A stretch of 64,000 nucleotides of DNA from an uncultured cyanobacterium (GCA_963718615.1 OY970368.1:3584001-3648000); one strand, 5' to 3'. Counted from the first letter of the stretch, positions 1 to 64,000 are shown. Notes: generated by a model from the sequence alone, not told the origin. Made by a program: numbers and translations.

Positions 1-621
1 GCCTACCCGAATAATCTCAAAGGCCCGCCGAAAGAAATAAGCCACCAAATCCGCATTGCCATGGGACTCTGGATAGCCTTCCTTCAAATAGTCCAAATAG
101 CCTTCCGCGTTGCCATTGATGGTTGTGTTCTTTCCTGCAAACGGCGGATTCCCCACGATCGCATCAAACCCGCCATTCTCCCGAGCAAACACCTCCGGAA
201 ACTCCACCTCCCAACTAAACGGAACCACCGGCTTCTCCCGCTCCCGCAACTGCCCCGCGATCGCCACCATCCGCTCCGGCTGCGATCGCACCACCTGGCT
301 ATACTCCGACACCAACAATTCCCGATCCTTCTTACTCTTGCCAAAACCATCGAAGGTTGCCGCGATCGCCACATCCCCCTGCATCCGCACCTGCAACAAC
401 TTCGCTTCCGCATCCTGCCACTGCCGATACTTCAAATCCGCATCCCCATCCGACAACGTATCCCCCGACTGAATCTTCGACCTCAACACCGTCGCCGCCA
501 AAATCTGCTCCTGCCCATACTTCATCAACGGCAAATCCTGAATCGGGTCCCGCCCAAAAGCCACAATCTTCTTCCGCGTCAGCCCCACCAACAAATCCAC
601 ACACTTAAATGCATGGTCCAT
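1..621 (-). pseudogene. 5'-truncated second copy of the N6-adenine methyltransferase catalytic region; open frame runs off the window
   Basis: Manual translation from ATG at 621: MDHAFKCVDLLVGLTRKKIVAFGRDPIQDLPLMKY...FDAIVGNPPF...AYFFRRAFEIIRVG. It is collinear with the C-terminal part of ORF 5034-7823, lacks the SAM-binding motif I (DLAMGSAAF), and KCGDSL is changed to KCVDLL. Confidence 0.85.
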
Positions 622-634
622 AAATGTAAATGGC
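1..634. repeat. Direct repeat, copy 2 (partner 5211-5844)
   Basis: By-eye alignment at offset 5210: 7 mismatches in 1-540, then about 18 mismatches in 541-634; homology ends near 634. Confidence 0.95.
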
Positions 635-698
635 GGTAGTCCTCTGGCGGTAAGGACTGCACCGCTTCGACAAGGGATTCTACGACTTTGGTGTTCAT
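579..698 (-). pseudogene. Truncated N-terminus of a DUF433-type antitoxin paralogue, fused out of frame to the methyltransferase copy
   Basis: ATG at 698 gives MNTKVVESLVEAVQSLPPEDY, matching MSTKFAESLAEAVVALPKEDY at the start of 4594-5028. Similarity stops at about 636, where methyltransferase homology begins; TGA at 579-581. Confidence 0.8.
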
Positions 699-756
699 GG
701 GCTTTAAGTTGAGAACAAAGGAGGCGATCGCTATCTGCTTCAGAGAAGTTAAGCGG

Positions 757-1608
757 CTAATTTCCTCCGTTTAGCTGCCTGAGATAATTGATAAAAGCAA
801 TCTTTTCTTCATCAGTCATCTCCCGACGACTATTCTTCTGATAGGTTTGCTGAATATGCTGTTGTGCCTGTGGAATATCCCAGCCTGCAAGCTTCATTTC
901 AATCCGAATTTGCGCATTAAGTGACAACTCAATCACACCAGCAATGAGTTTCCAGCAGGGTTTAGGAGGGCCAGTCCAGTCATCAAATTCATGTGGCAGG
1001 CTCAGGCTCAGGGTAATTAGGCAGGGGCCTTCTGGAACAGAACCCTGATCCAACTGATGCAACAAGATAGTATCAGTGAGGGTGAGTTTATTAAAAGACA
1101 AGCCATTTCTCATAGAAAAAGATCCTTTCCATTGCGTCCCACCATTGCGTCTTCGGGAAGAAATAATTTCGAGTTTATCCGTATATACAAGTTCTAAAGT
1201 CTTACGGTCAGGAAATGATAAGGCTTGCAGATCAGCAATCGGAACATATTTATAGGAGTTGTGGAGAATTGGTGAGCCGAAGTTTATAAATTCGACAACA
1301 TCGTCAACACTTGCTTTTCGCACGAATGTCCAATCACCAGTCAGAATTGAGCGATTTTCACATTCAAAGTCAAAGTCTGGCCCTGTTGTATCTAATGGGA
1401 TTTCCAACACATCCAGTAATTCAACTTCAACAAGCGTGAGCATATTGCCATCATCAATTACGGGCGTCGCACTAGGGACTCTACCGTCTTCAGGATGTTC
1501 ATCAGAAACAGGTCGAATCCATTGCCCTGATGCAGGTTCAATGCCAGCAACGCATCGTTCGCTGTACTTGGCGGAATTGGCCAAGCAAATAATTTGAGTA
1601 AGGCCCAT
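757..1608 (-). CDS. Dual-OB-domain family protein with a short C-terminal helical extension
   Basis: N-terminal IICLANSAKYSERCVAGI..WIRPV and later LSLS...CWKLIAGVI are typical of this family; follows two DUF488 genes in an apparent operon. Confidence 0.7.
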   Translation of the reverse strand: MGLTQIICLANSAKYSERCVAGIEPASGQWIRPVSDEHPEDGRVPSATPVIDDGNMLTLVEVELLDVLEIPLDTTGPDFDFECENRSILTGDWTFVRKASVDDVVEFINFGSPILHNSYKYVPIADLQALSFPDRKTLELVYTDKLEIISSRRRNGGTQWKGSFSMRNGLSFNKLTLTDTILLHQLDQGSVPEGPCLITLSLSLPHEFDDWTGPPKPCWKLIAGVIELSLNAQIRIEMKLAGWDIPQAQQHIQQTYQKNSRREMTDEEKIAFINYLRQLNGGN

Positions 1609-1623
1609 GATTTAATACCAAAC

Positions 1624-2070
1624 TTAGAGATGATGAATATCGATGCATCCCCATTTCTCATTCAAATACTCGGCAACCAGGCGTCTGTGGCAGTGATGCG
1701 GCTTGGCCTCGCTACAAAGTAAGCAGCTACTATCCACTAAATCGGGTGACAAAACTTTTTCAATTTCACGTTTGTTCATCAGATCAATGAATTGGCTCTC
1801 ATATATTTGCCATTCACCTTTCTGCTTCTTAAAGGTGTCAAGGATATCTTTAGTAGGGGCTAACTCGGGAATATGGACATACTCAATATTCCCAATTTCT
1901 TTTAGAAAATAAGCGAGGTCGTCGCGCTTAGAGAAACCTGCGAGCTGGGAAACGTTATTCAAGCGCGTATCAATTACGCGACGAACCCCAGACTTGAGTA
2001 GCAGCTCAAAAAACTGTTGGGCTGTTTTTTGGGTAAAGCCAATCGTGAATAGGTCAATGGGTTGAGTCAT
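1624..2070 (-). CDS. DUF488 family protein (short type)
   Basis: LFTIGFTQKTAQQFF, VIDTRLNNVSQLAGFSK, CLLCSEAKPHHCHRRLVAEYL; ATG at 2070 preferred to the upstream TTG. Confidence 0.85.
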   Translation of the reverse strand: MTQPIDLFTIGFTQKTAQQFFELLLKSGVRRVIDTRLNNVSQLAGFSKRDDLAYFLKEIGNIEYVHIPELAPTKDILDTFKKQKGEWQIYESQFIDLMNKREIEKVLSPDLVDSSCLLCSEAKPHHCHRRLVAEYLNEKWGCIDIHHL

Positions 2071-2746
2071 GGTTGCGTTCAACGTAGGCAATACGATCGC
2101 CCTGACGGGTGTAAGCCTCTTGGATGGCCTCTGCTAGAGAGAGCGGTTTGAGGACAGCGACAGAATGATCGGATATCGAATTGCTGGTAGAGCTATGAAA
2201 CAAACTCAGTTGGGCTGGTTCTGGTGCTTCAATAGGTTGACCGAGGGCATCTGCCAACCCATTTGCTCGGAGCAGACGTTCTTCTAAATGCTGATGTGTC
2301 TCTAGCTCGCCATTGTGCCAGATATGGTTGATGTCTAGGGAGAAGGGCTTTAGATGTTGGCAAACTAAAACAGCGCGATGGCAAGTAAGCGGATCTTTTT
2401 CCGCACACATGAGCGCTACATCGAACTTTTGGCTACCACTGATGACACGATCAATACCTTGAGCAAAGGCACCAGTAGCGGCGATGCGCTCATATAACGC
2501 TTTCCCATCTACATAGCAGCTTTCATCATCAGGACGGGCTCCCAGCTCGCGCCCAAGAAACACGTAACGAATGCCAGCTTTTTGGAGAGCATCTTTCAAA
2601 GGCTTTTGGCAGAAGTGAGGCATGTAGCGGCTATAGGGGGTAGACCGAACATCCGCTAGAGCGGTTACCTCATGCTGCTTGAGCAGGGCAATGAAAGTGT
2701 CAATATCATGATTGGAATGACCAATCGTGTACAACTTGTTTGACAT
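2054..2746 (-). CDS. DUF488 family protein (long type)
   Basis: LYTIGHSNH, DVRSTPYSR, ELGARP, ALMCAEKDPLTCHR motifs. Confidence 0.9.
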   Translation of the reverse strand: MSNKLYTIGHSNHDIDTFIALLKQHEVTALADVRSTPYSRYMPHFCQKPLKDALQKAGIRYVFLGRELGARPDDESCYVDGKALYERIAATGAFAQGIDRVISGSQKFDVALMCAEKDPLTCHRAVLVCQHLKPFSLDINHIWHNGELETHQHLEERLLRANGLADALGQPIEAPEPAQLSLFHSSTSNSISDHSVAVLKPLSLAEAIQEAYTRQGDRIAYVERNHDSTH

Positions 2747-2779
2747 GCTACGGGTTGGGAGGGACTGCCTATGGCCTCA

Positions 2780-2785
2780 ATTATA
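2780..2785 (-). promoter_or_regulatory. Putative -10 box of the DUF488 module
   Basis: Perfect TATAAT on the minus strand, 34 nt upstream of ATG 2746; no clear -35 box. Confidence 0.4.
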
Positions 2786-2882
2786 GGGAAGTTGCATAGC
2801 AGAAAAGATTTAGCTAGAGTTAAGATCTGAGCTGCTGATGAATCTACGGAGGCGGGTTTGGAGGGGGATCGTTGGACGTATT

Positions 2883-4214
2883 CTAGTCATGGTCAAGTAA
2901 TCCTGGAATAGTCGGAAAGTCAGGGTCGGGGGCTGATTTAGTCCGCTTAGTTTTGCTCTTGGTGGATGTTCCTTTTTGAGAAACCTTCTTCGCCGCCTTG
3001 TGCCCGAGCACCTCTTCCTCGTGGCGGGTTTGGTTGAGGTCGAGGAGGCGGGCGAGGATTTCGTCGTGGATGGCTTCGGGCCAGCGGTAGCGCCAGGGGA
3101 GTTTTTTGCGTTTTTTGAGGCTGGCTTGAATCTGGTTGTCGAAGGTGGCGGCTTCGGCGGGGTCGGCCCAGTGGAGATCGCCGGATGCGATGCGGTCTTG
3201 GAGGTTGGGGGGGAGGTTGTCGGTTTCGATGTCGAGGTAATCGAGGGCGAAGCCGCAGGGGATGTGGCCTTGGTCGTCGGTTTCGAGATGTTCGGTCCAG
3301 CCGTAGGCGGTGAGGACGGCTTGGTCCATTTGGCTGTGGAGGTCGCGGAGGTGGTGGATTTCGGGGTCGGTTTCTTGGGGGTCGTGGAAGCGGTTGTAGG
3401 TGTCGGTGAGACCCTGGTTGTTGCGGATCATGAGGGCGGCGCGGTAGTCGTAGTAGGCTTTGCCGATGGTTTCGAGGGTGGGGTCGGTTTCCCAGTTTTC
3501 GGGGAAGGGGAAGGTTTCGAAGCAGTCGGAGGGGGTGTAGCGGAGTCGATCTTCCAGGGATGAGCCAAAGAAGCGTGTCCAGATTTCGTGGGGGCGGGAT
3601 TGTAGGGCGCAGAAGGCTGAATATGTGTCGAGAGCGCAAACGATCAGAGCTTCAGAAAAAACCATATTTGGGAGCACAAAGGTCAGTCCCCAATTTGGCT
3701 GATGGCGAGAGATGACTAATACCCGATCGCAAGTTGCGATCGCTCTATACAAAGCAATTCGTTTCTCGCAAAAATGCCACCAAAGACGACGATATATTTC
3801 TCGTTTATCTAGTAATCTTTGAGGCTTAACTTTCGCTTCTACGATCGCCATCAACTCCGGCCATCCCCGCGCCTCCTCCTCACTCATCTCGCCAAAGTTA
3901 ATTACATAGCGTCGATGCTCGTGGGTTGGACTACCATTTACCTCAGAACCACCAATGTAAGGGAAAATGCGTTCCTGATTCTTAGGATTTTCCGCAATCA
4001 ATCGCTCCATTTCGGCGAGGCTTGTCGCTTCCGGATTCGTATCATCAAACGTAAATCCCATGCCTAAGACAATGCTGTCTTGAAAACTCTTTTCCGCATT
4101 GGCCAGCAGCACTTTCGGGTTTTCGTGACCGCCCTTGGGAAACAGAAACGCGGTGATTTTTTCGACGGGTTGGCCGTCGAGAATAATTTCGGGTTGATAT
4201 GGCATTGAAATCAT
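2883..4214 (-). CDS. Target-recognition and C-terminal half of a type IIG/IIL (MmeI-like, DrmMI-like) methyltransferase
   Basis: RIFPYIGGSEVN, RYVINF, LQSRPHEIW..FGSSLEDRLRYTPSDCFETFPFP, LRDLHSQMDQAVLTAYGW, DEILARLLDLN are typical of MmeI-like TRD and C-terminal regions; ATGA overlap with the upstream toxin gene. Confidence 0.85.
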   Translation of the reverse strand: MISMPYQPEIILDGQPVEKITAFLFPKGGHENPKVLLANAEKSFQDSIVLGMGFTFDDTNPEATSLAEMERLIAENPKNQERIFPYIGGSEVNGSPTHEHRRYVINFGEMSEEEARGWPELMAIVEAKVKPQRLLDKREIYRRLWWHFCEKRIALYRAIATCDRVLVISRHQPNWGLTFVLPNMVFSEALIVCALDTYSAFCALQSRPHEIWTRFFGSSLEDRLRYTPSDCFETFPFPENWETDPTLETIGKAYYDYRAALMIRNNQGLTDTYNRFHDPQETDPEIHHLRDLHSQMDQAVLTAYGWTEHLETDDQGHIPCGFALDYLDIETDNLPPNLQDRIASGDLHWADPAEAATFDNQIQASLKKRKKLPWRYRWPEAIHDEILARLLDLNQTRHEEEVLGHKAAKKVSQKGTSTKSKTKRTKSAPDPDFPTIPGLLDHD

Positions 4215-4597
4215 CTAATTAGCTTTACGTCATACTGATCGAAGACCTTATCCACACTCACAAGTCCGATATCTTCAACCATCGCCTGAGCAATGATCAA
4301 GCGGTCAAATGGATCGCGATGATGGAAAGGTAACGCTGATACTGTCTTTAGATGCTTTATTTCAATGGGTAATAGAGTGATTTTGTTTATCCTAATTTGC
4401 TCGTTCAAAAACGGTTGAAACTCTTCTTCTAAAGATAACTTTCCAACGCTCACCTTAATTGCAATTTCCCATATACTCGCAATGCTTAGCAAAATATCAA
4501 CCTCAGATTCCAATAGCCTTCTGGTGGTAGAGTCTAGCTGCGGGCTGCGGGCAATAAACCATAGGAAAATATGAGTGTCTATTAATACGCTCATCAC
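4211..4597 (-). CDS. vapC: PIN-domain (VapC family) toxin
   Basis: LIDTHIFLW, SIASIWEIAIK, HHRDPFDRLIIAQA, SVD acidic PIN motifs. Confidence 0.92.
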   Translation of the reverse strand: MMSVLIDTHIFLWFIARSPQLDSTTRRLLESEVDILLSIASIWEIAIKVSVGKLSLEEEFQPFLNEQIRINKITLLPIEIKHLKTVSALPFHHRDPFDRLIIAQAMVEDIGLVSVDKVFDQYDVKLIR

Positions 4598-5028
4598 ATG
4601 TAGTCCTTAAAATCCTCTAGAGGCTCATCAAAATCGGGAGACATCCAGATTTTTCCAGCAGCACTTCCGGCCTGCCGATACGATTGATTAGGCTGATCCA
4701 GTTCATCCCAGTCGTCATTGTGCTGACTGACAATCTCTGCATCAATTTCAGCTTTATTCGCCTGATAGTAAGCTCGCATGGCTAAAAGATCGAAGCGAGT
4801 TAAGTCGGGATAATTTTGCAGTAGCTCTGCATCGTCCATCCCCTGATTTATAAAAGAAATCAGCAACCATACCGCAATTCGCGTATTCCGAATGCAGGCA
4901 ACACCGCCGACAACACCCGGCGTTTTACGAATCAATTTATTGGTAAGTGTCTCTTGGAATAAGTCATAGTCTTCTTTGGGCAAAGCCACTACAGCCTCAG
5001 CTAGCGATTCCGCAAATTTCGTACTCAT
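4594..5028 (-). CDS. Antitoxin-like protein: DUF433 domain with a DUF2281/VapB-like C-terminal tail
   Basis: KTPGVVGGVACIRNTRIAVW...YPDLT (DUF433) and RQAGSAAGKIWMSPDFDEPLEDFKDYM tail; ATG at 5028 with GGAGGG upstream; ATGA overlap with the PIN gene. Confidence 0.8.
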   Translation of the reverse strand: MSTKFAESLAEAVVALPKEDYDLFQETLTNKLIRKTPGVVGGVACIRNTRIAVWLLISFINQGMDDAELLQNYPDLTRFDLLAMRAYYQANKAEIDAEIVSQHNDDWDELDQPNQSYRQAGSAAGKIWMSPDFDEPLEDFKDYM

Positions 5029-5033
5029 ACGCG

Positions 5034-7823
5034 CTAATTTCCCTCCTTGAACACATGCACCACACTCACCACCACCGCTGCTAACCCCGGCCACTTGTAG
5101 CGCCGGGTCGCATTGTAAATTATCCCCCCATTTTGGCAGACAAACCGTAACCCCGTGCTGCGCGTGTCGCCCTGGGCGATCGTATTCGTCGCAATCAATC
5201 CATAGGCTCCACCCACCCGAATAATCTCAAAGGCCCGCCGAAAGAAATAAGCCACCAAATCCGCATTGCCATGGGACTCTGGATAGCCTTCCTTCAAATA
5301 GTCCAAATAGCCTTCCGCGTTGCCATTGATGGTTGTGTTCTTTCCTGCAAACGGCGGATTCCCCACGATCGCATCAAACCCGCCATTCTCCCGAGCAAAC
5401 ACCTCCGGAAACTCCACCTCCCAACTAAACGGAACCACCGGCTTCTCCCGCTCCCGCAACTGCCCCGCGATCGCCACCATCCGCTCCGGCTGCGATCGCA
5501 CCACCTGGCTATACTCCGCCACCAACAATTCCCGATCCTTCTTACTCTTGCCAAAACCATCAAACGTTGCCGCGATCGCCACATCCCCCTGCATCCGCAC
5601 CTGCAACAACTTCGCCTCCGCATCCTGCCACTGCCGATACTTCAAATCCGCATCCCCATCCGACAACGTATCCCCCGACTGAATCTGCGACCTCAACACC
5701 GTCGCCGCCAAAATCTGCTCCTGCCCATACTTCATCAACGGCAAATCCTGAACCGGATCGCGCCCAAAGGCCACAATCTCCTTCCGCGTCAACCCCACCA
5801 ACGAATCGCCACACTTTAGCGAGTGATCCACAAACGTAAACGGCAAATCCCGCGCCAACGTCACCAACCACAGTGACAACTTCGCCAAATTCACCGCAAA
5901 GGGATTCTTATCCACCCCATACAAACAACGCTGCGCCACCAACCGCCGCGCATACAACAACGGTTCCACCGCATCCGGCACATCCCCCGGCATCCCGTGA
6001 TAATCCCAAGCCGCCACCAACCGCTCCGCCAACTGCCGACAAACCTCCACCAAAAAGGCAGCCGACCCCATCGCCAAATCACAAACCTTCAGCTCCAAAA
6101 TCTGCTCCGCCGTCGGCTGCGCCCCCAACCGCTCAAAAATAGGCCGCAACGTCGTCTCCACAATCGGCTGCGTCAACTTACGCGGCGTATAATGCGACCC
6201 CGTCCGCCGCCGCTCCTCCCCCGGCTGCAAATACAACGCCCCCGGCATCAACACCTGCAATGTCCGCTCCGACACCCGCCGCTCCAGCGCCGCCAGAATA
6301 TCCGCAACAGTCTCCGCCTCCTTCAACGCCGTCGCCCCCTTCCCCGACAGCGTCAGCTCCCCCGCCTCCTTCAACCACTTCGCCCGGTCCTTCGGCTTCT
6401 GGGCCAGCAAATCCTCCAGATTAATCACCACATCCTTCGGCTTCACCGCAATGGACTGCGCCTTAGCAATCTCCACCTCATAACCCATAATCGCCTCATA
6501 CACCGAGCCGATCTGCTCCACATCCAACGCCCGATAACTCAGCCGCTCCCCATTCAAAATCAGCAGCTTCTGGAGCATCCGGTAGATGACGCCGTCAGCA
6601 ATGCGAGGAATCTCTCCATTCCCCTCCAAAAACGCATACTCCGCCGGATCAAACAATTGCCCATGCCGCGCAGGCAAATAAGCCTCATAGCTCCCACCCC
6701 CGTCATACACCAGCCGAAACAAACTCAACAGCCAAGCCCAAGCCCCATAGCGATCTTCCATCGTGTCGTGGAAAGCACCATCGTCATCGCGCAGTTTTTC
6801 ATACAACCCCGAAACCGAATAATTCCCCTGATACACCGCATCATCCGGCATCAGCCCCTGGTCCTCCGCATACAGCAAAAACACCAGCCGCATCAGCGTC
6901 GTCAACAGCCCGCCATAGACATGCTGCGGATTGGCCTCGGCTAAAGCCTTCAGTTCACTGACCTGAGCCTCACCCTGCCGATCATCCCGCTTGGCATCCG
7001 CCGCCTGAAAGCCCCGCAACAACTCCCACAGCGCATCCAACACCTGCTCCGCCAACTGCGTCGAAACATTCGCCTGGTAAGCCCGACTCGCCTCTAGCAA
7101 CTTCGGCAACGTCCGCTCCCTCGGCGCATTCCACAGCCGATCCGCCCCCAGCAACATCTCCAGCGCCCCCAAAATCAGCCGCCCCGGCACCTCCGTCATC
7201 GCCTCAATCGGGAACGTAATATGCCCGCTCGACTCCCCACTGGGCGCATAAACCAACCGCAAAGCAACCCCATTCCACAAGATCCCAATGGGAACATTCA
7301 CCCCCTTCAACAGCCGCTCAAACTTCTGCTGCGGACTCGCCTTCCAGCCGCCTGATCCACCCTGGCTCCCCGCATTCGGATCTTCCCCATCCAAATCCCG
7401 CCCCAGGGGCACCACCTTCACCAGCAGCAAATAGCCCTCACTATCCAGGTCCACCACCCCATACTGGGGCCGCAGCACCTCGCCATAATCCGACAGATTC
7501 ACCTCCAGCGAGGCAGGCAAATCCGCCTCCGCCACCACATCTGCCGCCTCCCACTCCAGCACCTGCTCCGCAAAGGGCAGAAACTCCGGCACGTACGTTA
7601 TGGGGCTCTGCTCCTTGCCATCTCGCTGAACCTCTGCCGCCTGAAGCCCAGGCAACAGCTCCTGCTGCACCAACCCCTGCAACACCGGCTGCAACCGCAA
7701 CGCACTGCTCTTATCCACAAAGGCCTGCTTATCCGCCAACGCCGGAGGCGACACCACAAGACCCTCCGGCTGCAACAGCCCCAGCCATTCGCGATGTAGA
7801 TATTGCTCGTTGTCGTAGGCCAT
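5034..7823 (-). CDS. N6-adenine DNA methyltransferase, DrmMI/type IIG-like, lacking its TRD
   Basis: VEQIGSVYE, GSHYTP, motif I CDLAMGSAAFL, LYGVDKNP, motif IV GNPPF, LIATNTIAQGDTR; stops right after AAVVVSVVHV. Confidence 0.92.
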   Translation of the reverse strand: MAYDNEQYLHREWLGLLQPEGLVVSPPALADKQAFVDKSSALRLQPVLQGLVQQELLPGLQAAEVQRDGKEQSPITYVPEFLPFAEQVLEWEAADVVAEADLPASLEVNLSDYGEVLRPQYGVVDLDSEGYLLLVKVVPLGRDLDGEDPNAGSQGGSGGWKASPQQKFERLLKGVNVPIGILWNGVALRLVYAPSGESSGHITFPIEAMTEVPGRLILGALEMLLGADRLWNAPRERTLPKLLEASRAYQANVSTQLAEQVLDALWELLRGFQAADAKRDDRQGEAQVSELKALAEANPQHVYGGLLTTLMRLVFLLYAEDQGLMPDDAVYQGNYSVSGLYEKLRDDDGAFHDTMEDRYGAWAWLLSLFRLVYDGGGSYEAYLPARHGQLFDPAEYAFLEGNGEIPRIADGVIYRMLQKLLILNGERLSYRALDVEQIGSVYEAIMGYEVEIAKAQSIAVKPKDVVINLEDLLAQKPKDRAKWLKEAGELTLSGKGATALKEAETVADILAALERRVSERTLQVLMPGALYLQPGEERRRTGSHYTPRKLTQPIVETTLRPIFERLGAQPTAEQILELKVCDLAMGSAAFLVEVCRQLAERLVAAWDYHGMPGDVPDAVEPLLYARRLVAQRCLYGVDKNPFAVNLAKLSLWLVTLARDLPFTFVDHSLKCGDSLVGLTRKEIVAFGRDPVQDLPLMKYGQEQILAATVLRSQIQSGDTLSDGDADLKYRQWQDAEAKLLQVRMQGDVAIAATFDGFGKSKKDRELLVAEYSQVVRSQPERMVAIAGQLREREKPVVPFSWEVEFPEVFARENGGFDAIVGNPPFAGKNTTINGNAEGYLDYLKEGYPESHGNADLVAYFFRRAFEIIRVGGAYGLIATNTIAQGDTRSTGLRFVCQNGGIIYNATRRYKWPGLAAVVVSVVHVFKEGN
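5211..5844. repeat. Direct repeat, copy 1 (partner 1-634), inside the methyltransferase gene
   Basis: Same alignment as for 1-634; the true left limit is unknown because copy 2 runs off the window. Confidence 0.95.
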
Positions 7824-7879
7824 GGTGATGATTCGGGGAACTTGTCAGGGAAACTCGGTCAGCATTCAGCAGAATTCGC

Positions 7880-8470
7880 TCAGCTCGGTTCGTTTGAGGC
7901 TGAGTCAAACACAATGTCTTCGTAAATGGCTTCGATGGGAAACGTTAAATCAACCGACTGAAGCTCAACCGAATCACCAGCTTGATAGTTGAGAATTTGC
8001 CAAGCATCCTGAGCCGTTCTGCGAAAGATTTCGATTGAGATCGCTTCTGAATTCACCAAAACGTACTCTTGCAGATTCGGATTTTGTCGATACATTCTGA
8101 ACTTATCGCCTCGGTCATAGGCCTCCGTCGAAGGCGAGAGCACTTCAATCACTAGGCAGGGATAGGTAATGAACTGCTTCGTTGTTTTATCACGCGGATC
8201 ACAGGTGACGCTGAGGTCAGGGTAAACATAGTCAGTTGAATTCAAAATGCTGACCCTAGCATCGGAATTGAGAACCTTGCAGCCGCTGCCTCGCATGTGG
8301 GCTTTTAGCACAGCGCCGAAGTTGATCGAGATTTCACTGTGATTAATCGTTCCGCCGCTCATGGCATAGACTTCACCGTTGAGATATTCATGGCGATGGA
8401 GCTGCTGTTCCTCCCAAGCGAAATATTCCTCGGGCGTTAATTTGGGAAACTTTTCTTTTGCGACAACCAT
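7880..8470 (-). CDS. Uma2 (DUF820) family PD-(D/E)xK endonuclease
   Basis: EYLNGEVYAMSGG, YPDLSVTCD, PCLVIEVLSPSTEAYDRGDKF, LQEYVLV; ATG at 8470. Confidence 0.92.
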   Translation of the reverse strand: MVVAKEKFPKLTPEEYFAWEEQQLHRHEYLNGEVYAMSGGTINHSEISINFGAVLKAHMRGSGCKVLNSDARVSILNSTDYVYPDLSVTCDPRDKTTKQFITYPCLVIEVLSPSTEAYDRGDKFRMYRQNPNLQEYVLVNSEAISIEIFRRTAQDAWQILNYQAGDSVELQSVDLTFPIEAIYEDIVFDSASNEPS

Positions 8471-8570
8471 GATTAATCCCCTGTTCGTTGAATCAACTCG
8501 TTGAAACTCAACTGACACCTCAAAATTCTATCGGTGTAGCTCCTGAATCGGTTTGGCACTGATTCAGCTC

Positions 8571-11500
8571 CTAACTCGTCACCGGCCAGAGATAGACCAG
8601 TCCCACCGGCTCCACCCGCGTTGCTTTGACCTGGTAAGCCTTGCGAATCCGCTCCGGCTCCGTCTCAATTTCTTGCGCCAACATTTCCAAGCGCTTCTCC
8701 CAGTGCCGTCGGTCCGAGGCGAGCTGACGCTTCTCCGATTCCGCAAAGGCCAAAGTCATCTGTTGAGAATCCTGGTCCGTCTTCTGCTGCTGGCGACGAA
8801 TGCGATCGCGCTGCTCCTCCAGCAACTGCTTCATCTCCTTGGCTTCGCGATCGCCCCGCTCCGCCAGCTTCTTCTCGGCCTCCGCCGTCAGCGTCTTAAC
8901 CATGTCATCCAGATGAGAGGCCAAATCCTTCACATCCTGGGGGGCCGACTGTTGCAGCCGCTGCCGAACAGTCTCCGGCACATCCCGCAAACGAGGATTG
9001 GCTAAGGACTCTTCCAGGATTTGAAGGACTTCTCGCGTGGTGCGATCGCCCAAGACCTGCAAGCCCTCCCGCGCCTCCGGCGACCTCCACCGCGCCACCA
9101 CCGACACCACCTCATCATGGAGCCGCGCTGCCCCATCGCCATAGAGCGACAGCCGCCCCAGCATAATCACCCGAGGAATCGCCGTATCGGTCAAGCAAAC
9201 ACAGGCCCGCGTCAAATCATCATGGACAAAGCCCTGGGACAGGAAGCGCCCCAGCAGCCGCTGCACCAGCCGCTGCTCCAGATGCAAATGCACCGCCTCC
9301 CCATCCAGCGTGCCGGAATCGCGAAAAATCACCGGACGAATGGAAGCTTCTTTACGCCATTCCCACAGCTTCTGCCCCCGCTGACGCGGAGCCCGCAGCG
9401 TATCCAGGGTCGCCGCCCAGGTGGGGTCATTGCCCAGGCGCTCATCCAAGGCCGGAATCTCCCAACGAGCCAGGTCTGGATTGTCCAATGCCTCCTGGCT
9501 CGACATCGGTGCCAATGGTTGAGCACCTAGCACTTCCAGCGAGGCTGAGAGGGCATCGCGAAAAAAGCTGTCCTTGAACCCCAGCCATTTGTGGGAGCTG
9601 TCGAGGATGTTTTGCAGTTGCTTCTCTTGCTCTAGAAGGGCCTGGTGGCGATCGCGCATGACATCCAGTTCTTCACTGATCACCTGTCCCTTATCCAGCG
9701 AATCCCCATCCGCCTGATCCGCCTGGCGCAGCGCATCTGACAGCCTCGCCTCATCCTCCGCCCGAATGCCGTTTTTCAACAGCTTCGAAACAGTCTTCTC
9801 CACCACAGGCGACAGACTGCCTAGCTCCTCATGGATGGTCTTGGTTTTCTCCACCAGCACATCCAGCACCCGGTCCTCCGCCCGCTGGGGATAGACAAAA
9901 TAATGGCAGTGAACCACCTTGGCCTTCTGCAACTTCCGGTCAATGCGGCCATTGCGCTGCTCCATCCGGCTGGGGTTCCAGGGCACATCGAAGTGGAACA
10001 ACTCCGAGCAATAGTTCTGAAGGTTCACCCCCTCCCGCGCCGCATCCGTGGCAATCAAAATCCGCAGGGGATGCTTGGCCGGGTCCGCATTAAAGGCCGC
10101 TTTGATCTGCTCCCGCCGTTCATCCCCCATACCGCCATGGAAGGTGCCAATGCGATTATCCGCATCATCGGAGCCTTGGATTAACGCCTCCAGTTGCTGC
10201 TGCAAATAGCGCTTGCTGTCGGTGTACTCCGTGAAAAATAAGACCCGCTGGTGATTCCACTGGGCTCCCGTCTCACCCAGGTTAGGGCAAAGATTCGCCT
10301 TCAACCAAGCCTTGAGATAGGCAATGCGGCCATCGGCTTGGTGTCGTGCTGCGATCGCAATCTGGGTCATCTCCTCCAGCAGTTCCAGCTCTCGTTCGGT
10401 CACACCGCCGCCGCTAAACTGAGTCGCCGCTGACATCTGGGCATCTTCTTCCTGTTCGATATCGGCTTCATCGAGATCCGCGCGATCGTCATCGTTCCCC
10501 GCCGCCTCCGCCAATAGCGAGAGCCTTCCCTGGACCAACCCAGGAGCGGCCATGGCCTGAGCCGGTCGCTCTACCGCCTGGCGCTTCATTGCCTGGCGAT
10601 GTACCCGCAGCGTCCGCGAAAACGCTTCAATCGACGACAGCAGTCGTTTCTGCAACGACAACATCACTAGCATCGCCGCTGCCCGAGAAGACGTTGTGGC
10701 ATCCTTGAGCCTGGCTTCTCGACAATTGCGATACTCCTGCAACAGCCGCGATAACACTAGCTCCGGCGCATCCTCAGGCAGGTTATCAATCCGCACCGCA
10801 ATCACCTCCCGCTTCGGGAAGTCCGCATTCTTAATTTCCCGCAAATCCTGCTTCAGCCGCCGCACCATCACCCCATCCAGCAGCGCCTTACTGCGCACCG
10901 GCACCCCTCGACAAAACCGCTGGGGGTCCAAAATCTCCAGCAGCGCTGCAAAGCTATTGGAATGGCCATTGTGGGGCGTCGCCGATAGAAACAGCCGATG
11001 CTCAAACATCGGAGCCAGCTCCCGCACCGTCCGCGTTAGCTGGGAATCCACCGCATATTTAGAACTGCTGGCCGGAGCCGCATTGTGGGCCTCATCCAAA
11101 ATCAGCATCGACCCCGCCGAAAGCTGCTGCCCCCCCTCGGTCAGCCAATCCCGCAGGGGTGCCGCATAGCTCTCATTGCGCAGCAGCGCATGGGAAATGA
11201 TGAAACGGTTATGGGTCTTCCAGGGATTGATACCATAGCCCCGCTCCCGCCGCCGCGCCGCCACAAAGGCCCGGTCATAAATCGTGAACGTCAAGCCAAA
11301 GCGGCTCTCCATTTCATCCTTCCACTGCTGCACCACAGACGGCGGACAGAAAATCACCACCCGCTTAATCTTTTGCCGCAGCAGCATCTCCCGCAGAATC
11401 AACCCCGCCTCAATCGTCTTGCCCAGGCCCACATCATCGGCAATGAACAGATTCACCCTGGGCATCCGCAGCGCCTTGCGCAGGGGCTCCAACTGGTAAG

Positions 11501-11888
11501 CCTTAACCTCAATCCCAGCCCGGTAGGGTGCTTGAAACAGGCGAGCATCGGTCGAGGTCACACAGTTCCAGCGCAGCGTGTGGAAATAGGCCGAGAAATA
11601 GCGGGGGTCATCAAACCCACGGCTCACCACCGAATCCCAAGTCGCAGCACTCAGCAACTGCGCATCAATCTCCCGCTCCCAAAACACCTCCAGCTTCTCG
11701 CCCTGGGCATCGTCTTCGACGCAGGCCAGGCTGACGAGGGTATCCCCCTCAGCATCCGCCGGGGGCGATACATTCTCCACGAGATATTGACGCGATCGCA
11801 CCCGCACCAGTCGTCCTGGCTTGAGTCCATCCGAATCTGCCCCTGCTGTCGCTGCTGTCCCAATTGCCCCGGTCATAGAGATCGCCAT
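8571..11888 (-). CDS. drmD: SNF2-like helicase, DISARM DrmD type
   Basis: PGRLVRVRSR N-terminus, IADDVGLGKT, LDEAH, LSATPHNG, ATDAAREGVNLQ, WNPSRMEQRNGRIDR; sits upstream of an N6 methyltransferase. Confidence 0.8.
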   Translation of the reverse strand: MAISMTGAIGTAATAGADSDGLKPGRLVRVRSRQYLVENVSPPADAEGDTLVSLACVEDDAQGEKLEVFWEREIDAQLLSAATWDSVVSRGFDDPRYFSAYFHTLRWNCVTSTDARLFQAPYRAGIEVKAYQLEPLRKALRMPRVNLFIADDVGLGKTIEAGLILREMLLRQKIKRVVIFCPPSVVQQWKDEMESRFGLTFTIYDRAFVAARRRERGYGINPWKTHNRFIISHALLRNESYAAPLRDWLTEGGQQLSAGSMLILDEAHNAAPASSSKYAVDSQLTRTVRELAPMFEHRLFLSATPHNGHSNSFAALLEILDPQRFCRGVPVRSKALLDGVMVRRLKQDLREIKNADFPKREVIAVRIDNLPEDAPELVLSRLLQEYRNCREARLKDATTSSRAAAMLVMLSLQKRLLSSIEAFSRTLRVHRQAMKRQAVERPAQAMAAPGLVQGRLSLLAEAAGNDDDRADLDEADIEQEEDAQMSAATQFSGGGVTERELELLEEMTQIAIAARHQADGRIAYLKAWLKANLCPNLGETGAQWNHQRVLFFTEYTDSKRYLQQQLEALIQGSDDADNRIGTFHGGMGDERREQIKAAFNADPAKHPLRILIATDAAREGVNLQNYCSELFHFDVPWNPSRMEQRNGRIDRKLQKAKVVHCHYFVYPQRAEDRVLDVLVEKTKTIHEELGSLSPVVEKTVSKLLKNGIRAEDEARLSDALRQADQADGDSLDKGQVISEELDVMRDRHQALLEQEKQLQNILDSSHKWLGFKDSFFRDALSASLEVLGAQPLAPMSSQEALDNPDLARWEIPALDERLGNDPTWAATLDTLRAPRQRGQKLWEWRKEASIRPVIFRDSGTLDGEAVHLHLEQRLVQRLLGRFLSQGFVHDDLTRACVCLTDTAIPRVIMLGRLSLYGDGAARLHDEVVSVVARWRSPEAREGLQVLGDRTTREVLQILEESLANPRLRDVPETVRQRLQQSAPQDVKDLASHLDDMVKTLTAEAEKKLAERGDREAKEMKQLLEEQRDRIRRQQQKTDQDSQQMTLAFAESEKRQLASDRRHWEKRLEMLAQEIETEPERIRKAYQVKATRVEPVGLVYLWPVTS

Positions 11889-11892
11889 AGTC

Positions 11893-13980
11893 CTAATCCT
11901 CCTCTGCTGCTGCTTCCAGGGCTTCCAACTCCGGATCCGTCAAAATATCCTCTAAAAATCGACTGGGATAGCCCGTCCAAGTCAGCAGGGCCTCATCCCG
12001 CGCCCGCGTCAGCCCCACATAGAGCAATTGCCGTTCCCGCTCCAGAATGTCCGTCCGCAATTGCTGGTCCTGAACGTTTTGCAACACCGACCGCAGCGGC
12101 AACTGCTCATCAGAGACATTGACCACAAACACCGCCTTAAACTCTAGCCCCTTGGCCCGGTGTAGCGTCCCTACCCGAACCCCCTCACCCTCGGCTCCGG
12201 TTTTACTCAGCAGTTGACTCTTCACCCTATTGCGCGTCAGGGCAGCCTGGAGCGGTTCCAATTCACCATTGGTCCGGCTAAAGACAGCTATCTCATTCAG
12301 GCTCAGGCCCTCCTTCTTCATCCGCTTAATTTCGCCACTGACATATTTCCACTGCTGGGCAGGCGTCTTGGCTTGATGCAGGGTGGGGTAGGGGCCTTTC
12401 AGCAAGCTCTTGGTGCCCTTGCGCTTCTCGCTGCCGCCATCCATGTCATCCCCTGTGTCACCTAAAAGACGGTCGGCAAAGCGGCGGATTTCTTCGGTGG
12501 TGCGGTAGTTGATCCGCAGGATGTGGGAGCGCCCCTGCACGTTCACCCCCAATCCCTTGAGGCTAAAGCGACCGCCATAGATACGCTGGCCGCCATCCCC
12601 CACCAGGGTTAGGGCATTGGGAGCTGGACCGGCGATCGCCCCCAATAGCTGGATCTCCTGGGGCCGCAAATCTTGCAGCTCATCCACCACCACCGCATCA
12701 AACGGGCTCTCTACAATGCCGGACTCCAGAAACTCCCTGGCCTGGCGACAGATTCCCGACCAATCCGCCTGCCCCTGGGCCTGAAGTGTTTTGAGAATTC
12801 GCTCGAAGATTGGCCAGACTTGCTCCCTGCCCGTCGTGGACAGGGGAAACCCTCTCCCAGTTCGACTCGCACTTTTGTATTGCTCCCAGGTCGTAATGCC
12901 CTGGTCTTGAATGATCGTGTCCCACTCCGTCAGCAGCATCGTCGGGTCTAGGGGGCAGCTGGGGAAATGGGCTTGTTCAAAAAGGGCTTGGAGCGCAGAG
13001 CGCTCAACAGCCTGTAGCTTTTGCCCCCGCCCTGTCGCCAGACTGAGTGCCTGCTTATAGACCGTACTGACTGTGATCAGTTTCTTTTCTCCAGCCGTGC
13101 AAAGTAGATCCAGACTGCGATCTAGGTTTTCGCAGAGCGTCTTAACATAGCTCGTCAGCAAGACCCGCTTGCCCTGTCGCGCCAAATGCCGGGCTCGATG
13201 GAGCGCAACCACGGTTTTTCCCGTGCCAGCCCCTCCTGTAATCTTCAACGGTCCCGAAAAATCACCGGTTGCCAGCTGCTGCTGAGAGGGATGTAAGAAA
13301 GCAATCCAGGTCTCCAGCGGTGCCTCCAGCATCCGCATCAAGTCGGCATTGTCATCTAGGACAAAGAAGCGGCGTTGGGTGTCTTGGCTCTCCGTTAAAG
13401 GCTGATCCGGCAAGAGGGGGATCGGGGGCGTGACGAGTTCGCCAGCCGCGAGATTAAGGAGGCGATCGCCCACATCCTCTGGCAAATCGAACACCACATC
13501 CAGTAGCACCGCTTCGGTCTTGATCTTACGTATCGTCGGCAACCAGGTTTCTGGCAACCCCAAGCTCACCAGATAGTCGTCTTTATGTTCATCAAAGAGA
13601 CCGGGAATCTTCGAGCTCCCGCTTCCCCAGTCCTGCACCTGCTGCTCCACAACCTCGGGTGAGGCCACAATTTGCAGGGCTCCAGTTTTGGAATGTCGAG
13701 CAATCTGCTTGGTCGTCGCCCAGTGGTAAGCCGCATCATGGTGGTCCGCATGGAGGACCGTCCAAGTCTCACCATCCTTGTAGACGATCGCCCTTAGCTC
13801 CTGGGAAATCCGGGCTGACCAAAGGTTTGGGTTCTTCGTTTTAGTCACCCGCTCCAAGCTCAAGCTCGGATGGGACGGGTTCTCCAAAAACTTGCTCAGA
13901 AACGACCAGACTTGCTTAGCCTCATTCGCTGCCAGCTTGGTCACGACCTTTGGCAGTGATTGATCAATCAGTACGGGCAT
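11893..13980 (-). CDS. UvrD-like superfamily 1 helicase with an N-terminal RelE/ParE-like domain
   Basis: GGAGTGKT, VDELQD, GDGGQRIY, LRINYRT, TLHRAKGLEF, LLYVGLTRARD; N-terminus LWSARISQELRAIV...ADHHDAAY. Confidence 0.85.
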   Translation of the reverse strand: MPVLIDQSLPKVVTKLAANEAKQVWSFLSKFLENPSHPSLSLERVTKTKNPNLWSARISQELRAIVYKDGETWTVLHADHHDAAYHWATTKQIARHSKTGALQIVASPEVVEQQVQDWGSGSSKIPGLFDEHKDDYLVSLGLPETWLPTIRKIKTEAVLLDVVFDLPEDVGDRLLNLAAGELVTPPIPLLPDQPLTESQDTQRRFFVLDDNADLMRMLEAPLETWIAFLHPSQQQLATGDFSGPLKITGGAGTGKTVVALHRARHLARQGKRVLLTSYVKTLCENLDRSLDLLCTAGEKKLITVSTVYKQALSLATGRGQKLQAVERSALQALFEQAHFPSCPLDPTMLLTEWDTIIQDQGITTWEQYKSASRTGRGFPLSTTGREQVWPIFERILKTLQAQGQADWSGICRQAREFLESGIVESPFDAVVVDELQDLRPQEIQLLGAIAGPAPNALTLVGDGGQRIYGGRFSLKGLGVNVQGRSHILRINYRTTEEIRRFADRLLGDTGDDMDGGSEKRKGTKSLLKGPYPTLHQAKTPAQQWKYVSGEIKRMKKEGLSLNEIAVFSRTNGELEPLQAALTRNRVKSQLLSKTGAEGEGVRVGTLHRAKGLEFKAVFVVNVSDEQLPLRSVLQNVQDQQLRTDILERERQLLYVGLTRARDEALLTWTGYPSRFLEDILTDPELEALEAAAEED

Positions 13981-14038
13981 AACCGGCAATATCTAAAAGA
14001 TGGAGAATGACCAGATATCAAACTGATATCCGAGGATT

Positions 14039-14080
14039 TTCCCAGTGTGAAATTCCCAGTGTGAAATTCCCAGTGTGAAA
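14039..14080. repeat. Perfect 14-bp tandem repeat x3 (TTCCCAGTGTGAAA) upstream of the defence operon
   Basis: Read directly; about 60-100 nt upstream of the helicase start. Confidence 0.95.
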
Positions 14081-14148
14081 ATTGTATTCCAAGATTTTCC
14101 GTATCTTTACTCAGCTTAGTGGATTCACATCGCGAACGCCCCCCGAGT

Positions 14149-15084
14149 TTAGACCCCCAGTTGGGCTCGAATGTGTTTTTGCTGACGCAGCAGAATTTCG
14201 CTCTGACGGTGACGGCGGAGCGCCTGTTGACTGTTTTTTAGCGCCTCTGGCCATTGGCCCAAGGCAATGAGGACCTCCCCCCGGCGATACCAACCCCGTT
14301 CATCATGGGGGTCGGCTTGGGTTGCCTTGGCTAATTCCGTGGCGGCTTCGTCGTAGCGCCCGAGCTGGCAGAGGGCATAGCCGCGATCGCCCAAAATATG
14401 CCCAAAATTCGGAGAATAGCGTAACACCCTACCCAAGGAATTTAGCGCTTCTTCAAACTGCTCCAGTTCCAGCAGGGCATCCCCATGGGCATGCCAGATT
14501 TCGGGGTCGCAGGGACGATAGCGCAGGGCTGTGGTGTAGCTGTCTAGCGCGCGGCGAAAATCCCCCGATCGCGCCTGGGCCAACCCGTGGGCCAGCCAGA
14601 GCGAAGCATTTTGGGGGTGGTATTGAAGCCCTTCGCTGTAGTTGGCGATCGCCTCCCGATAATGGCGGGACTGTTCCAACAGCGACCCCCGTTCCAACCA
14701 AGCATAGACCTGTTCAGGGTGGTAGTGAATCATCTGCTCCAGCCGAGCACGTCGCTGGTCCTGGCGGGAGATTGGAGCCTGAGGGGTCTGGGGTTTCGGG
14801 GGACGGCTCGTGAAGCGATGGAGCAGTAGAATGCCAAGGCCAGAAACGGCGATTAGCATCAGCGCCGACAGGGGCAGGGGCAGGCTAGGCAGTGAGGGGA
14901 AGGTCCAAGGGTCCGGGTTTAAGGGGTCCAAGGGCTGTTCAAACCGCTGGATCACCTTGCCCCAAAGATGCAGCGTGCCAACGGTCAAAGCGCTAAACAG
15001 CGTCAGGAGACAAAAATCCAGCAGCTTGGGCGGCAGGGCAGGAAAACGGCTGGGAGAGGGGGGTCGAGGATTGGAAAAGCCCAT
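14149..15084 (-). CDS. Membrane-anchored TPR repeat protein
   Basis: Two hydrophobic segments followed by W..RG..L...Y.EA TPR repeats. Confidence 0.85.
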   Translation of the reverse strand: MGFSNPRPPSPSRFPALPPKLLDFCLLTLFSALTVGTLHLWGKVIQRFEQPLDPLNPDPWTFPSLPSLPLPLSALMLIAVSGLGILLLHRFTSRPPKPQTPQAPISRQDQRRARLEQMIHYHPEQVYAWLERGSLLEQSRHYREAIANYSEGLQYHPQNASLWLAHGLAQARSGDFRRALDSYTTALRYRPCDPEIWHAHGDALLELEQFEEALNSLGRVLRYSPNFGHILGDRGYALCQLGRYDEAATELAKATQADPHDERGWYRRGEVLIALGQWPEALKNSQQALRRHRQSEILLRQQKHIRAQLGV

Positions 15085-15202
15085 GGCGTTCTAGGAGGGG
15101 GTCGTCTAGATTAGCGAAATGGCAGAAAAGAAGCAGCTTCTAGAGTTCTTGGTCTAGATTTATAAATAGATTCACAAGCGCATAGGCACTTTCGGCACGT
15201 CC

Positions 15203-16279
15203 ATGGATAATCCTGTCATTCTCCGTCACAGTGAACTGCTCAACCGCCTCGTGATTGAGCGGGACACGATGCAGGAAATGGGCCGGATTGAGCAACTCTG
15301 GATGTATCCCCAAGCCCATCGCGTCATGGGCATTGTCTGTCGAGTCGGTCGGTTTGGCGGCAAACGCTGGGTGTATAAATTGCCCCAGGTTGATGCCCTG
15401 GGCAAGGGCAATCTTTGGGTCAATGGTGCACCAACGGAAACGACAGGAGAGCAAATCAAGCGCCTTGAATCACTGATTAACCATGAGGTTTGGGTGGATG
15501 GGGGCGATCGCCTCGGCCTTATTACCGATTGTATCTTCAACCGCAAAACCGGCGGGATTACCCAATATCTGTGGGTTGATAATCGACTGCGACGACTGGT
15601 GAGCGAACCGCTGACCCTTTCTCCAGCGGAAATGCGCAGTTTTGGCAATGGACGGGTTTTGGTGACCGAACAAACCGTTCAGCGGCTGCGGCGTGAACGT
15701 CCCGGCTTGCGGGAAACCTGGAGCAATTTGCGCGACCAGGCGAAGGCAGAATACGAACAAATTACCGAGGAATTACTGACGACCCAGCAGCGGGCCGCCG
15801 AGGAAGCCGCCGAACGAGCCGCCAACCTGAAACAGCAGGCAGCACAACGGGCTCAAACCTGGCAGCAGCGCTTCACCGAACAGGCCCAGGCGATCGCCTC
15901 CCAAGTGTCTGAGCTGCAAACAGGAGAATGGGGACCGATTCCCATGGTGGAGCCCCCCCAGGAGGTGACTTGGGTAGACGAGGCTGGCGCGCTTCCCCCC
16001 AGATCTAGGTCGAACCCAGTTCAAGATTCAGTTCAGGATTCAGTTCAGGATTCAGTTCAGGATGATGAATTTGGAGACGACGTTGAGGATACGGGCTGGA
16101 GCGAAGAACGCTTCGTCACGCGCGAAAATCCTTGGGGGTATTCGCAATTGTCTGAAGATTTAGACAAAGATTTAGACGAAGATTTAGACGAAGATTTGGA
16201 TGAAGCCTTTGACTTTGATGAAGCGGTCCTGGCCCAAATTGATCCCGATGATCTAAAAGGCGATGATCCCTGGATTTAG
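15203..16279 (+). CDS. PRC-barrel domain protein with an acidic tail
   Basis: SELLNRLVI...EMGRIEQLW and a second LINHEVW..G.RLG.I.D barrel; ends DDPWI. Confidence 0.8.
   Translation: MDNPVILRHSELLNRLVIERDTMQEMGRIEQLWMYPQAHRVMGIVCRVGRFGGKRWVYKLPQVDALGKGNLWVNGAPTETTGEQIKRLESLINHEVWVDGGDRLGLITDCIFNRKTGGITQYLWVDNRLRRLVSEPLTLSPAEMRSFGNGRVLVTEQTVQRLRRERPGLRETWSNLRDQAKAEYEQITEELLTTQQRAAEEAAERAANLKQQAAQRAQTWQQRFTEQAQAIASQVSELQTGEWGPIPMVEPPQEVTWVDEAGALPPRSRSNPVQDSVQDSVQDSVQDDEFGDDVEDTGWSEERFVTRENPWGYSQLSEDLDKDLDEDLDEDLDEAFDFDEAVLAQIDPDDLKGDDPWI
16017..16205. repeat. In-frame 12-bp tandem repeats (CAGTTCAGGATT x4; GAAGATTTAGAC-like x4)
   Basis: Encode VQDS and EDLD repeats. Confidence 0.85.
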
Positions 16280-17074
16280 CAGATCGCTTGGGAAGCGAAT
16301 GGTGCGAAGAGAAGTGACTGTATCGGCAGCGCATTCCGTTGAGGTACGACTTAGGCAAGAATATTGCCTCGGCGCTAGGCCCAAACGCAGGGTCATATAG
16401 CTAAAGAGCGCCGCATCATCCCACCAGCGCAGAGAATTCATCCAGCGAGCTTCACCGTTGCCAATCAAATGCCAACGCAATCGCATCAGATCCTCGTCTT
16501 GAATCAATCCTGCTTTGGCTGCGAAAAAACGCGCACCATGGAGACAGCCCCGTAGCTGCGCTTCGCTCCAATTGAAAACATCCATCACATAGGGCAAGTC
16601 TAAGGTTGCGATGGGTTCGGGTTGAAAAGGTTCTTGATCATCGACGATCAAATCCACTAAATTGAGCTGCTCAAACACCTCATCCAGGGAATGCATCCCA
16701 AGGCTATGGGCATCGTAAAAGACAAACTGCTCAAACGGCCCCTCAAAGGCACAAAACTTGCGAGCCCCATGGCATTGGCCATAATGCTTGGCATATTGTT
16801 GGCTCATGCGATCGATGACCCGATGGGAGGTCCAAACCTCTTGAGCAAAGGTTTCCCATTTGGCGATCGCCTCCCGATTTTCAAACAGACTTAAATGCCC
16901 ATGTTCTGCAATCCATTGCCGCGTCTGTTTGAGATTTTCGTCATAGGGAATAATACAAATGGGTCGCGGTTGCGAGGCATTGCATTCTAGCCGCTCGACC
17001 AAGGCCATGAGCTGATCCAAGACAAGATCATTGCCGAGAATATAAATGCCTTGAGCGAAGGATTGTGAATGCAT
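16253..17074 (-). CDS. Npun_R2821/R2822-like glycosyltransferase-related protein, possibly shortened
   Basis: GIYILGNDLVLDQLMAL, ICIIPYD, RKFCAFEGPFEQFVFYDA, WWDDAALFSYM. Confidence 0.65.
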   Translation of the reverse strand: MHSQSFAQGIYILGNDLVLDQLMALVERLECNASQPRPICIIPYDENLKQTRQWIAEHGHLSLFENREAIAKWETFAQEVWTSHRVIDRMSQQYAKHYGQCHGARKFCAFEGPFEQFVFYDAHSLGMHSLDEVFEQLNLVDLIVDDQEPFQPEPIATLDLPYVMDVFNWSEAQLRGCLHGARFFAAKAGLIQDEDLMRLRWHLIGNGEARWMNSLRWWDDAALFSYMTLRLGLAPRQYSCLSRTSTECAADTVTSLRTIRFPSDLLNPGIIAF

Positions 17075-17223
17075 AGCCAGAGTGAAGAAATCTACAGGAA
17101 TCTACGGAATATAAAATCGCTTATTGGTATAGCGAATTTCACTGATACCCGTAAATGTAACACTGGCGATCGCCCCCTTAGGCAAAGCTCCGATATAGTC
17201 GTGAAGAAATAAATTAAGGGCTT

Positions 17224-20200
17224 CTAAAGACCATAGCCTCCCCCTCCCGGTGTTTCGATGACCAGGCGATCGCCCCCCTCCATCTCCACTCGATCCGTCG
17301 GTGCCAATTCCTGCACTTTCCCTGATTGACGCACAACGGTTGTTTTGCCTAGCGCCCCCGGCTTGCCTCCCTGCAAACCAAAGGGCACTACCCGCCGCCG
17401 CCCTGCCAAAATTCCTGCGGTCATCGCCTCGCGGAATCGAATTTGCCGCACCACTCCATTGCCCCCCCGATACCGACCTTCACCGCCACTCCCCTGGCGA
17501 ATGGAAAATTCTTCCACCAGGACTGGGAACCGCCATTCCAAGACCTCTGGATCCGTCAAACGGGAATTTGTCATGTGAGTTTGTACGGCATCTGTGCCAT
17601 GAAAGGTGGGTCCTGCACCCGAGCCACCGCAAATGGTTTCATAATATTGGTAGCGATCCGTGCCAAAGGTAAAATTATTCATGGTTCCTTGGGAGGCCGC
17701 CATCACGTCTAGGGCTCCGTAGAGGGCATCGGCGATCGCCTGGGACGTTTCCACATTACCCGCCACCACAGCGGCTGGATAGGCAGGGTTGAGCAGGCAA
17801 CCTTCCGGTACGATAATTTCTAAGGGCTTCATACAACCCGCATTCAGGGGAATCTGATCATCCACTAACGTCCGAAATCCGTAGAGGAGAACCGCTTTGC
17901 AAATGGCCAGGGGAGCATTGAAATTATTGGGCTGTTGGGGCGAAGTTCCGGTAAAATTTAGCGTCGCGCTTCGGGTCTCGGGATGGAGCTGCACCTGAAG
18001 CTGGATCTGTGCGCCGTTGTCCAGGGGGACCGTGAATGCAGAAATCAATGCTTCGCCCTGTTCCCGTCGCCGCCGACAGAGTTGTGCAATCACCTGTCGA
18101 ACCGCCGCTTCTGCATTGTCCTGAACATGTTGCATATAGGCCTGAACCGTCGTCAAGCCAAACTGCTCGACCATGCGTTGGAGTTCTTGAACGCCTTTGT
18201 TATTGGCTGCAATTTGAGCTTGGAGATCTGCGAGATTTTGGTCGGGGTTGCGAGCGGGGTAAAGTCCTGCAGTCAGATGAGATCGCAACTCATCTTCTTG
18301 AAAATGCCCTTGCTCCACCAGTTTGAAATTATCAAATAAAATCCCCTCCTGGTCGAGATGGGTACTATGCGGCGGCATCGAGCCGGGACTAATGCCGCCA
18401 ATGTCCGCATGGTGGCCTCGGGAGGCGACGAAAAATAGGGGCTTGGGTTCAGCGCTGGTTTGAATATCTACAAAGACTGGTGTTATCACCGTGATGTCGG
18501 GCAAGTGAGTACCGCCGTTGTAGGGGTTGTTAGACACAAACACATCTCCCCGCTGGAACGGTTGCGTTTGCGCTGTGATCAAGGCCGCGACACTTTCGCT
18601 CATGGAACCGAGGTGGACGGGAATATGGGGTGCATTGGCAACCAGTTGGCCTTGGGCATCAAAAATCGCGCAGGAGAAATCGAGGCGTTCTTTGATATTG
18701 ACCGAGGAGCTGGTGTTTTGCAGCGTGAAGCCCATTTGTTCGGCGATCGCCTGAAATAAATTATTGAAAATCTCCAAGCGTACCGGGTCGGGGGCTAGAC
18801 TCGGGACTGGGTCAGGGTGGACGAGCGGCAGTTCGTCTCTACGGGATGTTGCGACGGTGGGGATTTGATGGATAAGCAATTCGCCGCCGCTGGCGATCTG
18901 GGCGGACCAACCGGGTTCGATGATGTTGGTGCCGGTGGGTTCTAGGATCATTGCAGGGCCAGGGATAGGGACACCGGGTTGCAAATCTGCTCGCTGAAAG
19001 ACAGGGGTATCGTGCCAGCGATCGCCAGAAAAAATCGGCACCGTGGCGATCGCCCCTAAGGGACCGTTACGGGAGGGTGAGGTTAAAACCGTGGTTGAAG
19101 TTGTAGCGGGAACAGGGGTTTTTCCAATGGCTTCGACAGCAAGGGCTGACACAACAACCGCTTTCCTGGGCAGCGTCATCCCAAAGCGCTGCTGATAGAC
19201 TTGCTCAAATTGCGATCGCAACCCCATCCAATCCTCAAGAGCCGCCAAAGTACTCAGCTCAATGGCCAAACTCGCATCAGTGCCATCATAGCGCAGATAC
19301 AGTTGCTGAAGCACTTCAATGCGCTCTAAGTCTTGACAGTCCTGCTGTTCTAGCTCAGCTTGCGCGGTGTGGGCTAGCTGCTGGAGTTGGGCGCGGAGGG
19401 GGGCGATCGCTTCCGGTTGCAATATCATCTCCACAGACTGTTCCCGCAGGACACGGCGATCGGCTAAGCCCATCCCGTAGGCTGACAAAACCCCTGCATA
19501 GGGATGGATCAAAATTGTTTTCATCCCCAAAGATTCCGCCAACCGGCAGGCATGTTGGCCACCCGCCGCACCAAAACAGCAGAGGGCATAGTCACCGATA
19601 TCGTACCCTCGCTGGACGGAGATTTTTTTGATGGCGTTGGCCATGTTGTCGATGGCGATCGCCAGGAATCCCTCTGCGACCTGTTCTGGGCTGGGTTGAT
19701 TGTCGGTCGCCTGAGCCTGGAAAATGGTTTTAGCGAGCTGGGTAAATTGCGATCGCACGGCTTCTCGATCAAGGGGCTGATTCCCATGGGGACCAAACAC
19801 CTGGGGGAAAAACTGAGGCTGAATTTTGCCCACCATCACATTGCAGTCTGTGACCGTCAGGGGGCCACCGTTGCGGTAGCAAGTGGGTCCAGGGTAGGCC
19901 CCCGCAGAGGCAGGACCGACGCGATAACGAGCTCCATCAAAACTCAAAATTGAACCGCCCCCCGCAGCAACGGTGTGAATCGCCATCATCGGTGCTCGCA
20001 GGCGGACTCCGGCAACTTCGGTTTCAAGGGTACGTTCGTAGGTGCCAATGGAGTGGTTGTAGTGGGCTACATCCGTGGAAGTCCCGCCCATATCAAATGT
20101 GATGATCTTCTCGAATCCGGCCTTGAGGCTAGTTTGCACGGCACCCACAATTCCCCCAGCCGGTCCTGAAAGAATGCTGTCTTTGCCCTGAAAAAACCTG

Positions 20201-20985
20201 GCTGGCGTCAGTCCCCCATTGGATTGCATAAACATCAGTTGGGGGGCGGAGACTTGTCCTGCTGTGTTGTCAGGCGGATTCAGTTCAGCTTCGATGCGAT
20301 CGACATACCGACGCAAAATTGGAGAAAGATAGGCATCCACAACGGTCGTATCGCCTCGACTCACCAGTTTGATTAAAGGACTAACCCGATGGGAAACCGA
20401 GATTTGGGTAAAGCCCACTTGCTGAGCCAACACAGCAACCTGCTGTTCGTGCTGGGGATAGCGATAGCCGTGGAGAAAGGCGATCGCACAAGCCCGAATC
20501 CCCCTGTCGTAGGCGGATTGCAGCGATCGTAATAGGTCTGCCTGGGACTGTTGACTCAACGGTATGAGCACCTCACCCTGCGCCGACAGGCGCTCAGTCA
20601 CTTCAATTACCTGCTCATACAGCATATCTGGCAGAACAATCTCCCGCGCAAAAATGTCAGGTCGGTTTTGATAGCCAATGCGCAGGACATCGCGAAATCC
20701 TTGGGTGGTGATGAACAGGGTGCGATCGCCCTTGCGCTCCAATAATGCATTTGTCGCTACGGTGGTTCCCATTTTGACCATTGCAATGTGCTCTGCCGGG
20801 ATGGGCTGATCAGGCTCAATGTCCATCAGATCACGAATGCCTTGCAGCGGTGCATCGGCATAGCGATCGGGGTTTTCCGACAGGAGTTTATGCACAACAA
20901 ACTGACCATCGGGCTTCTGGGCCACGATATCGGTAAACGTGCCGCCCCGATCGATCCAAAATTGCCAGCGTTGAGGAGATTTCAT
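17224..20985 (-). CDS. 5-oxoprolinase (fused hydantoinase A/B)
   Basis: WIDRGGTFTD, GTTVATNALLERKG, SGPAGG, DMGGTSTD, NIKERLDFSCA, HMTNSRLTDPE, TPGGGGYG. Confidence 0.95.
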   Translation of the reverse strand: MKSPQRWQFWIDRGGTFTDIVAQKPDGQFVVHKLLSENPDRYADAPLQGIRDLMDIEPDQPIPAEHIAMVKMGTTVATNALLERKGDRTLFITTQGFRDVLRIGYQNRPDIFAREIVLPDMLYEQVIEVTERLSAQGEVLIPLSQQSQADLLRSLQSAYDRGIRACAIAFLHGYRYPQHEQQVAVLAQQVGFTQISVSHRVSPLIKLVSRGDTTVVDAYLSPILRRYVDRIEAELNPPDNTAGQVSAPQLMFMQSNGGLTPARFFQGKDSILSGPAGGIVGAVQTSLKAGFEKIITFDMGGTSTDVAHYNHSIGTYERTLETEVAGVRLRAPMMAIHTVAAGGGSILSFDGARYRVGPASAGAYPGPTCYRNGGPLTVTDCNVMVGKIQPQFFPQVFGPHGNQPLDREAVRSQFTQLAKTIFQAQATDNQPSPEQVAEGFLAIAIDNMANAIKKISVQRGYDIGDYALCCFGAAGGQHACRLAESLGMKTILIHPYAGVLSAYGMGLADRRVLREQSVEMILQPEAIAPLRAQLQQLAHTAQAELEQQDCQDLERIEVLQQLYLRYDGTDASLAIELSTLAALEDWMGLRSQFEQVYQQRFGMTLPRKAVVVSALAVEAIGKTPVPATTSTTVLTSPSRNGPLGAIATVPIFSGDRWHDTPVFQRADLQPGVPIPGPAMILEPTGTNIIEPGWSAQIASGGELLIHQIPTVATSRRDELPLVHPDPVPSLAPDPVRLEIFNNLFQAIAEQMGFTLQNTSSSVNIKERLDFSCAIFDAQGQLVANAPHIPVHLGSMSESVAALITAQTQPFQRGDVFVSNNPYNGGTHLPDITVITPVFVDIQTSAEPKPLFFVASRGHHADIGGISPGSMPPHSTHLDQEGILFDNFKLVEQGHFQEDELRSHLTAGLYPARNPDQNLADLQAQIAANNKGVQELQRMVEQFGLTTVQAYMQHVQDNAEAAVRQVIAQLCRRRREQGEALISAFTVPLDNGAQIQLQVQLHPETRSATLNFTGTSPQQPNNFNAPLAICKAVLLYGFRTLVDDQIPLNAGCMKPLEIIVPEGCLLNPAYPAAVVAGNVETSQAIADALYGALDVMAASQGTMNNFTFGTDRYQYYETICGGSGAGPTFHGTDAVQTHMTNSRLTDPEVLEWRFPVLVEEFSIRQGSGGEGRYRGGNGVVRQIRFREAMTAGILAGRRRVVPFGLQGGKPGALGKTTVVRQSGKVQELAPTDRVEMEGGDRLVIETPGGGGYGL

Positions 20986-21120
20986 GTCAGGAGTGTAGAA
21001 GGATCAAGCGATCTTTTCGTGAGTTATCAAACGACTCAGTGTAGTGTAAGAAGAAGTCAATAGACTTTCAATGGCATTTCACTTAACCTAAGATATCGTT
21101 AGCGATCTAGTAGAGTCAGC

Positions 21121-22050
21121 ATGGACCTCAATTTCCTCAGTGCCCTTGAACTACGCCAGATCTGCTACTTTCTGACCATCGTAGACAACGGCAACAACTT
21201 TAGCCGAGCCGCAGAACGCTTGTATATCGAACAGCCACCCCTGAGTCAGCGGATTCGTACCCTCGAAAAGAAGTTGAAAATTCAACTTTTCGACCGTAGG
21301 CGAAGACCCTTGCAGCTGACGGCAGCCGGGGAGATCTTTGCGCGGGAGGTTCGATTGGCCCTAGAGCAATTTCAGAGCGCGATCGCCCAAGCGCAGCGGG
21401 CCGAACAGGGCGAAGTCGGTCATCTGTCCATCGGCGTCGCGAGTTCCGTTGCTAACGGTATCCTGCCGGAGATTTTGCGGGCCTATGGCGATCGCTATCC
21501 CCAGGTTGAACTAGAGTTGCGAGAGCTAACCGCTGACCAGCAGGTTCAAGCTTTGCGCGATCGCCGTTTAGACCTAGGCATCGAGGTTTTTCCAGCTAAA
21601 ACCCACTCAGACGCTGCATTGGTGCAAATACCACTGGTGCATGAGTCCCTCGTCGCGGTATTTCCTGAGGATCATCCCCATTTACAATTGGCTCAGATCT
21701 CACTCACAGATTTAGCTCAGGAACTGCTAATCTTGCCTTCGCTTCAGGCCTTTCCCTTTTATCAAAGCTTCTTGGATCGCTGTCTAGAAGTCGGGTTTCA
21801 GCCCAAACTCGTGCAGAATAAAACGGCGACTTGGATGCTGACACTGCTGAGTCTAGTCGCCGCAGGGGTTGGCATTGCCATCTTGCCGAGCAATGTCTTG
21901 AGCCTACAACGGCAAGGTGTGGTATATCGGGATATCAGCGATTTAAATTTAATTCGACAGATCTCGTTGATGTACCATTGCGAGAATAAGGCCATCGTTC
22001 TATCTAATTTTGTAGCTTTAGTTCAGTCCCTTGATCTTGTCCCTCAGTAA
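21121..22050 (+). CDS. LysR family regulator, divergent from oxoprolinase
   Basis: NFSRAAERLYIEQPPLSQRIRTLE HTH; LVAAGVGIAILP. Confidence 0.93.
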   Translation: MDLNFLSALELRQICYFLTIVDNGNNFSRAAERLYIEQPPLSQRIRTLEKKLKIQLFDRRRRPLQLTAAGEIFAREVRLALEQFQSAIAQAQRAEQGEVGHLSIGVASSVANGILPEILRAYGDRYPQVELELRELTADQQVQALRDRRLDLGIEVFPAKTHSDAALVQIPLVHESLVAVFPEDHPHLQLAQISLTDLAQELLILPSLQAFPFYQSFLDRCLEVGFQPKLVQNKTATWMLTLLSLVAAGVGIAILPSNVLSLQRQGVVYRDISDLNLIRQISLMYHCENKAIVLSNFVALVQSLDLVPQ

Positions 22051-22109
22051 TTGATCAGAAATCCATTCATCGACGAATCAGGGAATCGATAAAATAGATC
22101 ATAGATCGA

Positions 22110-23567
22110 TCAAGGTCTCCAAATGACCTGACCCAGAGCACTGCGATCAACTTCATAGCCAAGGGTCTCTAGGCGATTTAAAGTTTTTTCAGATACGAAA
22201 GGTGCTTCATTCGCAAAGGGATTCATCAGGCTATTTAACGGCAATAATTCGTGGGGTAGACCCAGCGCATGGCCGAGTTCATGCATCATAACTACCAAGA
22301 TTTTGCTAGGGTCCATCTTCGCGATCGCCCCAGGATTCCAATTCACCCGATTGTCATAGTCCACGCCATTGAGGTCCACATTTTCAGAGAAATTGGTGCG
22401 ATCGCCCACCGCGCTATCCACATAGGCTTCCGCCAGCCCTTCCGAAAAAGTTGCGTCCCAGCTATCGCCCTCAACGGTTTGTGACCGTTGGGTAACCACT
22501 ACTTTGAAGGGGACGGCATCTGGATCTTTGTCGCGGGTAATGATGCGCTCCCAATTTTCTGCTGCAATATTGATGGCTTGCCACTGGGTGGGAGAAAACG
22601 CCTGTTCAGGGTCAAAGAGTTGAATGTCAATATCCAGATCGGCCTGAGGCTGGGGCTGAGGCTGAGGCACAATCGGAACAGGGGGCAGAATTGTCTTAAA
22701 CGACGACAAGTCAGCCGAACCATTCGTAACCGCCTGCCAAGACAAATTGGTGGGATCCGTCGCTACGGATGGTGTTGTAAGTTGAACCGCTGAGGCCGCA
22801 TTGCTGGCGGTCAAGCTGACCGATTGAGTTTGGGTTACGGTTGAACCATTCATCAGCCAAGCGATCGCCTGTCCTTGCTCTGCGCCTAACCCATAATTCC
22901 GCAACAGAATGTCCGCATTGCCATCACGGTTGAAATCGCCTACCCCCTGAATTTTCCAATCTATACTGGCCTGGGTAGAGAGCGAGGTGCTCTGTAAACG
23001 AGTCGAGCCATTCATCAACCATAAAACATTGCTGCCGCTGGCATAGTCTTGCCACAAAATGTCAGCTTGACCATCGCGATTAAAATCTCCAACGCCTTCA
23101 ATATGCCAGTCGCGATTGGTGACGGCAATCAGAGGATCAGCACGCAGAGGGGCTGCACCATCCATGTACCAAAGCAGATTTTGCCCCGTGTTGGCATTGC
23201 GCCAAATTAAATCGGCTTTGCGATCGCCATTAAAATCCCCCACCCCCTCAATGTGCCAATTTTCATCACCAATCGAAAGCATCGATAGGGACTGGGAGAC
23301 CTTCGCTCCGTTCATCAACCACAGCGCATTTTGCCCCGTGATCTCATGTCGCCAAATCAGATCAGTTTGTTGATCGCCATCAAAATCACCACTGCCTGCT
23401 AGCTGCCAGTTCGGGTCTAGCTGAGGAGGTAAAGCAGTGCGCTGTTGCAGCGTAACACCATTCATATACCACAGCTCATTCTCCCCTGTCGCGTAATTCC
23501 GCCACAGCAAATCGGTTGATTGATCGCCGTTGAAATCACTAATATAGGAATTAAAAGAATTAGCCAT
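22110..23567 (-). CDS. FG-GAP/VCBS repeat protein with a C-terminal metzincin-type zinc protease domain
   Basis: Five (G)DFNGD..DL.WR-type repeats; HELGHALGLPH followed by an SLMNP Met-turn. Confidence 0.85.
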   Translation of the reverse strand: MANSFNSYISDFNGDQSTDLLWRNYATGENELWYMNGVTLQQRTALPPQLDPNWQLAGSGDFDGDQQTDLIWRHEITGQNALWLMNGAKVSQSLSMLSIGDENWHIEGVGDFNGDRKADLIWRNANTGQNLLWYMDGAAPLRADPLIAVTNRDWHIEGVGDFNRDGQADILWQDYASGSNVLWLMNGSTRLQSTSLSTQASIDWKIQGVGDFNRDGNADILLRNYGLGAEQGQAIAWLMNGSTVTQTQSVSLTASNAASAVQLTTPSVATDPTNLSWQAVTNGSADLSSFKTILPPVPIVPQPQPQPQADLDIDIQLFDPEQAFSPTQWQAINIAAENWERIITRDKDPDAVPFKVVVTQRSQTVEGDSWDATFSEGLAEAYVDSAVGDRTNFSENVDLNGVDYDNRVNWNPGAIAKMDPSKILVVMMHELGHALGLPHELLPLNSLMNPFANEAPFVSEKTLNRLETLGYEVDRSALGQVIWRP

Positions 23568-23691
23568 GGTCGTTAGATTTACTGACCTTAGCTAATCAGA
23601 ATTTTGTCCAATTCTTAGCACCAAGCAGATGATTTTACAGAATCTTGATTTTCAGGCGACTCCGTTTAAACTTGGGCGTTAGTTTTGGGCA

Positions 23692-25026
23692 TTAAACGGT
23701 AAAAATATCCGCCGCGCCATAATTAACATTCCAGCCCAAATCCCGCAGCGAAGCGATCGACATTTGGCTCAGGGGCATCGAAGACCCTACCGTTTCTGCC
23801 CGTGGGGTCATTAGTTCTCGGTCAAAAATCGCTTCACTCCAGTGGGTCTTCTCGTCATCTAGGGGAATTGCTACGCCTTGGTTCGACCCCAATAACTCCC
23901 CATAAGCCAAGCCTGCGTAGGTATTGGCGCGATAAACCTGCTGGGAGGAATCGACCAAATTATTACCCACTTGATTCCAAGACAGACCAAACCCTAAAAC
24001 ATGGCCAAACTCGTGACGCATGACCTCTTCTAGATAGGTCGGATTGCTGTTGTATTGATCTAGATACAAGGTGTTAACCACAGCAACCCCCCGAACGGGA
24101 ACTAGGCGATCGCTCAGGGTTTTCTGATAGCCCTGGGGACCGGCATAGGCTAAAAAGGGATCTGTTTCATTGCGTGAGCCATAGACCCCAACGGTCAGGC
24201 TCTGGGAACCATTAAGGCTGCTATAGGCAATGATCCGCTCCCAATAGTCTGCGGCTCGCTGAATGGCGTCTTTGCTGGCCTGACTTAGCCCCTCTAGGCC
24301 AGACTTATAGACCAAATCCATGGAAAAGCTTCGGTCATCCTGGAGCGTAGCGTTAAATTGACTGGCCAATTCATACTGAGCCGTTTGTCCTTGATGGCTT
24401 TCAACCCGAACGACATAATTACCGGGTGAGAGAAAGCTCCGAATCGATTCTGTTTGGGTGCCGCGTTCCCACTGCCAAGCGAGGATTTCGCCTGGATCAA
24501 CCTTGCCATTTTGATTTTTGTCTTGAATGAGCTGAACGTCGGCATCCCCGGTTAAGCCCTTCAGCGTCGCCGTAAAAACGCCAGATTGCGTCGCTGTAAA
24601 TTGGAAGAAATCCTGACGATTAGAGCCACTGACCGCATCGTTGAGGCTAAAGGTGGGTGCGCCCAGGTTTTGAGGCGTAGCCAAGGTGGTTCCCAAAATT
24701 TGAGCCGATTCCATTTTCAGCGCTGCGTTCAATCCGATCGGGCGATCGCTAGCCATCCCAACGGTGTTGCCTAGGTTGGTATTGGTATTCAAACTCGGAA
24801 AACCCAACCACAGAATCGGCAGGGCTGCGGATGAAGCCGCTAGGATCGAAGGATCTGGCAGGGGGCCTTGGATCTGGAGGCGGGCGATCGCAAAACTCCC
24901 GTCTAGTGCAAAGGGCAACCCAAACTCAAGGTCTCCCGAAACGTCGCTCGCAAGGACTTGTGCAACGAAGGGAGCATCGGCGAGAGCAGGCTCTAACGGA
25001 TGGGAAGCATCTAAATCAGAAGGCAT
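23692..25026 (-). CDS. Pre-peptidase (PPC-like) domain plus leishmanolysin-like zinc metalloprotease
   Basis: DFFQF..LKGLTGDADVQL..GNYVVRV; HEFGHVLG...HWSE...ELMTP...SIASLRDLGW. Start uncertain. Confidence 0.75.
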   Translation of the reverse strand: MPSDLDASHPLEPALADAPFVAQVLASDVSGDLEFGLPFALDGSFAIARLQIQGPLPDPSILAASSAALPILWLGFPSLNTNTNLGNTVGMASDRPIGLNAALKMESAQILGTTLATPQNLGAPTFSLNDAVSGSNRQDFFQFTATQSGVFTATLKGLTGDADVQLIQDKNQNGKVDPGEILAWQWERGTQTESIRSFLSPGNYVVRVESHQGQTAQYELASQFNATLQDDRSFSMDLVYKSGLEGLSQASKDAIQRAADYWERIIAYSSLNGSQSLTVGVYGSRNETDPFLAYAGPQGYQKTLSDRLVPVRGVAVVNTLYLDQYNSNPTYLEEVMRHEFGHVLGFGLSWNQVGNNLVDSSQQVYRANTYAGLAYGELLGSNQGVAIPLDDEKTHWSEAIFDRELMTPRAETVGSSMPLSQMSIASLRDLGWNVNYGAADIFTV

Positions 25027-25194
25027 GGCAGAGGGGGGGTGCTGCTTTCTCCAGTATCCCCAGAAAAAAATTGTTCTCCGATAGAAAAACTGGTCAGCGG
25101 CGTAATTTTTACACAAGCTTCACAGGGATGAAGAGAGTATCCGGAAAATTACGCACACCAATCAGGGCAATGCTTAACGTCGCTTTAGAAATCG

Positions 25195-26469
25195 TTACGA
25201 GCCGTAGACTCTAAGTACTCTCCCGCAAATCTCTTTACCAAGCCAGGGGGTATTGCAAGCTAGCGATCGCAAGGCTCCAGGAACAACGCTCCAGCGAGAC
25301 TGGGGGTCAAACAAAATGGCTTCGGTGCCTTGCTCAATGGCAAGACTAGGCGGCTGTTGCTGAAGACAATGGGCCGGTGCACTGCTAAGGGCTCGCCACA
25401 GGTCGAGGGCACTCCATTGACCGCTGATGACTAAACGTTGCCACAACAAGGGCAAGGCCAATTCTAGGCCGATGGCCCCAGACGGAGCCTCGCCAAAGGC
25501 GACGGTTTTTTCCTCGTAGGTCCAGGGACTATGGTCGATGGCGATCGCATCAATCACCCCGGTCCGCACCGCTTCTAGCAGGGCAGCTTGGTCAGCAGGG
25601 TTGCCCAAGGGCGGATCGAGACGCAGATTGGGGTCATAGCCCGCTAAATCAGCACTGTTCAAGAGTAGATGATGCCAGGGGGTGCTGGCCGTGATCGCGA
25701 TCGCTTCGCTCTTGGCTTGCTGGATCAGGGCCACACTGCGGGCAGTGGACAGGCGCATACAATGCACCGGGGGATAGCCAGGTCCGAGATCGCGCAAACA
25801 TTCCAACAGCGCTGCCAAAGCGGTCGTTTCGGCCATGGCGGGGCTACCGGGGAGACCCAACTGGAGTGAAATGCTGCCTTCGCGGGCAATGCCGCTGCCG
25901 CTGAGGGCGCGATCGCAGGGCCAGAGGGCGATGGGTAAATTCAGCGGCTGCAAATATTCGAGCAGACGCCGAACTAAGGCGAGTTTGCCGAGGGGTAATC
26001 CGTCCGCAAAGCCTGCGACCCCGGCGGCGGCGAGTTCGAGCAATTCGCTCATTTGCTGGCCTTGGGTTGCCTGGGTGAGTGCTCCCCAAAACTGAATCCG
26101 CAGGGGTGGGTGGGGGTCTAGGTGCTGAATCAGATTTTCGAGCTGGGCAAGGGTTGCTGGGGTATCCAGCACGGGATGGGTATTGGGTAGCAGGGTCACG
26201 CGGGTAAAACCACCGGCCAAGGCCGCTTGGCTCAAGGATGCCAGCGTTTCCCGCTCCTCAAACCCCGGTTCACCAGAGGTGCTGTAGAGGTCAACCAATC
26301 CCGGCCCAAGCACCCAGCCTCGGGCATCCCGCCGGGTGGCGTGGGCTGGGGCTTCGAGTTGGGGGGCGATCGCGCAAATCTGCCCCCCCTCCAAAAGTAC
26401 ATCGGCCACCTGATCGGTTGCGGTGGTTGGGTCAAGAACGCGAACCTGTTGCAAAAGCTCCTGTGGCAT
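25195..26469 (-). CDS. pyrC: Dihydroorotase (cyanobacterial PyrC-like)
   Basis: PGLVDLYSTSGEPGFEERETL, AGGFT, PPLGNPAD, DAIAIDHSP. Confidence 0.85.
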   Translation of the reverse strand: MPQELLQQVRVLDPTTATDQVADVLLEGGQICAIAPQLEAPAHATRRDARGWVLGPGLVDLYSTSGEPGFEERETLASLSQAALAGGFTRVTLLPNTHPVLDTPATLAQLENLIQHLDPHPPLRIQFWGALTQATQGQQMSELLELAAAGVAGFADGLPLGKLALVRRLLEYLQPLNLPIALWPCDRALSGSGIAREGSISLQLGLPGSPAMAETTALAALLECLRDLGPGYPPVHCMRLSTARSVALIQQAKSEAIAITASTPWHHLLLNSADLAGYDPNLRLDPPLGNPADQAALLEAVRTGVIDAIAIDHSPWTYEEKTVAFGEAPSGAIGLELALPLLWQRLVISGQWSALDLWRALSSAPAHCLQQQPPSLAIEQGTEAILFDPQSRWSVVPGALRSLACNTPWLGKEICGRVLRVYGS

Positions 26470-26484
26470 ATCGATTTTTTTGAT

Positions 26485-27837
26485 TTACAGCGCTCCTGCG
26501 GCGGTTGTATCCAAAACCCCCGTCCCAAAGTGGGTGGTGATATTTAGGGCCTGAACCACGGGTTTCCCCTTGAGTCCCTTGGGATAGTCAATGACGGTGA
26601 CCGCTCCATTGCCCTGTTTGATCGCCCAAATGTCTTTCGGCTCCAGCCCCAGGACATGGCAGAGGATACATTTATTAACGGCATCATGGGCCACCACCAT
26701 GCCCGTGCTCTGATCGGGGGCATTTTGCACGATCGCCTCCCAGGCGGCCACCGAACGGTCCCACACCTGCTGAAGATTTTCACCTTCGGGCATCTGTACG
26801 GTTTCTGGCGCAACTTTCCACTGCTGGAGAGTATCGCCAAATTCGGCCTGGATTTCTGCTTCGAGTTTGCCCTCCCAAAGACCGTGGCCAATTTCCTTCA
26901 GACCTGGGTCTTCTGCCAAGGTGAGGTGCGGATGGTGTTGCAGGATAATCTCGGCGGTTTCCCTAGGGCGGGAGAGGGGGCTAGTGACAGCAAAGTCGAT
27001 GGCCACATCCTTGAGGAAATCGGCAGCTTTTTGGGCTTGAGCTTTGCCATTTTCGTTGAGGGGAATGTCAATTTGGCCCTGGAAACGGGATTGACGGTTC
27101 CAGTCGGTTTCACCATGGCGCACGAGCAGGAGCCGACAGCCTGCCCGAGAGCGGCGATCGGGTAAGCGGTCGCCCAAGTGAGCCGTGAGATTGAGGGATT
27201 CGAGCTGAACGCCGTCGTCGGGTCCGCCGGCAAAATTCAAAACATTGATGCAGCAGTTGGATTGACGCAGGACTTGGTACTGAGCAGGACCCATGCCGAC
27301 GGCGGTGCTGATGAGCGATCGCAAAATGCCGTTATGGCCCACAATCAACACCGTTTGACCCCGATGGTCCTGCAAACAGGTTTGCCAAAACTGTCGGGCC
27401 TGGGCAAACAGAGACACCACGGGAAAATGCTGGCGCGGCGGTTGATCGGCTGTACCAGGCAGCTCCATACAAAACTGATCCGGCTGCTGGGACCAGACCC
27501 GGTAGGCTTCGGGATCCTGCTGCTGAACCACAGCCCGCTCCATCCCGGCCCAGAGGGGCAGGTCTATTTCCAGTAGGTCATTAGCGGTTTGGACCGTCGG
27601 AGCCCCGGTGAGGTCTTCGGCAATCAGTTCTGCGGTCCGCTTCGCCCGCTGCAAGGGGCTGCTGTAGATGGCGTCGAAGGCAATGCCCTGGAGGGCTTGG
27701 CTCACCCGCTTGGCATCGGCCATCCCCCGTTCCGTCAAAACCGATTCGTCGATGCGGCCTTGAATCCGCTCTTGGGCGTTATAGCTGCTTTGGCCATGGC
27801 GGACCAAAATCATGCGCGTAGGCTGGGATGGAGTCAT
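26485..27837 (-). CDS. Tandem two-domain histidine phosphatase (phosphoglycerate mutase-like)
   Basis: Two RHG motifs (LVRHGQS, LVRHGET), each followed by SPL.R. Confidence 0.9.
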   Translation of the reverse strand: MTPSQPTRMILVRHGQSSYNAQERIQGRIDESVLTERGMADAKRVSQALQGIAFDAIYSSPLQRAKRTAELIAEDLTGAPTVQTANDLLEIDLPLWAGMERAVVQQQDPEAYRVWSQQPDQFCMELPGTADQPPRQHFPVVSLFAQARQFWQTCLQDHRGQTVLIVGHNGILRSLISTAVGMGPAQYQVLRQSNCCINVLNFAGGPDDGVQLESLNLTAHLGDRLPDRRSRAGCRLLLVRHGETDWNRQSRFQGQIDIPLNENGKAQAQKAADFLKDVAIDFAVTSPLSRPRETAEIILQHHPHLTLAEDPGLKEIGHGLWEGKLEAEIQAEFGDTLQQWKVAPETVQMPEGENLQQVWDRSVAAWEAIVQNAPDQSTGMVVAHDAVNKCILCHVLGLEPKDIWAIKQGNGAVTVIDYPKGLKGKPVVQALNITTHFGTGVLDTTAAGAL

Positions 27838-28013
27838 GGACTGGGACTGAGAGCTGGGATGGAGACATTCGCGTTACGCAGACGATCGCGAATGGGCGAG
27901 AATCTTAAAGAATTGCCACAACGGATTCTACACGTCTGCGGACCGCTGGGGGGTATCCCCCCCTGGTTTCAACAGGTGGATGAAAGCTGGAAACAAGCAG
28001 CAGGAAGGGTTGA

Positions 28014-29675
28014 ATGATTTTTGAGATGTCCTCGTCGTTAAAGCGATCGCTGGTCTTTTTGCTGTCTTTGGGGGTGGCGCTGTTTGTCGGGTTTAGCCTC
28101 TTACAAAGCTGGAGCCAACCCCAGGTGCAGGATCGCTTGGCGATCGCCCAAACCTATTTAGTGCTGCAATCATCGGAGTTAGGGGTCGACAGTCCAAGGC
28201 AGTCGGAGAAGGACAGTTTTACTGAGGCCCTGCTGGGCAATGACCCTTACCAAAATGCCCTGGAACAATATCAGCCGCTGCTCAAGACCGTGACGACGGG
28301 GTTAACCAACCTTGAGGGGCAACTGTCCCAGTCTGAAGCTGCTGCATCGGGGGCCGAGACCGCTGCGTCGGCAGATGCGGTGCAAAGCCAAATCGCCACG
28401 CTCCAGGCCCAGCGACAAAAACAAGCATCGCTGCTGATGGAGCTGCAAACCGAAGCCGGAATTTTGCATGCGGTTCAGGGGGAACTGCCGGAAGCCCAAA
28501 GCCTTTGGCAAGCGGTGCAACGGTCTCAACCCAGTGCTGAATCGGGATCTAGTCTTGGCTCGGGTCCCGGAGCTGAGCCAAGATCTGGCGTTGCGCTTCT
28601 ACAACCCTTGCCCGCCCAAGACACCGCTGCGGTTTTGGCCGGACTGTGGAGTGACCCCCCGCGCCTCTTGCCGGAGACCGACAGCATGCTCAAACAGGGG
28701 TTACGGGGCTGGTTTGAGGATGAGGCCCTGGCGCGACTCTATACCCTCGACCAGCGTCAGGATGAATTGCAAACCTTGAATGCCCAGCGTCAAATCCGCG
28801 CCCAGGAGGCGATCGCCAAACTCGCCCTGGTCATTTTGATCCCGTTGGTGGGGGCGATCGTCGGCACAATCCTGATTTTGATCCGGCTGGTACAAGCCTG
28901 GAAACAGCGTCAGGAGAAAAAAATGAATCCCTTCACCGTGGAGGCTTGGTCAGTGCCCTGGGATGGAGCAATCCTCGCGATCGGCGTCTTGGGTGGGTTT
29001 TTCCTGGTGGGCCAAATTATTATGAGCAGCCTGGTTGGCAGCATCATTTTGGCGATCGCCCAACAGCTCCCCCTCGGCAGTCCCATTCGAGCCCAGGCGC
29101 TGGGGGTTTTTGGGGTCTATAGCCTGATGGCGATCGCCGTCCTCTTCTTTTTGTCCACCCTGTTACGTCCCTATCGCCCGTTGCCGCCCAGTTGGTTTCG
29201 GCTCAATCTACGGGAGGGCCATTGGTTTGCCTGGGGGCTCGGGGGCTACTTTGCGGCCTATCCCCTGGTCCTGCTCGTGTCGGTCTTAAATCAACACCTT
29301 TGGGATGGCCAAGGCGGCAGCAATCCGTTACTGACCCTGGCCCTGGAAAATCAAGACAATATTGCCCTGGTGCTGTTTTTGGTGACGGCGGCGATCGCCG
29401 CTCCCCTGTTTGAGGAAATTTTCTTTCGCGGCTTTCTGATGGCCTCCCTCACCCGGTTTATGCCCGGTTGGGGAGCGATTTTAGTCAGCGCCTTTATCTT
29501 TGCAGCGGCTCACCTGAGTTTGTCTGAACTCTTGCCCCTCATGACCCTGGGCGCAATGCTGGGATTTGTCTATGGGCGATCGCGCAATCTCCTCGCCTCG
29601 ATCCTGCTCCATGGGCTATGGAATAGTGGCACCTTAGTCAGCCTTTTACTCTTTGGCAGCGCCTTGCGGGGATAA
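28014..29675 (+). CDS. CPBP (CAAX/Abi) intramembrane metalloprotease
   Basis: APLFEEIFFRG, FAAAH, LHGLWN and multiple hydrophobic segments. Confidence 0.9.
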   Translation: MIFEMSSSLKRSLVFLLSLGVALFVGFSLLQSWSQPQVQDRLAIAQTYLVLQSSELGVDSPRQSEKDSFTEALLGNDPYQNALEQYQPLLKTVTTGLTNLEGQLSQSEAAASGAETAASADAVQSQIATLQAQRQKQASLLMELQTEAGILHAVQGELPEAQSLWQAVQRSQPSAESGSSLGSGPGAEPRSGVALLQPLPAQDTAAVLAGLWSDPPRLLPETDSMLKQGLRGWFEDEALARLYTLDQRQDELQTLNAQRQIRAQEAIAKLALVILIPLVGAIVGTILILIRLVQAWKQRQEKKMNPFTVEAWSVPWDGAILAIGVLGGFFLVGQIIMSSLVGSIILAIAQQLPLGSPIRAQALGVFGVYSLMAIAVLFFLSTLLRPYRPLPPSWFRLNLREGHWFAWGLGGYFAAYPLVLLVSVLNQHLWDGQGGSNPLLTLALENQDNIALVLFLVTAAIAAPLFEEIFFRGFLMASLTRFMPGWGAILVSAFIFAAAHLSLSELLPLMTLGAMLGFVYGRSRNLLASILLHGLWNSGTLVSLLLFGSALRG

Positions 29676-29680
29676 TTTAA

Positions 29681-29715
29681 GAGGATCGTAGGGGGTCAAG
29701 CCCCTCAGGATCCTC
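29681..29715 (+). terminator. Hairpin after the CPBP gene
   Basis: GAGGATC..AGGGG-loop-CCCCT..GATCCTC interrupted stem; no U-tract. Confidence 0.45.
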
Positions 29716-30083
29716 ACCCTGTGCTTGCTTGGCCCTGCGGCCCCTCCAATGTCGTAACCACAGAACTCTTGTCCCGTGGGCGATCGACGCTATTTTAGAT
29801 TCCGTGCTTCCCCGTAGGTCATGCCCAAAACATTTCAGATATAAATCACCTAAGCTAATTCTCCGGCCAATGAAAACCTCTTGCAGGGGTGCATCTTCTT
29901 TCCCTGTAATCTCAGGTCTGTTCTTAAAATTGAGACCTTTTTGAAGAAGTCTTCAGGATTTTTTTGAGATGTCCCGCTAAATCCGGGATAAACTAGCTCT
30001 CAATTCTTGACAGGTCGTCCCCTATCATTCAGGTCGGTGAGTTGCTCGCAGTCCGGAATCCTAGCATCATTCTGTAAAGACCC

Positions 30084-30578
30084 ATGGCCGCAAGACCCGC
30101 CGCAATTGAATACGAACTGCCAGCCCCACCGCTCCAGCAACGCCGGGTGTCTCGTCGTGTTTCGCCTCGGGCGATCGCGTCTCCTAAGCCCCAAGTCCGC
30201 CCCCTGCGGCAGCGGGAGCCCCTGCCCTTCTGGTTGCGTCAATTGATGATTGTGCAACGGGGTTCGGCGCTGGCCTTACTGATGATGGGGGGTCTAACGC
30301 TGTTGGCCTATAGCTGGACCGTACATTCCCAGCGCTCCTGGAGCCGAGCCTACAGTCAGCTCTCGCTGCTCCGCCGGGATGAGCCGCAACTGACGCGTGC
30401 TAATGAAGTGCTCAAGGAAAATTTGGCTCAGCAGGCCGAGTCCGAAAATTCTGGATTGATCGAGCCAACGCCCGCTCACATGTTTTATCTAGAGCCCGCG
30501 CAACCCCGTCCAGCTCAAGTCGTGCCCGACCCCCCTGCTCCGCCCCCCAGCGGCAGCGAACTGCCCCTGAGTTATTAA
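30084..30578 (+). CDS. FtsL-like bitopic cell-division protein
   Basis: One TM segment, then coiled coil (LRRDEPQLTRANEVLK); directly upstream of ftsI. Confidence 0.6.
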   Translation: MAARPAAIEYELPAPPLQQRRVSRRVSPRAIASPKPQVRPLRQREPLPFWLRQLMIVQRGSALALLMMGGLTLLAYSWTVHSQRSWSRAYSQLSLLRRDEPQLTRANEVLKENLAQQAESENSGLIEPTPAHMFYLEPAQPRPAQVVPDPPAPPPSGSELPLSY

Positions 30579-30728
30579 GACTGAGCAATGCGCTCAACTC
30601 GCTCGCTCAGCCCTGGGTTTAGATTCCATCAATTTGATTCGGCTTGATTTAACGCTAGCGACCTGAACCAGACCCCTTCTCCTGAGTCGACCGACTGCTT
30701 GGCTTCCCCCTTTCTTTTAATTTTCAGC

Positions 30729-32642
30729 ATGGCTCGAACGCTGCCTCCCCCCAGCCCCCAGCGCCGCCGCCCCAAGCCTCTGGCCTCTCCCGCTTCCCTA
30801 TCCCCTTGGGCTCAGCGTCAGCGTCGACTGCGGCAGGCCCTTGAAACTCGCCCGGTTCGATTGTTGTTAGCTTGGCTGGTTTTAACCAGTGCCCTTGGTG
30901 GCTTGGCGTTGCGCCTGGTCAATTTACAAATCCTTCAAGGTCCTGAACTCTCCCAATCGGCGAAGGCTCAGCAGACCTTGGCGTTACGCTCCTTTGTGCC
31001 CCGCCGTCCAGTTATTGACCGCTCTGGAGATGTGCTAGCCGTTGATAATTCGGTTTATATTCTCTATGCTCACCCGGCTCTGTTTACTCAGCCTTTGGAT
31101 GAAGTCGCAAGTGCCTTGGCTGAGACCTTAAATTTGCCAGACGCAGATGTCCTCAAAAAGCTGCGCAGCGGCGATACCGGCATCGAAGTGGCGGATGGGA
31201 TTTCAGACAACACAGCTAGACGACTGCGAGATCTCTATATTGATGGCTTAGACCTAATCGAGCATTCTCAACGCTTCTATCCCCAGAACGATCTCTTCGG
31301 TTCGATCTTGGGGTATGTCGATCATGATGGTAAGGCCCAAGCGGGTCTGGAGCTGAGCCAAGAGGAGCAATTGGCCCGTTCCGGCAAAGCCATGGAAATT
31401 CGCCGGATGGGGGATGGCGGTGCCCTTCCGACCGATTTGCCCGCCGGACTCCTGCATCAAGACGATCTCCGCATGCAGTTGACCCTCGATCGACGAATTC
31501 AGCGCGCGACGCGGGTGGCCCTCGATCGCCAAATCAAAAATTTCAGTGCCAAACGGGGAGCCGCGTTGGTGATGGATGCCAGAGATGGATCCTTGCTTTC
31601 ATTGGTGGTGTCTCCCACCTATGACCCCAACCGGTTTTACGATTTTGATATTGAATTATTTCGCAATTGGGCGGTGACGGATCTCTATGAACCGGGGTCA
31701 ACCTTTAAGCCGGTGAATGTGGCGATCGCCCTCGAATCTGGAGCCCTCAAACCCACAGACTATATCTATGATGCCGGTCAGCTCGTGATTTCCGAGCATA
31801 TCGTCCAAAACCATGACTTTAGTTCCGTGGGCGGGCGCGGGGCGATTAGTATTCCTCAAATTTTGCAGTTTTCCAGCAACATCGGCATGGTGGGCATTGT
31901 CCAAAAGCTGGCCCCTGGACTCTATCATGACTGGCTCGAAAAGCTAGGGCTCGGCAAAACCGTACAGACAGACTTGCCCTCCGCTCCCGTCGGAGAGCTC
32001 AAATCCCGGAAGGAATTTGAAATTTCTCCCATTGAGCCCGCCACCGCTGCCTTTGGCCAGGGCCTTTCCCTAACGCCCTTACAACTGGCGCAGCTCCATG
32101 GCACCCTAGCCAATGGGGGTAAGCTCGTCAGCCCCCATGTGGTCAAAGGACTAGTCGACAGCCAAGGTCACTACCAATGGCAGCCCGAACATCCAGACCC
32201 CAAAGCGGTCTTTTCACCCCAGACGGCCCAGACCGTGGTTGAAATGATGGAAACAGTGGTCTCCGAGGGATCCGGCAAACCCGCTGCCATTCCGGGCTAT
32301 CGCATTGGCGGCAAGACCGGAACAGCCCAAAAGGCAGAGAACGGCGTCTATATTCCAGGGGCTCGGATTACCAGTTTTGTCGGAATTTTGCCCGTGGAAG
32401 CGCCTCGGTATGTGGTGGTGGCGGTGGTGGATGAACCCCAGGGTGAAAATGCCTATGGTTCGACGGTGGCTGCACCGATCGTGAAAGAAATTATGCAGTC
32501 GGTCGTCAGTGTCATGGGGTTACCGCCCCATCAGCCCGTGGCCCTCGATCAACAAGGAAAACCAGTGGCTGTGGATTTGCGGGGACGTCCGGTGGCGGGT
32601 CTGACGCCCAAGACCCATGAGCATGGTGTGTGGGGAGATTAA
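30729..32642 (+). CDS. ftsI: Class B penicillin-binding protein FtsI
   Basis: EPGSTFK (SxxK), SSN, KTGTAQK; N-terminal TM segment and RRPVIDR. Confidence 0.9.
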   Translation: MARTLPPPSPQRRRPKPLASPASLSPWAQRQRRLRQALETRPVRLLLAWLVLTSALGGLALRLVNLQILQGPELSQSAKAQQTLALRSFVPRRPVIDRSGDVLAVDNSVYILYAHPALFTQPLDEVASALAETLNLPDADVLKKLRSGDTGIEVADGISDNTARRLRDLYIDGLDLIEHSQRFYPQNDLFGSILGYVDHDGKAQAGLELSQEEQLARSGKAMEIRRMGDGGALPTDLPAGLLHQDDLRMQLTLDRRIQRATRVALDRQIKNFSAKRGAALVMDARDGSLLSLVVSPTYDPNRFYDFDIELFRNWAVTDLYEPGSTFKPVNVAIALESGALKPTDYIYDAGQLVISEHIVQNHDFSSVGGRGAISIPQILQFSSNIGMVGIVQKLAPGLYHDWLEKLGLGKTVQTDLPSAPVGELKSRKEFEISPIEPATAAFGQGLSLTPLQLAQLHGTLANGGKLVSPHVVKGLVDSQGHYQWQPEHPDPKAVFSPQTAQTVVEMMETVVSEGSGKPAAIPGYRIGGKTGTAQKAENGVYIPGARITSFVGILPVEAPRYVVVAVVDEPQGENAYGSTVAAPIVKEIMQSVVSVMGLPPHQPVALDQQGKPVAVDLRGRPVAGLTPKTHEHGVWGD

Positions 32643-32725
32643 AAGCCCCCTCGGCGTCCTGTGCCACAATGGTTGGGTTCGGTCGCGATCGCGACCCGCC
32701 TTACCGTGAATCTTCCCGAATCGCT

Positions 32726-33136
32726 ATGGCCGCGAGCTATTCTGTCTCTGACCCCGTGATCTCCCGCTATTCTCGCAAAACCGTCCAGCGAGCAAGACGA
32801 GCCCTCTACTGTGCGCCTTTTCGGCCTGACTTATTTGTTGCGATGCAAACCCAAAGCGTCCCCCTGCGAGAGATTCAAGGTAGCTCGGGTTTGCGTCGAG
32901 GCTATAGCCGACGACTGTTGCCCGAGCTGATTGCCGAAAGTCAACTGGTGTGGCTGATTCAGGTAGGGGTGCTGCGACGGGAGGTCGATGGCCAAGGCAT
33001 TACCGATAGCTTTCGACTGACCCCCTTAGGCCGCTGGCTAGTGGACCAATCCTCCCATGACGGTAAATTCCCTCAGGTTTCTCTCTGGGATCGTCTTTAT
33101 AATGCTTGGCAGCGCTGGATTCGGCTGCCAATCTAG
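32726..33136 (+). CDS. Npun_F0494-like conserved cyanobacterial protein
   Basis: WLIQVGVLRREVDGQGITDSFRLTPLGR signature. Confidence 0.8.
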   Translation: MAASYSVSDPVISRYSRKTVQRARRALYCAPFRPDLFVAMQTQSVPLREIQGSSGLRRGYSRRLLPELIAESQLVWLIQVGVLRREVDGQGITDSFRLTPLGRWLVDQSSHDGKFPQVSLWDRLYNAWQRWIRLPI

Positions 33137-33223
33137 TGTTTTGGTCTTCTTGTTTTTGCTTTCTGAACCTGTATTTCCACCTGTGGATCAGCCTTCCGGT
33201 TTTAGCCCTGCTTGTCCCACATT

Positions 33224-33280
33224 TTGAGACCCCTGAGCTTGAGACCCCTGAGCTTGAGACCCCTGAGCTTGAGACCCTTG
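33224..33280. repeat. 15-bp tandem repeat (TTGAGACCCCTGAGC x3 plus partial)
   Basis: Read directly, just upstream of cobQ. Confidence 0.9.
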
Positions 33281-33308
33281 AAGCCCCCCCTGAAGAGTTA
33301 AGTTTGCT

Positions 33309-34802
33309 ATGAAAGCATTGATGGTCGTTGGTACCACGTCCCATGCCGGGAAATCCCTACTCACCGCAGCGATTTGTCGAATTTTGGCACGCCAAGGTTG
33401 GCGGGTCACGCCGTTTAAGGGGCAAAACATGGCGCTGAACTCCTATGTCACCGCCAGTGGTGGGGAGATTGGTTATGCTCAAGCGCTGCAAGCTTGGGCC
33501 GCAGGAATTGCACCTCGGATTGAGATGAATCCGATTTTGCTCAAGCCTCAGGGGGATATGACCTCTCAGGTGGTGTTGGGGGGACGGGTCGTGGGCAAGA
33601 CAACAGCCCAAGATTACTACGAACAGTATTTTGAGCCCGGTTGGCAGGCGATCGAGGAGTCCCTGCGACGGCTGGCGGCGGAGTTTGATGTGGTGGTGTG
33701 CGAGGGGGCAGGTAGCCCAGCAGAAATTAATCTCAAACACCGCGATTTGACGAACATGCGGGTGGCCAAGCATCTCAATGCCACGACGCTGCTGGTGGTG
33801 GATATTGATCGGGGAGGGGCCTTTGCCCATGTGGTCGGGACGTTGGAATTGCTGGATGAGGATGAGCGATCGCTGATCAAAGGCATTGTCATCAACAAAT
33901 TTCGCGGTCAGCGATCGCTCCTACAGTCAGGTATTGATTGGTTAGAGGAACGGACAGGCATTCCGGTGGTGGGAGTGATTCCCTGGATGGAAGATGTTTT
34001 CCCTGCCGAAGATTCTTTGGATTTGATGGAGCGTCGAGGTCGGGCCAAGCAGGCAGATTTGAATGTAAGTGTGGTGCGTTTTCCCCGCATTGCCAACTTC
34101 ACCGACTTTGATCCCCTAGAGGCGGAGCCCTCGGTTGCGGTCAACTATATTAGCCCCCGTGACTCGATTGGTTATCCCGATGCGCTGATTTTACCCGGCT
34201 CCAAAACCACGATCGCGGATCTGCTCTCGATTCAAAAAACAGGTCTCGCCGAAGAAATCAAAAACTACGCCGCTTCCGGGGGAACCGTGCTGGGGATTTG
34301 CGGCGGTTTTCAAATGATGGGTCGCATTTTGGCGGATCCGGAGGGCATTGAGGGACAAGAAGGCCGGTTCCAGGGTCTCGATTTGCTGCCCATGCGAACG
34401 CTGATTGCAGGGGCGAAGATTGCCCGCCAGCGCATGGTCAGTTCCAACTATCCCCAGGCCGGATTGCCGGTGGTGGGGTATGAACTCCACCATGGTCGGA
34501 GCCAACTGTTGGATGCTGATTCGGTACAGAAATTTGGTGAATATCACCCGCTGTTTGATGACCCCAATCTAGGTTTTGTGGACGACACGCTGTCGATTTG
34601 GGGCACCTATCTCCATGGCATTTTTGATAACGGACCTTGGCGACGGGCTTGGCTCAATCGTCTCCGCCAGCAGCGAGGCCTGAAAGCCTTACCGACCGGG
34701 ATTTCAAATTATCGCAACCAGCGAGAGCAACTGCTGGACAATTTAGCAAAGAAGGTTTTAGAAAATCTGGATTTGGATCGCGTGATGAAGCAGATGGACT
34801 AG
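33309..34802 (+). CDS. cobQ: Cobyric acid synthase
   Basis: GTTSHAGKS, PFKGQNMALNS, EGAGSPAEINL, DIDRGG, NFTDFDPL, GICGGFQM, GTYLHG. Confidence 0.97.
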   Translation: MKALMVVGTTSHAGKSLLTAAICRILARQGWRVTPFKGQNMALNSYVTASGGEIGYAQALQAWAAGIAPRIEMNPILLKPQGDMTSQVVLGGRVVGKTTAQDYYEQYFEPGWQAIEESLRRLAAEFDVVVCEGAGSPAEINLKHRDLTNMRVAKHLNATTLLVVDIDRGGAFAHVVGTLELLDEDERSLIKGIVINKFRGQRSLLQSGIDWLEERTGIPVVGVIPWMEDVFPAEDSLDLMERRGRAKQADLNVSVVRFPRIANFTDFDPLEAEPSVAVNYISPRDSIGYPDALILPGSKTTIADLLSIQKTGLAEEIKNYAASGGTVLGICGGFQMMGRILADPEGIEGQEGRFQGLDLLPMRTLIAGAKIARQRMVSSNYPQAGLPVVGYELHHGRSQLLDADSVQKFGEYHPLFDDPNLGFVDDTLSIWGTYLHGIFDNGPWRRAWLNRLRQQRGLKALPTGISNYRNQREQLLDNLAKKVLENLDLDRVMKQMD

Positions 34803-34856
34803 GCACACCCAGAACAAAGCCCGCCAAGTCTATTAGGTCTACAGCTAAATCTACTT

Positions 34857-35273
34857 TTACCAATAAGGTCGACCTTTCCAGAACACGCCAATGATCACCC
34901 CCAAGAGGTAATCAAGGGAGCTGGAGGTAAATAGGCCTGGAATTATGCTTCCAAAGAGCGATCGCCCAAACAAAACCACCATTAAACAACCGACCAAGGC
35001 CCAGAGGATCCCCGTTTGGAGTGTAATCCAACCGTAAAGTCGCTCAAACAACAACACCGCCAAAGCCCCCACTAGGGCCGCAATCACCAAACGCAAAATC
35101 TGCCAAAGCGGTCCGCTGAAGAGGAGTTCCCAAACCCCCGAGAGACTGGGAAGTGGCAGGAGAACAAAGACCAGAATTGCTTCAAGAACGGTAATGAGAA
35201 ATACCGCGAGACAGGCAGAGGCAAAAGCCGCTGCCCAGGGCAGTTGACGGAGCTGGCGCAGGGGATCACGCAA
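34857..35273 (-). CDS. Conserved cyanobacterial membrane protein
   Basis: MRDPLRQLRQLPW start, four hydrophobic segments, GVFWKGRPYW end. Confidence 0.7.
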   Translation of the reverse strand: MRDPLRQLRQLPWAAAFASACLAVFLITVLEAILVFVLLPLPSLSGVWELLFSGPLWQILRLVIAALVGALAVLLFERLYGWITLQTGILWALVGCLMVVLFGRSLFGSIIPGLFTSSSLDYLLGVIIGVFWKGRPYW

Positions 35274-35288
35274 GATAAAGTCGACTCG

Positions 35289-35330
35289 TGAGGGGTGGGT
35301 CTTGAGAGGTGGGTCTTGAGGGGTGGGTAT
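35289..35330. repeat. 14-bp tandem repeat x3 (TGAGGGGTGGGTCT-like)
   Basis: Read directly; intergenic. Confidence 0.8.
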
Positions 35331-35340
35331 TCAGTGAGTT

Positions 35341-35661
35341 CTATTCGTCTTCTAGATAAGCAACGGTTAGGGCGCAGAGACCAAAGGCCAAGACGAGCGG
35401 CATGGGGGTATTCCAAAGATAGGCGCAGAGACTCGCTAGAGTGGCGATCGCCAATCCCGCCCCGTACCAGGTCCGCTCCGTCGGGCTTAGTCCTTTCTCT
35501 TGCTTAATGGCTTGCAGGACATCTCCGGGAATTGGCTGGGGCAACACCGCTCCGGGCGGAAAAGCCCAGTAATGATAGCGCTCTAAAAACAAATCGGTCC
35601 AGCCATGCTGATCGCACCAATCTTGAATCCATTGATAAGCGTATTTCTTCATATCGTCCAT
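35341..35661 (-). CDS. Slr1957-like conserved cyanobacterial protein
   Basis: WIQDWCDQHGWTDLF...YWAFPPGAVLPQPIP plus two C-terminal TM segments. Confidence 0.75.
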   Translation of the reverse strand: MDDMKKYAYQWIQDWCDQHGWTDLFLERYHYWAFPPGAVLPQPIPGDVLQAIKQEKGLSPTERTWYGAGLAIATLASLCAYLWNTPMPLVLAFGLCALTVAYLEDE

Positions 35662-36002
35662 CCCCGTTCAACCGGATACTCCATCAATAGCAGGAGCCCC
35701 GATTGCGGCGCAGCCTTCCGATATCAAAGTTTACCTACCGGGTGGGTTTCTTTAAGTTCCGTGAGATAAACAAGCGGTTTTGCAGGCGAGGTTTTACAAA
35801 TTGAGGAGCCGAGATGCCTAGGGTGCTCAAAATTCCCCGTAACGATGTAGAGATCGGCTCTAGCCTCAGTACGTTCTGAAGTAAGCGAAGATTGCATTCC
35901 CCTCTAAAATGTTTTATGTTCCGACATAGCCTGATTGAGAAGCTGGTGCAAGGCATTTTTATCCTTCGCTAGCCCAGGAGCCATCTAGCAGGGGGAAGCA
36001 TA

Positions 36003-37487
36003 GTGAGTGCTCTAGAGCCGATTCAGTTGGAGAAATTGCGTGAGATTGGTGCGCTTCTCCAACGGGAACGAGAAAGACAAGGCTTAGATTTGGAAGATGT
36101 TTCGGCTCAAACGCTGATTCGGCCTGCCATTTTGAAGGCGATTGAGGCCGCCGATGCCCGTCCATTGCCCGAGCCGGTTTATCTCAAAGGTTTTATTCGT
36201 CGCTATGGCGATCTTTTAGGATTATCAGGCGTTGCCCTGTCCGATAGTTTTCCCTGGGAGCCCTCCGGCTTTGTTCCGGCGGCCTTTGTGGCAACGGGTG
36301 TGACGACGGCAGCTACGGTGGATGAGGGACCGAAGCGATCGCCCTTCCCCCGAGCGCAGGCCCGCGTGGTAGAACCGGATCCGGTTTTACCCGACGAAGT
36401 TTTACCCGACGAAGTTTTACCCGAAGACAATGCAGAGTTGGAAGCAGAACTAGAAACGGAGCTGCTCTTGGATCGGGCTGAGTTTAACGCGGATGATTCT
36501 ATCCCCTCAGAGTCTGTTTCAGCTTCTAGTCCAGCCGAGTTAGTTCAAACTGAGTCAGTTCAAACTGAAGCTTTACCCATCCCCTTACCCATACCCACTG
36601 AACCGATTCAGCCTAGATCCTTTGACAGCCGTCCTGAACTTCCTCTAGACCCCTTTACACAGCTCCCCCTTACACAGCCCCCCCTATCCCCTCCTGAGCC
36701 CCCTGAAGAATCGCTAGAGTTTAGCCAGCCAGCGCCAGAACCCATACCAGAACCCATACCAGAACCCATCACGGTTGTGCCTCCGGTGGTTCCCCCCACT
36801 TCCAACCCATCCGTTCCAAATACACCCGCTCCAAACCCATTCTCGGAACCCGTGACCCCTGCCCCGGTGCCCTTGGCCCCAGCCGCTACAATGCTGCCAC
36901 CCCCGCCCGTGGCTGTGCCATTACGGGAAGAGGAAGAGTCACGCTCGGGTTTGCCGCTACCTCTGTTGGCCCTAGGGATGGTGCTGTTGGGATTGGGCTT
37001 GGCAATCGCCGCGAGTCTAGGAAACCGCACGCCCCAACCCACTACAACTCCCAATGGTTCCACGACCACGGGTTCCACGACCACGGGTTCCACAACCACG
37101 GGTTCCACAACATCCCCTAAGGACGCAGCCGCGAATCCCTCTAGCCCAGTTGCTGCAACAGCGTCAGCCTCACCGACCCAACCTAAACCAACCCCTTCAG
37201 CCCGTCCCAAGGCCGGTCAGGTTTCCCTGGCGGTAGATATCAAAAATTTAGGCGGGGAGGAAGCCTGGATAGAAGTTTATGTAGATGGTGAACTGAAGCT
37301 TGAAGGCAATCAGCAACCAGGCTTTAAGCAAACTTGGACAGGTCAACGGGAAATTCAGTTCGCCACCGCGCGGCCTGATATCGTTCAGCTTTCGGTTGAC
37401 GGTGCGCCAATGCAGCCCTTTGGCAAGCTTTCAGAGCTGTCGGCGACCAATCCGGCCAAGGTAGCTTCCTTCAAACCAGCTCAATGA
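36003..37487 (+). CDS. RodZ-like HTH membrane protein with a long Pro/Thr-rich linker
   Basis: IGALLQRERERQGL..LPEPVYLKGFIRRYGDLLGL HTH, TM segment, C-terminal AWIEVYVDG domain; several in-frame 12-15 bp repeats. Confidence 0.8.
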   Translation: MSALEPIQLEKLREIGALLQRERERQGLDLEDVSAQTLIRPAILKAIEAADARPLPEPVYLKGFIRRYGDLLGLSGVALSDSFPWEPSGFVPAAFVATGVTTAATVDEGPKRSPFPRAQARVVEPDPVLPDEVLPDEVLPEDNAELEAELETELLLDRAEFNADDSIPSESVSASSPAELVQTESVQTEALPIPLPIPTEPIQPRSFDSRPELPLDPFTQLPLTQPPLSPPEPPEESLEFSQPAPEPIPEPIPEPITVVPPVVPPTSNPSVPNTPAPNPFSEPVTPAPVPLAPAATMLPPPPVAVPLREEEESRSGLPLPLLALGMVLLGLGLAIAASLGNRTPQPTTTPNGSTTTGSTTTGSTTTGSTTSPKDAAANPSSPVAATASASPTQPKPTPSARPKAGQVSLAVDIKNLGGEEAWIEVYVDGELKLEGNQQPGFKQTWTGQREIQFATARPDIVQLSVDGAPMQPFGKLSELSATNPAKVASFKPAQ

Positions 37488-38668
37488 GCACGGGCATTGC
37501 CCCTCGGGTTTTGATCCTAGGGGGAACGGGACGGATTGGGACAGCGGTGGCCCTGGATTTGCTGCGATATAGTGAAGCCCATCTGATCCTGGCAAGCCGT
37601 CAGTCTCGTCTCCCTGCCTCGCTCACAGCGGTTGAGGCGACCGGACGGGTGGAGCGCTTAGCGTTGAATTTGGAGCAGGCAGAGGCATTGCAAAGGGCGA
37701 TCGCCTCAGTTCAGTTGGTCATTCACTGCGCTGGTCCTTTCCGCCATCGCGATCTGCGGGTTTTGCAAGGCTGTATTGCGGCGCGGGTGCCCTATCTGGA
37801 TGTGGCGGATTCGTCGGACTATGTGCGATCGGCCCTGGCACTCCGCAAGGCAGCAGCGGCAGCGGGGGTGACCGCCATCGTCAGCACGGGGGTCTTTCCT
37901 GGTATTTCCAACAGCATGGTGCGTTTGGCAGCTGAACCCTTTGAGCGCATTGACCAAATCCAACTCAACTATGCCGTTGCCGGATCGGGCGGAGCAGGGC
38001 TGACGGTTCTGCGAACCACCTTTTTGGAGTTGCAGCACCCTTTTGAAGCTTGGCTCGAAGGTCGCTGGCAAACGGTCCAGCCTTACAGTCAGCCAGAGCC
38101 CGTGACCTTTCCCGCCCCCTACGGCACCGTCCCCGTTTACTGGTTTAACACCAGCGAAGCCGCTACGCTGCCCAAAAGTTTTGCGGCCCAGACGGTGATC
38201 ACCAAATTTGGATCGCTGCCCCAGGCGTATAACCGCCTCACCGCTGCCATGACCCGAGCGCCTTGGCGGGCCCTGTTAAACCAACCCTGGGCAGTTGAAC
38301 GATTGGCGCGGGTGAGCTATGCCATGACCCAGGTGAGCGATCGCTTCAGCGGTGTCGGTCTTGCCATGCAGGCTCGTGTTACAGGGATTCTCCTCGGGGA
38401 TGCCCAGATCGGGGATGCCCAGCTCGTCGATAGTCCACAAGATCCACCTCGACCCTCGACCCATCAAGTTACGTTTTGTCATCCCCACACCGCCGGGGCT
38501 GCCGGGGTCGGAACCGGGGCGATCGCAACCGCTATACTCACCGGACGACTGCAAAAACCAGGGGTTTGGCCCGTGGAACAGGCAATCTCCAATGCCCTAT
38601 TTCTGCGGGCATTGGCGGACCGTCAGCTAAGCCAGCAGCTCCATTTAGAAAATTTAGCAATCGGTTAG
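37484..38668 (+). CDS. Saccharopine dehydrogenase-like oxidoreductase
   Basis: LILGGTGRIG, HCAGPF, TGVFPGISN, PGVWPVEQ. Confidence 0.85.
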   Translation: MSTGIAPRVLILGGTGRIGTAVALDLLRYSEAHLILASRQSRLPASLTAVEATGRVERLALNLEQAEALQRAIASVQLVIHCAGPFRHRDLRVLQGCIAARVPYLDVADSSDYVRSALALRKAAAAAGVTAIVSTGVFPGISNSMVRLAAEPFERIDQIQLNYAVAGSGGAGLTVLRTTFLELQHPFEAWLEGRWQTVQPYSQPEPVTFPAPYGTVPVYWFNTSEAATLPKSFAAQTVITKFGSLPQAYNRLTAAMTRAPWRALLNQPWAVERLARVSYAMTQVSDRFSGVGLAMQARVTGILLGDAQIGDAQLVDSPQDPPRPSTHQVTFCHPHTAGAAGVGTGAIATAILTGRLQKPGVWPVEQAISNALFLRALADRQLSQQLHLENLAIG

Positions 38669-38876
38669 AGATCGGTTCAGAGATAGCTGAGAGACAGCTG
38701 AGAGCCCTAGATTGCAGCCGGGGCGCAACCATTGCGAAATGCAAAGCAAGCAGGACTGGGCGATCGCCAAATCGTCCAAAGATTACGATTCTTCGTGCTT
38801 TTTGGAACAGCGGGAGGTCGACGGTGCTAGGATTGCCACAGATACAAGAAGGATAAAGAAGGAAGAAAAGAAGTAG

Positions 38877-41024
38877 ATGCAAGAAATCGATAAGTCGATA
38901 TCCTTCGACGGTAGGGATATCAGACTGAAGGCAGGCCTACTCGCTCCACAGGCCGGTGGTTGTGTGCTCATTCAGTCGGGAGAAACGGCGGTTCTGGTCA
39001 CGGCGACCCGAGGTAAAGGCCGAGACGGCATTGATTTTTTACCCCTGGTTGTAGATTACGAAGAACGTCTCTATGCCGCAGGTCGGATTCCTGGCGGTTT
39101 TCTACGGCGAGAAGGACGACCTCCGGAAAAGGCAATTTTGGTAAGTCGATTGATCGATCGCCCGATGCGACCGCTCTTTCCCCAGTGGATCCGAGACGAT
39201 ATCCAGATTGTGGCTACGACATTGTCCCTCGACGAAAGCGTACCACCGGATGTTTTGGCGGTAACCGGGGCTTCGATCGCCACGTTAATTGCTCAAATTC
39301 CCTTCTATGGACCGATGGCTGCGGTCCGCGTGGGTCTAGTGGGCGACGACTTCATCATCAACCCCACCTACGATGAAGTCGACAATGGGGACCTCGACTT
39401 AGTCGTCGCAGGGTCGCCCGAAGGCATCATCATGGTGGAAGCTGGGGCCAACCAACTGCCCGAGCAGGATGTCATTGAGGCGATCGAGTTTGGCTACGAG
39501 GCCGTTCAAGATCTGATCCAGGCCCAGCGGGAGCTATTAGACGAACTGGGTCTGACCCAAGTCATGCCCGTCCCCCCCGAAGAAGACAACACGGTGATGG
39601 ACTTCGTCACCCAGAAGGGGAAGAAAGGCATTACTAAGATCCTGGCGGCCCAGGCGGACAAGACCACCCGTGATGCGGCCCTAGATGAGCTCAAAGACGA
39701 GGTTGCTGCCGAAATCACTGCTATGGCTGAGGATGAGCCTGTGCGGGTGGCGGTGGACACAGACAGCAAAGTCTTTGCCAACAGCTTTAAGGCTCTGACC
39801 AAGCAGCTCATGCGTCAGCGGGTGTTGGACGAAGGGATCCGGGTTGATGGGCGCAAACTGGATGAAGTTCGTCCAATTTCCTGCCGAACGGGATTACTGC
39901 CTGCTCGGGTCCATGGCTGCGGTCTATTCCAGCGGGGTCTCACCCAGGTAATGTCGATTACGACGCTGGGAACCCCTGGAGATGCTCAGATGATGGACGA
40001 TCTCCACCCCGATACGGAGAAGCGTTATCTCCACCACTATAATTTCCCTCCCTATTCTGTTGGGGAAGCACGACCGATGCGATCGCCCGGTCGTCGCGAG
40101 GTGGGCCACGGGGCCTTAGCGGAGCGTGCCATCATCCCTGTCCTCCCCCCCCAAAAGGATTTCCCCTACGTCATTCGGGTGGTGTCTGAGGTGCTCTCCT
40201 CGGACGGCTCTACCTCCATGGGGTCAGTGTGTGGTTCAACCCTCTCGCTGATGCATGCAGGGGTCCCCATTATCAAGCCGGTGAGCGGCGCGGCCATGGG
40301 GCTGATCAAAGAGGGAGAAGAGGTTCGTATCCTGACTGACATTCAGGGGCTCGAAGACTTCCTGGGCGACATGGATTTCAAAGTAGCCGGAACCGACGAC
40401 GGTATCACAGCGCTGCAAATGGACATGAAAATCCATGGACTGCCGGTTGAGACGATCGCCATTGCGATTAATCAAGCCCGTCCGGCACGGCTGCACATCC
40501 TCAACAAAATGTTGGAAGCGATTGACGTTCCCTCAACGGAAATCTCGCCCTATGCACCCCGTCTGATGACGATCAAGATCGATCCGGATTTGATCGGCTT
40601 GGTGATTGGACCGGGCGGTAAAACCATTAAAGGCATTACCGAACGGACAGGGGCCAAGGTGGATATCGCAGACGACGGCACCGTTGTGATTTCTTCCATC
40701 GATGGGGCGGGGGCAAAACAAGCCCGTGCCATTATCGAAGGGATGACCAAGCGCGTCAGCGCCGGGGATGTCTACGCGGGTAAGGTCACACGGATTATTC
40801 CGATTGGGGCGTTTGTGGAGTTCCTTCCTGGCAAAGAAGGCATGATCCACATTTCTCAGTTGGCCGAACACCGCGTTGGCAAGGTTGAGGATGAGGTCTC
40901 CGTGGGAGATTCTGTCGTCATCAAGGTTCGAGAAATCGACAGCCGTAACCGGATTAATCTGACCCGTTTAGGGATTCATCCCGACGAAGCAGAGCGGGTG
41001 CTGGCTGAAGCCGGTTTGGGCTAG
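38877..41024 (+). CDS. pnp: Polyribonucleotide nucleotidyltransferase
   Basis: [41 protein letters not shown]; KH and S1 domains. Confidence 0.98.
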
Positions 41025-41048
41025 TTAGCCTGACCAACGAAAGGATTC

Positions 41049-41084
41049 AAGAGAGGTGCGGGATTTTTCCTCACCTCTTTTTTA
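41049..41084 (+). terminator. Rho-independent terminator of pnp
   Basis: AGAGGTG...CACCTCT stem followed by a T-run. Confidence 0.75.
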
Positions 41085-41152
41085 TGACCCATTGATTGTA
41101 TAAACCATTGGGTCAGTTGTTCATCTGGGTTGGCTGAAAAGGAACATTGACT

Positions 41153-41866
41153 ATGCTTGCATATCATTCCTCGACTCGTTTAAGCGATTTTATCCGAAGG
41201 AGAATTCTCTTCATCGCGGTGGCGATCGCGATTGGTTTCTTAGCCGTTTCCTGTACGAAGACAGAGCCAAAAACAACCGTTACTGCGGCTGCGGGCATTG
41301 CACCTCAGCAGGTAGCAGACTATATTCATGCGGTTTTAGCAGCGGATCGCACCGCCTATAGCCAGCACGTAGTGAATCGCGCTAAACAGCTAGAAGGCCA
41401 AAAACAAACGAATGGAGTTATAAACACCAATGTAGCTGAAGCTTGGCAACAAGTGGATGGAATTCCACTCCCAGCTCAAATGTTTCGATTGGGAGCTGAA
41501 ATTGCGTCCGAGGATGGAACCTTCACGTATGGTCTAATTTCGCCTTGGAATATCAACGATAACCAATCGCCAAAAAACGAGTTTGAAAAAACGGCGATGC
41601 AAACAGTCATTGAAACGGGTGAACCCTTCAAGGATTATCAAGAAATTGGAGGCAAGCCATATTTCTCGGTACTCTATCCAGATCAGGCGATCGCTGAATC
41701 CTGTATCACTTGCCACAACAATCACCCCATTCACAAAGCGCGTTATCCCGATAAAGTCTTTAAAATGGGAGAGGTGATGGGCGGTATTATCATCAATTTA
41801 CCTTTGGAAAATTTATCCTTAGGAACAAGGATTGAAAAGAGCTTGCTGAAAAAACAAAATCAATAG
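41153..41866 (+). CDS. DUF3365/Tll0287-like c-type heme lipoprotein
   Basis: LAVSC lipobox-like motif, P.NEFEK, CITCH heme motif, GEVMGGII. Confidence 0.75.
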   Translation: MLAYHSSTRLSDFIRRRILFIAVAIAIGFLAVSCTKTEPKTTVTAAAGIAPQQVADYIHAVLAADRTAYSQHVVNRAKQLEGQKQTNGVINTNVAEAWQQVDGIPLPAQMFRLGAEIASEDGTFTYGLISPWNINDNQSPKNEFEKTAMQTVIETGEPFKDYQEIGGKPYFSVLYPDQAIAESCITCHNNHPIHKARYPDKVFKMGEVMGGIIINLPLENLSLGTRIEKSLLKKQNQ

Positions 41867-41949
41867 ACCTCTTGCACGGATGCCATCTTGAGGATTGAAA
41901 CCCTATTGAATTCGTTAAGTTTCATGATTTATGCAAGAGGTCTATTGAT
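41859..41949. mobile_element. MITE-like element with an 18-bp perfect inverted repeat
   Basis: ATCAATAGACCTCTTGCA (41859-41876) and TGCAAGAGGTCTATTGAT (41932-41949); no ORF between them. Confidence 0.65.
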
Positions 41950-42350
41950 ATACCGTCCTTACAACCAATAAAAGCATCAGTAAGTGCGAGGTCAATTTAC
42001 GCATCCTCGACGTTTCAGCCGATTTAGCCTTGCGTTTGGAAATCTAAGGCCCTTAAAAAAATAGATTTTGGGAAGGAGCCTATAAGGGTTTCAAGCCATG
42101 TTTGGCTAGAGGAGACTTTTTCAGCAAGCCTTACTTCAAGCTGAACCCGCTCAAATCAAGCTCGCTCATGCGCCTCCCGTTGCTGACATGCTGCAAAGGC
42201 AATAGTTCGAGATGGCTTCTTCTCTGAAGTCACTCTTCCGGTTGGAAATAGACAGCTACTATAGGGGCTATGGGAGTGATTTGTCTAAGATGGGCCACAG
42301 GTTGGCCTTGGATGCCGCTTCTATCCTAGGGCGAGCAAGGGCTGTGGGTA

Positions 42351-43208
42351 TTAGGCATTGGCATCCTGATGCTCCTCCCTGTAGGCACAGGACTTGGTGC
42401 TCTTGTTTGGCTGAGCTAAGGGGTGCAGAAGTTGTCCCACTAAAGATGAAGAGACTAATTCATCAATCCCGTATTTGCTAGGCCACCGGTGCTTGGGTAG
42501 ATAGAATGTACCAAACATCTTGTCTATCCAAGGGAAAATAGCAGCATAGTTCTTGTCAAAATACTCTGGATCATCATTGGTGTGATGCCAATGGTGAAAA
42601 GCGGGGGTTGCAACCAATCTCTCCAACCAACCAAAACGCCAGCGAACATTGGCATGGACGAAGAAACTCCAAATTGTCCCAAAGACCATATAGAGTAATG
42701 GGATGATATCCGCTGTATCCGCCGTGGGCTGTGCCAAACCCATTAGATAGAGCGGCACCAAGCCACAAAGTCGAATAAAAAACATGTCTAAAGGATGGGC
42801 GCGGGTATTGACGAGCCAGTCCATTGCCTTGGCGCTATGGTGGATTGCATGGAATCGCCATAGGAAGGGAAACTCGTGCATCCAGCGATGTCCCCAATAG
42901 GCCCCAAATTCACCCACGATAATGGCTAGGAGAAAGCGCGTCCCGACCGATAGGCTTGCAACCCCCGCGTATAGGCCAGTGGGTTCAAGGCGATGAACGG
43001 CCCAGGCAAGGATTGATAGTGGCAGGACTAAGAGGAATTTAGGTAAAAGACTGTTTAGGAAATAATAGAGTAAATCGATTAGAAATTCTTGACGGAATAC
43101 TTTTTGTTTGTGCTGAGGGCTGAGCCTTTCCAGGGGCACAAAAATGAGCAGCAACAGGCCTAACCAAACCGATAGTCTCAGGGCATCTACAAGGAGTGAT
43201 GAGATCAT
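42351..43208 (-). CDS. Sterol desaturase / fatty-acid hydroxylase family protein
   Basis: His boxes HRWMH, HAIHHS, HAN, HHWHH; KNYA...DKMFGT. Confidence 0.92.
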   Translation of the reverse strand: MISSLLVDALRLSVWLGLLLLIFVPLERLSPQHKQKVFRQEFLIDLLYYFLNSLLPKFLLVLPLSILAWAVHRLEPTGLYAGVASLSVGTRFLLAIIVGEFGAYWGHRWMHEFPFLWRFHAIHHSAKAMDWLVNTRAHPLDMFFIRLCGLVPLYLMGLAQPTADTADIIPLLYMVFGTIWSFFVHANVRWRFGWLERLVATPAFHHWHHTNDDPEYFDKNYAAIFPWIDKMFGTFYLPKHRWPSKYGIDELVSSSLVGQLLHPLAQPNKSTKSCAYREEHQDANA

Positions 43209-43258
43209 GTTTTTTGGGTAGATTAACTAACCTATTGTTTGGCGTACAGATATAGTAG

Positions 43259-43296
43259 AACTACCTATGCTAGCGACTAAGGCAGCATAGGTAGTT
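43259..43296. terminator. 13-bp stem hairpin between the PTPA-CTERM and desaturase genes
   Basis: AACTACCTATGCT / AGCATAGGTAGTT perfect inverted repeat. Confidence 0.55.
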
Positions 43297-43412
43297 GACC
43301 TAACAAGTGAGTTAGGCATCAGGGACGTTAATCAAGCGTCAAGATGCCAAGGTTCAAAGGTGGTTTGAGCATGTTCAACTGTTCAAACCATTCATTTTTA
43401 AGCAGTCGCAGA

Positions 43413-44216
43413 TTACTCTGCTGAGTTGCCTTTGCGCTTGCGTAAAATAGTCATCCCGAAGCCCAGTAACCCTGGCAGTAGTGCGGGGGTTGGGACGGCT
43501 GTCGGTGGGGGTGTTTCTTCTACAGAGATACCCGATAACAGCGAAAAGGGCGGCTGGCCAACCGGAGAGCCTGTAGCCAAGAAACTCAGCAATTGAGTGG
43601 AAGAATCGGCGGTGAACTCTAGAGTTTGTTTCTGCCAAGCACTCACAGGAGCTTGACTCGCATGATTCATCACGGTGGAGAGCTGGCTATTGCCACCGAA
43701 ACTCACATTCCATCCTGCGGTCACATCACCATTAAAGCCCTGTTGCTGCGCGGATGCCTGGAAAAAACTCACGGTATAGTTCTTCCCTGCTGTGAGACCG
43801 GTCAATTGTTGACTAATCGCAGCGGTTGGCGAAGCGGGACCATAAGCCCCATCACTCGCGAGAAACCAGCCCGATCCGTCAGCGCTATTAACAGTCTGTC
43901 CAGCGGAATAAAATGATACTGGTATGTTGCCAGGGCCTGCAAGACCTACACCATTGGGATCGGGACCGTTGCCTTCCAGATTGATATTTGTTGTGGCATT
44001 GCTGCCATCTCCAATCAAGAAGCTATAGCCGATTTGGCTTAGATCCCAGTCTGCGATAGTCTCCTGCTGGCTGCCTAGATAGGCTGACTGTGTTGTGAGA
44101 CTGTTGGTGGAAAAACCGCCATTCTTGACGAGATTAGCGGCTTGGGCAGCAGACCCAATCACGGAGAAGCCAACGACAGACAAGCCGATTACGGCTGTAT
44201 TTAATGCATTTTTCAT
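43413..44216 (-). CDS. PEP-CTERM-type (PTPA-CTERM) surface protein
   Basis: Signal peptide ending AAQA, NLVKNGGF, C-terminal VPTPALLPGLLGFGMTILRKRK. Confidence 0.9.
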   Translation of the reverse strand: MKNALNTAVIGLSVVGFSVIGSAAQAANLVKNGGFSTNSLTTQSAYLGSQQETIADWDLSQIGYSFLIGDGSNATTNINLEGNGPDPNGVGLAGPGNIPVSFYSAGQTVNSADGSGWFLASDGAYGPASPTAAISQQLTGLTAGKNYTVSFFQASAQQQGFNGDVTAGWNVSFGGNSQLSTVMNHASQAPVSAWQKQTLEFTADSSTQLLSFLATGSPVGQPPFSLLSGISVEETPPPTAVPTPALLPGLLGFGMTILRKRKGNSAE

Positions 44217-44820
44217 TCTAACAAGAACTCTTGGGTTAGTGGAACATCAAGACATAAAGCCATGGCAGAGCAACCTAACGGATAAGAAGCTGATTGGTGA
44301 GTCGTACGCTGACGAGAATGACTACAATAGAGTTACCGGTCTAATTTGCTTTGCCGCAGGATTAAAAAATCCTTGAAATCGCCATGAAAATGCACCCTTC
44401 AAACTAACGGTCACACACTAAAAGAGCAATTTCAAGCAAATCTACGAATCTAAAATGGCCTAATAGACTGAGAAATTATTGTTTGAGACGAGATTTTCTC
44501 CGCAGCAAAAGTAGTGCTTGCCTGAGACAGGCTCACGAAAAATCACGAATGTCACTCAAGATCTACGTATCCTTTGTTACGTGAAGATTCTCACATTTCC
44601 TTATGTACGGTCAAGCGTTGTTTCCTTAAATTGCCAAAAAACATCAAAAACTCAATTTTCAGCGATTCTGAGTCAATTTCTAGTGATTTCTGTGAATAGT
44701 AAATGAATTTCGGCAGTTTTGTCCGGATAAAGGGAAATGCGCATCTGGTAACAATTATGTATTTATTGAGGCACGAAACCCAATCTACGTAATCTACGTA
44801 GGTTATTAAATTCACGATCC

Positions 44821-46059
44821 TTAGAAAACAAATCGGCAAGCTAGATGAGTTCCTTGAAGTGCAGCCACAAGCTGCTCCACATGGGAGCGCTGATGCTGAC
44901 TGGATAGCGCAAACCGAAGCCGTGAAGTCCCTGAGGCTACGGTCGGCGGTCGAATTGCCGTTGCCAAAATTCCTGCTGCCTCTAACTGGACCGAGAGGGC
45001 GAGGGTGGCCTCCTCAGCACCGACAATTGCCGGGACAATCTGGGAGGCTGAGCCAGCGGTGTTGTATCCCAGGGATTTAAGTTGCGATCGCAACCACTCC
45101 GCTTCCCCCTGTAAATGTGCGCGCTCAGCCCCAAGTTGCGGAAACAACGCCAAAGCCGCCATCGCCGCTCCTACAACTCCTGGTGGCAATGCCGTGGTAT
45201 AGATTACGCCGGGACAAAAATTAATCAGATAATCTCGCACCGCTATCGAGCAAGCTACAAAGGCCCCCGAGGATCCGCAGGCTTTTCCAAAGGTTCCCAC
45301 TACGATGTCGATCCCTTCCTGTTGCGCAGCCAACCCCATACCCTGGGGACCGAGGACGCCGAACCCATGGGCATCATCGAGATAGAGTAACGCCCCGTAG
45401 CGATCGCCCAACGCCACTAATGCCGATACATCCGCGCGATCGCCATCCATACTAAATACCGTCTCACTCACGATCATCACCCGGCTATAGGACTTTGTTT
45501 GCGCCGTTTTTAGCTGTCGTTCTAGGGCGTCCAAATCGTTGTGGGGATAGCGCATAAACCGGGCTTGGCTAGCTCGAATTCCTTGAATCAAGCTGTTGTG
45601 AATGAGGCGATCGCACAGCACCAGCGCATCTCCATCCAACAACGTCGGCAACACCGTGGCATTGGCCTGAAATCCCGTCCCAAACAGCAGCACCGCTTCT
45701 TTCCCGAGGGCTTGGGCGAGCTGCTCTTCTAGCTGCCGATGGATATCAAACCCCCCGGCCACCAACCGCGAAGCCGTCGCGCCGGTGCCGTAGCGTTGGG
45801 TATAGTCCACGGCCTGGGCAATCACCTGAGGGTGCTTGGCCAAGCCAAGGTAATCATTGGCACTGAAGTTGAGCAAAAGGCGAGGGACTTCGCCAGACGG
45901 GGAAGAATCACCCCCGTTACAACACTGACGTACATAAATCGAATCGATCGGTGTGAAACAGGGGAGTTGGCGACGACGATGGTGGCGATCGCGCTCAGCC
46001 AGGGCTATTTCGATAAATTGCCAGGGGTTAGCAGACTGGGGGAAAGAGGACTGGGGCAT
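44821..46059 (-). CDS. bioF: 8-amino-7-oxononanoate synthase
   Basis: NFSANDYLGL, GATASRL, ETVFSMDGD, DDAHGFG, GTFGKA, AIRPPTV. Confidence 0.93.
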   Translation of the reverse strand: MPQSSFPQSANPWQFIEIALAERDRHHRRRQLPCFTPIDSIYVRQCCNGGDSSPSGEVPRLLLNFSANDYLGLAKHPQVIAQAVDYTQRYGTGATASRLVAGGFDIHRQLEEQLAQALGKEAVLLFGTGFQANATVLPTLLDGDALVLCDRLIHNSLIQGIRASQARFMRYPHNDLDALERQLKTAQTKSYSRVMIVSETVFSMDGDRADVSALVALGDRYGALLYLDDAHGFGVLGPQGMGLAAQQEGIDIVVGTFGKACGSSGAFVACSIAVRDYLINFCPGVIYTTALPPGVVGAAMAALALFPQLGAERAHLQGEAEWLRSQLKSLGYNTAGSASQIVPAIVGAEEATLALSVQLEAAGILATAIRPPTVASGTSRLRFALSSQHQRSHVEQLVAALQGTHLACRFVF

Positions 46060-46129
46060 GGGGGCGATGGCAAAGCGGACTTCCCTATTTAACTCCCCGT
46101 TTAACATCCCGCATTCATCGTTTTGATCG

Positions 46130-47437
46130 TTATTTGACGCTCAAATTTACATAGGGACCGCTGGACTGAGCATCCTGAAACAATCGATAGCGGGTTTGGC
46201 CGAAGGCATAGCCCGCCGAGAGCCGCAGCGATGAGTTGAGATGATACCCCACTTCCATCGTTGCGCCTAAACCACTGTTGTTGTCACGTTGACCTTGGTG
46301 CTGCGATTGCTGAACCCAGCGCAGATCGCCGTGCAGATCCAGGCGATTGGGAAATACATGGGTCAAACCCGCCTGACCCAACACGGCATGGCCTTGGTCA
46401 GATTGATGCAGGGCCAGTTGGCTAGAAACCTGCCAGCGCCAATGGGGTTCATAGATAGCGTTGGCCTTGAGGAGGTGGGCGCGGTTTTCGTTGTGGCGAT
46501 CGCGATCGCGGTATTCATATACCAACTGTCCCGAAACCGGTTTTTGGGCTGGGGCATAATTAAGCGCGATCTGCACTCGGCTGCGGGGATCCTGCTCGCT
46601 TTCCCGGCGATATTGTCCCTGAATCTGAAGCTTGACGTCAGAGGTAATCGGTCCTCCAAGGCGCGCCAAGGCTTTGGTGCGATAGTCGTCGCCCTGTCCG
46701 GTGCGGTGTTCGAGCTGAACCTCGGTTTTCCACTGAGGCCGCAGTTGGTATTGCAGTGCCGCCACAAATTTATCTCCTGAAGCGCTGTCCAAGCTCGGCA
46801 ATTTGCGTTGCAGCACCCCACCAAAAATTCGCTCATAGCTCATTTCCACATCCAGCCTCGGCATCGGTTGCCAACGCTGCTTCAGCCCAACCGCAACCTG
46901 CTCAGTCCAAGCCGTCCCTGAAGTCAGCCGCTGGCCATCCGCTAGGGTATTGAAATCCCAGTCCTCGTCCTCCGCTGGCATCCACTGGTAACGTCCGACG
47001 ATCTGCGTTTTCCCGTTCGCTTGAAGCGGCACCTGAAATTGCCAAGGCGTCAAAGACCGAGAATCCACCCCAGTAGGGACGAACGGCAGTTCGTCCGGCT
47101 GCCTGTTCGAGCTGAATTCCTCCGGCTCCAGTTTTTCCGCCGTGGGCTTACCAGGCTGCCCTTCATCCCGTTGCAATGCTTCAGCCTCAGACCACTCGGG
47201 CAAGACCACCACCGAAGCTTCAGGCGGTGTCGGAATCGCGCCCAACGCCAAATCCTGCACCGCCTGCTGAAACGGCAAGTCCTCGTTCACCGTTTCCACC
47301 GTCTCGATCGTCGACTTCAGCTCCGCACCCCCATAGCTTTCCTCTTGACTCCTTGCCACCCCATAATCGCCCCAAGCCCCAACCAGCGTCAGTGGAACTG
47401 TGAGAGCAGTACGCAGCGGAGAGCGAGCAAAAACCAT
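46130..47437 (-). CDS. Putative outer-membrane beta-barrel protein
   Basis: Alternating amphipathic strands with terminal aromatics (EVGYHL..LRLSAGYAFG, GPYVNLSVK). Confidence 0.55.
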   Translation of the reverse strand: MVFARSPLRTALTVPLTLVGAWGDYGVARSQEESYGGAELKSTIETVETVNEDLPFQQAVQDLALGAIPTPPEASVVVLPEWSEAEALQRDEGQPGKPTAEKLEPEEFSSNRQPDELPFVPTGVDSRSLTPWQFQVPLQANGKTQIVGRYQWMPAEDEDWDFNTLADGQRLTSGTAWTEQVAVGLKQRWQPMPRLDVEMSYERIFGGVLQRKLPSLDSASGDKFVAALQYQLRPQWKTEVQLEHRTGQGDDYRTKALARLGGPITSDVKLQIQGQYRRESEQDPRSRVQIALNYAPAQKPVSGQLVYEYRDRDRHNENRAHLLKANAIYEPHWRWQVSSQLALHQSDQGHAVLGQAGLTHVFPNRLDLHGDLRWVQQSQHQGQRDNNSGLGATMEVGYHLNSSLRLSAGYAFGQTRYRLFQDAQSSGPYVNLSVK

Positions 47438-47581
47438 AGTCGGCGGCTACGTATAACACGTATAACATCTGACTAAGTTATTACTTTCGTGCCGCAAGCA
47501 TTCCGGACAGAAAAATGGCAAAACCTCCCGACATACGCCAGAAGGTTAATTCTTTTATGCGACATTTTGGGTAGGGGGAGG

Positions 47582-48073
47582 CTAGGCAGCTCGTCGCTCT
47601 CGGCGGCTGAGGCCGTGAAGCTGAGGCGGGGGAGAAAAATCAGAGGTCGCTTCCAACAGCCGAGGAATTTCACCGCTGTTATACACTCGAAACTCACTTT
47701 CGACCGTCGCCTCAGCAGTTCGCACCGCTTGATTGATCACCAGGGAGCCCTTGGGGTCAGAAACCGAGCGATGGAACGTTCCCGGCGGAATCCGCAAAAT
47801 ATCGCCATTAGCCTCTAGGCGAACAATGTGAAAAGGCACGTCCCAGGACAAATTCACCAGATAAAACGTCCGTCCCCCACTCAGGGCCAGCAGGTTGTCT
47901 TCCTGATTGGGGTGTAGATAAAACTGCCAATGGCCGGTCTTGGAATTATTGGGGCTGACTGCTGGGCCGTCGTGATAAACCAAATCCCTCGCATTCGAAT
48001 TGGGGATTGTAATATCAAAAAATCGAACGTTGGGGGTATCTCTAAATTTTTCGTAGGAAATGAGTTCAAACAT
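47582..48073 (-). CDS. Cupin-fold (RmlC-like) conserved protein
   Basis: FRDTPNVRFFDI, FYLHPNQEDNL, LRIPPGTFHRSVS; ATG at 48073. Confidence 0.7.
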   Translation of the reverse strand: MFELISYEKFRDTPNVRFFDITIPNSNARDLVYHDGPAVSPNNSKTGHWQFYLHPNQEDNLLALSGGRTFYLVNLSWDVPFHIVRLEANGDILRIPPGTFHRSVSDPKGSLVINQAVRTAEATVESEFRVYNSGEIPRLLEATSDFSPPPQLHGLSRRERRAA

Positions 48074-48213
48074 AGAGAGGTCCTGGAAATGCAGTGGGGA
48101 GAGCAAACTTGCTCATGGATTTGATGGGTGTCTACACAAATTAGCTCGGGCATTCTTGACAAACAACACAGATTACGGTCCACATCCATGCGAAACTTGG
48201 ATGGATGTCATCC

Positions 48214-49152
48214 ATGAACATTTACCACCTGCATATTTTCTTAGCTGTGGTCGAGCACAAGAGTTTTTCCATGGCAGCGGATGTTTTGCAGATTTCCCAG
48301 TCGGCGGTGAGTCGGGCGATCGCCGCCCTAGAAGAAGAACTCAATGTCTCGCTGCTCTCCCGAGGACGCTTTGGAGCCTACCTCACCCCCATGGGAGAGC
48401 GAATTTTGCCTATGGCTCAGCAGGTTTTGCAGGCGCGCGATCGCATGGATGCGGAAATTAACCGGGAAAAAAGCCTCTATGGAGGTCGGGTGCGGGTGGC
48501 TTCCTTCCGCAGTGCCGCGACCCATGTGCTACCGCCGCTGATTGCTCAGTTTCGTCGGGCTTTTCCGCTGGTGGATGTGTCGCTCCTGGAGGACGATCCC
48601 ACGGATATTGAGCAGGCCCTGCGGGAAGGCAAGGTGGATATTGGCATTATTCCGCTGCCCCGTCCGGCAGAGGATTTAGAAACCTGGGAAATTGCGCGGG
48701 ATGAATATGTGCTGCTCTTGCCGCCATCGATGGTGCAGACGCCCCAGCATCCCACCTGGGAAGATATCGAAAACTGCGATTTTATTTTGCTCAACTATGC
48801 AGAATGCACCTCGGCAGTGCGAGAGCATTGGGCCAAGTGGGGGCGGACAATCAAGGAATCTCACGGGATTCGCGGCGATTCGACGATTGTCAGCATGGTG
48901 TCCCAGGATCTCGGCGCAGCGATTTTGCCCAGGCTTGCCGCCATGCCCATTCCCGAGGGGGTCCAAGTGCGTCGTTTACCCATCACCCTAGAGCGCAGTA
49001 TCGGAGCGGCAATCTTTAGCAATGTCCTCCACTCCCCCGCCGTCTTTTTATTTCTCGATTTGCTCCGGGGCACCGGCCAATTTGCCCACCGCCAGCTCGA
49101 CCAGTCCTTGCCCCTGTCCACGTTAAACCGCAGCCAAGACTTCGAAAAATAA
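48214..49152 (+). CDS. LysR family regulator
   Basis: SFSMAADVLQISQSAVSRAIAALEEELNV HTH; LGAAILPRLA. Confidence 0.93.
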   Translation: MNIYHLHIFLAVVEHKSFSMAADVLQISQSAVSRAIAALEEELNVSLLSRGRFGAYLTPMGERILPMAQQVLQARDRMDAEINREKSLYGGRVRVASFRSAATHVLPPLIAQFRRAFPLVDVSLLEDDPTDIEQALREGKVDIGIIPLPRPAEDLETWEIARDEYVLLLPPSMVQTPQHPTWEDIENCDFILLNYAECTSAVREHWAKWGRTIKESHGIRGDSTIVSMVSQDLGAAILPRLAAMPIPEGVQVRRLPITLERSIGAAIFSNVLHSPAVFLFLDLLRGTGQFAHRQLDQSLPLSTLNRSQDFEK

Positions 49153-49190
49153 TCTGGAGAGGGGCGCATCCCAAAGCAACCCAAGGCAGC

Positions 49191-49583
49191 CTAAGACATT
49201 CGGCGAGCCAGCAACTGCTCCTCCAAAGCTGCAATCCGACTATAGGCAGCCGTAAGCTGTGCCGTGAGCCGCTGTACCTGAATTTCTGGCGCTAGGGCTC
49301 GGACTTCCGCCGATGAATCGCTATTGAACTCACCATCATCTTCTAAAATATCCTTATGGTGATGGCCATTGCTATCTCGCAAAAGCGCATGGGAGCGAAA
49401 ACGATGCTCAAAATTGCCCGTCACCCCATTTAACGCCGCAGATTCCAGTCCATTGCTCTTTTTCTTGAGATCACTCAGGCTCGTCACCACTTCACCCATG
49501 GAGAGCGTGAGGCGATCGACCGCTTCGGAGATCGCATTGAGTTTGCTCTCAACGGCCTCAATTTTAATTTGTTCTGAACTCAT
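49191..49583 (-). CDS. Conserved cyanobacterial coiled-coil protein
   Basis: HKDILED...PEIQVQRLTAQLTAAYSRIAALEEQLLA signature. Confidence 0.75.
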   Translation of the reverse strand: MSSEQIKIEAVESKLNAISEAVDRLTLSMGEVVTSLSDLKKKSNGLESAALNGVTGNFEHRFRSHALLRDSNGHHHKDILEDDGEFNSDSSAEVRALAPEIQVQRLTAQLTAAYSRIAALEEQLLARRMS

Positions 49584-50455
49584 TGGAATCTCCCTTTAAA
49601 GCTTCGGCAAGTGACCCAGTGGCCTGAGCCTGACGCATTTCCGTCGACTAATTCAATTCGCTAAATCTTTTCGCTAAATCTTAATGATTCGCTGGATTGG
49701 CACTTTCGAGTCAGTGATCCCAAAAGAGTGACCCTAAGAGAGTGATCCCAAGATAAACGGCTGCTGCAACTTGAAGAGGATTGGCTACGCAACCGTTGCC
49801 AGATCCCAAACCTCACCGAACACCAGCATCGACCTCATCGTCACTCCTCTCGTTGTTCCGCCTTACCAACGTCGTTACGAAAGATCGTCACGAAATACCA
49901 GTCAATTTAATCCGCTCCAAGTGCACTGTCATCATGCTAAACAGCAGTTCTTCAGCCTTACCAATACTTACGAATCATTTAACGTTTCTGGGTAAATCGC
50001 CCCAAGTTTCATTGCGTTTTCTTAAGGAATTGATGCAATGTCAGAAAATTTTGAGCGCCAGGGATGCTTAAATTTTCCTAAACTCTCCGTGAATCCCAGG
50101 AGAAAGGTTGTGAGAGCCCTATTTAGAATCAGTGAGATTCACCAGATTTTACGGAGTACCTCAAGGGAGACCCAAGGAAATCCGCTCAAAAATTCAGAAA
50201 ATTTTCGCTTTTATCTCCTTTACAGAGGGGTTTTTATGATCGTGCTTCGGTGATCCAGCGCAGATACAAGTTGTCCATTTCTCCCTACAATAAATATTCT
50301 CTCCTTGAAATCCCTGCCCCAGTGGCCCCTAGTGGCTCAGGCATGGCCTCAGTCACCGCATTCCTGCGGAGATTGGGTTAGGGCAGATCAACCTCACTCA
50401 GGGCTCACAGCAATCGGAACGCGACTTAGGAACTACTATTGTTCACGGCTGCAAG

Positions 50456-52435
50456 ATGACGGAGTGGCTTGAATCTTTTAATTTCGATAACTCACCGCTG
50501 TTTCGCCTAGGACAGTGGTCCTTGCGACTATGGGATCCCTTGACGGAGTCTACCCCCTTGGGGTTCAACAGGGCCGGGGGAACCGTTAACCAGACCTATG
50601 CGGGGCCCCCGGTGTTCCCGATGCAATCGATGGCTTTGTTGAATACGGGCTTGGGTTCGGATGGGGGCAGTGGTCAGGCGGCTGATTTGTCGCCAGAGTT
50701 TTTGGGGCAGATTGCGAGACTTTTGCCCCAAATCCTCTATGTGCGAGATTATCAAGCCGAGACCGCGATACCGGTTACCCATTATTTGCAAGATTCGCTG
50801 CTGGATCGCTTGGGTGTAGTCGCAACGACAGAACCTAGGCCCGTCCTGGGGATTTTCCATGGTGTGGAATGGGACTTGCGTTTGCACCCGGCGGATCGGG
50901 ATCGCTGTGATCAGCATTGTCGGCAGATGGCGGCGATCGCCCAGACGAAACAAGCGTCCCCACCTTTGCAGCTAGATTGTCGTCTGCTCCATGCCCAAGG
51001 TGATTGGCGATGGTTTCGTTTTCGGGAAACGGTAATCGGGGCAATGCCCAGCGGCACCGGCAGTCGGGTGGTCGGTACCGTTGAGGATGTGACGGACCAA
51101 TATCAGGCCCAAAATCAGCTTTATCAGGCCCATTATTTTGATGGGTTGACGGGGTTGCCTAATCGGGATTTGCTCTTGCAGCGTTTGACGACTCAGCTAG
51201 AGGCCCATTCAGCCCAGAGGGAGGGGGGAGAAACCTTTGCGCTCTTGCTGATCGATATTGACGAATTTCGGACGATCAATAATCGTTTTGGCCATGAGAC
51301 GGGCGATCGCCTCCTCCAGGCCATGGGGCAGCGCATCCAGCCGCTGCTGCGTCCGTCCGATTGTCTGAGCCGTTGGAATAGTGATGTCTTGGCGGTGATG
51401 TTGACGGCTTTGCCTAGCGGTAAGGCGGCTCAGGATTGGATGTATCGCCTCCAGGAACAATTACGATCGCCCTTTCGGCTGGGCGATCGCACCCTGGTAG
51501 CCACGGCCTGCATGGGGCTGGTCACGGGGCAATCGGCCCCGGCTCCCCTGACTCCCGCCACCTTGGTGCAGTACGCCGAGGAAGCGCTAGAACAGGCAAA
51601 AACAGAGGGCGATGGTCGCTGTCGGTGTTTTGACCCGGCTCATCATCAAGCCTTGATGCAGCGGTTGGTGATGGAGGCGGGGCTGCGTCGGGCGATCGCC
51701 AAGCATGAGTTGGTGTTGCACTATCAGCCCATTGTCAATTTGGGGAATGGACGGCTAGAGGGATTCGAGGCTCTAGTACGCTGGCAGCATCCAGAGCAGG
51801 GTCTAATTTTCCCAACGGAATTTATTCCGCTGGCGGAGGAGACCGGGCTGATTTTGCCCTTAGGGCAGTGGGTGTTGCAGCAGGCTTGTGCCCAGTTACG
51901 GGAGTGGCAAAGCCATTGGCCTGGAGCAAAGAATTTGATTATGAGTGTCAATTTGTCTCCCCGCCAACTCCACCAGCTCAATCTCGTAACTCAAGTGGAA
52001 CAGGTTCTGCAGCAGACGGGCCTGACCCCCAAGAATCTCCGGTTAGAACTGACGGAAACGATGCTGATGGCGGATATTCCCCAAGGCCGAGCGGTGCTCA
52101 AGGCGCTGCGCCAACGCCAGATCGGGATTAGTATGGATGACTTTGGCACCGGGTATTCGTCGCTGAGTTATCTCGATCGTCTGCCGGTGAATACGCTCAA
52201 GATCGACCGTTCGTTTATCCAGCGCATGGGCAAACGGGGAGAGCGGGGCGAAATTGTTCGGGCGATCGTGGCGATGGCGCAAAGTTTGGGGCTAGATACC
52301 GTCGCCGAGGGCATTGCCACACCGCAGCAGTTGGCCTATTTGCGATCGATCGGATGCGACAAGGCCCAGGGGAGCTATTTTGCCATGGCCTTACCGGCAT
52401 CCCAAGCTGCTGCCTGGATTACCCAAGCCGCCTAG
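50456..52435 (+). CDS. PAS-GGDEF-EAL protein with a degenerate GGDEF motif; probable c-di-GMP phosphodiesterase
   Basis: [25 protein letters not shown] in place of Rx[28 protein letters not shown]. Start uncertain. Confidence 0.88.
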
Positions 52436-52579
52436 GGCTGGGTAGGAAGGCCATGGCCAAAAGACAATCATCAAGATCAATCAAGCTAGAAAGAGAAACA
52501 GTAAAGATAAAAAAGACAGGTCGCAAAACCTGTCTTTCAAATTCCAATGGGCTGATTATGGTATAGCTTGTTTCTAAGG

Positions 52580-54337
52580 TCAGTCGGCTACATCCGGAAG
52601 TCCTAACATTTCGGCGTTAGATTTGCCCGGTGCGACCATGGGATAGCAGTTTTCGTCCCGTTTGACATGGACATCGAGCAGGACTGGACCGTCGTGGGCA
52701 AGCATTTCGGCGATCGCCCCTTCGAGCTGCGATCGCTCTGTCACCACCATCCCCTTCACCCCAAAGCCTTCTGCCAGTTTGACAAAATCGGGCATTCCCG
52801 GCTGCATATTCGACGACGAATAGCGCTCCCCATAAAATGCCTCCTGCCACTGGCGCACCATGCCCTGCCAGCCGTTGTTGACAATCACCACCTTGGCCTT
52901 GATGTGGTACTGGGCGAGGGTGGCAAGCTCTTGAATATTCATCAAAATGCTGGCGTCTCCGGCCACGCAAATCACCTGCTCATCGGGTAAGGCGACCTGA
53001 ACGCCGAGGGCAGCAGGCATACCGAATCCCATGGTCCCGAGACCGGCGCTGGAGATCCAGCGGCGCGGGCCGTTTTTGAGAAACTGAGCTGCCCACATTT
53101 GGTGCTGGCCCACATCGGTGGTGTAGTAGGCGTCGGGGGCCTGTTGGGCCAGGGCGTGGATGACTTCCTGGGGGGCGATGCTGTCGGGATAGCTGGGTAC
53201 CACGAGGGGGTATTTGGTCTTCCAGGTCTGGATGCGATCGCGCCAAGCCTGGGTCTTGGACCCCTCAACAACACCATTCAGTTCCCGCACCCGCTGGAGC
53301 AGATCCACCAAGACATTGCGCACATCGCCAACAATGGGCACCTCAGGTTTGCGATTTTTGCCCACTTCCGCCGGATCAATGTCAATGTGAATGACTTTGG
53401 CTTTTGAGGCAAAGGCATCGAGTTTGCCGGTTACCCGGTCATCAAACCGAGCGCCTACGGCGATCAGCAGATCGCACTCGCTCACGGCAAAGTTGGCGTA
53501 GGCGGTGCCATGCATACCCAACATGCCCACGGCTAAGGGATGCTTTTCGTCAAAACAGCCTTTACCCATCAGCGTCGTAGTGACGGGGATCTGGAACATT
53601 TCTGCTAATTCTTTGACCTCTTCGTGGGCTCCAGCGGCGATCGCTCCACCTCCCACATAGAGCAGCGGACGCTCCGCCCCCTGCAATAATTGAATCGCCT
53701 GCTGAATTTGCCGAGGATTGCCCTTGACCGTTGGCTTATATCCCAGAATATGAACCTCGCCCGGTTCAATGGGCTCGTAGTCAAACTCTTCAAGACCCAC
53801 ATCCTTGGGCACATCGATCAAAACCGGACCGGGCCGACCCGTGCGGGCAATGTAGAAGGCTTCGGCCACAATCCGAGCCATATCGCGGGGATCGCGCACG
53901 ACGTAAGAATGTTTGACGATGGGCAGCGTAATGCCAAAAATATCCGTTTCCTGGAAGGCATCGGTCCCGATGTAATTGCGGGCAACCTGCCCTGTAATCA
54001 CGACCATGGGGATCGAGTCCATCTGAGCGGTAGCGATGCCCGTCACAAGATTAGTCGCACCGGGACCAGAAGTGCCAAAGCAAACCCCCACCTGCCCCGT
54101 AGCACGGGAGTAGGCATCGGCGGCGTGGCTGCCTCCCTGCTCATGGCGGACGAGAATATGCTGAATGCCTCCCACCGCTTCAGCTTCGTAAAGCGCATCG
54201 TAAATGGGTAGGATGGCACCACCGGGATAGCCAAAGATATGTTGAACACCGTGACGTTTGAGACTATCGATGAGCGCATAGGCTCCGGTGACGCGCTGCG
54301 TCTGCACGGCTTCTGAGGTTTCGAGGGGAGACCGCAT
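52580..54337 (-). CDS. ilvB: Acetolactate synthase large subunit
   Basis: [48 protein letters not shown]. Confidence 0.97.
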
Positions 54338-54508
54338 GGCAGGTTACCAAGGGGAATGGACAGATTAGAAAAAGCTTACTCGGAAAAGCTTACAGACAGA
54401 CTGGGGCAGTTGGCATGAGGGTCATAGAGCCAGAACTGTATTCCAGAATGCAATTGTCCTATTCTGACACCCTTATTCCAGGAGAAGCTAGCCGTGATGA
54501 CGAAAAAG

Positions 54509-55177
54509 TTAGGAAATCTCCACGTCGGGGCGAACCGCATTTGGCTGCGCTGGCCCGTGAGCGCAGTTGTCCTGGCAGGGCAGCGATCGCAAGATCTCCC
54601 GTAAGACAGCCGCTGCTGTAATTTTCTGAATTTGTTCCTGAACGGCTCCCTGGGAATGAATCCAAATCCCTGAGACGGTTTGGGGCGATCGCCACAACTC
54701 TAAATGTTCAACCCCCGGCTCCGCATAGAAAAACCCTGCACTTCTCTGGGGCCATTCCGAAGTGTAGGCCGTGAAGCGATCGTGACTCAGGCGAAAAATC
54801 GGGAAATCCCCAGCCAGGGGCACCCCCCAACCATCTAGGGCAATGAAGGCAGTGACGGGATGGCCTTGGCGTCTCCAGGTGCGGGCAGCAGCGATCGCCC
54901 CAACCACTCCGGCGCTGAAGCTCAGCCAGATGAGGGGAACAGGGTGATGGGGTGATGGCGTTGGGGGCCAGTGAGATTCGAGGAAATCGAGGACCGCTTG
55001 GGGAGAGTAGGGTGGCGTGGGGTACGGCAAAACCCACCAGAGGAGATTGGGGTCTAGAGTGGGTTGCAGGGCCTCCAAAAAAGCCGCAGTCAGCACCGGA
55101 GAATGCATACCTGGACAAACAAGAATGATTGCCGTTCGTCCGTTCATACCGTTCGTCCGTTCCTTTAGGACAGCCAA
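54509..55177 (-). CDS. Alpha/beta-hydrolase-like conserved protein
   Basis: CPGMH, SFSAGVVG nucleophile elbow, ALDGWGVPL, SHDRFT, HLELW. Start uncertain. Confidence 0.65.
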   Translation of the reverse strand: MAVLKERTNGMNGRTAIILVCPGMHSPVLTAAFLEALQPTLDPNLLWWVLPYPTPPYSPQAVLDFLESHWPPTPSPHHPVPLIWLSFSAGVVGAIAAARTWRRQGHPVTAFIALDGWGVPLAGDFPIFRLSHDRFTAYTSEWPQRSAGFFYAEPGVEHLELWRSPQTVSGIWIHSQGAVQEQIQKITAAAVLREILRSLPCQDNCAHGPAQPNAVRPDVEIS

Positions 55178-55920
55178 GACGCTTGCATCATCCGTAGCAC
55201 TTCGCCGGGGTCAACCCAGTTGCCTTGATTTTTCAGACCCCAATGAAGGTGGGGACCCGTGGTCCGTCCGGTCATGCCGACTCGGCCAATTCTCACCCCT
55301 GTCAGTAAGGTTTGGCCTTCGCGAATTTGGATCCCGCCCTTGCGATCGACCATATACCGCTGTCCGTCAATCACCTCAACACGACCATTCATGTGGCAAT
55401 AGATATGTTCCCAGGTGCCCGATTGAACCGCGATGGACGTTCCGCAGCGGCTATCGTCAGAAACTTCGACCACTTGCCCTTGCCACCAGTTGCGGATGTA
55501 GCTGCCCTCGGGAGCCGCCATGTCGAGGCCGTAGTGAAACTCCGTGGAGGGTCCGCCCGTCGCCGCACGACGGTAGCCAAAGGGCGAGGTGTAGGTCTGA
55601 AAATTCTCCACTGGGAATGAGGCCATGCGCAGGGCGCTGCGGGTACTGACCGCCTGAGCACTGGCGGGGGGCAGGCCAAACTGAAGTTCGAGCTGGGGCC
55701 AGTTGGGGAGCTCGGTCGAACCGGATGAAGCGGAATCCCACGCGGGTTGAAACGAAATCTGAGTAAAGAAAAACAGACCCAGGGTTGTCACCAGTCCCAA
55801 ACCCAGGCTTAGCAGTTGCTTTGATAGCCGCTTCAGAGGACGCTTCACCAAGCGTTTCAAAGGGCGACGGTTCACGGCAGTTTTCCTTGCAATGTGTAAC
55901 GGCCAAACTGGCTGTATCAT
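55165..55920 (-). CDS. M23 family metallopeptidase
   Basis: TSPFGYR, HYGLD, YCHM, GMTGRTTGPHLHWG. Start uncertain (55920 or 55995). Confidence 0.88.
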   Translation of the reverse strand: MIQPVWPLHIARKTAVNRRPLKRLVKRPLKRLSKQLLSLGLGLVTTLGLFFFTQISFQPAWDSASSGSTELPNWPQLELQFGLPPASAQAVSTRSALRMASFPVENFQTYTSPFGYRRAATGGPSTEFHYGLDMAAPEGSYIRNWWQGQVVEVSDDSRCGTSIAVQSGTWEHIYCHMNGRVEVIDGQRYMVDRKGGIQIREGQTLLTGVRIGRVGMTGRTTGPHLHWGLKNQGNWVDPGEVLRMMQASWLS

Positions 55921-56077
55921 ACGCCCTAACTCCTCCGATCGCCCACCGCGTTCGCTGAATTCGCTCAATTGCAATTTTGTAGGTTCTCGACTCATGTCAG
56001 GCAGACTTTCTCCAGGGACATCCAATCGTCGGTTCTCCGGTTTGGGCAAGGGGTTACGAGGGCTTCTGTTTGGCCCC

Positions 56078-57058
56078 ATGACGGCGTTCCTGGTGAAACG
56101 CTTCCTACAAGCGCTCTTAACCTTGCTGATTGCATCCTTCCTCAGTTTCATCATTATTCAGCTTGCACCCGGAGATTACTTGGATGTTGTCCGGGAAAAC
56201 CCGCAGATTAGCCCTGAGTACGTGAAAGAATTAGAACAAAAGTTTGGCCTAGACCGCTCCTGGATCGAGCAGTATTTTCTCTGGTTGTGGCGCATTGTTC
56301 GTTACGGAGATTTTGGCGATAGCTTTACGTTTAAGCGATCGGTCACCTCGTTGTTGCTGGAGCGGGTGCCGGCAACGTTGCTGATGGCGATCGCTTCCCT
56401 AGTCGTTACTTGGGCGATCGCTGTTCCCCTAGGCATTTATGGCGCGGTCCATCAAAATAAGTGGGGCGATCGCATCCTCCGTATCCTCAGCTACTTGGGT
56501 CAGGGGTTTCCGAGCTTTATCACGGCACTGTTTCTGCTGATTTTGGCCCAGGCCCTGACGCCCCTGTTGCCGGTGGGAGACATGACGAGTATTGATTTTG
56601 CCGATCGCTCCTGGCTGGGCAAGGCCCTAGACCTGGGCTGGCATTTGATTTTGCCGACAACGGCCTTGAGTATTGCCAGTTTTGCCGGATTACAGCGGAT
56701 CACGCGGGGACAAATGCTGGAGGTGATGCGCCAGGACTATATCCGCACGGCGCGGGCCAAGGGCTTGCCGGAAAATCGGGTGGTCTATCGCCATGCCCTC
56801 CGGAATGCCATTAACCCACTGATTACGCTCCTGGGGTTTGAGTTTGCCAGTTTGCTCAGCGGTGCATTTATTGCGGAGTATTTTTTCAACTGGCCCGGTT
56901 TGGGACGACTGACACTCCAGGCGGTGTTTGCTCAGGATTTGTACCTGGTGATGGCTTCGCTGATGATGGGGGCAGTGATGCTGATTGTGGGGAATTTGCT
57001 GGCGGATATTTTGTTGGCGATCGCCGATCCCCGCATTGACCTTGGCCAAGATTCCTAG
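56078..57058 (+). CDS. Peptide ABC transporter permease (OppB/DppB family)
   Basis: LAPGD, GDFGDSF, DYIRTARAKGL, HALRNA, FNWPGLG; ATG at 56078. Confidence 0.92.
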   Translation: MTAFLVKRFLQALLTLLIASFLSFIIIQLAPGDYLDVVRENPQISPEYVKELEQKFGLDRSWIEQYFLWLWRIVRYGDFGDSFTFKRSVTSLLLERVPATLLMAIASLVVTWAIAVPLGIYGAVHQNKWGDRILRILSYLGQGFPSFITALFLLILAQALTPLLPVGDMTSIDFADRSWLGKALDLGWHLILPTTALSIASFAGLQRITRGQMLEVMRQDYIRTARAKGLPENRVVYRHALRNAINPLITLLGFEFASLLSGAFIAEYFFNWPGLGRLTLQAVFAQDLYLVMASLMMGAVMLIVGNLLADILLAIADPRIDLGQDS

Positions 57059-57063
57059 ATCCT

Positions 57064-57903
57064 TTAAGCCTCAGCTACAAGCCGATCCAAATCCGCCTGC
57101 ATGGCTTGACGGACCCGTTCGACACAGGCTTCCACGTAGGGGCGATCGCGAGCCGCCTCCCGGCCATACCGTTCAAACTCGATGGGAGCACAGACCTTGG
57201 TCTTCATCGGTACCGGCAAGGGAAAATTCGGCACAGGTCCAATGCCAAGGCCCCAGGGCAAGCCGAGATAAATCGGAAACACCTCTGGATCAATGCCCAG
57301 CAACCAGGGAATTCCCCATTCGTGCAAGCGCTTGGCAATGGGATAGAGATCCTCAAGAATAATCAGCGTGTCGTGGGCTCCGGTCGAAATCACCGGCACA
57401 ATCGGGACCTGCTGCCGCAACGCAACTTTGACAAAGCCCTGACTGCCTGCAAACACAATTTTGTGTCGTAGCCGGTGGGGGCGAAACACATCGCGACTGC
57501 CGCCGGGATAAACCAAGACACTGGCCCCGCTGTGGAGGGCGGCGATCGCCATTTTCGGATGGGCGGCGATCGCCCCAAATTTCTCGCCAAATTCCCCTAA
57601 GGCGGGCGCAGCCTGCCAAACCTTTTGGTGCATCAGTCCATAGATCGGACGATCTAGTCCAAAGCGACGAAACCAATCCACCATCACCATAATCGTGTCT
57701 GGAGAGGCCAGACCTCCGTTGTGGGAGCCCACGAAGAGGACGTTCTGGTCCTGGGGGATATTTTCCCAGCCTTGGGTTTGCACCCGAAAATAATGCTCGT
57801 AAAACCATTCCCAAAGGGGCAGGAGTTGGCGGATCGTCTGAGGATCGCGGCGATCGAGGGACCAGCCAGATTTAGGGAGAAGAATGGGAGAAGAAGCAAA
57901 CAT
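57064..57903 (-). CDS. Lysophospholipid/glycerol acyltransferase family protein
   Basis: VGSHNGGLASPD, VYPGG, GFVKVAL..VPIVPV. Confidence 0.88.
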   Translation of the reverse strand: MFASSPILLPKSGWSLDRRDPQTIRQLLPLWEWFYEHYFRVQTQGWENIPQDQNVLFVGSHNGGLASPDTIMVMVDWFRRFGLDRPIYGLMHQKVWQAAPALGEFGEKFGAIAAHPKMAIAALHSGASVLVYPGGSRDVFRPHRLRHKIVFAGSQGFVKVALRQQVPIVPVISTGAHDTLIILEDLYPIAKRLHEWGIPWLLGIDPEVFPIYLGLPWGLGIGPVPNFPLPVPMKTKVCAPIEFERYGREAARDRPYVEACVERVRQAMQADLDRLVAEA

Positions 57904-58385
57904 TCAGGCATTATGCCTGGAATTTAAAAAGATTTCCGCTACCTAACGGATTGTAGAGATTGCCTAGAGGTAGTATTATTAGATAGCTATCCAAAGATGA
58001 TTGAATAGATCCCTGGCTTCGTTCATGTCCTAGGTTCGACTTTCAATCGATCAAATCTTAGTTTTGAATTCCCAGAGCTTAGCCTCTAGCGTTAAACTAA
58101 AGCCTCAGCTCAAAATTCTGTGACTTGTTCCTGGCTTGTGCGCTCGTTTGTGTCCCTCTTCGGTGCATAGTGTTCCTCCTCATTTGGTGCATAGGTTCGG
58201 CGAAATAGTTCGGCGAAATAGTTTAGCGAGCATCCCAATGGCAGCAAAAGCCTCGCGCCTTTCTTCTGCCTCCATTGGGGTCCTCTAATTTAAAAATAAT
58301 TTAAAGAATGAGTGGACCCTGAGCAGCTAGTCACAGAGCTGTTCACTCGGTTGCCATACGTAAATTTTGGGAGAGTTTCTCGATT

Positions 58386-60089
58386 ATGCTAATCGACGCA
58401 TTTGATGTGTCTACACGTTCTATTGTCAAAACCGATATTTGTATCATTGGTGCTGGCCCAACTGGGTTAGCACTCGCACAGGAATTTATTAATTCTCCGC
58501 TGAAGATTTGTGTTTTAGAAAGTGGCGATTTTGAGGCCGATCCTCAGACGCGATCGCTCGATCAAGGGAAAACCAGCGGAGATCCCTATTTAAAACTAGA
58601 TGTCGTGCGTAGCCGACAAATTGGTGGAACGGCCAATCAGTGGTGTGTTGAACTGCCACCTGAGCCCATTATTGGGGTTCGCTATGGTCAATTGGATGCG
58701 GTGGATTTTGAGCCACGGGATTGGCTACCCTATAGCGGTTGGTGTGTCACGTTGGAAGAATTAACTCCCTTTTTTAGGCGGGCACAACAAGTCTGTCGAC
58801 TAGGACCCTTTGACTATGGCCCAGAAATTTGGGAAGACGACGAAAATCGGCAGTTACCGCTGGTGGGCGATCGCCTCAAAACCACTATGTTTCAGTTTGG
58901 GCCACGCTCGGTTTTTATCAAAGAATTACCTCAGCAAGTGTCGAGCGCTTCTAATATTGATTTTTATTTTCATGCCAATGCGATCGCCCTCGAAACCGAT
59001 GCCGACGGCCAAACGGTTCAAACGGTCCAAGTTGCCTGTTTAAACGGCAATCGTTTTAAAGTAAAAGCTAAGCGATTTATCCTAGCCATGGGAGGCATTG
59101 AAAACGCCCGAATCCTTTTACTTTCCAATCAGGTACAGGCCCATGGATTGGGCAACCAATGGGACCAAGTGGGTCGATACTACATGGACCACCCGCTGGT
59201 TTTTACCGGCGTATTTGTGCCTGCCGATCGAAATTTGTTTAATAAGACGGCTTTATATGACAAGCGACGGGTTAAGGATACGGTCGTCATGGCAAAGCTG
59301 GCCCTAACCGATGAGGTGATTCGGGCAGAACAGGTGATGAATATGAGTTTTGTTTTATTCCCGCGCTATGAGTCTTATCCCCAAAATGGATTGCAGGCAT
59401 TTCTGTTTCCCCCCTACAGCATTTATCCGCAAGGGTTAGAGGCACTTCGTGAGCTCCGATCCGGTCAGGCGGGCAGTGTCCTGAAACGCGTCAAGCTTGT
59501 CCTGACAGATTTACCCAAGATTGGAAAATACCTCTTCCAAAAGCTAGCCCGAAAACTTCGTCCGCCCGTACCGGCTGAATTTGCCGTTGGGGGATGGTCT
59601 GATTGGTCCGATAAAGCCCGCAAGCTGCGTTCCTTTCACGTCTACAGTCAAACCGAGCAAGCCCCCCATCCCGAAAACCGGATTCTGCTGGATCGGTCCT
59701 TAGATGCCTTGGGTTGTCCCCAAGTGCGCTTGCAGTGGCAGTGGCGTGACCTGGATATTCAGCATGTTCAGCGGGCTCAGCTCATTCTCCAAGAGGAACT
59801 GGCCTGTGCAGGGCTAGGTCAACTGCATATTCAGAAAAGTCCAGGGGGGAAACCGGTGATTTTTGCGCCTTCGTCCCATCACCTCATGGGCGCAACGCGC
59901 ATGCACAGCGATCCCCGGCAAGGGGTTGTCGATGCCAACTGCCAAGTTCACGGTACGACCAATCTCTTTATTGCCGGTAGCTCCGTCTTCCCGACGGGCG
60001 GCTATGCCAATCCGACACTGACGATGGTAGCGCTGGGGCTGCGTCTGGCTGATCACCTTAAAGAGGAATTTACAGCGGAACTTGCCTAG
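58386..60089 (+). CDS. GMC family FAD-dependent oxidoreductase
   Basis: IIGAGPTG, IGGTANQW, GGIENARILL, VGRYYMDH, HHLMGATRM, ANPTLT. Confidence 0.93.
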   Translation: MLIDAFDVSTRSIVKTDICIIGAGPTGLALAQEFINSPLKICVLESGDFEADPQTRSLDQGKTSGDPYLKLDVVRSRQIGGTANQWCVELPPEPIIGVRYGQLDAVDFEPRDWLPYSGWCVTLEELTPFFRRAQQVCRLGPFDYGPEIWEDDENRQLPLVGDRLKTTMFQFGPRSVFIKELPQQVSSASNIDFYFHANAIALETDADGQTVQTVQVACLNGNRFKVKAKRFILAMGGIENARILLLSNQVQAHGLGNQWDQVGRYYMDHPLVFTGVFVPADRNLFNKTALYDKRRVKDTVVMAKLALTDEVIRAEQVMNMSFVLFPRYESYPQNGLQAFLFPPYSIYPQGLEALRELRSGQAGSVLKRVKLVLTDLPKIGKYLFQKLARKLRPPVPAEFAVGGWSDWSDKARKLRSFHVYSQTEQAPHPENRILLDRSLDALGCPQVRLQWQWRDLDIQHVQRAQLILQEELACAGLGQLHIQKSPGGKPVIFAPSSHHLMGATRMHSDPRQGVVDANCQVHGTTNLFIAGSSVFPTGGYANPTLTMVALGLRLADHLKEEFTAELA

Positions 60090-60173
60090 AAATTCTTGTC
60101 CAGAGATGGCGGGTGAGGTTTTAGAATTCTAGAGCGATCGCGACAGGGAGAACACCTGCGAAGAACACCTGCC

Positions 60174-60734
60174 ATGGATACTGAATTCTCAAGACCATTG
60201 TGGGCTGGGTTGGGGGGATTGGCCTTGACCCTCAGCCTTGGGCTGCCCACGCCTGTGGCCCAAGCCCAGGAGCCCAGCCTACTTCAGCAGGCCCAGACCG
60301 CCCAGCGGCAAGAGCGCTATGGGGAAGCGGCGGAACTTTGGCGGCAGTTGGCGCTGCAATGGCCAGACTCAGCGGAAATTTCCTACCGGCTGGGTTTGGC
60401 CCTCCATCAGCAGTTCGACATCGAAGCCGCAGCCCATGCCTACCTAACGGCAACCGTGCTCAACCCTGAGCATCGCGAGTCTTATATTAATCTTTCGTTG
60501 GCTCGGATTCAGCTCGGACAGCTCGATGAGGCCATGGCGGCGCTGGATGAGGTATTGAAACTGAGCGATCGCCCCTCCACCCCCGCCAGTATCCACACCA
60601 TGGCCCACTACAACCGCGCCATTGTCCTCGGACGGCAGGGCCAAGTCGAAGCCGCCCGTGGCGAGGTTGACGCAGCCCTAGCCATCACACCGGATTTTGC
60701 CGAGGCCCGCGAACTGCTACAAATTATCCGCTGA
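60174..60734 (+). CDS. Secreted TPR repeat protein
   Basis: Signal peptide ending AQA, followed by TPR repeats. Confidence 0.8.
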   Translation: MDTEFSRPLWAGLGGLALTLSLGLPTPVAQAQEPSLLQQAQTAQRQERYGEAAELWRQLALQWPDSAEISYRLGLALHQQFDIEAAAHAYLTATVLNPEHRESYINLSLARIQLGQLDEAMAALDEVLKLSDRPSTPASIHTMAHYNRAIVLGRQGQVEAARGEVDAALAITPDFAEARELLQIIR

Positions 60735-60795
60735 TCCAATCGCCCTTGATTGAACGGTCAGTGATTGAACAGCCACTGGTTGAATCTTTACTGAA

Positions 60796-60867
60796 AGCCG
60801 GTGATGCGATTTGAACGCACGACCGCTCGATTACGAATCGAGTGCTCTACCACTGAGCTACACCGGC
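60796..60867 (-). tRNA. trnT: tRNA-Thr(CGT)
   Basis: GCCGGTGTAGCTCAGTGGTAGAGCACTCGATTCGTAATCGAGCGGTCGTGCGTTCAAATCGCATCACCGGCT folds as a cloverleaf with anticodon CGT; CCA not encoded. Confidence 0.97.
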
Positions 60868-61040
60868 AGAAATTGGAAAGGCGCGATTGGCCTTGCATAG
60901 TATAGCAAAAGCCAATGGAGATTGGTGAGCTCCTGGGGAAAATCGGAGAACATCTGGGTTCGGGCAAATAGACCCGCAGAGCCTCTAAAATCACAGCAGT
61001 CCGACTCTTACGCTTTCCTAAGAACGTTATCCCTGAACCC

Positions 61041-61340
61041 ATGCCAAACCCTAGTGGCTCGAACAATAGCTCCCCAACCCCACCGCGTCGTCCCCAGAAT
61101 ATTAGCCCCGAAAAATATGCTCGCCTGCAAGCAGAACTCAAGGCTCCCTATCGCGGTTTGCGCCGCTTCATCTACGTCGCCTTTGCCGCGTCGGGGGGGC
61201 TAGGAGCCTTTATTTTTCTGCTCAAGCTGATCGCGGGTCAAAATTTGGGAGAAACTATCCCGAACCTATTTCTCCAAATCGGACTCGTCGCGGCCATGGT
61301 TGGATTGCTGAAATGGGACCGATCCAAGAGTCAGGACTAG
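61041..61340 (+). CDS. DUF3493-like membrane protein
   Basis: RLQAELKAPYRGLRRFIYVAFAASG signature. Confidence 0.8.
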   Translation: MPNPSGSNNSSPTPPRRPQNISPEKYARLQAELKAPYRGLRRFIYVAFAASGGLGAFIFLLKLIAGQNLGETIPNLFLQIGLVAAMVGLLKWDRSKSQD

Positions 61341-61382
61341 ACAGCGCTCGATTTGTGACGCGATCGCCTAAGCCGTTACCAT

Positions 61383-61976
61383 TCACTCTGCCGTGGTGAG
61401 CCAACGGGGCAAGATCTGTCGGACAGGAACTCCCAACAGAGTCATCGAAGCCGCCACGTCTTCCACAGACATTGGAGGGGTTTGAGCCAACTTGGCCTCC
61501 GAAATCCGTAACACCAGCGCTACGCTGGCGGGAACCTGGGTGAAGAGGTTAATGGCCATAAAGGCGATCGCCGCCAGCCCCAGCCCCCCCCCGTGACCTA
61601 ACCCTCGAAACGGGGTGATATCGGCAGCGATCGGTGCAATGCGGTATAGCTGCCAGAGGAAGAAGAATAGGAGGATTGAGAGGGCGATCGCCACCCCTTT
61701 GTTCACCGGAGTCCGAAACCACACCAGTAACCGTCGCTGATCTTCGGTTAACTGTTCTGGCTCCAGAGCTACCAAGAGCAGCGCAAAAATGCAAAATGGC
61801 GCAGAAAGCTGCATCCACAAGATCGGTGCAATTCCCACCGCACCCACTAACAAAATTTCGAGAAACGCAGGCAAAACCGGATCGCCCACCGCAAGCCCCA
61901 AGAGGCAAAGCACTGCCAATAGGGGCACTGCGGCTAGGCCCGCCAAGTGAATCCAAAGAAAGGGCTCGCCACGCAT
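61383..61976 (-). CDS. Conserved cyanobacterial membrane protein (low-complexity-tail family)
   Basis: EPFLWIHLAGLA, LTEDQRRLL, NLFTQVP; typical position downstream of infB. Confidence 0.75.
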   Translation of the reverse strand: MRGEPFLWIHLAGLAAVPLLAVLCLLGLAVGDPVLPAFLEILLVGAVGIAPILWMQLSAPFCIFALLLVALEPEQLTEDQRRLLVWFRTPVNKGVAIALSILLFFFLWQLYRIAPIAADITPFRGLGHGGGLGLAAIAFMAINLFTQVPASVALVLRISEAKLAQTPPMSVEDVAASMTLLGVPVRQILPRWLTTAE

Positions 61977-62024
61977 ATGTTCTCGACTCTCCTACGCTAG
62001 CCAACTATTTTTACTAAAGAATAA

Positions 62025-62055
62025 CAGCGGGGTGAAGTATTACCTCACCCCGCTG
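62025..62055 (-). terminator. Hairpin terminator after infB
   Basis: CAGCGGGGTGA / TCACCCCGCTG 11-bp stem followed by TTATTCTTT on the minus strand. Confidence 0.75.
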
Positions 62056-62088
62056 ATTAGACATTGGCTCTTCTAGACATTGGTTCTT

Positions 62089-64000
62089 CTAGACATTGAG
62101 CGTCCGGCGCTTACTCACCATCTTGTAGGTTTCAATGATGTCTCCTTCCTTCCAGTCGTTGAAGTTGTCAAGACCAATACCGCATTCATAGCCCGCATTG
62201 ACCTCTTTAACATCCTCACGCACGCGGCGGAGAGACCCCAAAGTCCCCGTATAGACGATCTGACTGCCTCGGTGAACCCGGATATTGCAGTTACGGATAG
62301 CTTTACCCGACTGCACATAACACCCGGCAACGGCACTGCGTCCCACCGGGAAGACCGCCCGAACTTCTATTTGGCCCAAAGGCTCCTCGACCATTTCTGG
62401 TTCTAGCAGACCTTCCATAGCTCCTTGAACATCTTCGAGGAGCTTGTAGATAATGTCGTATTCCCGCACATCCACACCGGCCTCATCGGCAGCCCGTTTG
62501 GCACCGCTGGCAAGGGTTGTGTTGAAGCCCAAGATAACGGCATCACTCGCTGCGGCCAAGTCAACATCCGTTTCTGTGATCTCACCGGGAGAAGCCAGCA
62601 GAACACGAAGCTGAATCTCATCCTGAGGCAGTTGCCCCAAGGACTTAAGAATAGCCTCCAGAGAACCTTGAACATCGGACTTGATCAGCAGATTGAGCTC
62701 CTTCAGATCGCCTTCCTGCGCCCGCGCCGAAAGGGAGTTAAGAGTGACCCGACGGGAGGCCATGGCCTGCTGAAGTCGAGAGTTGCGCTCCTGGGTTGCC
62801 CGTTCACCGGCCAGGGACCGCGCTTCTTTTTCGTCGGTATAGACCGCAAACTCATCCCCAGCAGCGGGAACATCGCTGAGACCGAGAACCTCAACCGCGA
62901 AGGACGGACCAGCACTATTAACGCGGTTACCCCGATCATCAATCATGGCCCGAACCCGACCGAGGACAGCCCCGGCGACCAGGACATCTCCGACCTTGAG
63001 CGTACCGTTTTGGATGAGGAACGTAGCCACTGGGCCTCGTGCCTTATCCAAGTTGGCTTCAATCACCGTTCCCTTCGCCGTCCGATCGGGGTTCGCTGAG
63101 AGCTCTTCGACATCCGCAACCAGCAGAATCATTTCAAGCAGCTGATCAAGATTTTCACCCTGGAGAGCACTAACAGGAACGGTGATGGTGTCGCCGCCCC
63201 ATTCCTCCGCAACTAGACCATGTTCGGTGAGTTCTTGCTTGACGCGATCGGGCTGTGCACCTTCCTTGTCAATTTTGTTGATGGCAACAATCAAAGGAAC
63301 TTTCGCTGCCTTGGCGTGGCTAATCGCCTCAATGGTTTGAGGACGAACCCCGTCATCAGCGGCGACCACCAGAACCGCAATGTCAGTCACCTTGGTTCCC
63401 CGAGCCCGCATGGCGGTGAAGGCTTCGTGGCCCGGTGTATCTAAGAAGACAATTTGGCTGGGCTCACCGTTGTGTTCAATATCAACGTGGTAAGCCCCAA
63501 TGTGTTGGGTAATACCACCGGCTTCGCCTTGGGCAACTTTGGTTTTGCGGATCGAGTCGAGCAGGGTGGTTTTGCCGTGGTCGACGTGGCCCATGATCGT
63601 AACCACAGGGGGACGACGCTGCAATTTTTCCATGTCCGAAGCATCCAAGACTTCAGTCGTCTTGCGAGCATCGGCCTTACGCTCTTCAACGTCAACCAAT
63701 ACTCCTAGCTCTTCGCAGACCAGCTCAATGGTCGGCACATCCAGAGTTTGCGTAATCGTAGCCGCAATCCCCTTAAAGAAGAGGATGCGGATGATATCCG
63801 TTTCTGGCGTAGCCAAAACATCCGACATCTCCTGAACCGTCATCCCACCACTAATGGTGATCATTTCTGGTCGCTGGGGCTTTTCATCCCGCGCCCGCTG
63901 ACGTTCTCGACGGCGGTCAGCGCTAGTGACTCGGCGCTTGCCTTTGGTTGCAGCGGTGGGCTTGACCGTCGGAGCACCGGTTGGAGCTCCCTTGGGTTTG
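62089..64000 (-). CDS. infB: Translation initiation factor IF-2 (5' part outside the window)
   Basis: [28 protein letters not shown]; frame stays open to the window end (KPKGAPTG...RPEMIT). Confidence 0.98.

Follow-up and report, generated by a model that had tools for sequence, protein, structure and literature searches.

The locus described here is, as judged from its sequence, a class 1 DISARM system whose DrmMI is divided into a 929-aa methyltransferase core, a toxin-antitoxin (TA) pair and a stand-alone target-recognition subunit (TRD), and in which a second, different 3' module stands in tandem with the first. With a probability of roughly 0.6, the arrangement is a stabilised product of recombination: an allelic 3' module has been added, both TRDs share one core, and the TA pairs guard their cassettes, with no programmed switch. 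If this is true, TA pairs can act as guards of exchangeable specificity cassettes. The window, i.e., the whole 64,000-nucleotide stretch analysed, comes from an uncultured cyanobacterium (GCA_963718615.1 OY970368.1:3584001-3648000); features left of its position 1 are given in L001 coordinates (window position -194 = L001 13806).

A class 1 DISARM locus with a divided DrmMI

Ofir et al. 2018 are said to have described class 1 DISARM as drmD, drmMI, drmA, drmB and drmC. All five genes match PADLOC models here, in the usual order and orientation, in this cyanobacterial locus, which sharpens to class 1 what the initial annotation had called DISARM-like. drmD (8571..11888, minus strand) encodes a 1105-aa SNF2-type helicase (PADLOC PDLC02621, E = 0, aa 20-1103; Pfam SNF2-rel_dom and Helicase_C). 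The drmA/drmB/drmC core triplet, which had been proposed as something to look for left of position 1, was found there on the same strand as the rest: drmA at L001 7820-11359 (PADLOC DrmA, E = 0; Pfam Helicase_C), drmB at L001 5937-7823 (PADLOC DrmB, 5.5e-81; Pfam MZB) and drmC at L001 5118-5933 (PADLOC DrmC, 7.6e-121; Pfam PLDc_2). Upstream of the triplet lie drmD and the N6-adenine methylase gene drmMI, and no drmMII was seen within the locus.

The drmMI core (5034..7823, minus strand) joins an MmeI_N-like N-terminus (Pfam MmeI_N, 2.4e-6) to an N6-adenine methyltransferase with an NPPF motif (Pfam Eco57I, MmeI_Mtase and N6_Mtase) and carries no TRD. It covers positions 4-981 of the 1347-position PADLOC DrmMI model PDLC02643 (E 2.5e-268), while TRD1 (443 aa; 2883..4214, minus strand; Pfam MmeI_TRD) covers positions 982-1340 (E 2.6e-115) and TRD2, an intact 458-aa frame on the minus strand left of the window (L001 11549-12925), covers positions 988-1343, so that the split falls at a domain boundary; against the PADLOC DrmMI models as a set, the core, TRD1 and TRD2 score 1e-300, 1.5e-155 and 1.4e-158, respectively. 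As in class 1 DISARM generally, DrmMI is an MmeI-like N6-adenine methyltransferase; the present locus differs in that DrmMI is spread over two genes, a TA pair occupies the point where methyltransferase and TRD meet, the TRD module is doubled, and Uma2 and PDC-M45 genes are embedded. Similarly, the single-chain layout of MmeI-family type IIG/IIL enzymes was not found, the MmeI_N, MmeI_Mtase and MmeI_TRD domains being distributed over two genes with two further genes between them.

The Uma2 gene (7880..8518, minus strand; Pfam Uma2, 2.3e-42; PADLOC PDC-S03), inserted between drmD and drmMI, encodes a 212-aa putative endonuclease and has a GC content of 0.468 against 0.59 in the flanking DISARM genes. 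The PDC-M45 candidate defence operon (757..2746, minus strand) consists of three contiguous genes, two of DUF488 type (2054-2746 and 1624-2091) and one of DuOB type (757-1608), with PADLOC matches to M45B (2.9e-75), M45C (3.7e-71) and M45A (3.3e-21), Pfam matches to DUF488 and DuOB, and a GC content of 0.43-0.49; taken together, the TA, Uma2 and M45 genes lie at 0.40-0.49 and the DISARM genes at 0.54-0.60.

Two allelic modules and their probably shared core

A direct repeat 5210 bp apart, noted at the outset, is confirmed and extends beyond the window. In this block A, window positions 1-634 correspond to 5211-5844 in direct orientation; base-by-base comparison gives an exact tract of 304 nt (5-308 = 5215-5518), mismatches are sparse to about 600, and similarity is gone at about 635-640. 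In the genome the block continues to about -110, for a total of about 745 nt at about 97-98% identity, a length and identity that exclude chance; only these two copies of it, and likewise only two TRD genes, exist in the genome. Copy 1 (5100..5844) is the 3' end of the drmMI core, about aa 657-929, so placed that the NPPF motif is inside and SAM motif I (near aa 585-593) outside. Copy 2 does lack the N-terminus and SAM motif I and keeps an open frame, as had been claimed: the fragment runs on the minus strand through window positions 1..621 to -194, 271 aa in all, and matches PDLC02643 positions 706-985. The two copies differ at 36 codons (23 synonymous, 13 non-synonymous), and 15 of the 17 differing codons within codons 205-260 are synonymous, which indicates that copy 2 diverged inside a working gene. 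Pfam also bears out the content listed between the copies, namely a DUF433 antitoxin gene and PIN toxin gene, an MmeI_TRD gene, two DUF488 genes and the DuOB gene.

Behind copy 2 lies what the initial annotation had predicted left of position 1, a second divergent TRD, intact and preceded by a second TA pair. TRD1 and TRD2 are 86% identical overall, with nucleotide identities of 97% over codons 21-44, 63.6% over the core (codons 125-200; 34 non-synonymous and 16 synonymous differences) and 97.1% over codons 201-404. The C-terminal half forms repeat block B (copy 1 at 3007..3607; its partner, at offset 5304, in TRD2 left of the window), with about 97-100% nucleotide identity and codons 222-301 identical. 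The similarity of module to module is thus a mosaic, in which the methyltransferase block agrees at about 98%, the antitoxin C-termini and PIN genes are unrelated, and the TRD core is divergent.

It might be supposed that the second module has simply persisted, passively, after a recombination accident, and that TRD1 alone works with the core while TRD2 and the methyltransferase fragment are functionless and decaying. The scar junction, the truncated methyltransferase copy and, in another species (G014), a second TRD broken by a short repeat element speak for this, and the last shows that extra TRDs can decay. Against it, TRD2 is an intact frame with all conserved blocks present, its N-flank (codons 45-124) differs from that of TRD1 mainly synonymously (23 synonymous, 8 non-synonymous differences), and its core is nearer to the TRDs of other species (72.8% to that of L012 against 59.3% to TRD1); moreover, transcription of drmABC must pass through or start after TRD2, and the docking segment of TRD2 is conserved and is placed on the core by structural modelling. 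On balance, passive retention is unlikely, though it is the strongest of the alternatives.

The modelled complex of core aa 520-929 with TRD2 reached a score of 0.88 against 0.00 for the best control, a mark attained by 58 of 80 solved complexes and by 2 of 110 mismatched pairs; at least 71% of contacts agreed between runs, and the pLDDT of the partner was at least 82. The predicted interface brings core aa 870-929 together with TRD aa 6-37, a segment nearly identical in TRD1 and TRD2. Core and TRD correspond to the two parts of a divided gene akin to that of MmeI, a single-chain enzyme of solved structure, so the docking result may reflect this likeness. Both TRD proteins would dock on one core via their common N-terminal approximately 35 residues, in which case the system would probably mark and read two DNA motifs simultaneously.

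Separate specificity subunits also occur in type I restriction-modification systems that have more than one hsdS gene and in split type IIB enzymes, for example BcgI. The present locus resembles them in that a single core could work with different specificity subunits, each from its own gene. Its TRDs, however, are of the MmeI type and arose when a single-chain enzyme was split; every subunit has a single TRD, and its gene is linked to a TA pair. With MmeI itself (PDB 5HR4), TRD1 aa 177-307 match residues 762-883 of chain 5hr4_C; the counterpart of MmeI 806-810 is identical in TRD1 and TRD2, whereas that of 773-774 differs (Glu-Ala against Glu-Gln). MmeI is one chain with endonuclease activity, whereas the TRD here is a separate protein. 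Recognition in the MmeI family is reported to be modular and engineerable (PMC2731914).

Origin of the second module

The 5' border of copy 2 is, on sequence grounds, an illegitimate, non-homologous junction in a truncated antitoxin gene. Of a third DUF433 antitoxin gene, the initial 21 codons remain at 636..698 (minus strand); 14 of the 21 residues equal the N-terminus of both other antitoxins, AT1 and AT2 (E 4e-8 each), and the remnant is the sole further match in the 14-kb region (E 2e-6). At about 636-641 it runs, out of frame, into the methyltransferase sequence at codon ~656. The starting point would have been a cyanobacterial lineage with DrmMI split and a TA pair exactly at the former methyltransferase/TRD boundary, in which a further allelic 3' module was joined in tandem downstream of the PDC-M45 operon, presumably by the non-homologous junction within the third antitoxin gene. 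This module comprises ~0.8 kb from the 3' end of drmMI, together with a TA pair and a TRD that both differ from those of the first. The simplest origin would be that DNA of a related DISARM allele was inserted in a one-sided event anchored by homology; alternatively, unequal exchange between chromosome copies could have been followed by allelic replacement. Within this explanation, the truncated methyltransferase copy is the scar of the recombination event and no functional part.

That the tandem arrangement was stitched together in assembly from two haplotypes in the sequenced culture, via a common repeat, is very improbable. The stretch was found in no public sequencing run (the highest share of sampled words was 0.09), and 0.6-0.75 kb repeats with divergent middles do resemble haplotype bubbles, as in G110, where two parallel ~9.2-kb contigs have this appearance. 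Nevertheless, the genome is one 6.1-Mb contig without N, the copies of block A differ at the 36 codons counted above, and the M45-to-copy 2 junction is unique, of a kind that repeat collapse would not create. The two near-identical blocks are probably subject to homologous recombination, and the exact tracts suggest gene conversion; these tracts could, however, also be due to cross-polishing of the repeat in assembly.

The initial annotation had read copy 2 as the homology arm of a silent cassette, with specificity and cargo swapped together as a 5210-bp circle loops out; taken as a model, this makes switching a regular, selected process. It correctly foresaw that a crossover between the repeats would join the core to the next cassette: 5210 bp would be lost by crossover in block A and 5304 bp by crossover in block B, each time leaving a canonical single-cassette locus, which after the 5210-bp deletion would read drmD, drmMI, TA2, TRD2, drmABC. 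The ~745-nt direct repeat and the alternative TRD that follows copy 2, the exact tracts as possible traces of past recombination between the copies, the single-cassette relatives with reassorted TA and TRD types, the recurrence of two-TRD loci in G014 and G331, and the programmed inversions already known to act on DrmMI all fit such a switch. Both methyltransferase blocks and both TRDs, however, lie on the minus strand, and with direct repeats a crossover is a one-way deletion, irreversible unless the non-replicating circle re-enters. The border of the repeat is the accidental out-of-frame junction described above. Cassette 2, moreover, sits upstream of drmABC in a tightly packed same-strand array and is therefore unlikely to be silent. 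PDC-M45, the cargo supposed to be swapped, occurs at 0 of 177 other DrmMI loci examined. Shufflon-like features were likewise missing, inverted repeats across 14 kb amounting to 26-35 nt at 71-77% and none of the 18 locus proteins belonging to a recombinase family; in the genome there are five tyrosine recombinase matches (PF00589), the nearest about 170 kb off, and no serine recombinase match (PF00239). A dedicated switch is thus improbable, and the two different tandem modules are most likely a recombination accident with no built-in switch.

The supposition that such an architecture was undescribed at DrmMI loci needs narrowing, since switching of DrmMI specificity has already been published. 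According to Milman et al. 2023 (PMC9881135), programmed inversions target DrmMI, DrmMI-like type II enzymes and BREX PglX; the DNA inverts reversibly at inverted repeats, as long reads have confirmed. The present locus shares with them a partial second 3' specificity copy beside the expressed gene, conserved blocks flanking a variable part, and the prospect that recombination between copies would alter specificity; it differs in its direct copies, its complete separate TRD genes, the absence of a nearby recombinase gene, and deletion as the sole reciprocal outcome.

Toxin-antitoxin pairs at the methyltransferase/TRD boundary

In the first cassette, AT1 (4594..5094, minus strand; likely start, ATG at 5028, 5 nt past the drmMI stop) combines a DUF433 domain (Pfam 1.1e-18) with a DUF2281-type C-terminus (1e-8), and PIN1 (4211..4597, minus strand) is a 128-aa putative PIN-domain toxin (Pfam PIN 3.5e-16, profile positions 1-119 of 120) whose start overlaps the AT1 stop by 4 nt and whose stop overlaps the TRD1 start. 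In the second, on the same strand left of the window, AT2 (L001 13324-13809) follows copy 2 in gene order and PIN2 (L001 12933-13319) lies between AT2 and TRD2, with a 4-nt gap between AT2 and PIN2. In both cassettes a small antitoxin gene thus stands directly upstream of a PIN gene, the VapBC-like type II arrangement, with Pfam matches to DUF433 (plus DUF2281) and PIN at E 1e-16 to 1e-18, and the start and stop codons of core or fragment, antitoxin, PIN and TRD overlap or lie 4-7 nt apart. AT1 and AT2 share 59% amino-acid identity over the first ~106 aa only, the DUF433 part, and have unrelated C-termini; PIN1 and PIN2 show no significant similarity (23% identity, E 9.6). We infer from the Pfam matches and this dissimilarity that both pairs would be active and would not neutralise each other. 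Either deletion would then lose one of two unrelated TA pairs, so that addiction should select against it, which further disfavours regular switching by a looped-out circle; the putative pairs thus probably guard the cassettes against loss.

Chromosomal TA pairs often cause weak post-segregational killing or none, and the differing TA families at one boundary could simply mean that selfish genes settle there readily and guard nothing. Precedents for TA pairs as anti-deletion guards are found in PMC13108822 (chromosomal integrons) and PMC6354349 (plasmid deletions between repeats). As in the repeat-flanked arrays described there, the TA pairs lie inside repeat-excisable segments, the excision of which would free a toxin; in contrast to integron TA cassettes, there are no attC sites or integrase here, and the cargo that would be guarded is the specificity subunit of a defence system. 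A preprint (10.1101/2021.12.28.474362) reports methylase loss without autoimmunity in Serratia class 1 DISARM, which implies that DISARM itself would not enforce retention of a TRD.

Among 80 unselected loci, DrmMI is fused in 61, fused with an in-frame insert in 2, split in 12 and undetermined in 5, and on a 78-row tree the split state requires at least 10 changes, of which well-supported branches make at least 6 unavoidable. TA-family genes fill the methyltransferase/TRD gap in 16 of 18 other split loci, by families as varied as DUF433-PIN, DUF433-DUF5615, DUF2281-PIN, MazF, UPF0175-DUF3368 and RHH-PIN. In two other species (G014 and G331) there are two TRD genes, and an antitoxin-toxin pair stands before each of them, but no methyltransferase arm was found beside the second TRD in either, which tells against the homology-arm model. 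A 2438-nt contig of depth 32 from sequencing run X2 is collinear with the methyltransferase 3' end, AT1, PIN1 and a TRD; codons ~73-171 of this TRD resemble TRD2 (19 differences in 296 letters), and the contig bridges 5304 net bases. There are thus relatives that have one cassette and reassorted modules.

Layout of the repeat and of the locus

The window (G000:C1:3584001-3648000, i.e., contig C1 of this genome) lies on a single source contig of 6.1 Mb without N, and the minus strand carries every gene of the locus. A base-by-base comparison confirmed the direct repeat that the initial annotation had placed 5210 bp apart: positions 5-308 equal 5215-5518 exactly, mismatches stay few as far as about 600, and the similarity ends at about 635-640. 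This repeat (block A) extends leftward in the genome to about -110, negative positions lying left of window position 1, for a total of about 745 nt. In its first copy it forms the 3' part, about aa 657-929, of a drmMI methyltransferase gene of 929 aa, the core (5034-7823, minus strand). The second copy is a 271-aa open frame, the fragment (621 to -194, minus strand), in which NPPF is kept and the N-terminus and SAM motif I region are absent, as had been proposed. Between the copies, Pfam and PADLOC recovered the genes already named, all on the minus strand: a DUF433 antitoxin (AT1), a PIN toxin (PIN1), an MmeI_TRD gene (TRD1), and DUF488, DUF488, and DuOB genes that together form the PADLOC candidate system PDC-M45 (B, C, A; 757-2746). 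A second divergent TRD had been predicted left of position 1, with drmA-, drmB-, and drmC-like genes to be looked for there, and all were found; reading on from copy 2, the genes are AT2 (DUF433, 161 aa), PIN2 (128 aa), TRD2 (458 aa), drmA, drmB, and drmC, which with drmD (8571-11888) make up a complete class 1 DISARM locus. The whole genome holds no additional block A copy and no TRD gene beyond TRD1 and TRD2. The exact tracts between the copies could be polishing artefacts; that the arrangement as a whole is an artefact of assembly is highly improbable.

On the 1347 positions of the PADLOC DrmMI model, the core covers 4-981 and TRD1 982-1340, and the fragment covers 706-985 and TRD2 988-1343; the break in DrmMI therefore falls exactly on the methyltransferase/TRD boundary, and a toxin-antitoxin (TA) pair occupies it. 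From core or fragment through antitoxin and PIN to TRD, successive starts and stops in both cassettes either overlap or are separated by 4-7 nt. A sequence scan of the locus returned 6 promoter-like sites (9.3 expected) and 16 terminator-like sites (14.9 expected). The GC skew changes sign among these same-strand genes (L010, the extracted locus, 1-14000; window -4000 to 10000): drmA and the TRDs show values of about +0.3 to +0.4, the drmMI core and drmD values of -0.3 to -0.47.

The initial annotation had read the repeat as a recombination switch, with cassette 2 held silent until a crossover joined it to the full N-terminus. The direct repeat would allow such a crossover, but both cassettes share one orientation, no recombinase lies near, and copy 2 is bordered by a scar; only short, imperfect inverted repeats occur in the locus, and none of its 18 proteins matches a recombinase family. 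Across the whole genome there are five tyrosine-recombinase matches, the nearest about 170 kb off, and no serine-recombinase match. Moreover, because drmABC lie downstream of cassette 2, its silence is unlikely. A switch is accordingly regarded as improbable. No public sequencing run was found to contain half or more of the words of the stretch, and no RNA run with it was found.

Mosaic of the two modules and the border of copy 2

The two modules differ sharply in divergence from segment to segment. The methyltransferase block is about 98% identical in nucleotides, with codons 105-204 identical, and 15 of the 17 differing codons in its 3' part are synonymous, which indicates that copy 2 diverged within a working gene and was truncated later. 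The DUF433 parts of the antitoxins share 59% of amino acids, and the antitoxin C-termini and PIN toxins are unrelated (23%, E 9.6). Between the TRDs, nucleotide identity is 97% over codons 21-44, 84% over codons 45-124 (23 synonymous and 8 non-synonymous differences), 63.6% over the core, codons 125-200 (16 synonymous and 34 non-synonymous), and 97.1% over codons 201-404, of which codons 222-301 are identical; this repeated C-terminal half is block B, with an offset of 5304.

The variable core falls within the MmeI_TRD match. With TRD1 aa 177-307 aligned to MmeI 762-883, the counterpart of MmeI 806-810 is identical in TRD1 and TRD2 and that of MmeI 773-774 differs; these segments reportedly set the specificity of MmeI, a result ascribed to Morgan and Luyten in 2009. 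Core identity is 72.8% between TRD2 and the TRD of another locus (L012), 64.2% between TRD1 and that of a further one (L026), and 59.3% between TRD1 and TRD2, so that each is closer to the TRDs of other species than to its partner, and both therefore look, by their sequences, like live alleles. On the alternative that TRD2 is a relic, its neighbouring methyltransferase copy is indeed truncated, while its own core retains this likeness to a foreign allele; the alternative is considered unlikely, if less so than a switch.

AT1 (4594-5094) is itself a hybrid of the DUF433 domain common to AT2 and a DUF2281-type C-terminus. In other species, this kind of C-terminus pairs with PIN1-like toxins, the antitoxin there being a short DUF2281 protein, and the same DUF433/DUF2281 hybrid occurs in the genome G014 (L007 9291-9758).

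The border of copy 2 preserves a trace of its formation. Past the PDC-M45A stop codon (757-759) by 58 nt, an ATG at 698-696 opens 21 codons that match the N-termini of AT1 and AT2 (14 of 21 identical, E 4e-8 each; also in the DNA alignment), and this frame runs out of frame into methyltransferase codon ~656 at about 636-641. It is the only additional antitoxin-like stretch within the 14-kb region; a third antitoxin gene was thus broken at codon ~22, its start now being fused to mid-drmMI. Such a border looks like a non-homologous end join, unlike the edge of a purpose-built cassette. The favoured reading, with a probability of roughly 0.6, is that the structure is a stabilised recombination product. 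By the simplest route, DNA of a related DISARM allele would have been taken up, with a homology anchor at the drmA side and an illegitimate join at the other; unequal exchange of chromosome copies followed by allelic replacement would require more steps.

A supposed fourth antitoxin remnant at 2870-2929 was a weak match (E 0.23) and was put down to chance. Upstream of its ATG, the fragment frame is free of stops over 45 codons (622-759), up to the PDC-M45A stop and in the same frame as M45A, which is probably chance as well. The spacer that separates PDC-M45A from the antitoxin remnant contains a cyanobacterial HIP1 octamer, GCGATCGC, at 724-731. A search for fragment homologues gave 905 proteins of 149-475 aa at E <= 1e-20; among the 120 matches listed, most either lie on 1-3 kb contigs, as cut genes, or represent the 3' part of a gene interrupted farther upstream (e.g., in G204 and G014), and one 299-aa entry comes from a complete Chamaesiphon genome.

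Split DrmMI and two-TRD loci in relatives

In 80 unselected loci from species-representative genomes, nearly all cyanobacteria, DrmMI is fused in 61, fused with an in-frame insert in 2, split in 12, and without a core on the locus in 5. Counting these together with loci fetched for a short TRD frame, 18 split loci besides this one were available, and the gap holds TA-family genes in 16 of them: DUF433-PIN, DUF433-DUF5615, DUF2281-PIN, unknown-PIN, MazF, UPF0175-DUF3368, or RHH-PIN. For the remaining two, the gap of L019 has no recognised family and that of L076 lay outside the family scan; a nineteenth split locus, L012, has a gap of merely 105 nt. On a tree of the C-terminal 360 methyltransferase residues (78 rows, of which 14 added loci bias it toward split forms), the split state requires at least 10 changes, of which well-supported branches force 6 or more, and 18 of the 19 split rows fall in one half. 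Among 80 more distant metagenome loci, the nearest of which are 74-75% identical, 72 are fused-like, 5 have a gap above 200 nt and include the closest ones, and 3 are unclassified; none carries two TRDs. DrmMI was found in none of seven same-family genomes by this query. Of the roughly 20 genes most similar to AT2 in 401 genomes of the class, about half are found no more than 5 kb from a DrmMI TRD, and this genome has 14 DUF433 genes.

Two further genomes carry two TRD genes. The order in G014 is core, [DUF433-PIN], TRD, [DUF433/DUF2281, UPF0175, nucleotidyltransferase], TRD, [DUF433-PIN], drmA; its second TRD is broken by a short repeat element, and its TRDs combine a variable core with a 97% identical C-terminal block, as in this genome. 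G331 has its second TRD, a complete gene, between drmA and drmB (L011 13557-14774), where it directly follows a gene of 90 aa and a PIN gene. No methyltransferase fragment adjoins the second TRD in either genome, and among these two-TRD loci the fragment is thus peculiar to this one. The PDC-M45 genes are likewise absent from all 177 other loci screened, and a literature search on DUF488/DuOB returned nothing but unrelated papers.

The G331 locus also has two MazF-type pairs, and an AbiEi-like gene there is adjacent to drmA or fused with it. In G110, two contigs of about 9.2 kb (C19 and C193; L020 and L021) end at the same gene positions and share the order drmMI 3' end, TRD, DUF433 gene, drmA, drmB, being 86-88% identical in drmA/B and the TRD C-terminus and 67% in the TRD N-terminus and core; they are two loci or two haplotypes of one assembly. 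A second recurrent interruption point, at about aa 607-619 of the DrmMI core, adds 240-650 nt in five species (L007/L047, L051, L069, L064, L104); in G014 a DUF559 endonuclease domain is found on the upstream piece, and the point is occupied by tandem repeat elements of the GGGGAGAGGGG type, 83 nt in length.

Reassortment is visible in one sequencing run (X2), where a contig of 2438 nt at depth 32 carries the methyltransferase block, AT1, PIN1, and then a TRD whose codons ~73-171 match TRD2 (19 of 296 letters differ). At its joint the contig skips 5406 bases and has 102 letters in their place, and the net 5304 is the TRD1/TRD2 offset; it therefore represents a relative, roughly 93-94% identical, with one cassette composed of a TA1-type pair and a TRD2-like core. 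Such single-cassette reassortment in a relative shows exchange on an evolutionary time scale; it does not show switching within a strain. Joints in runs X5 (2859 to 8272, side 34) and X3 (2801 to 8120, depth 5) were too weak to count, and no contig from four small-share runs lies over the PDC-M45 part.

Prospective roles of the TA-TRD cassettes

When core aa 520-929 was modelled together with TRD2, the complex scored 0.88 (best control 0.00), a mark attained by 58 of the 80 solved complexes and by 2 of the 110 mismatched pairs; runs share at least 71% of contacts, with partner pLDDT of at least 82. The modelled interface joins core aa 870-929 to TRD aa 6-37, which are nearly the same in TRD1 and TRD2, and the docking surface lies almost entirely within the repeated block. 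This result may reflect likeness to the solved single-chain MmeI, the halves being those of a split gene; more speculatively, the fragment, if made, might bind TRDs as well.

Crossing over at block A would remove TA1, TRD1, and PDC-M45; at block B, the loss would comprise PDC-M45, the fragment, TA2, and the TRD2 core. Both events would leave a normal locus minus one of two unrelated TA pairs. Excision of cassettes from chromosomal integrons leads to cell killing by TA cassettes (PMC13108822), TA systems on plasmids lower deletions between repeats (PMC6354349), and methylase loss in Serratia class 1 DISARM causes no autoimmunity (preprint 10.1101/2021.12.28.474362), so that DISARM itself would not punish TRD loss. 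We infer that the TA pairs, of predicted activity, may guard the TRD cassettes. On a plainer view, selfish genes simply find a permissive landing site at the boundary; the GC content of the TA, Uma2, and M45 genes (0.40-0.49 vs 0.54-0.60 for the DISARM genes) fits later insertion on both views.

More broadly, and tentatively, the TRD in a cyanobacterial class 1 DISARM clade might be a free-standing, exchangeable subunit in TA-TRD cassettes, in which a TA pair of any family drives expression and guards, and which homologous recombination reshuffles. The drmMI 3' end and TRD C-terminal half would then be conserved blocks for swapping, stacking, and converting cassettes, one core would serve several specificities at once, and populations could reshuffle them. 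Such a system would parallel hsdS shufflons and integron arrays without needing a recombinase, and this genome, with both of its cassettes live, would be an intermediate caught in the act. Variable DISARM specificity is not new, since DrmMI and DrmMI-like enzymes are given as targets of programmed inversions in PMC9881135. The literature searched, apart from supplements, yielded no description of TA-split DrmMI or tandem TA-TRD cassettes; what is apparently new is a split DrmMI with a separate TRD behind a TA pair, in many cyanobacteria and sometimes in tandem. If both TRDs work with one core, they would offer a simple route to multi-motif epigenetic defence and a natural case of MmeI-type recognition modules acting in trans, and if the TA pairs guard, their anti-deletion role would extend from integrons and plasmids to the specificity subunits of defence systems. 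In practice, the striking repeat is better taken as a recombination scar than as a switch.

Other genes accompany the locus. Uma2-family endonuclease genes (PADLOC PDC-S03) lie inside the DISARM loci of three species, at differing gene boundaries (window 7880-8518; L014 12572-13138; L026 2788-4038). A UvrD-type helicase of 698 aa (11893-13989, minus strand) ends 4 nt ahead of drmD; its first ~230 residues have no Pfam family, PADLOC matches it to NERD+UvrD (C3a187) and GajB-like proteins, and it may be another defence gene of the same island.
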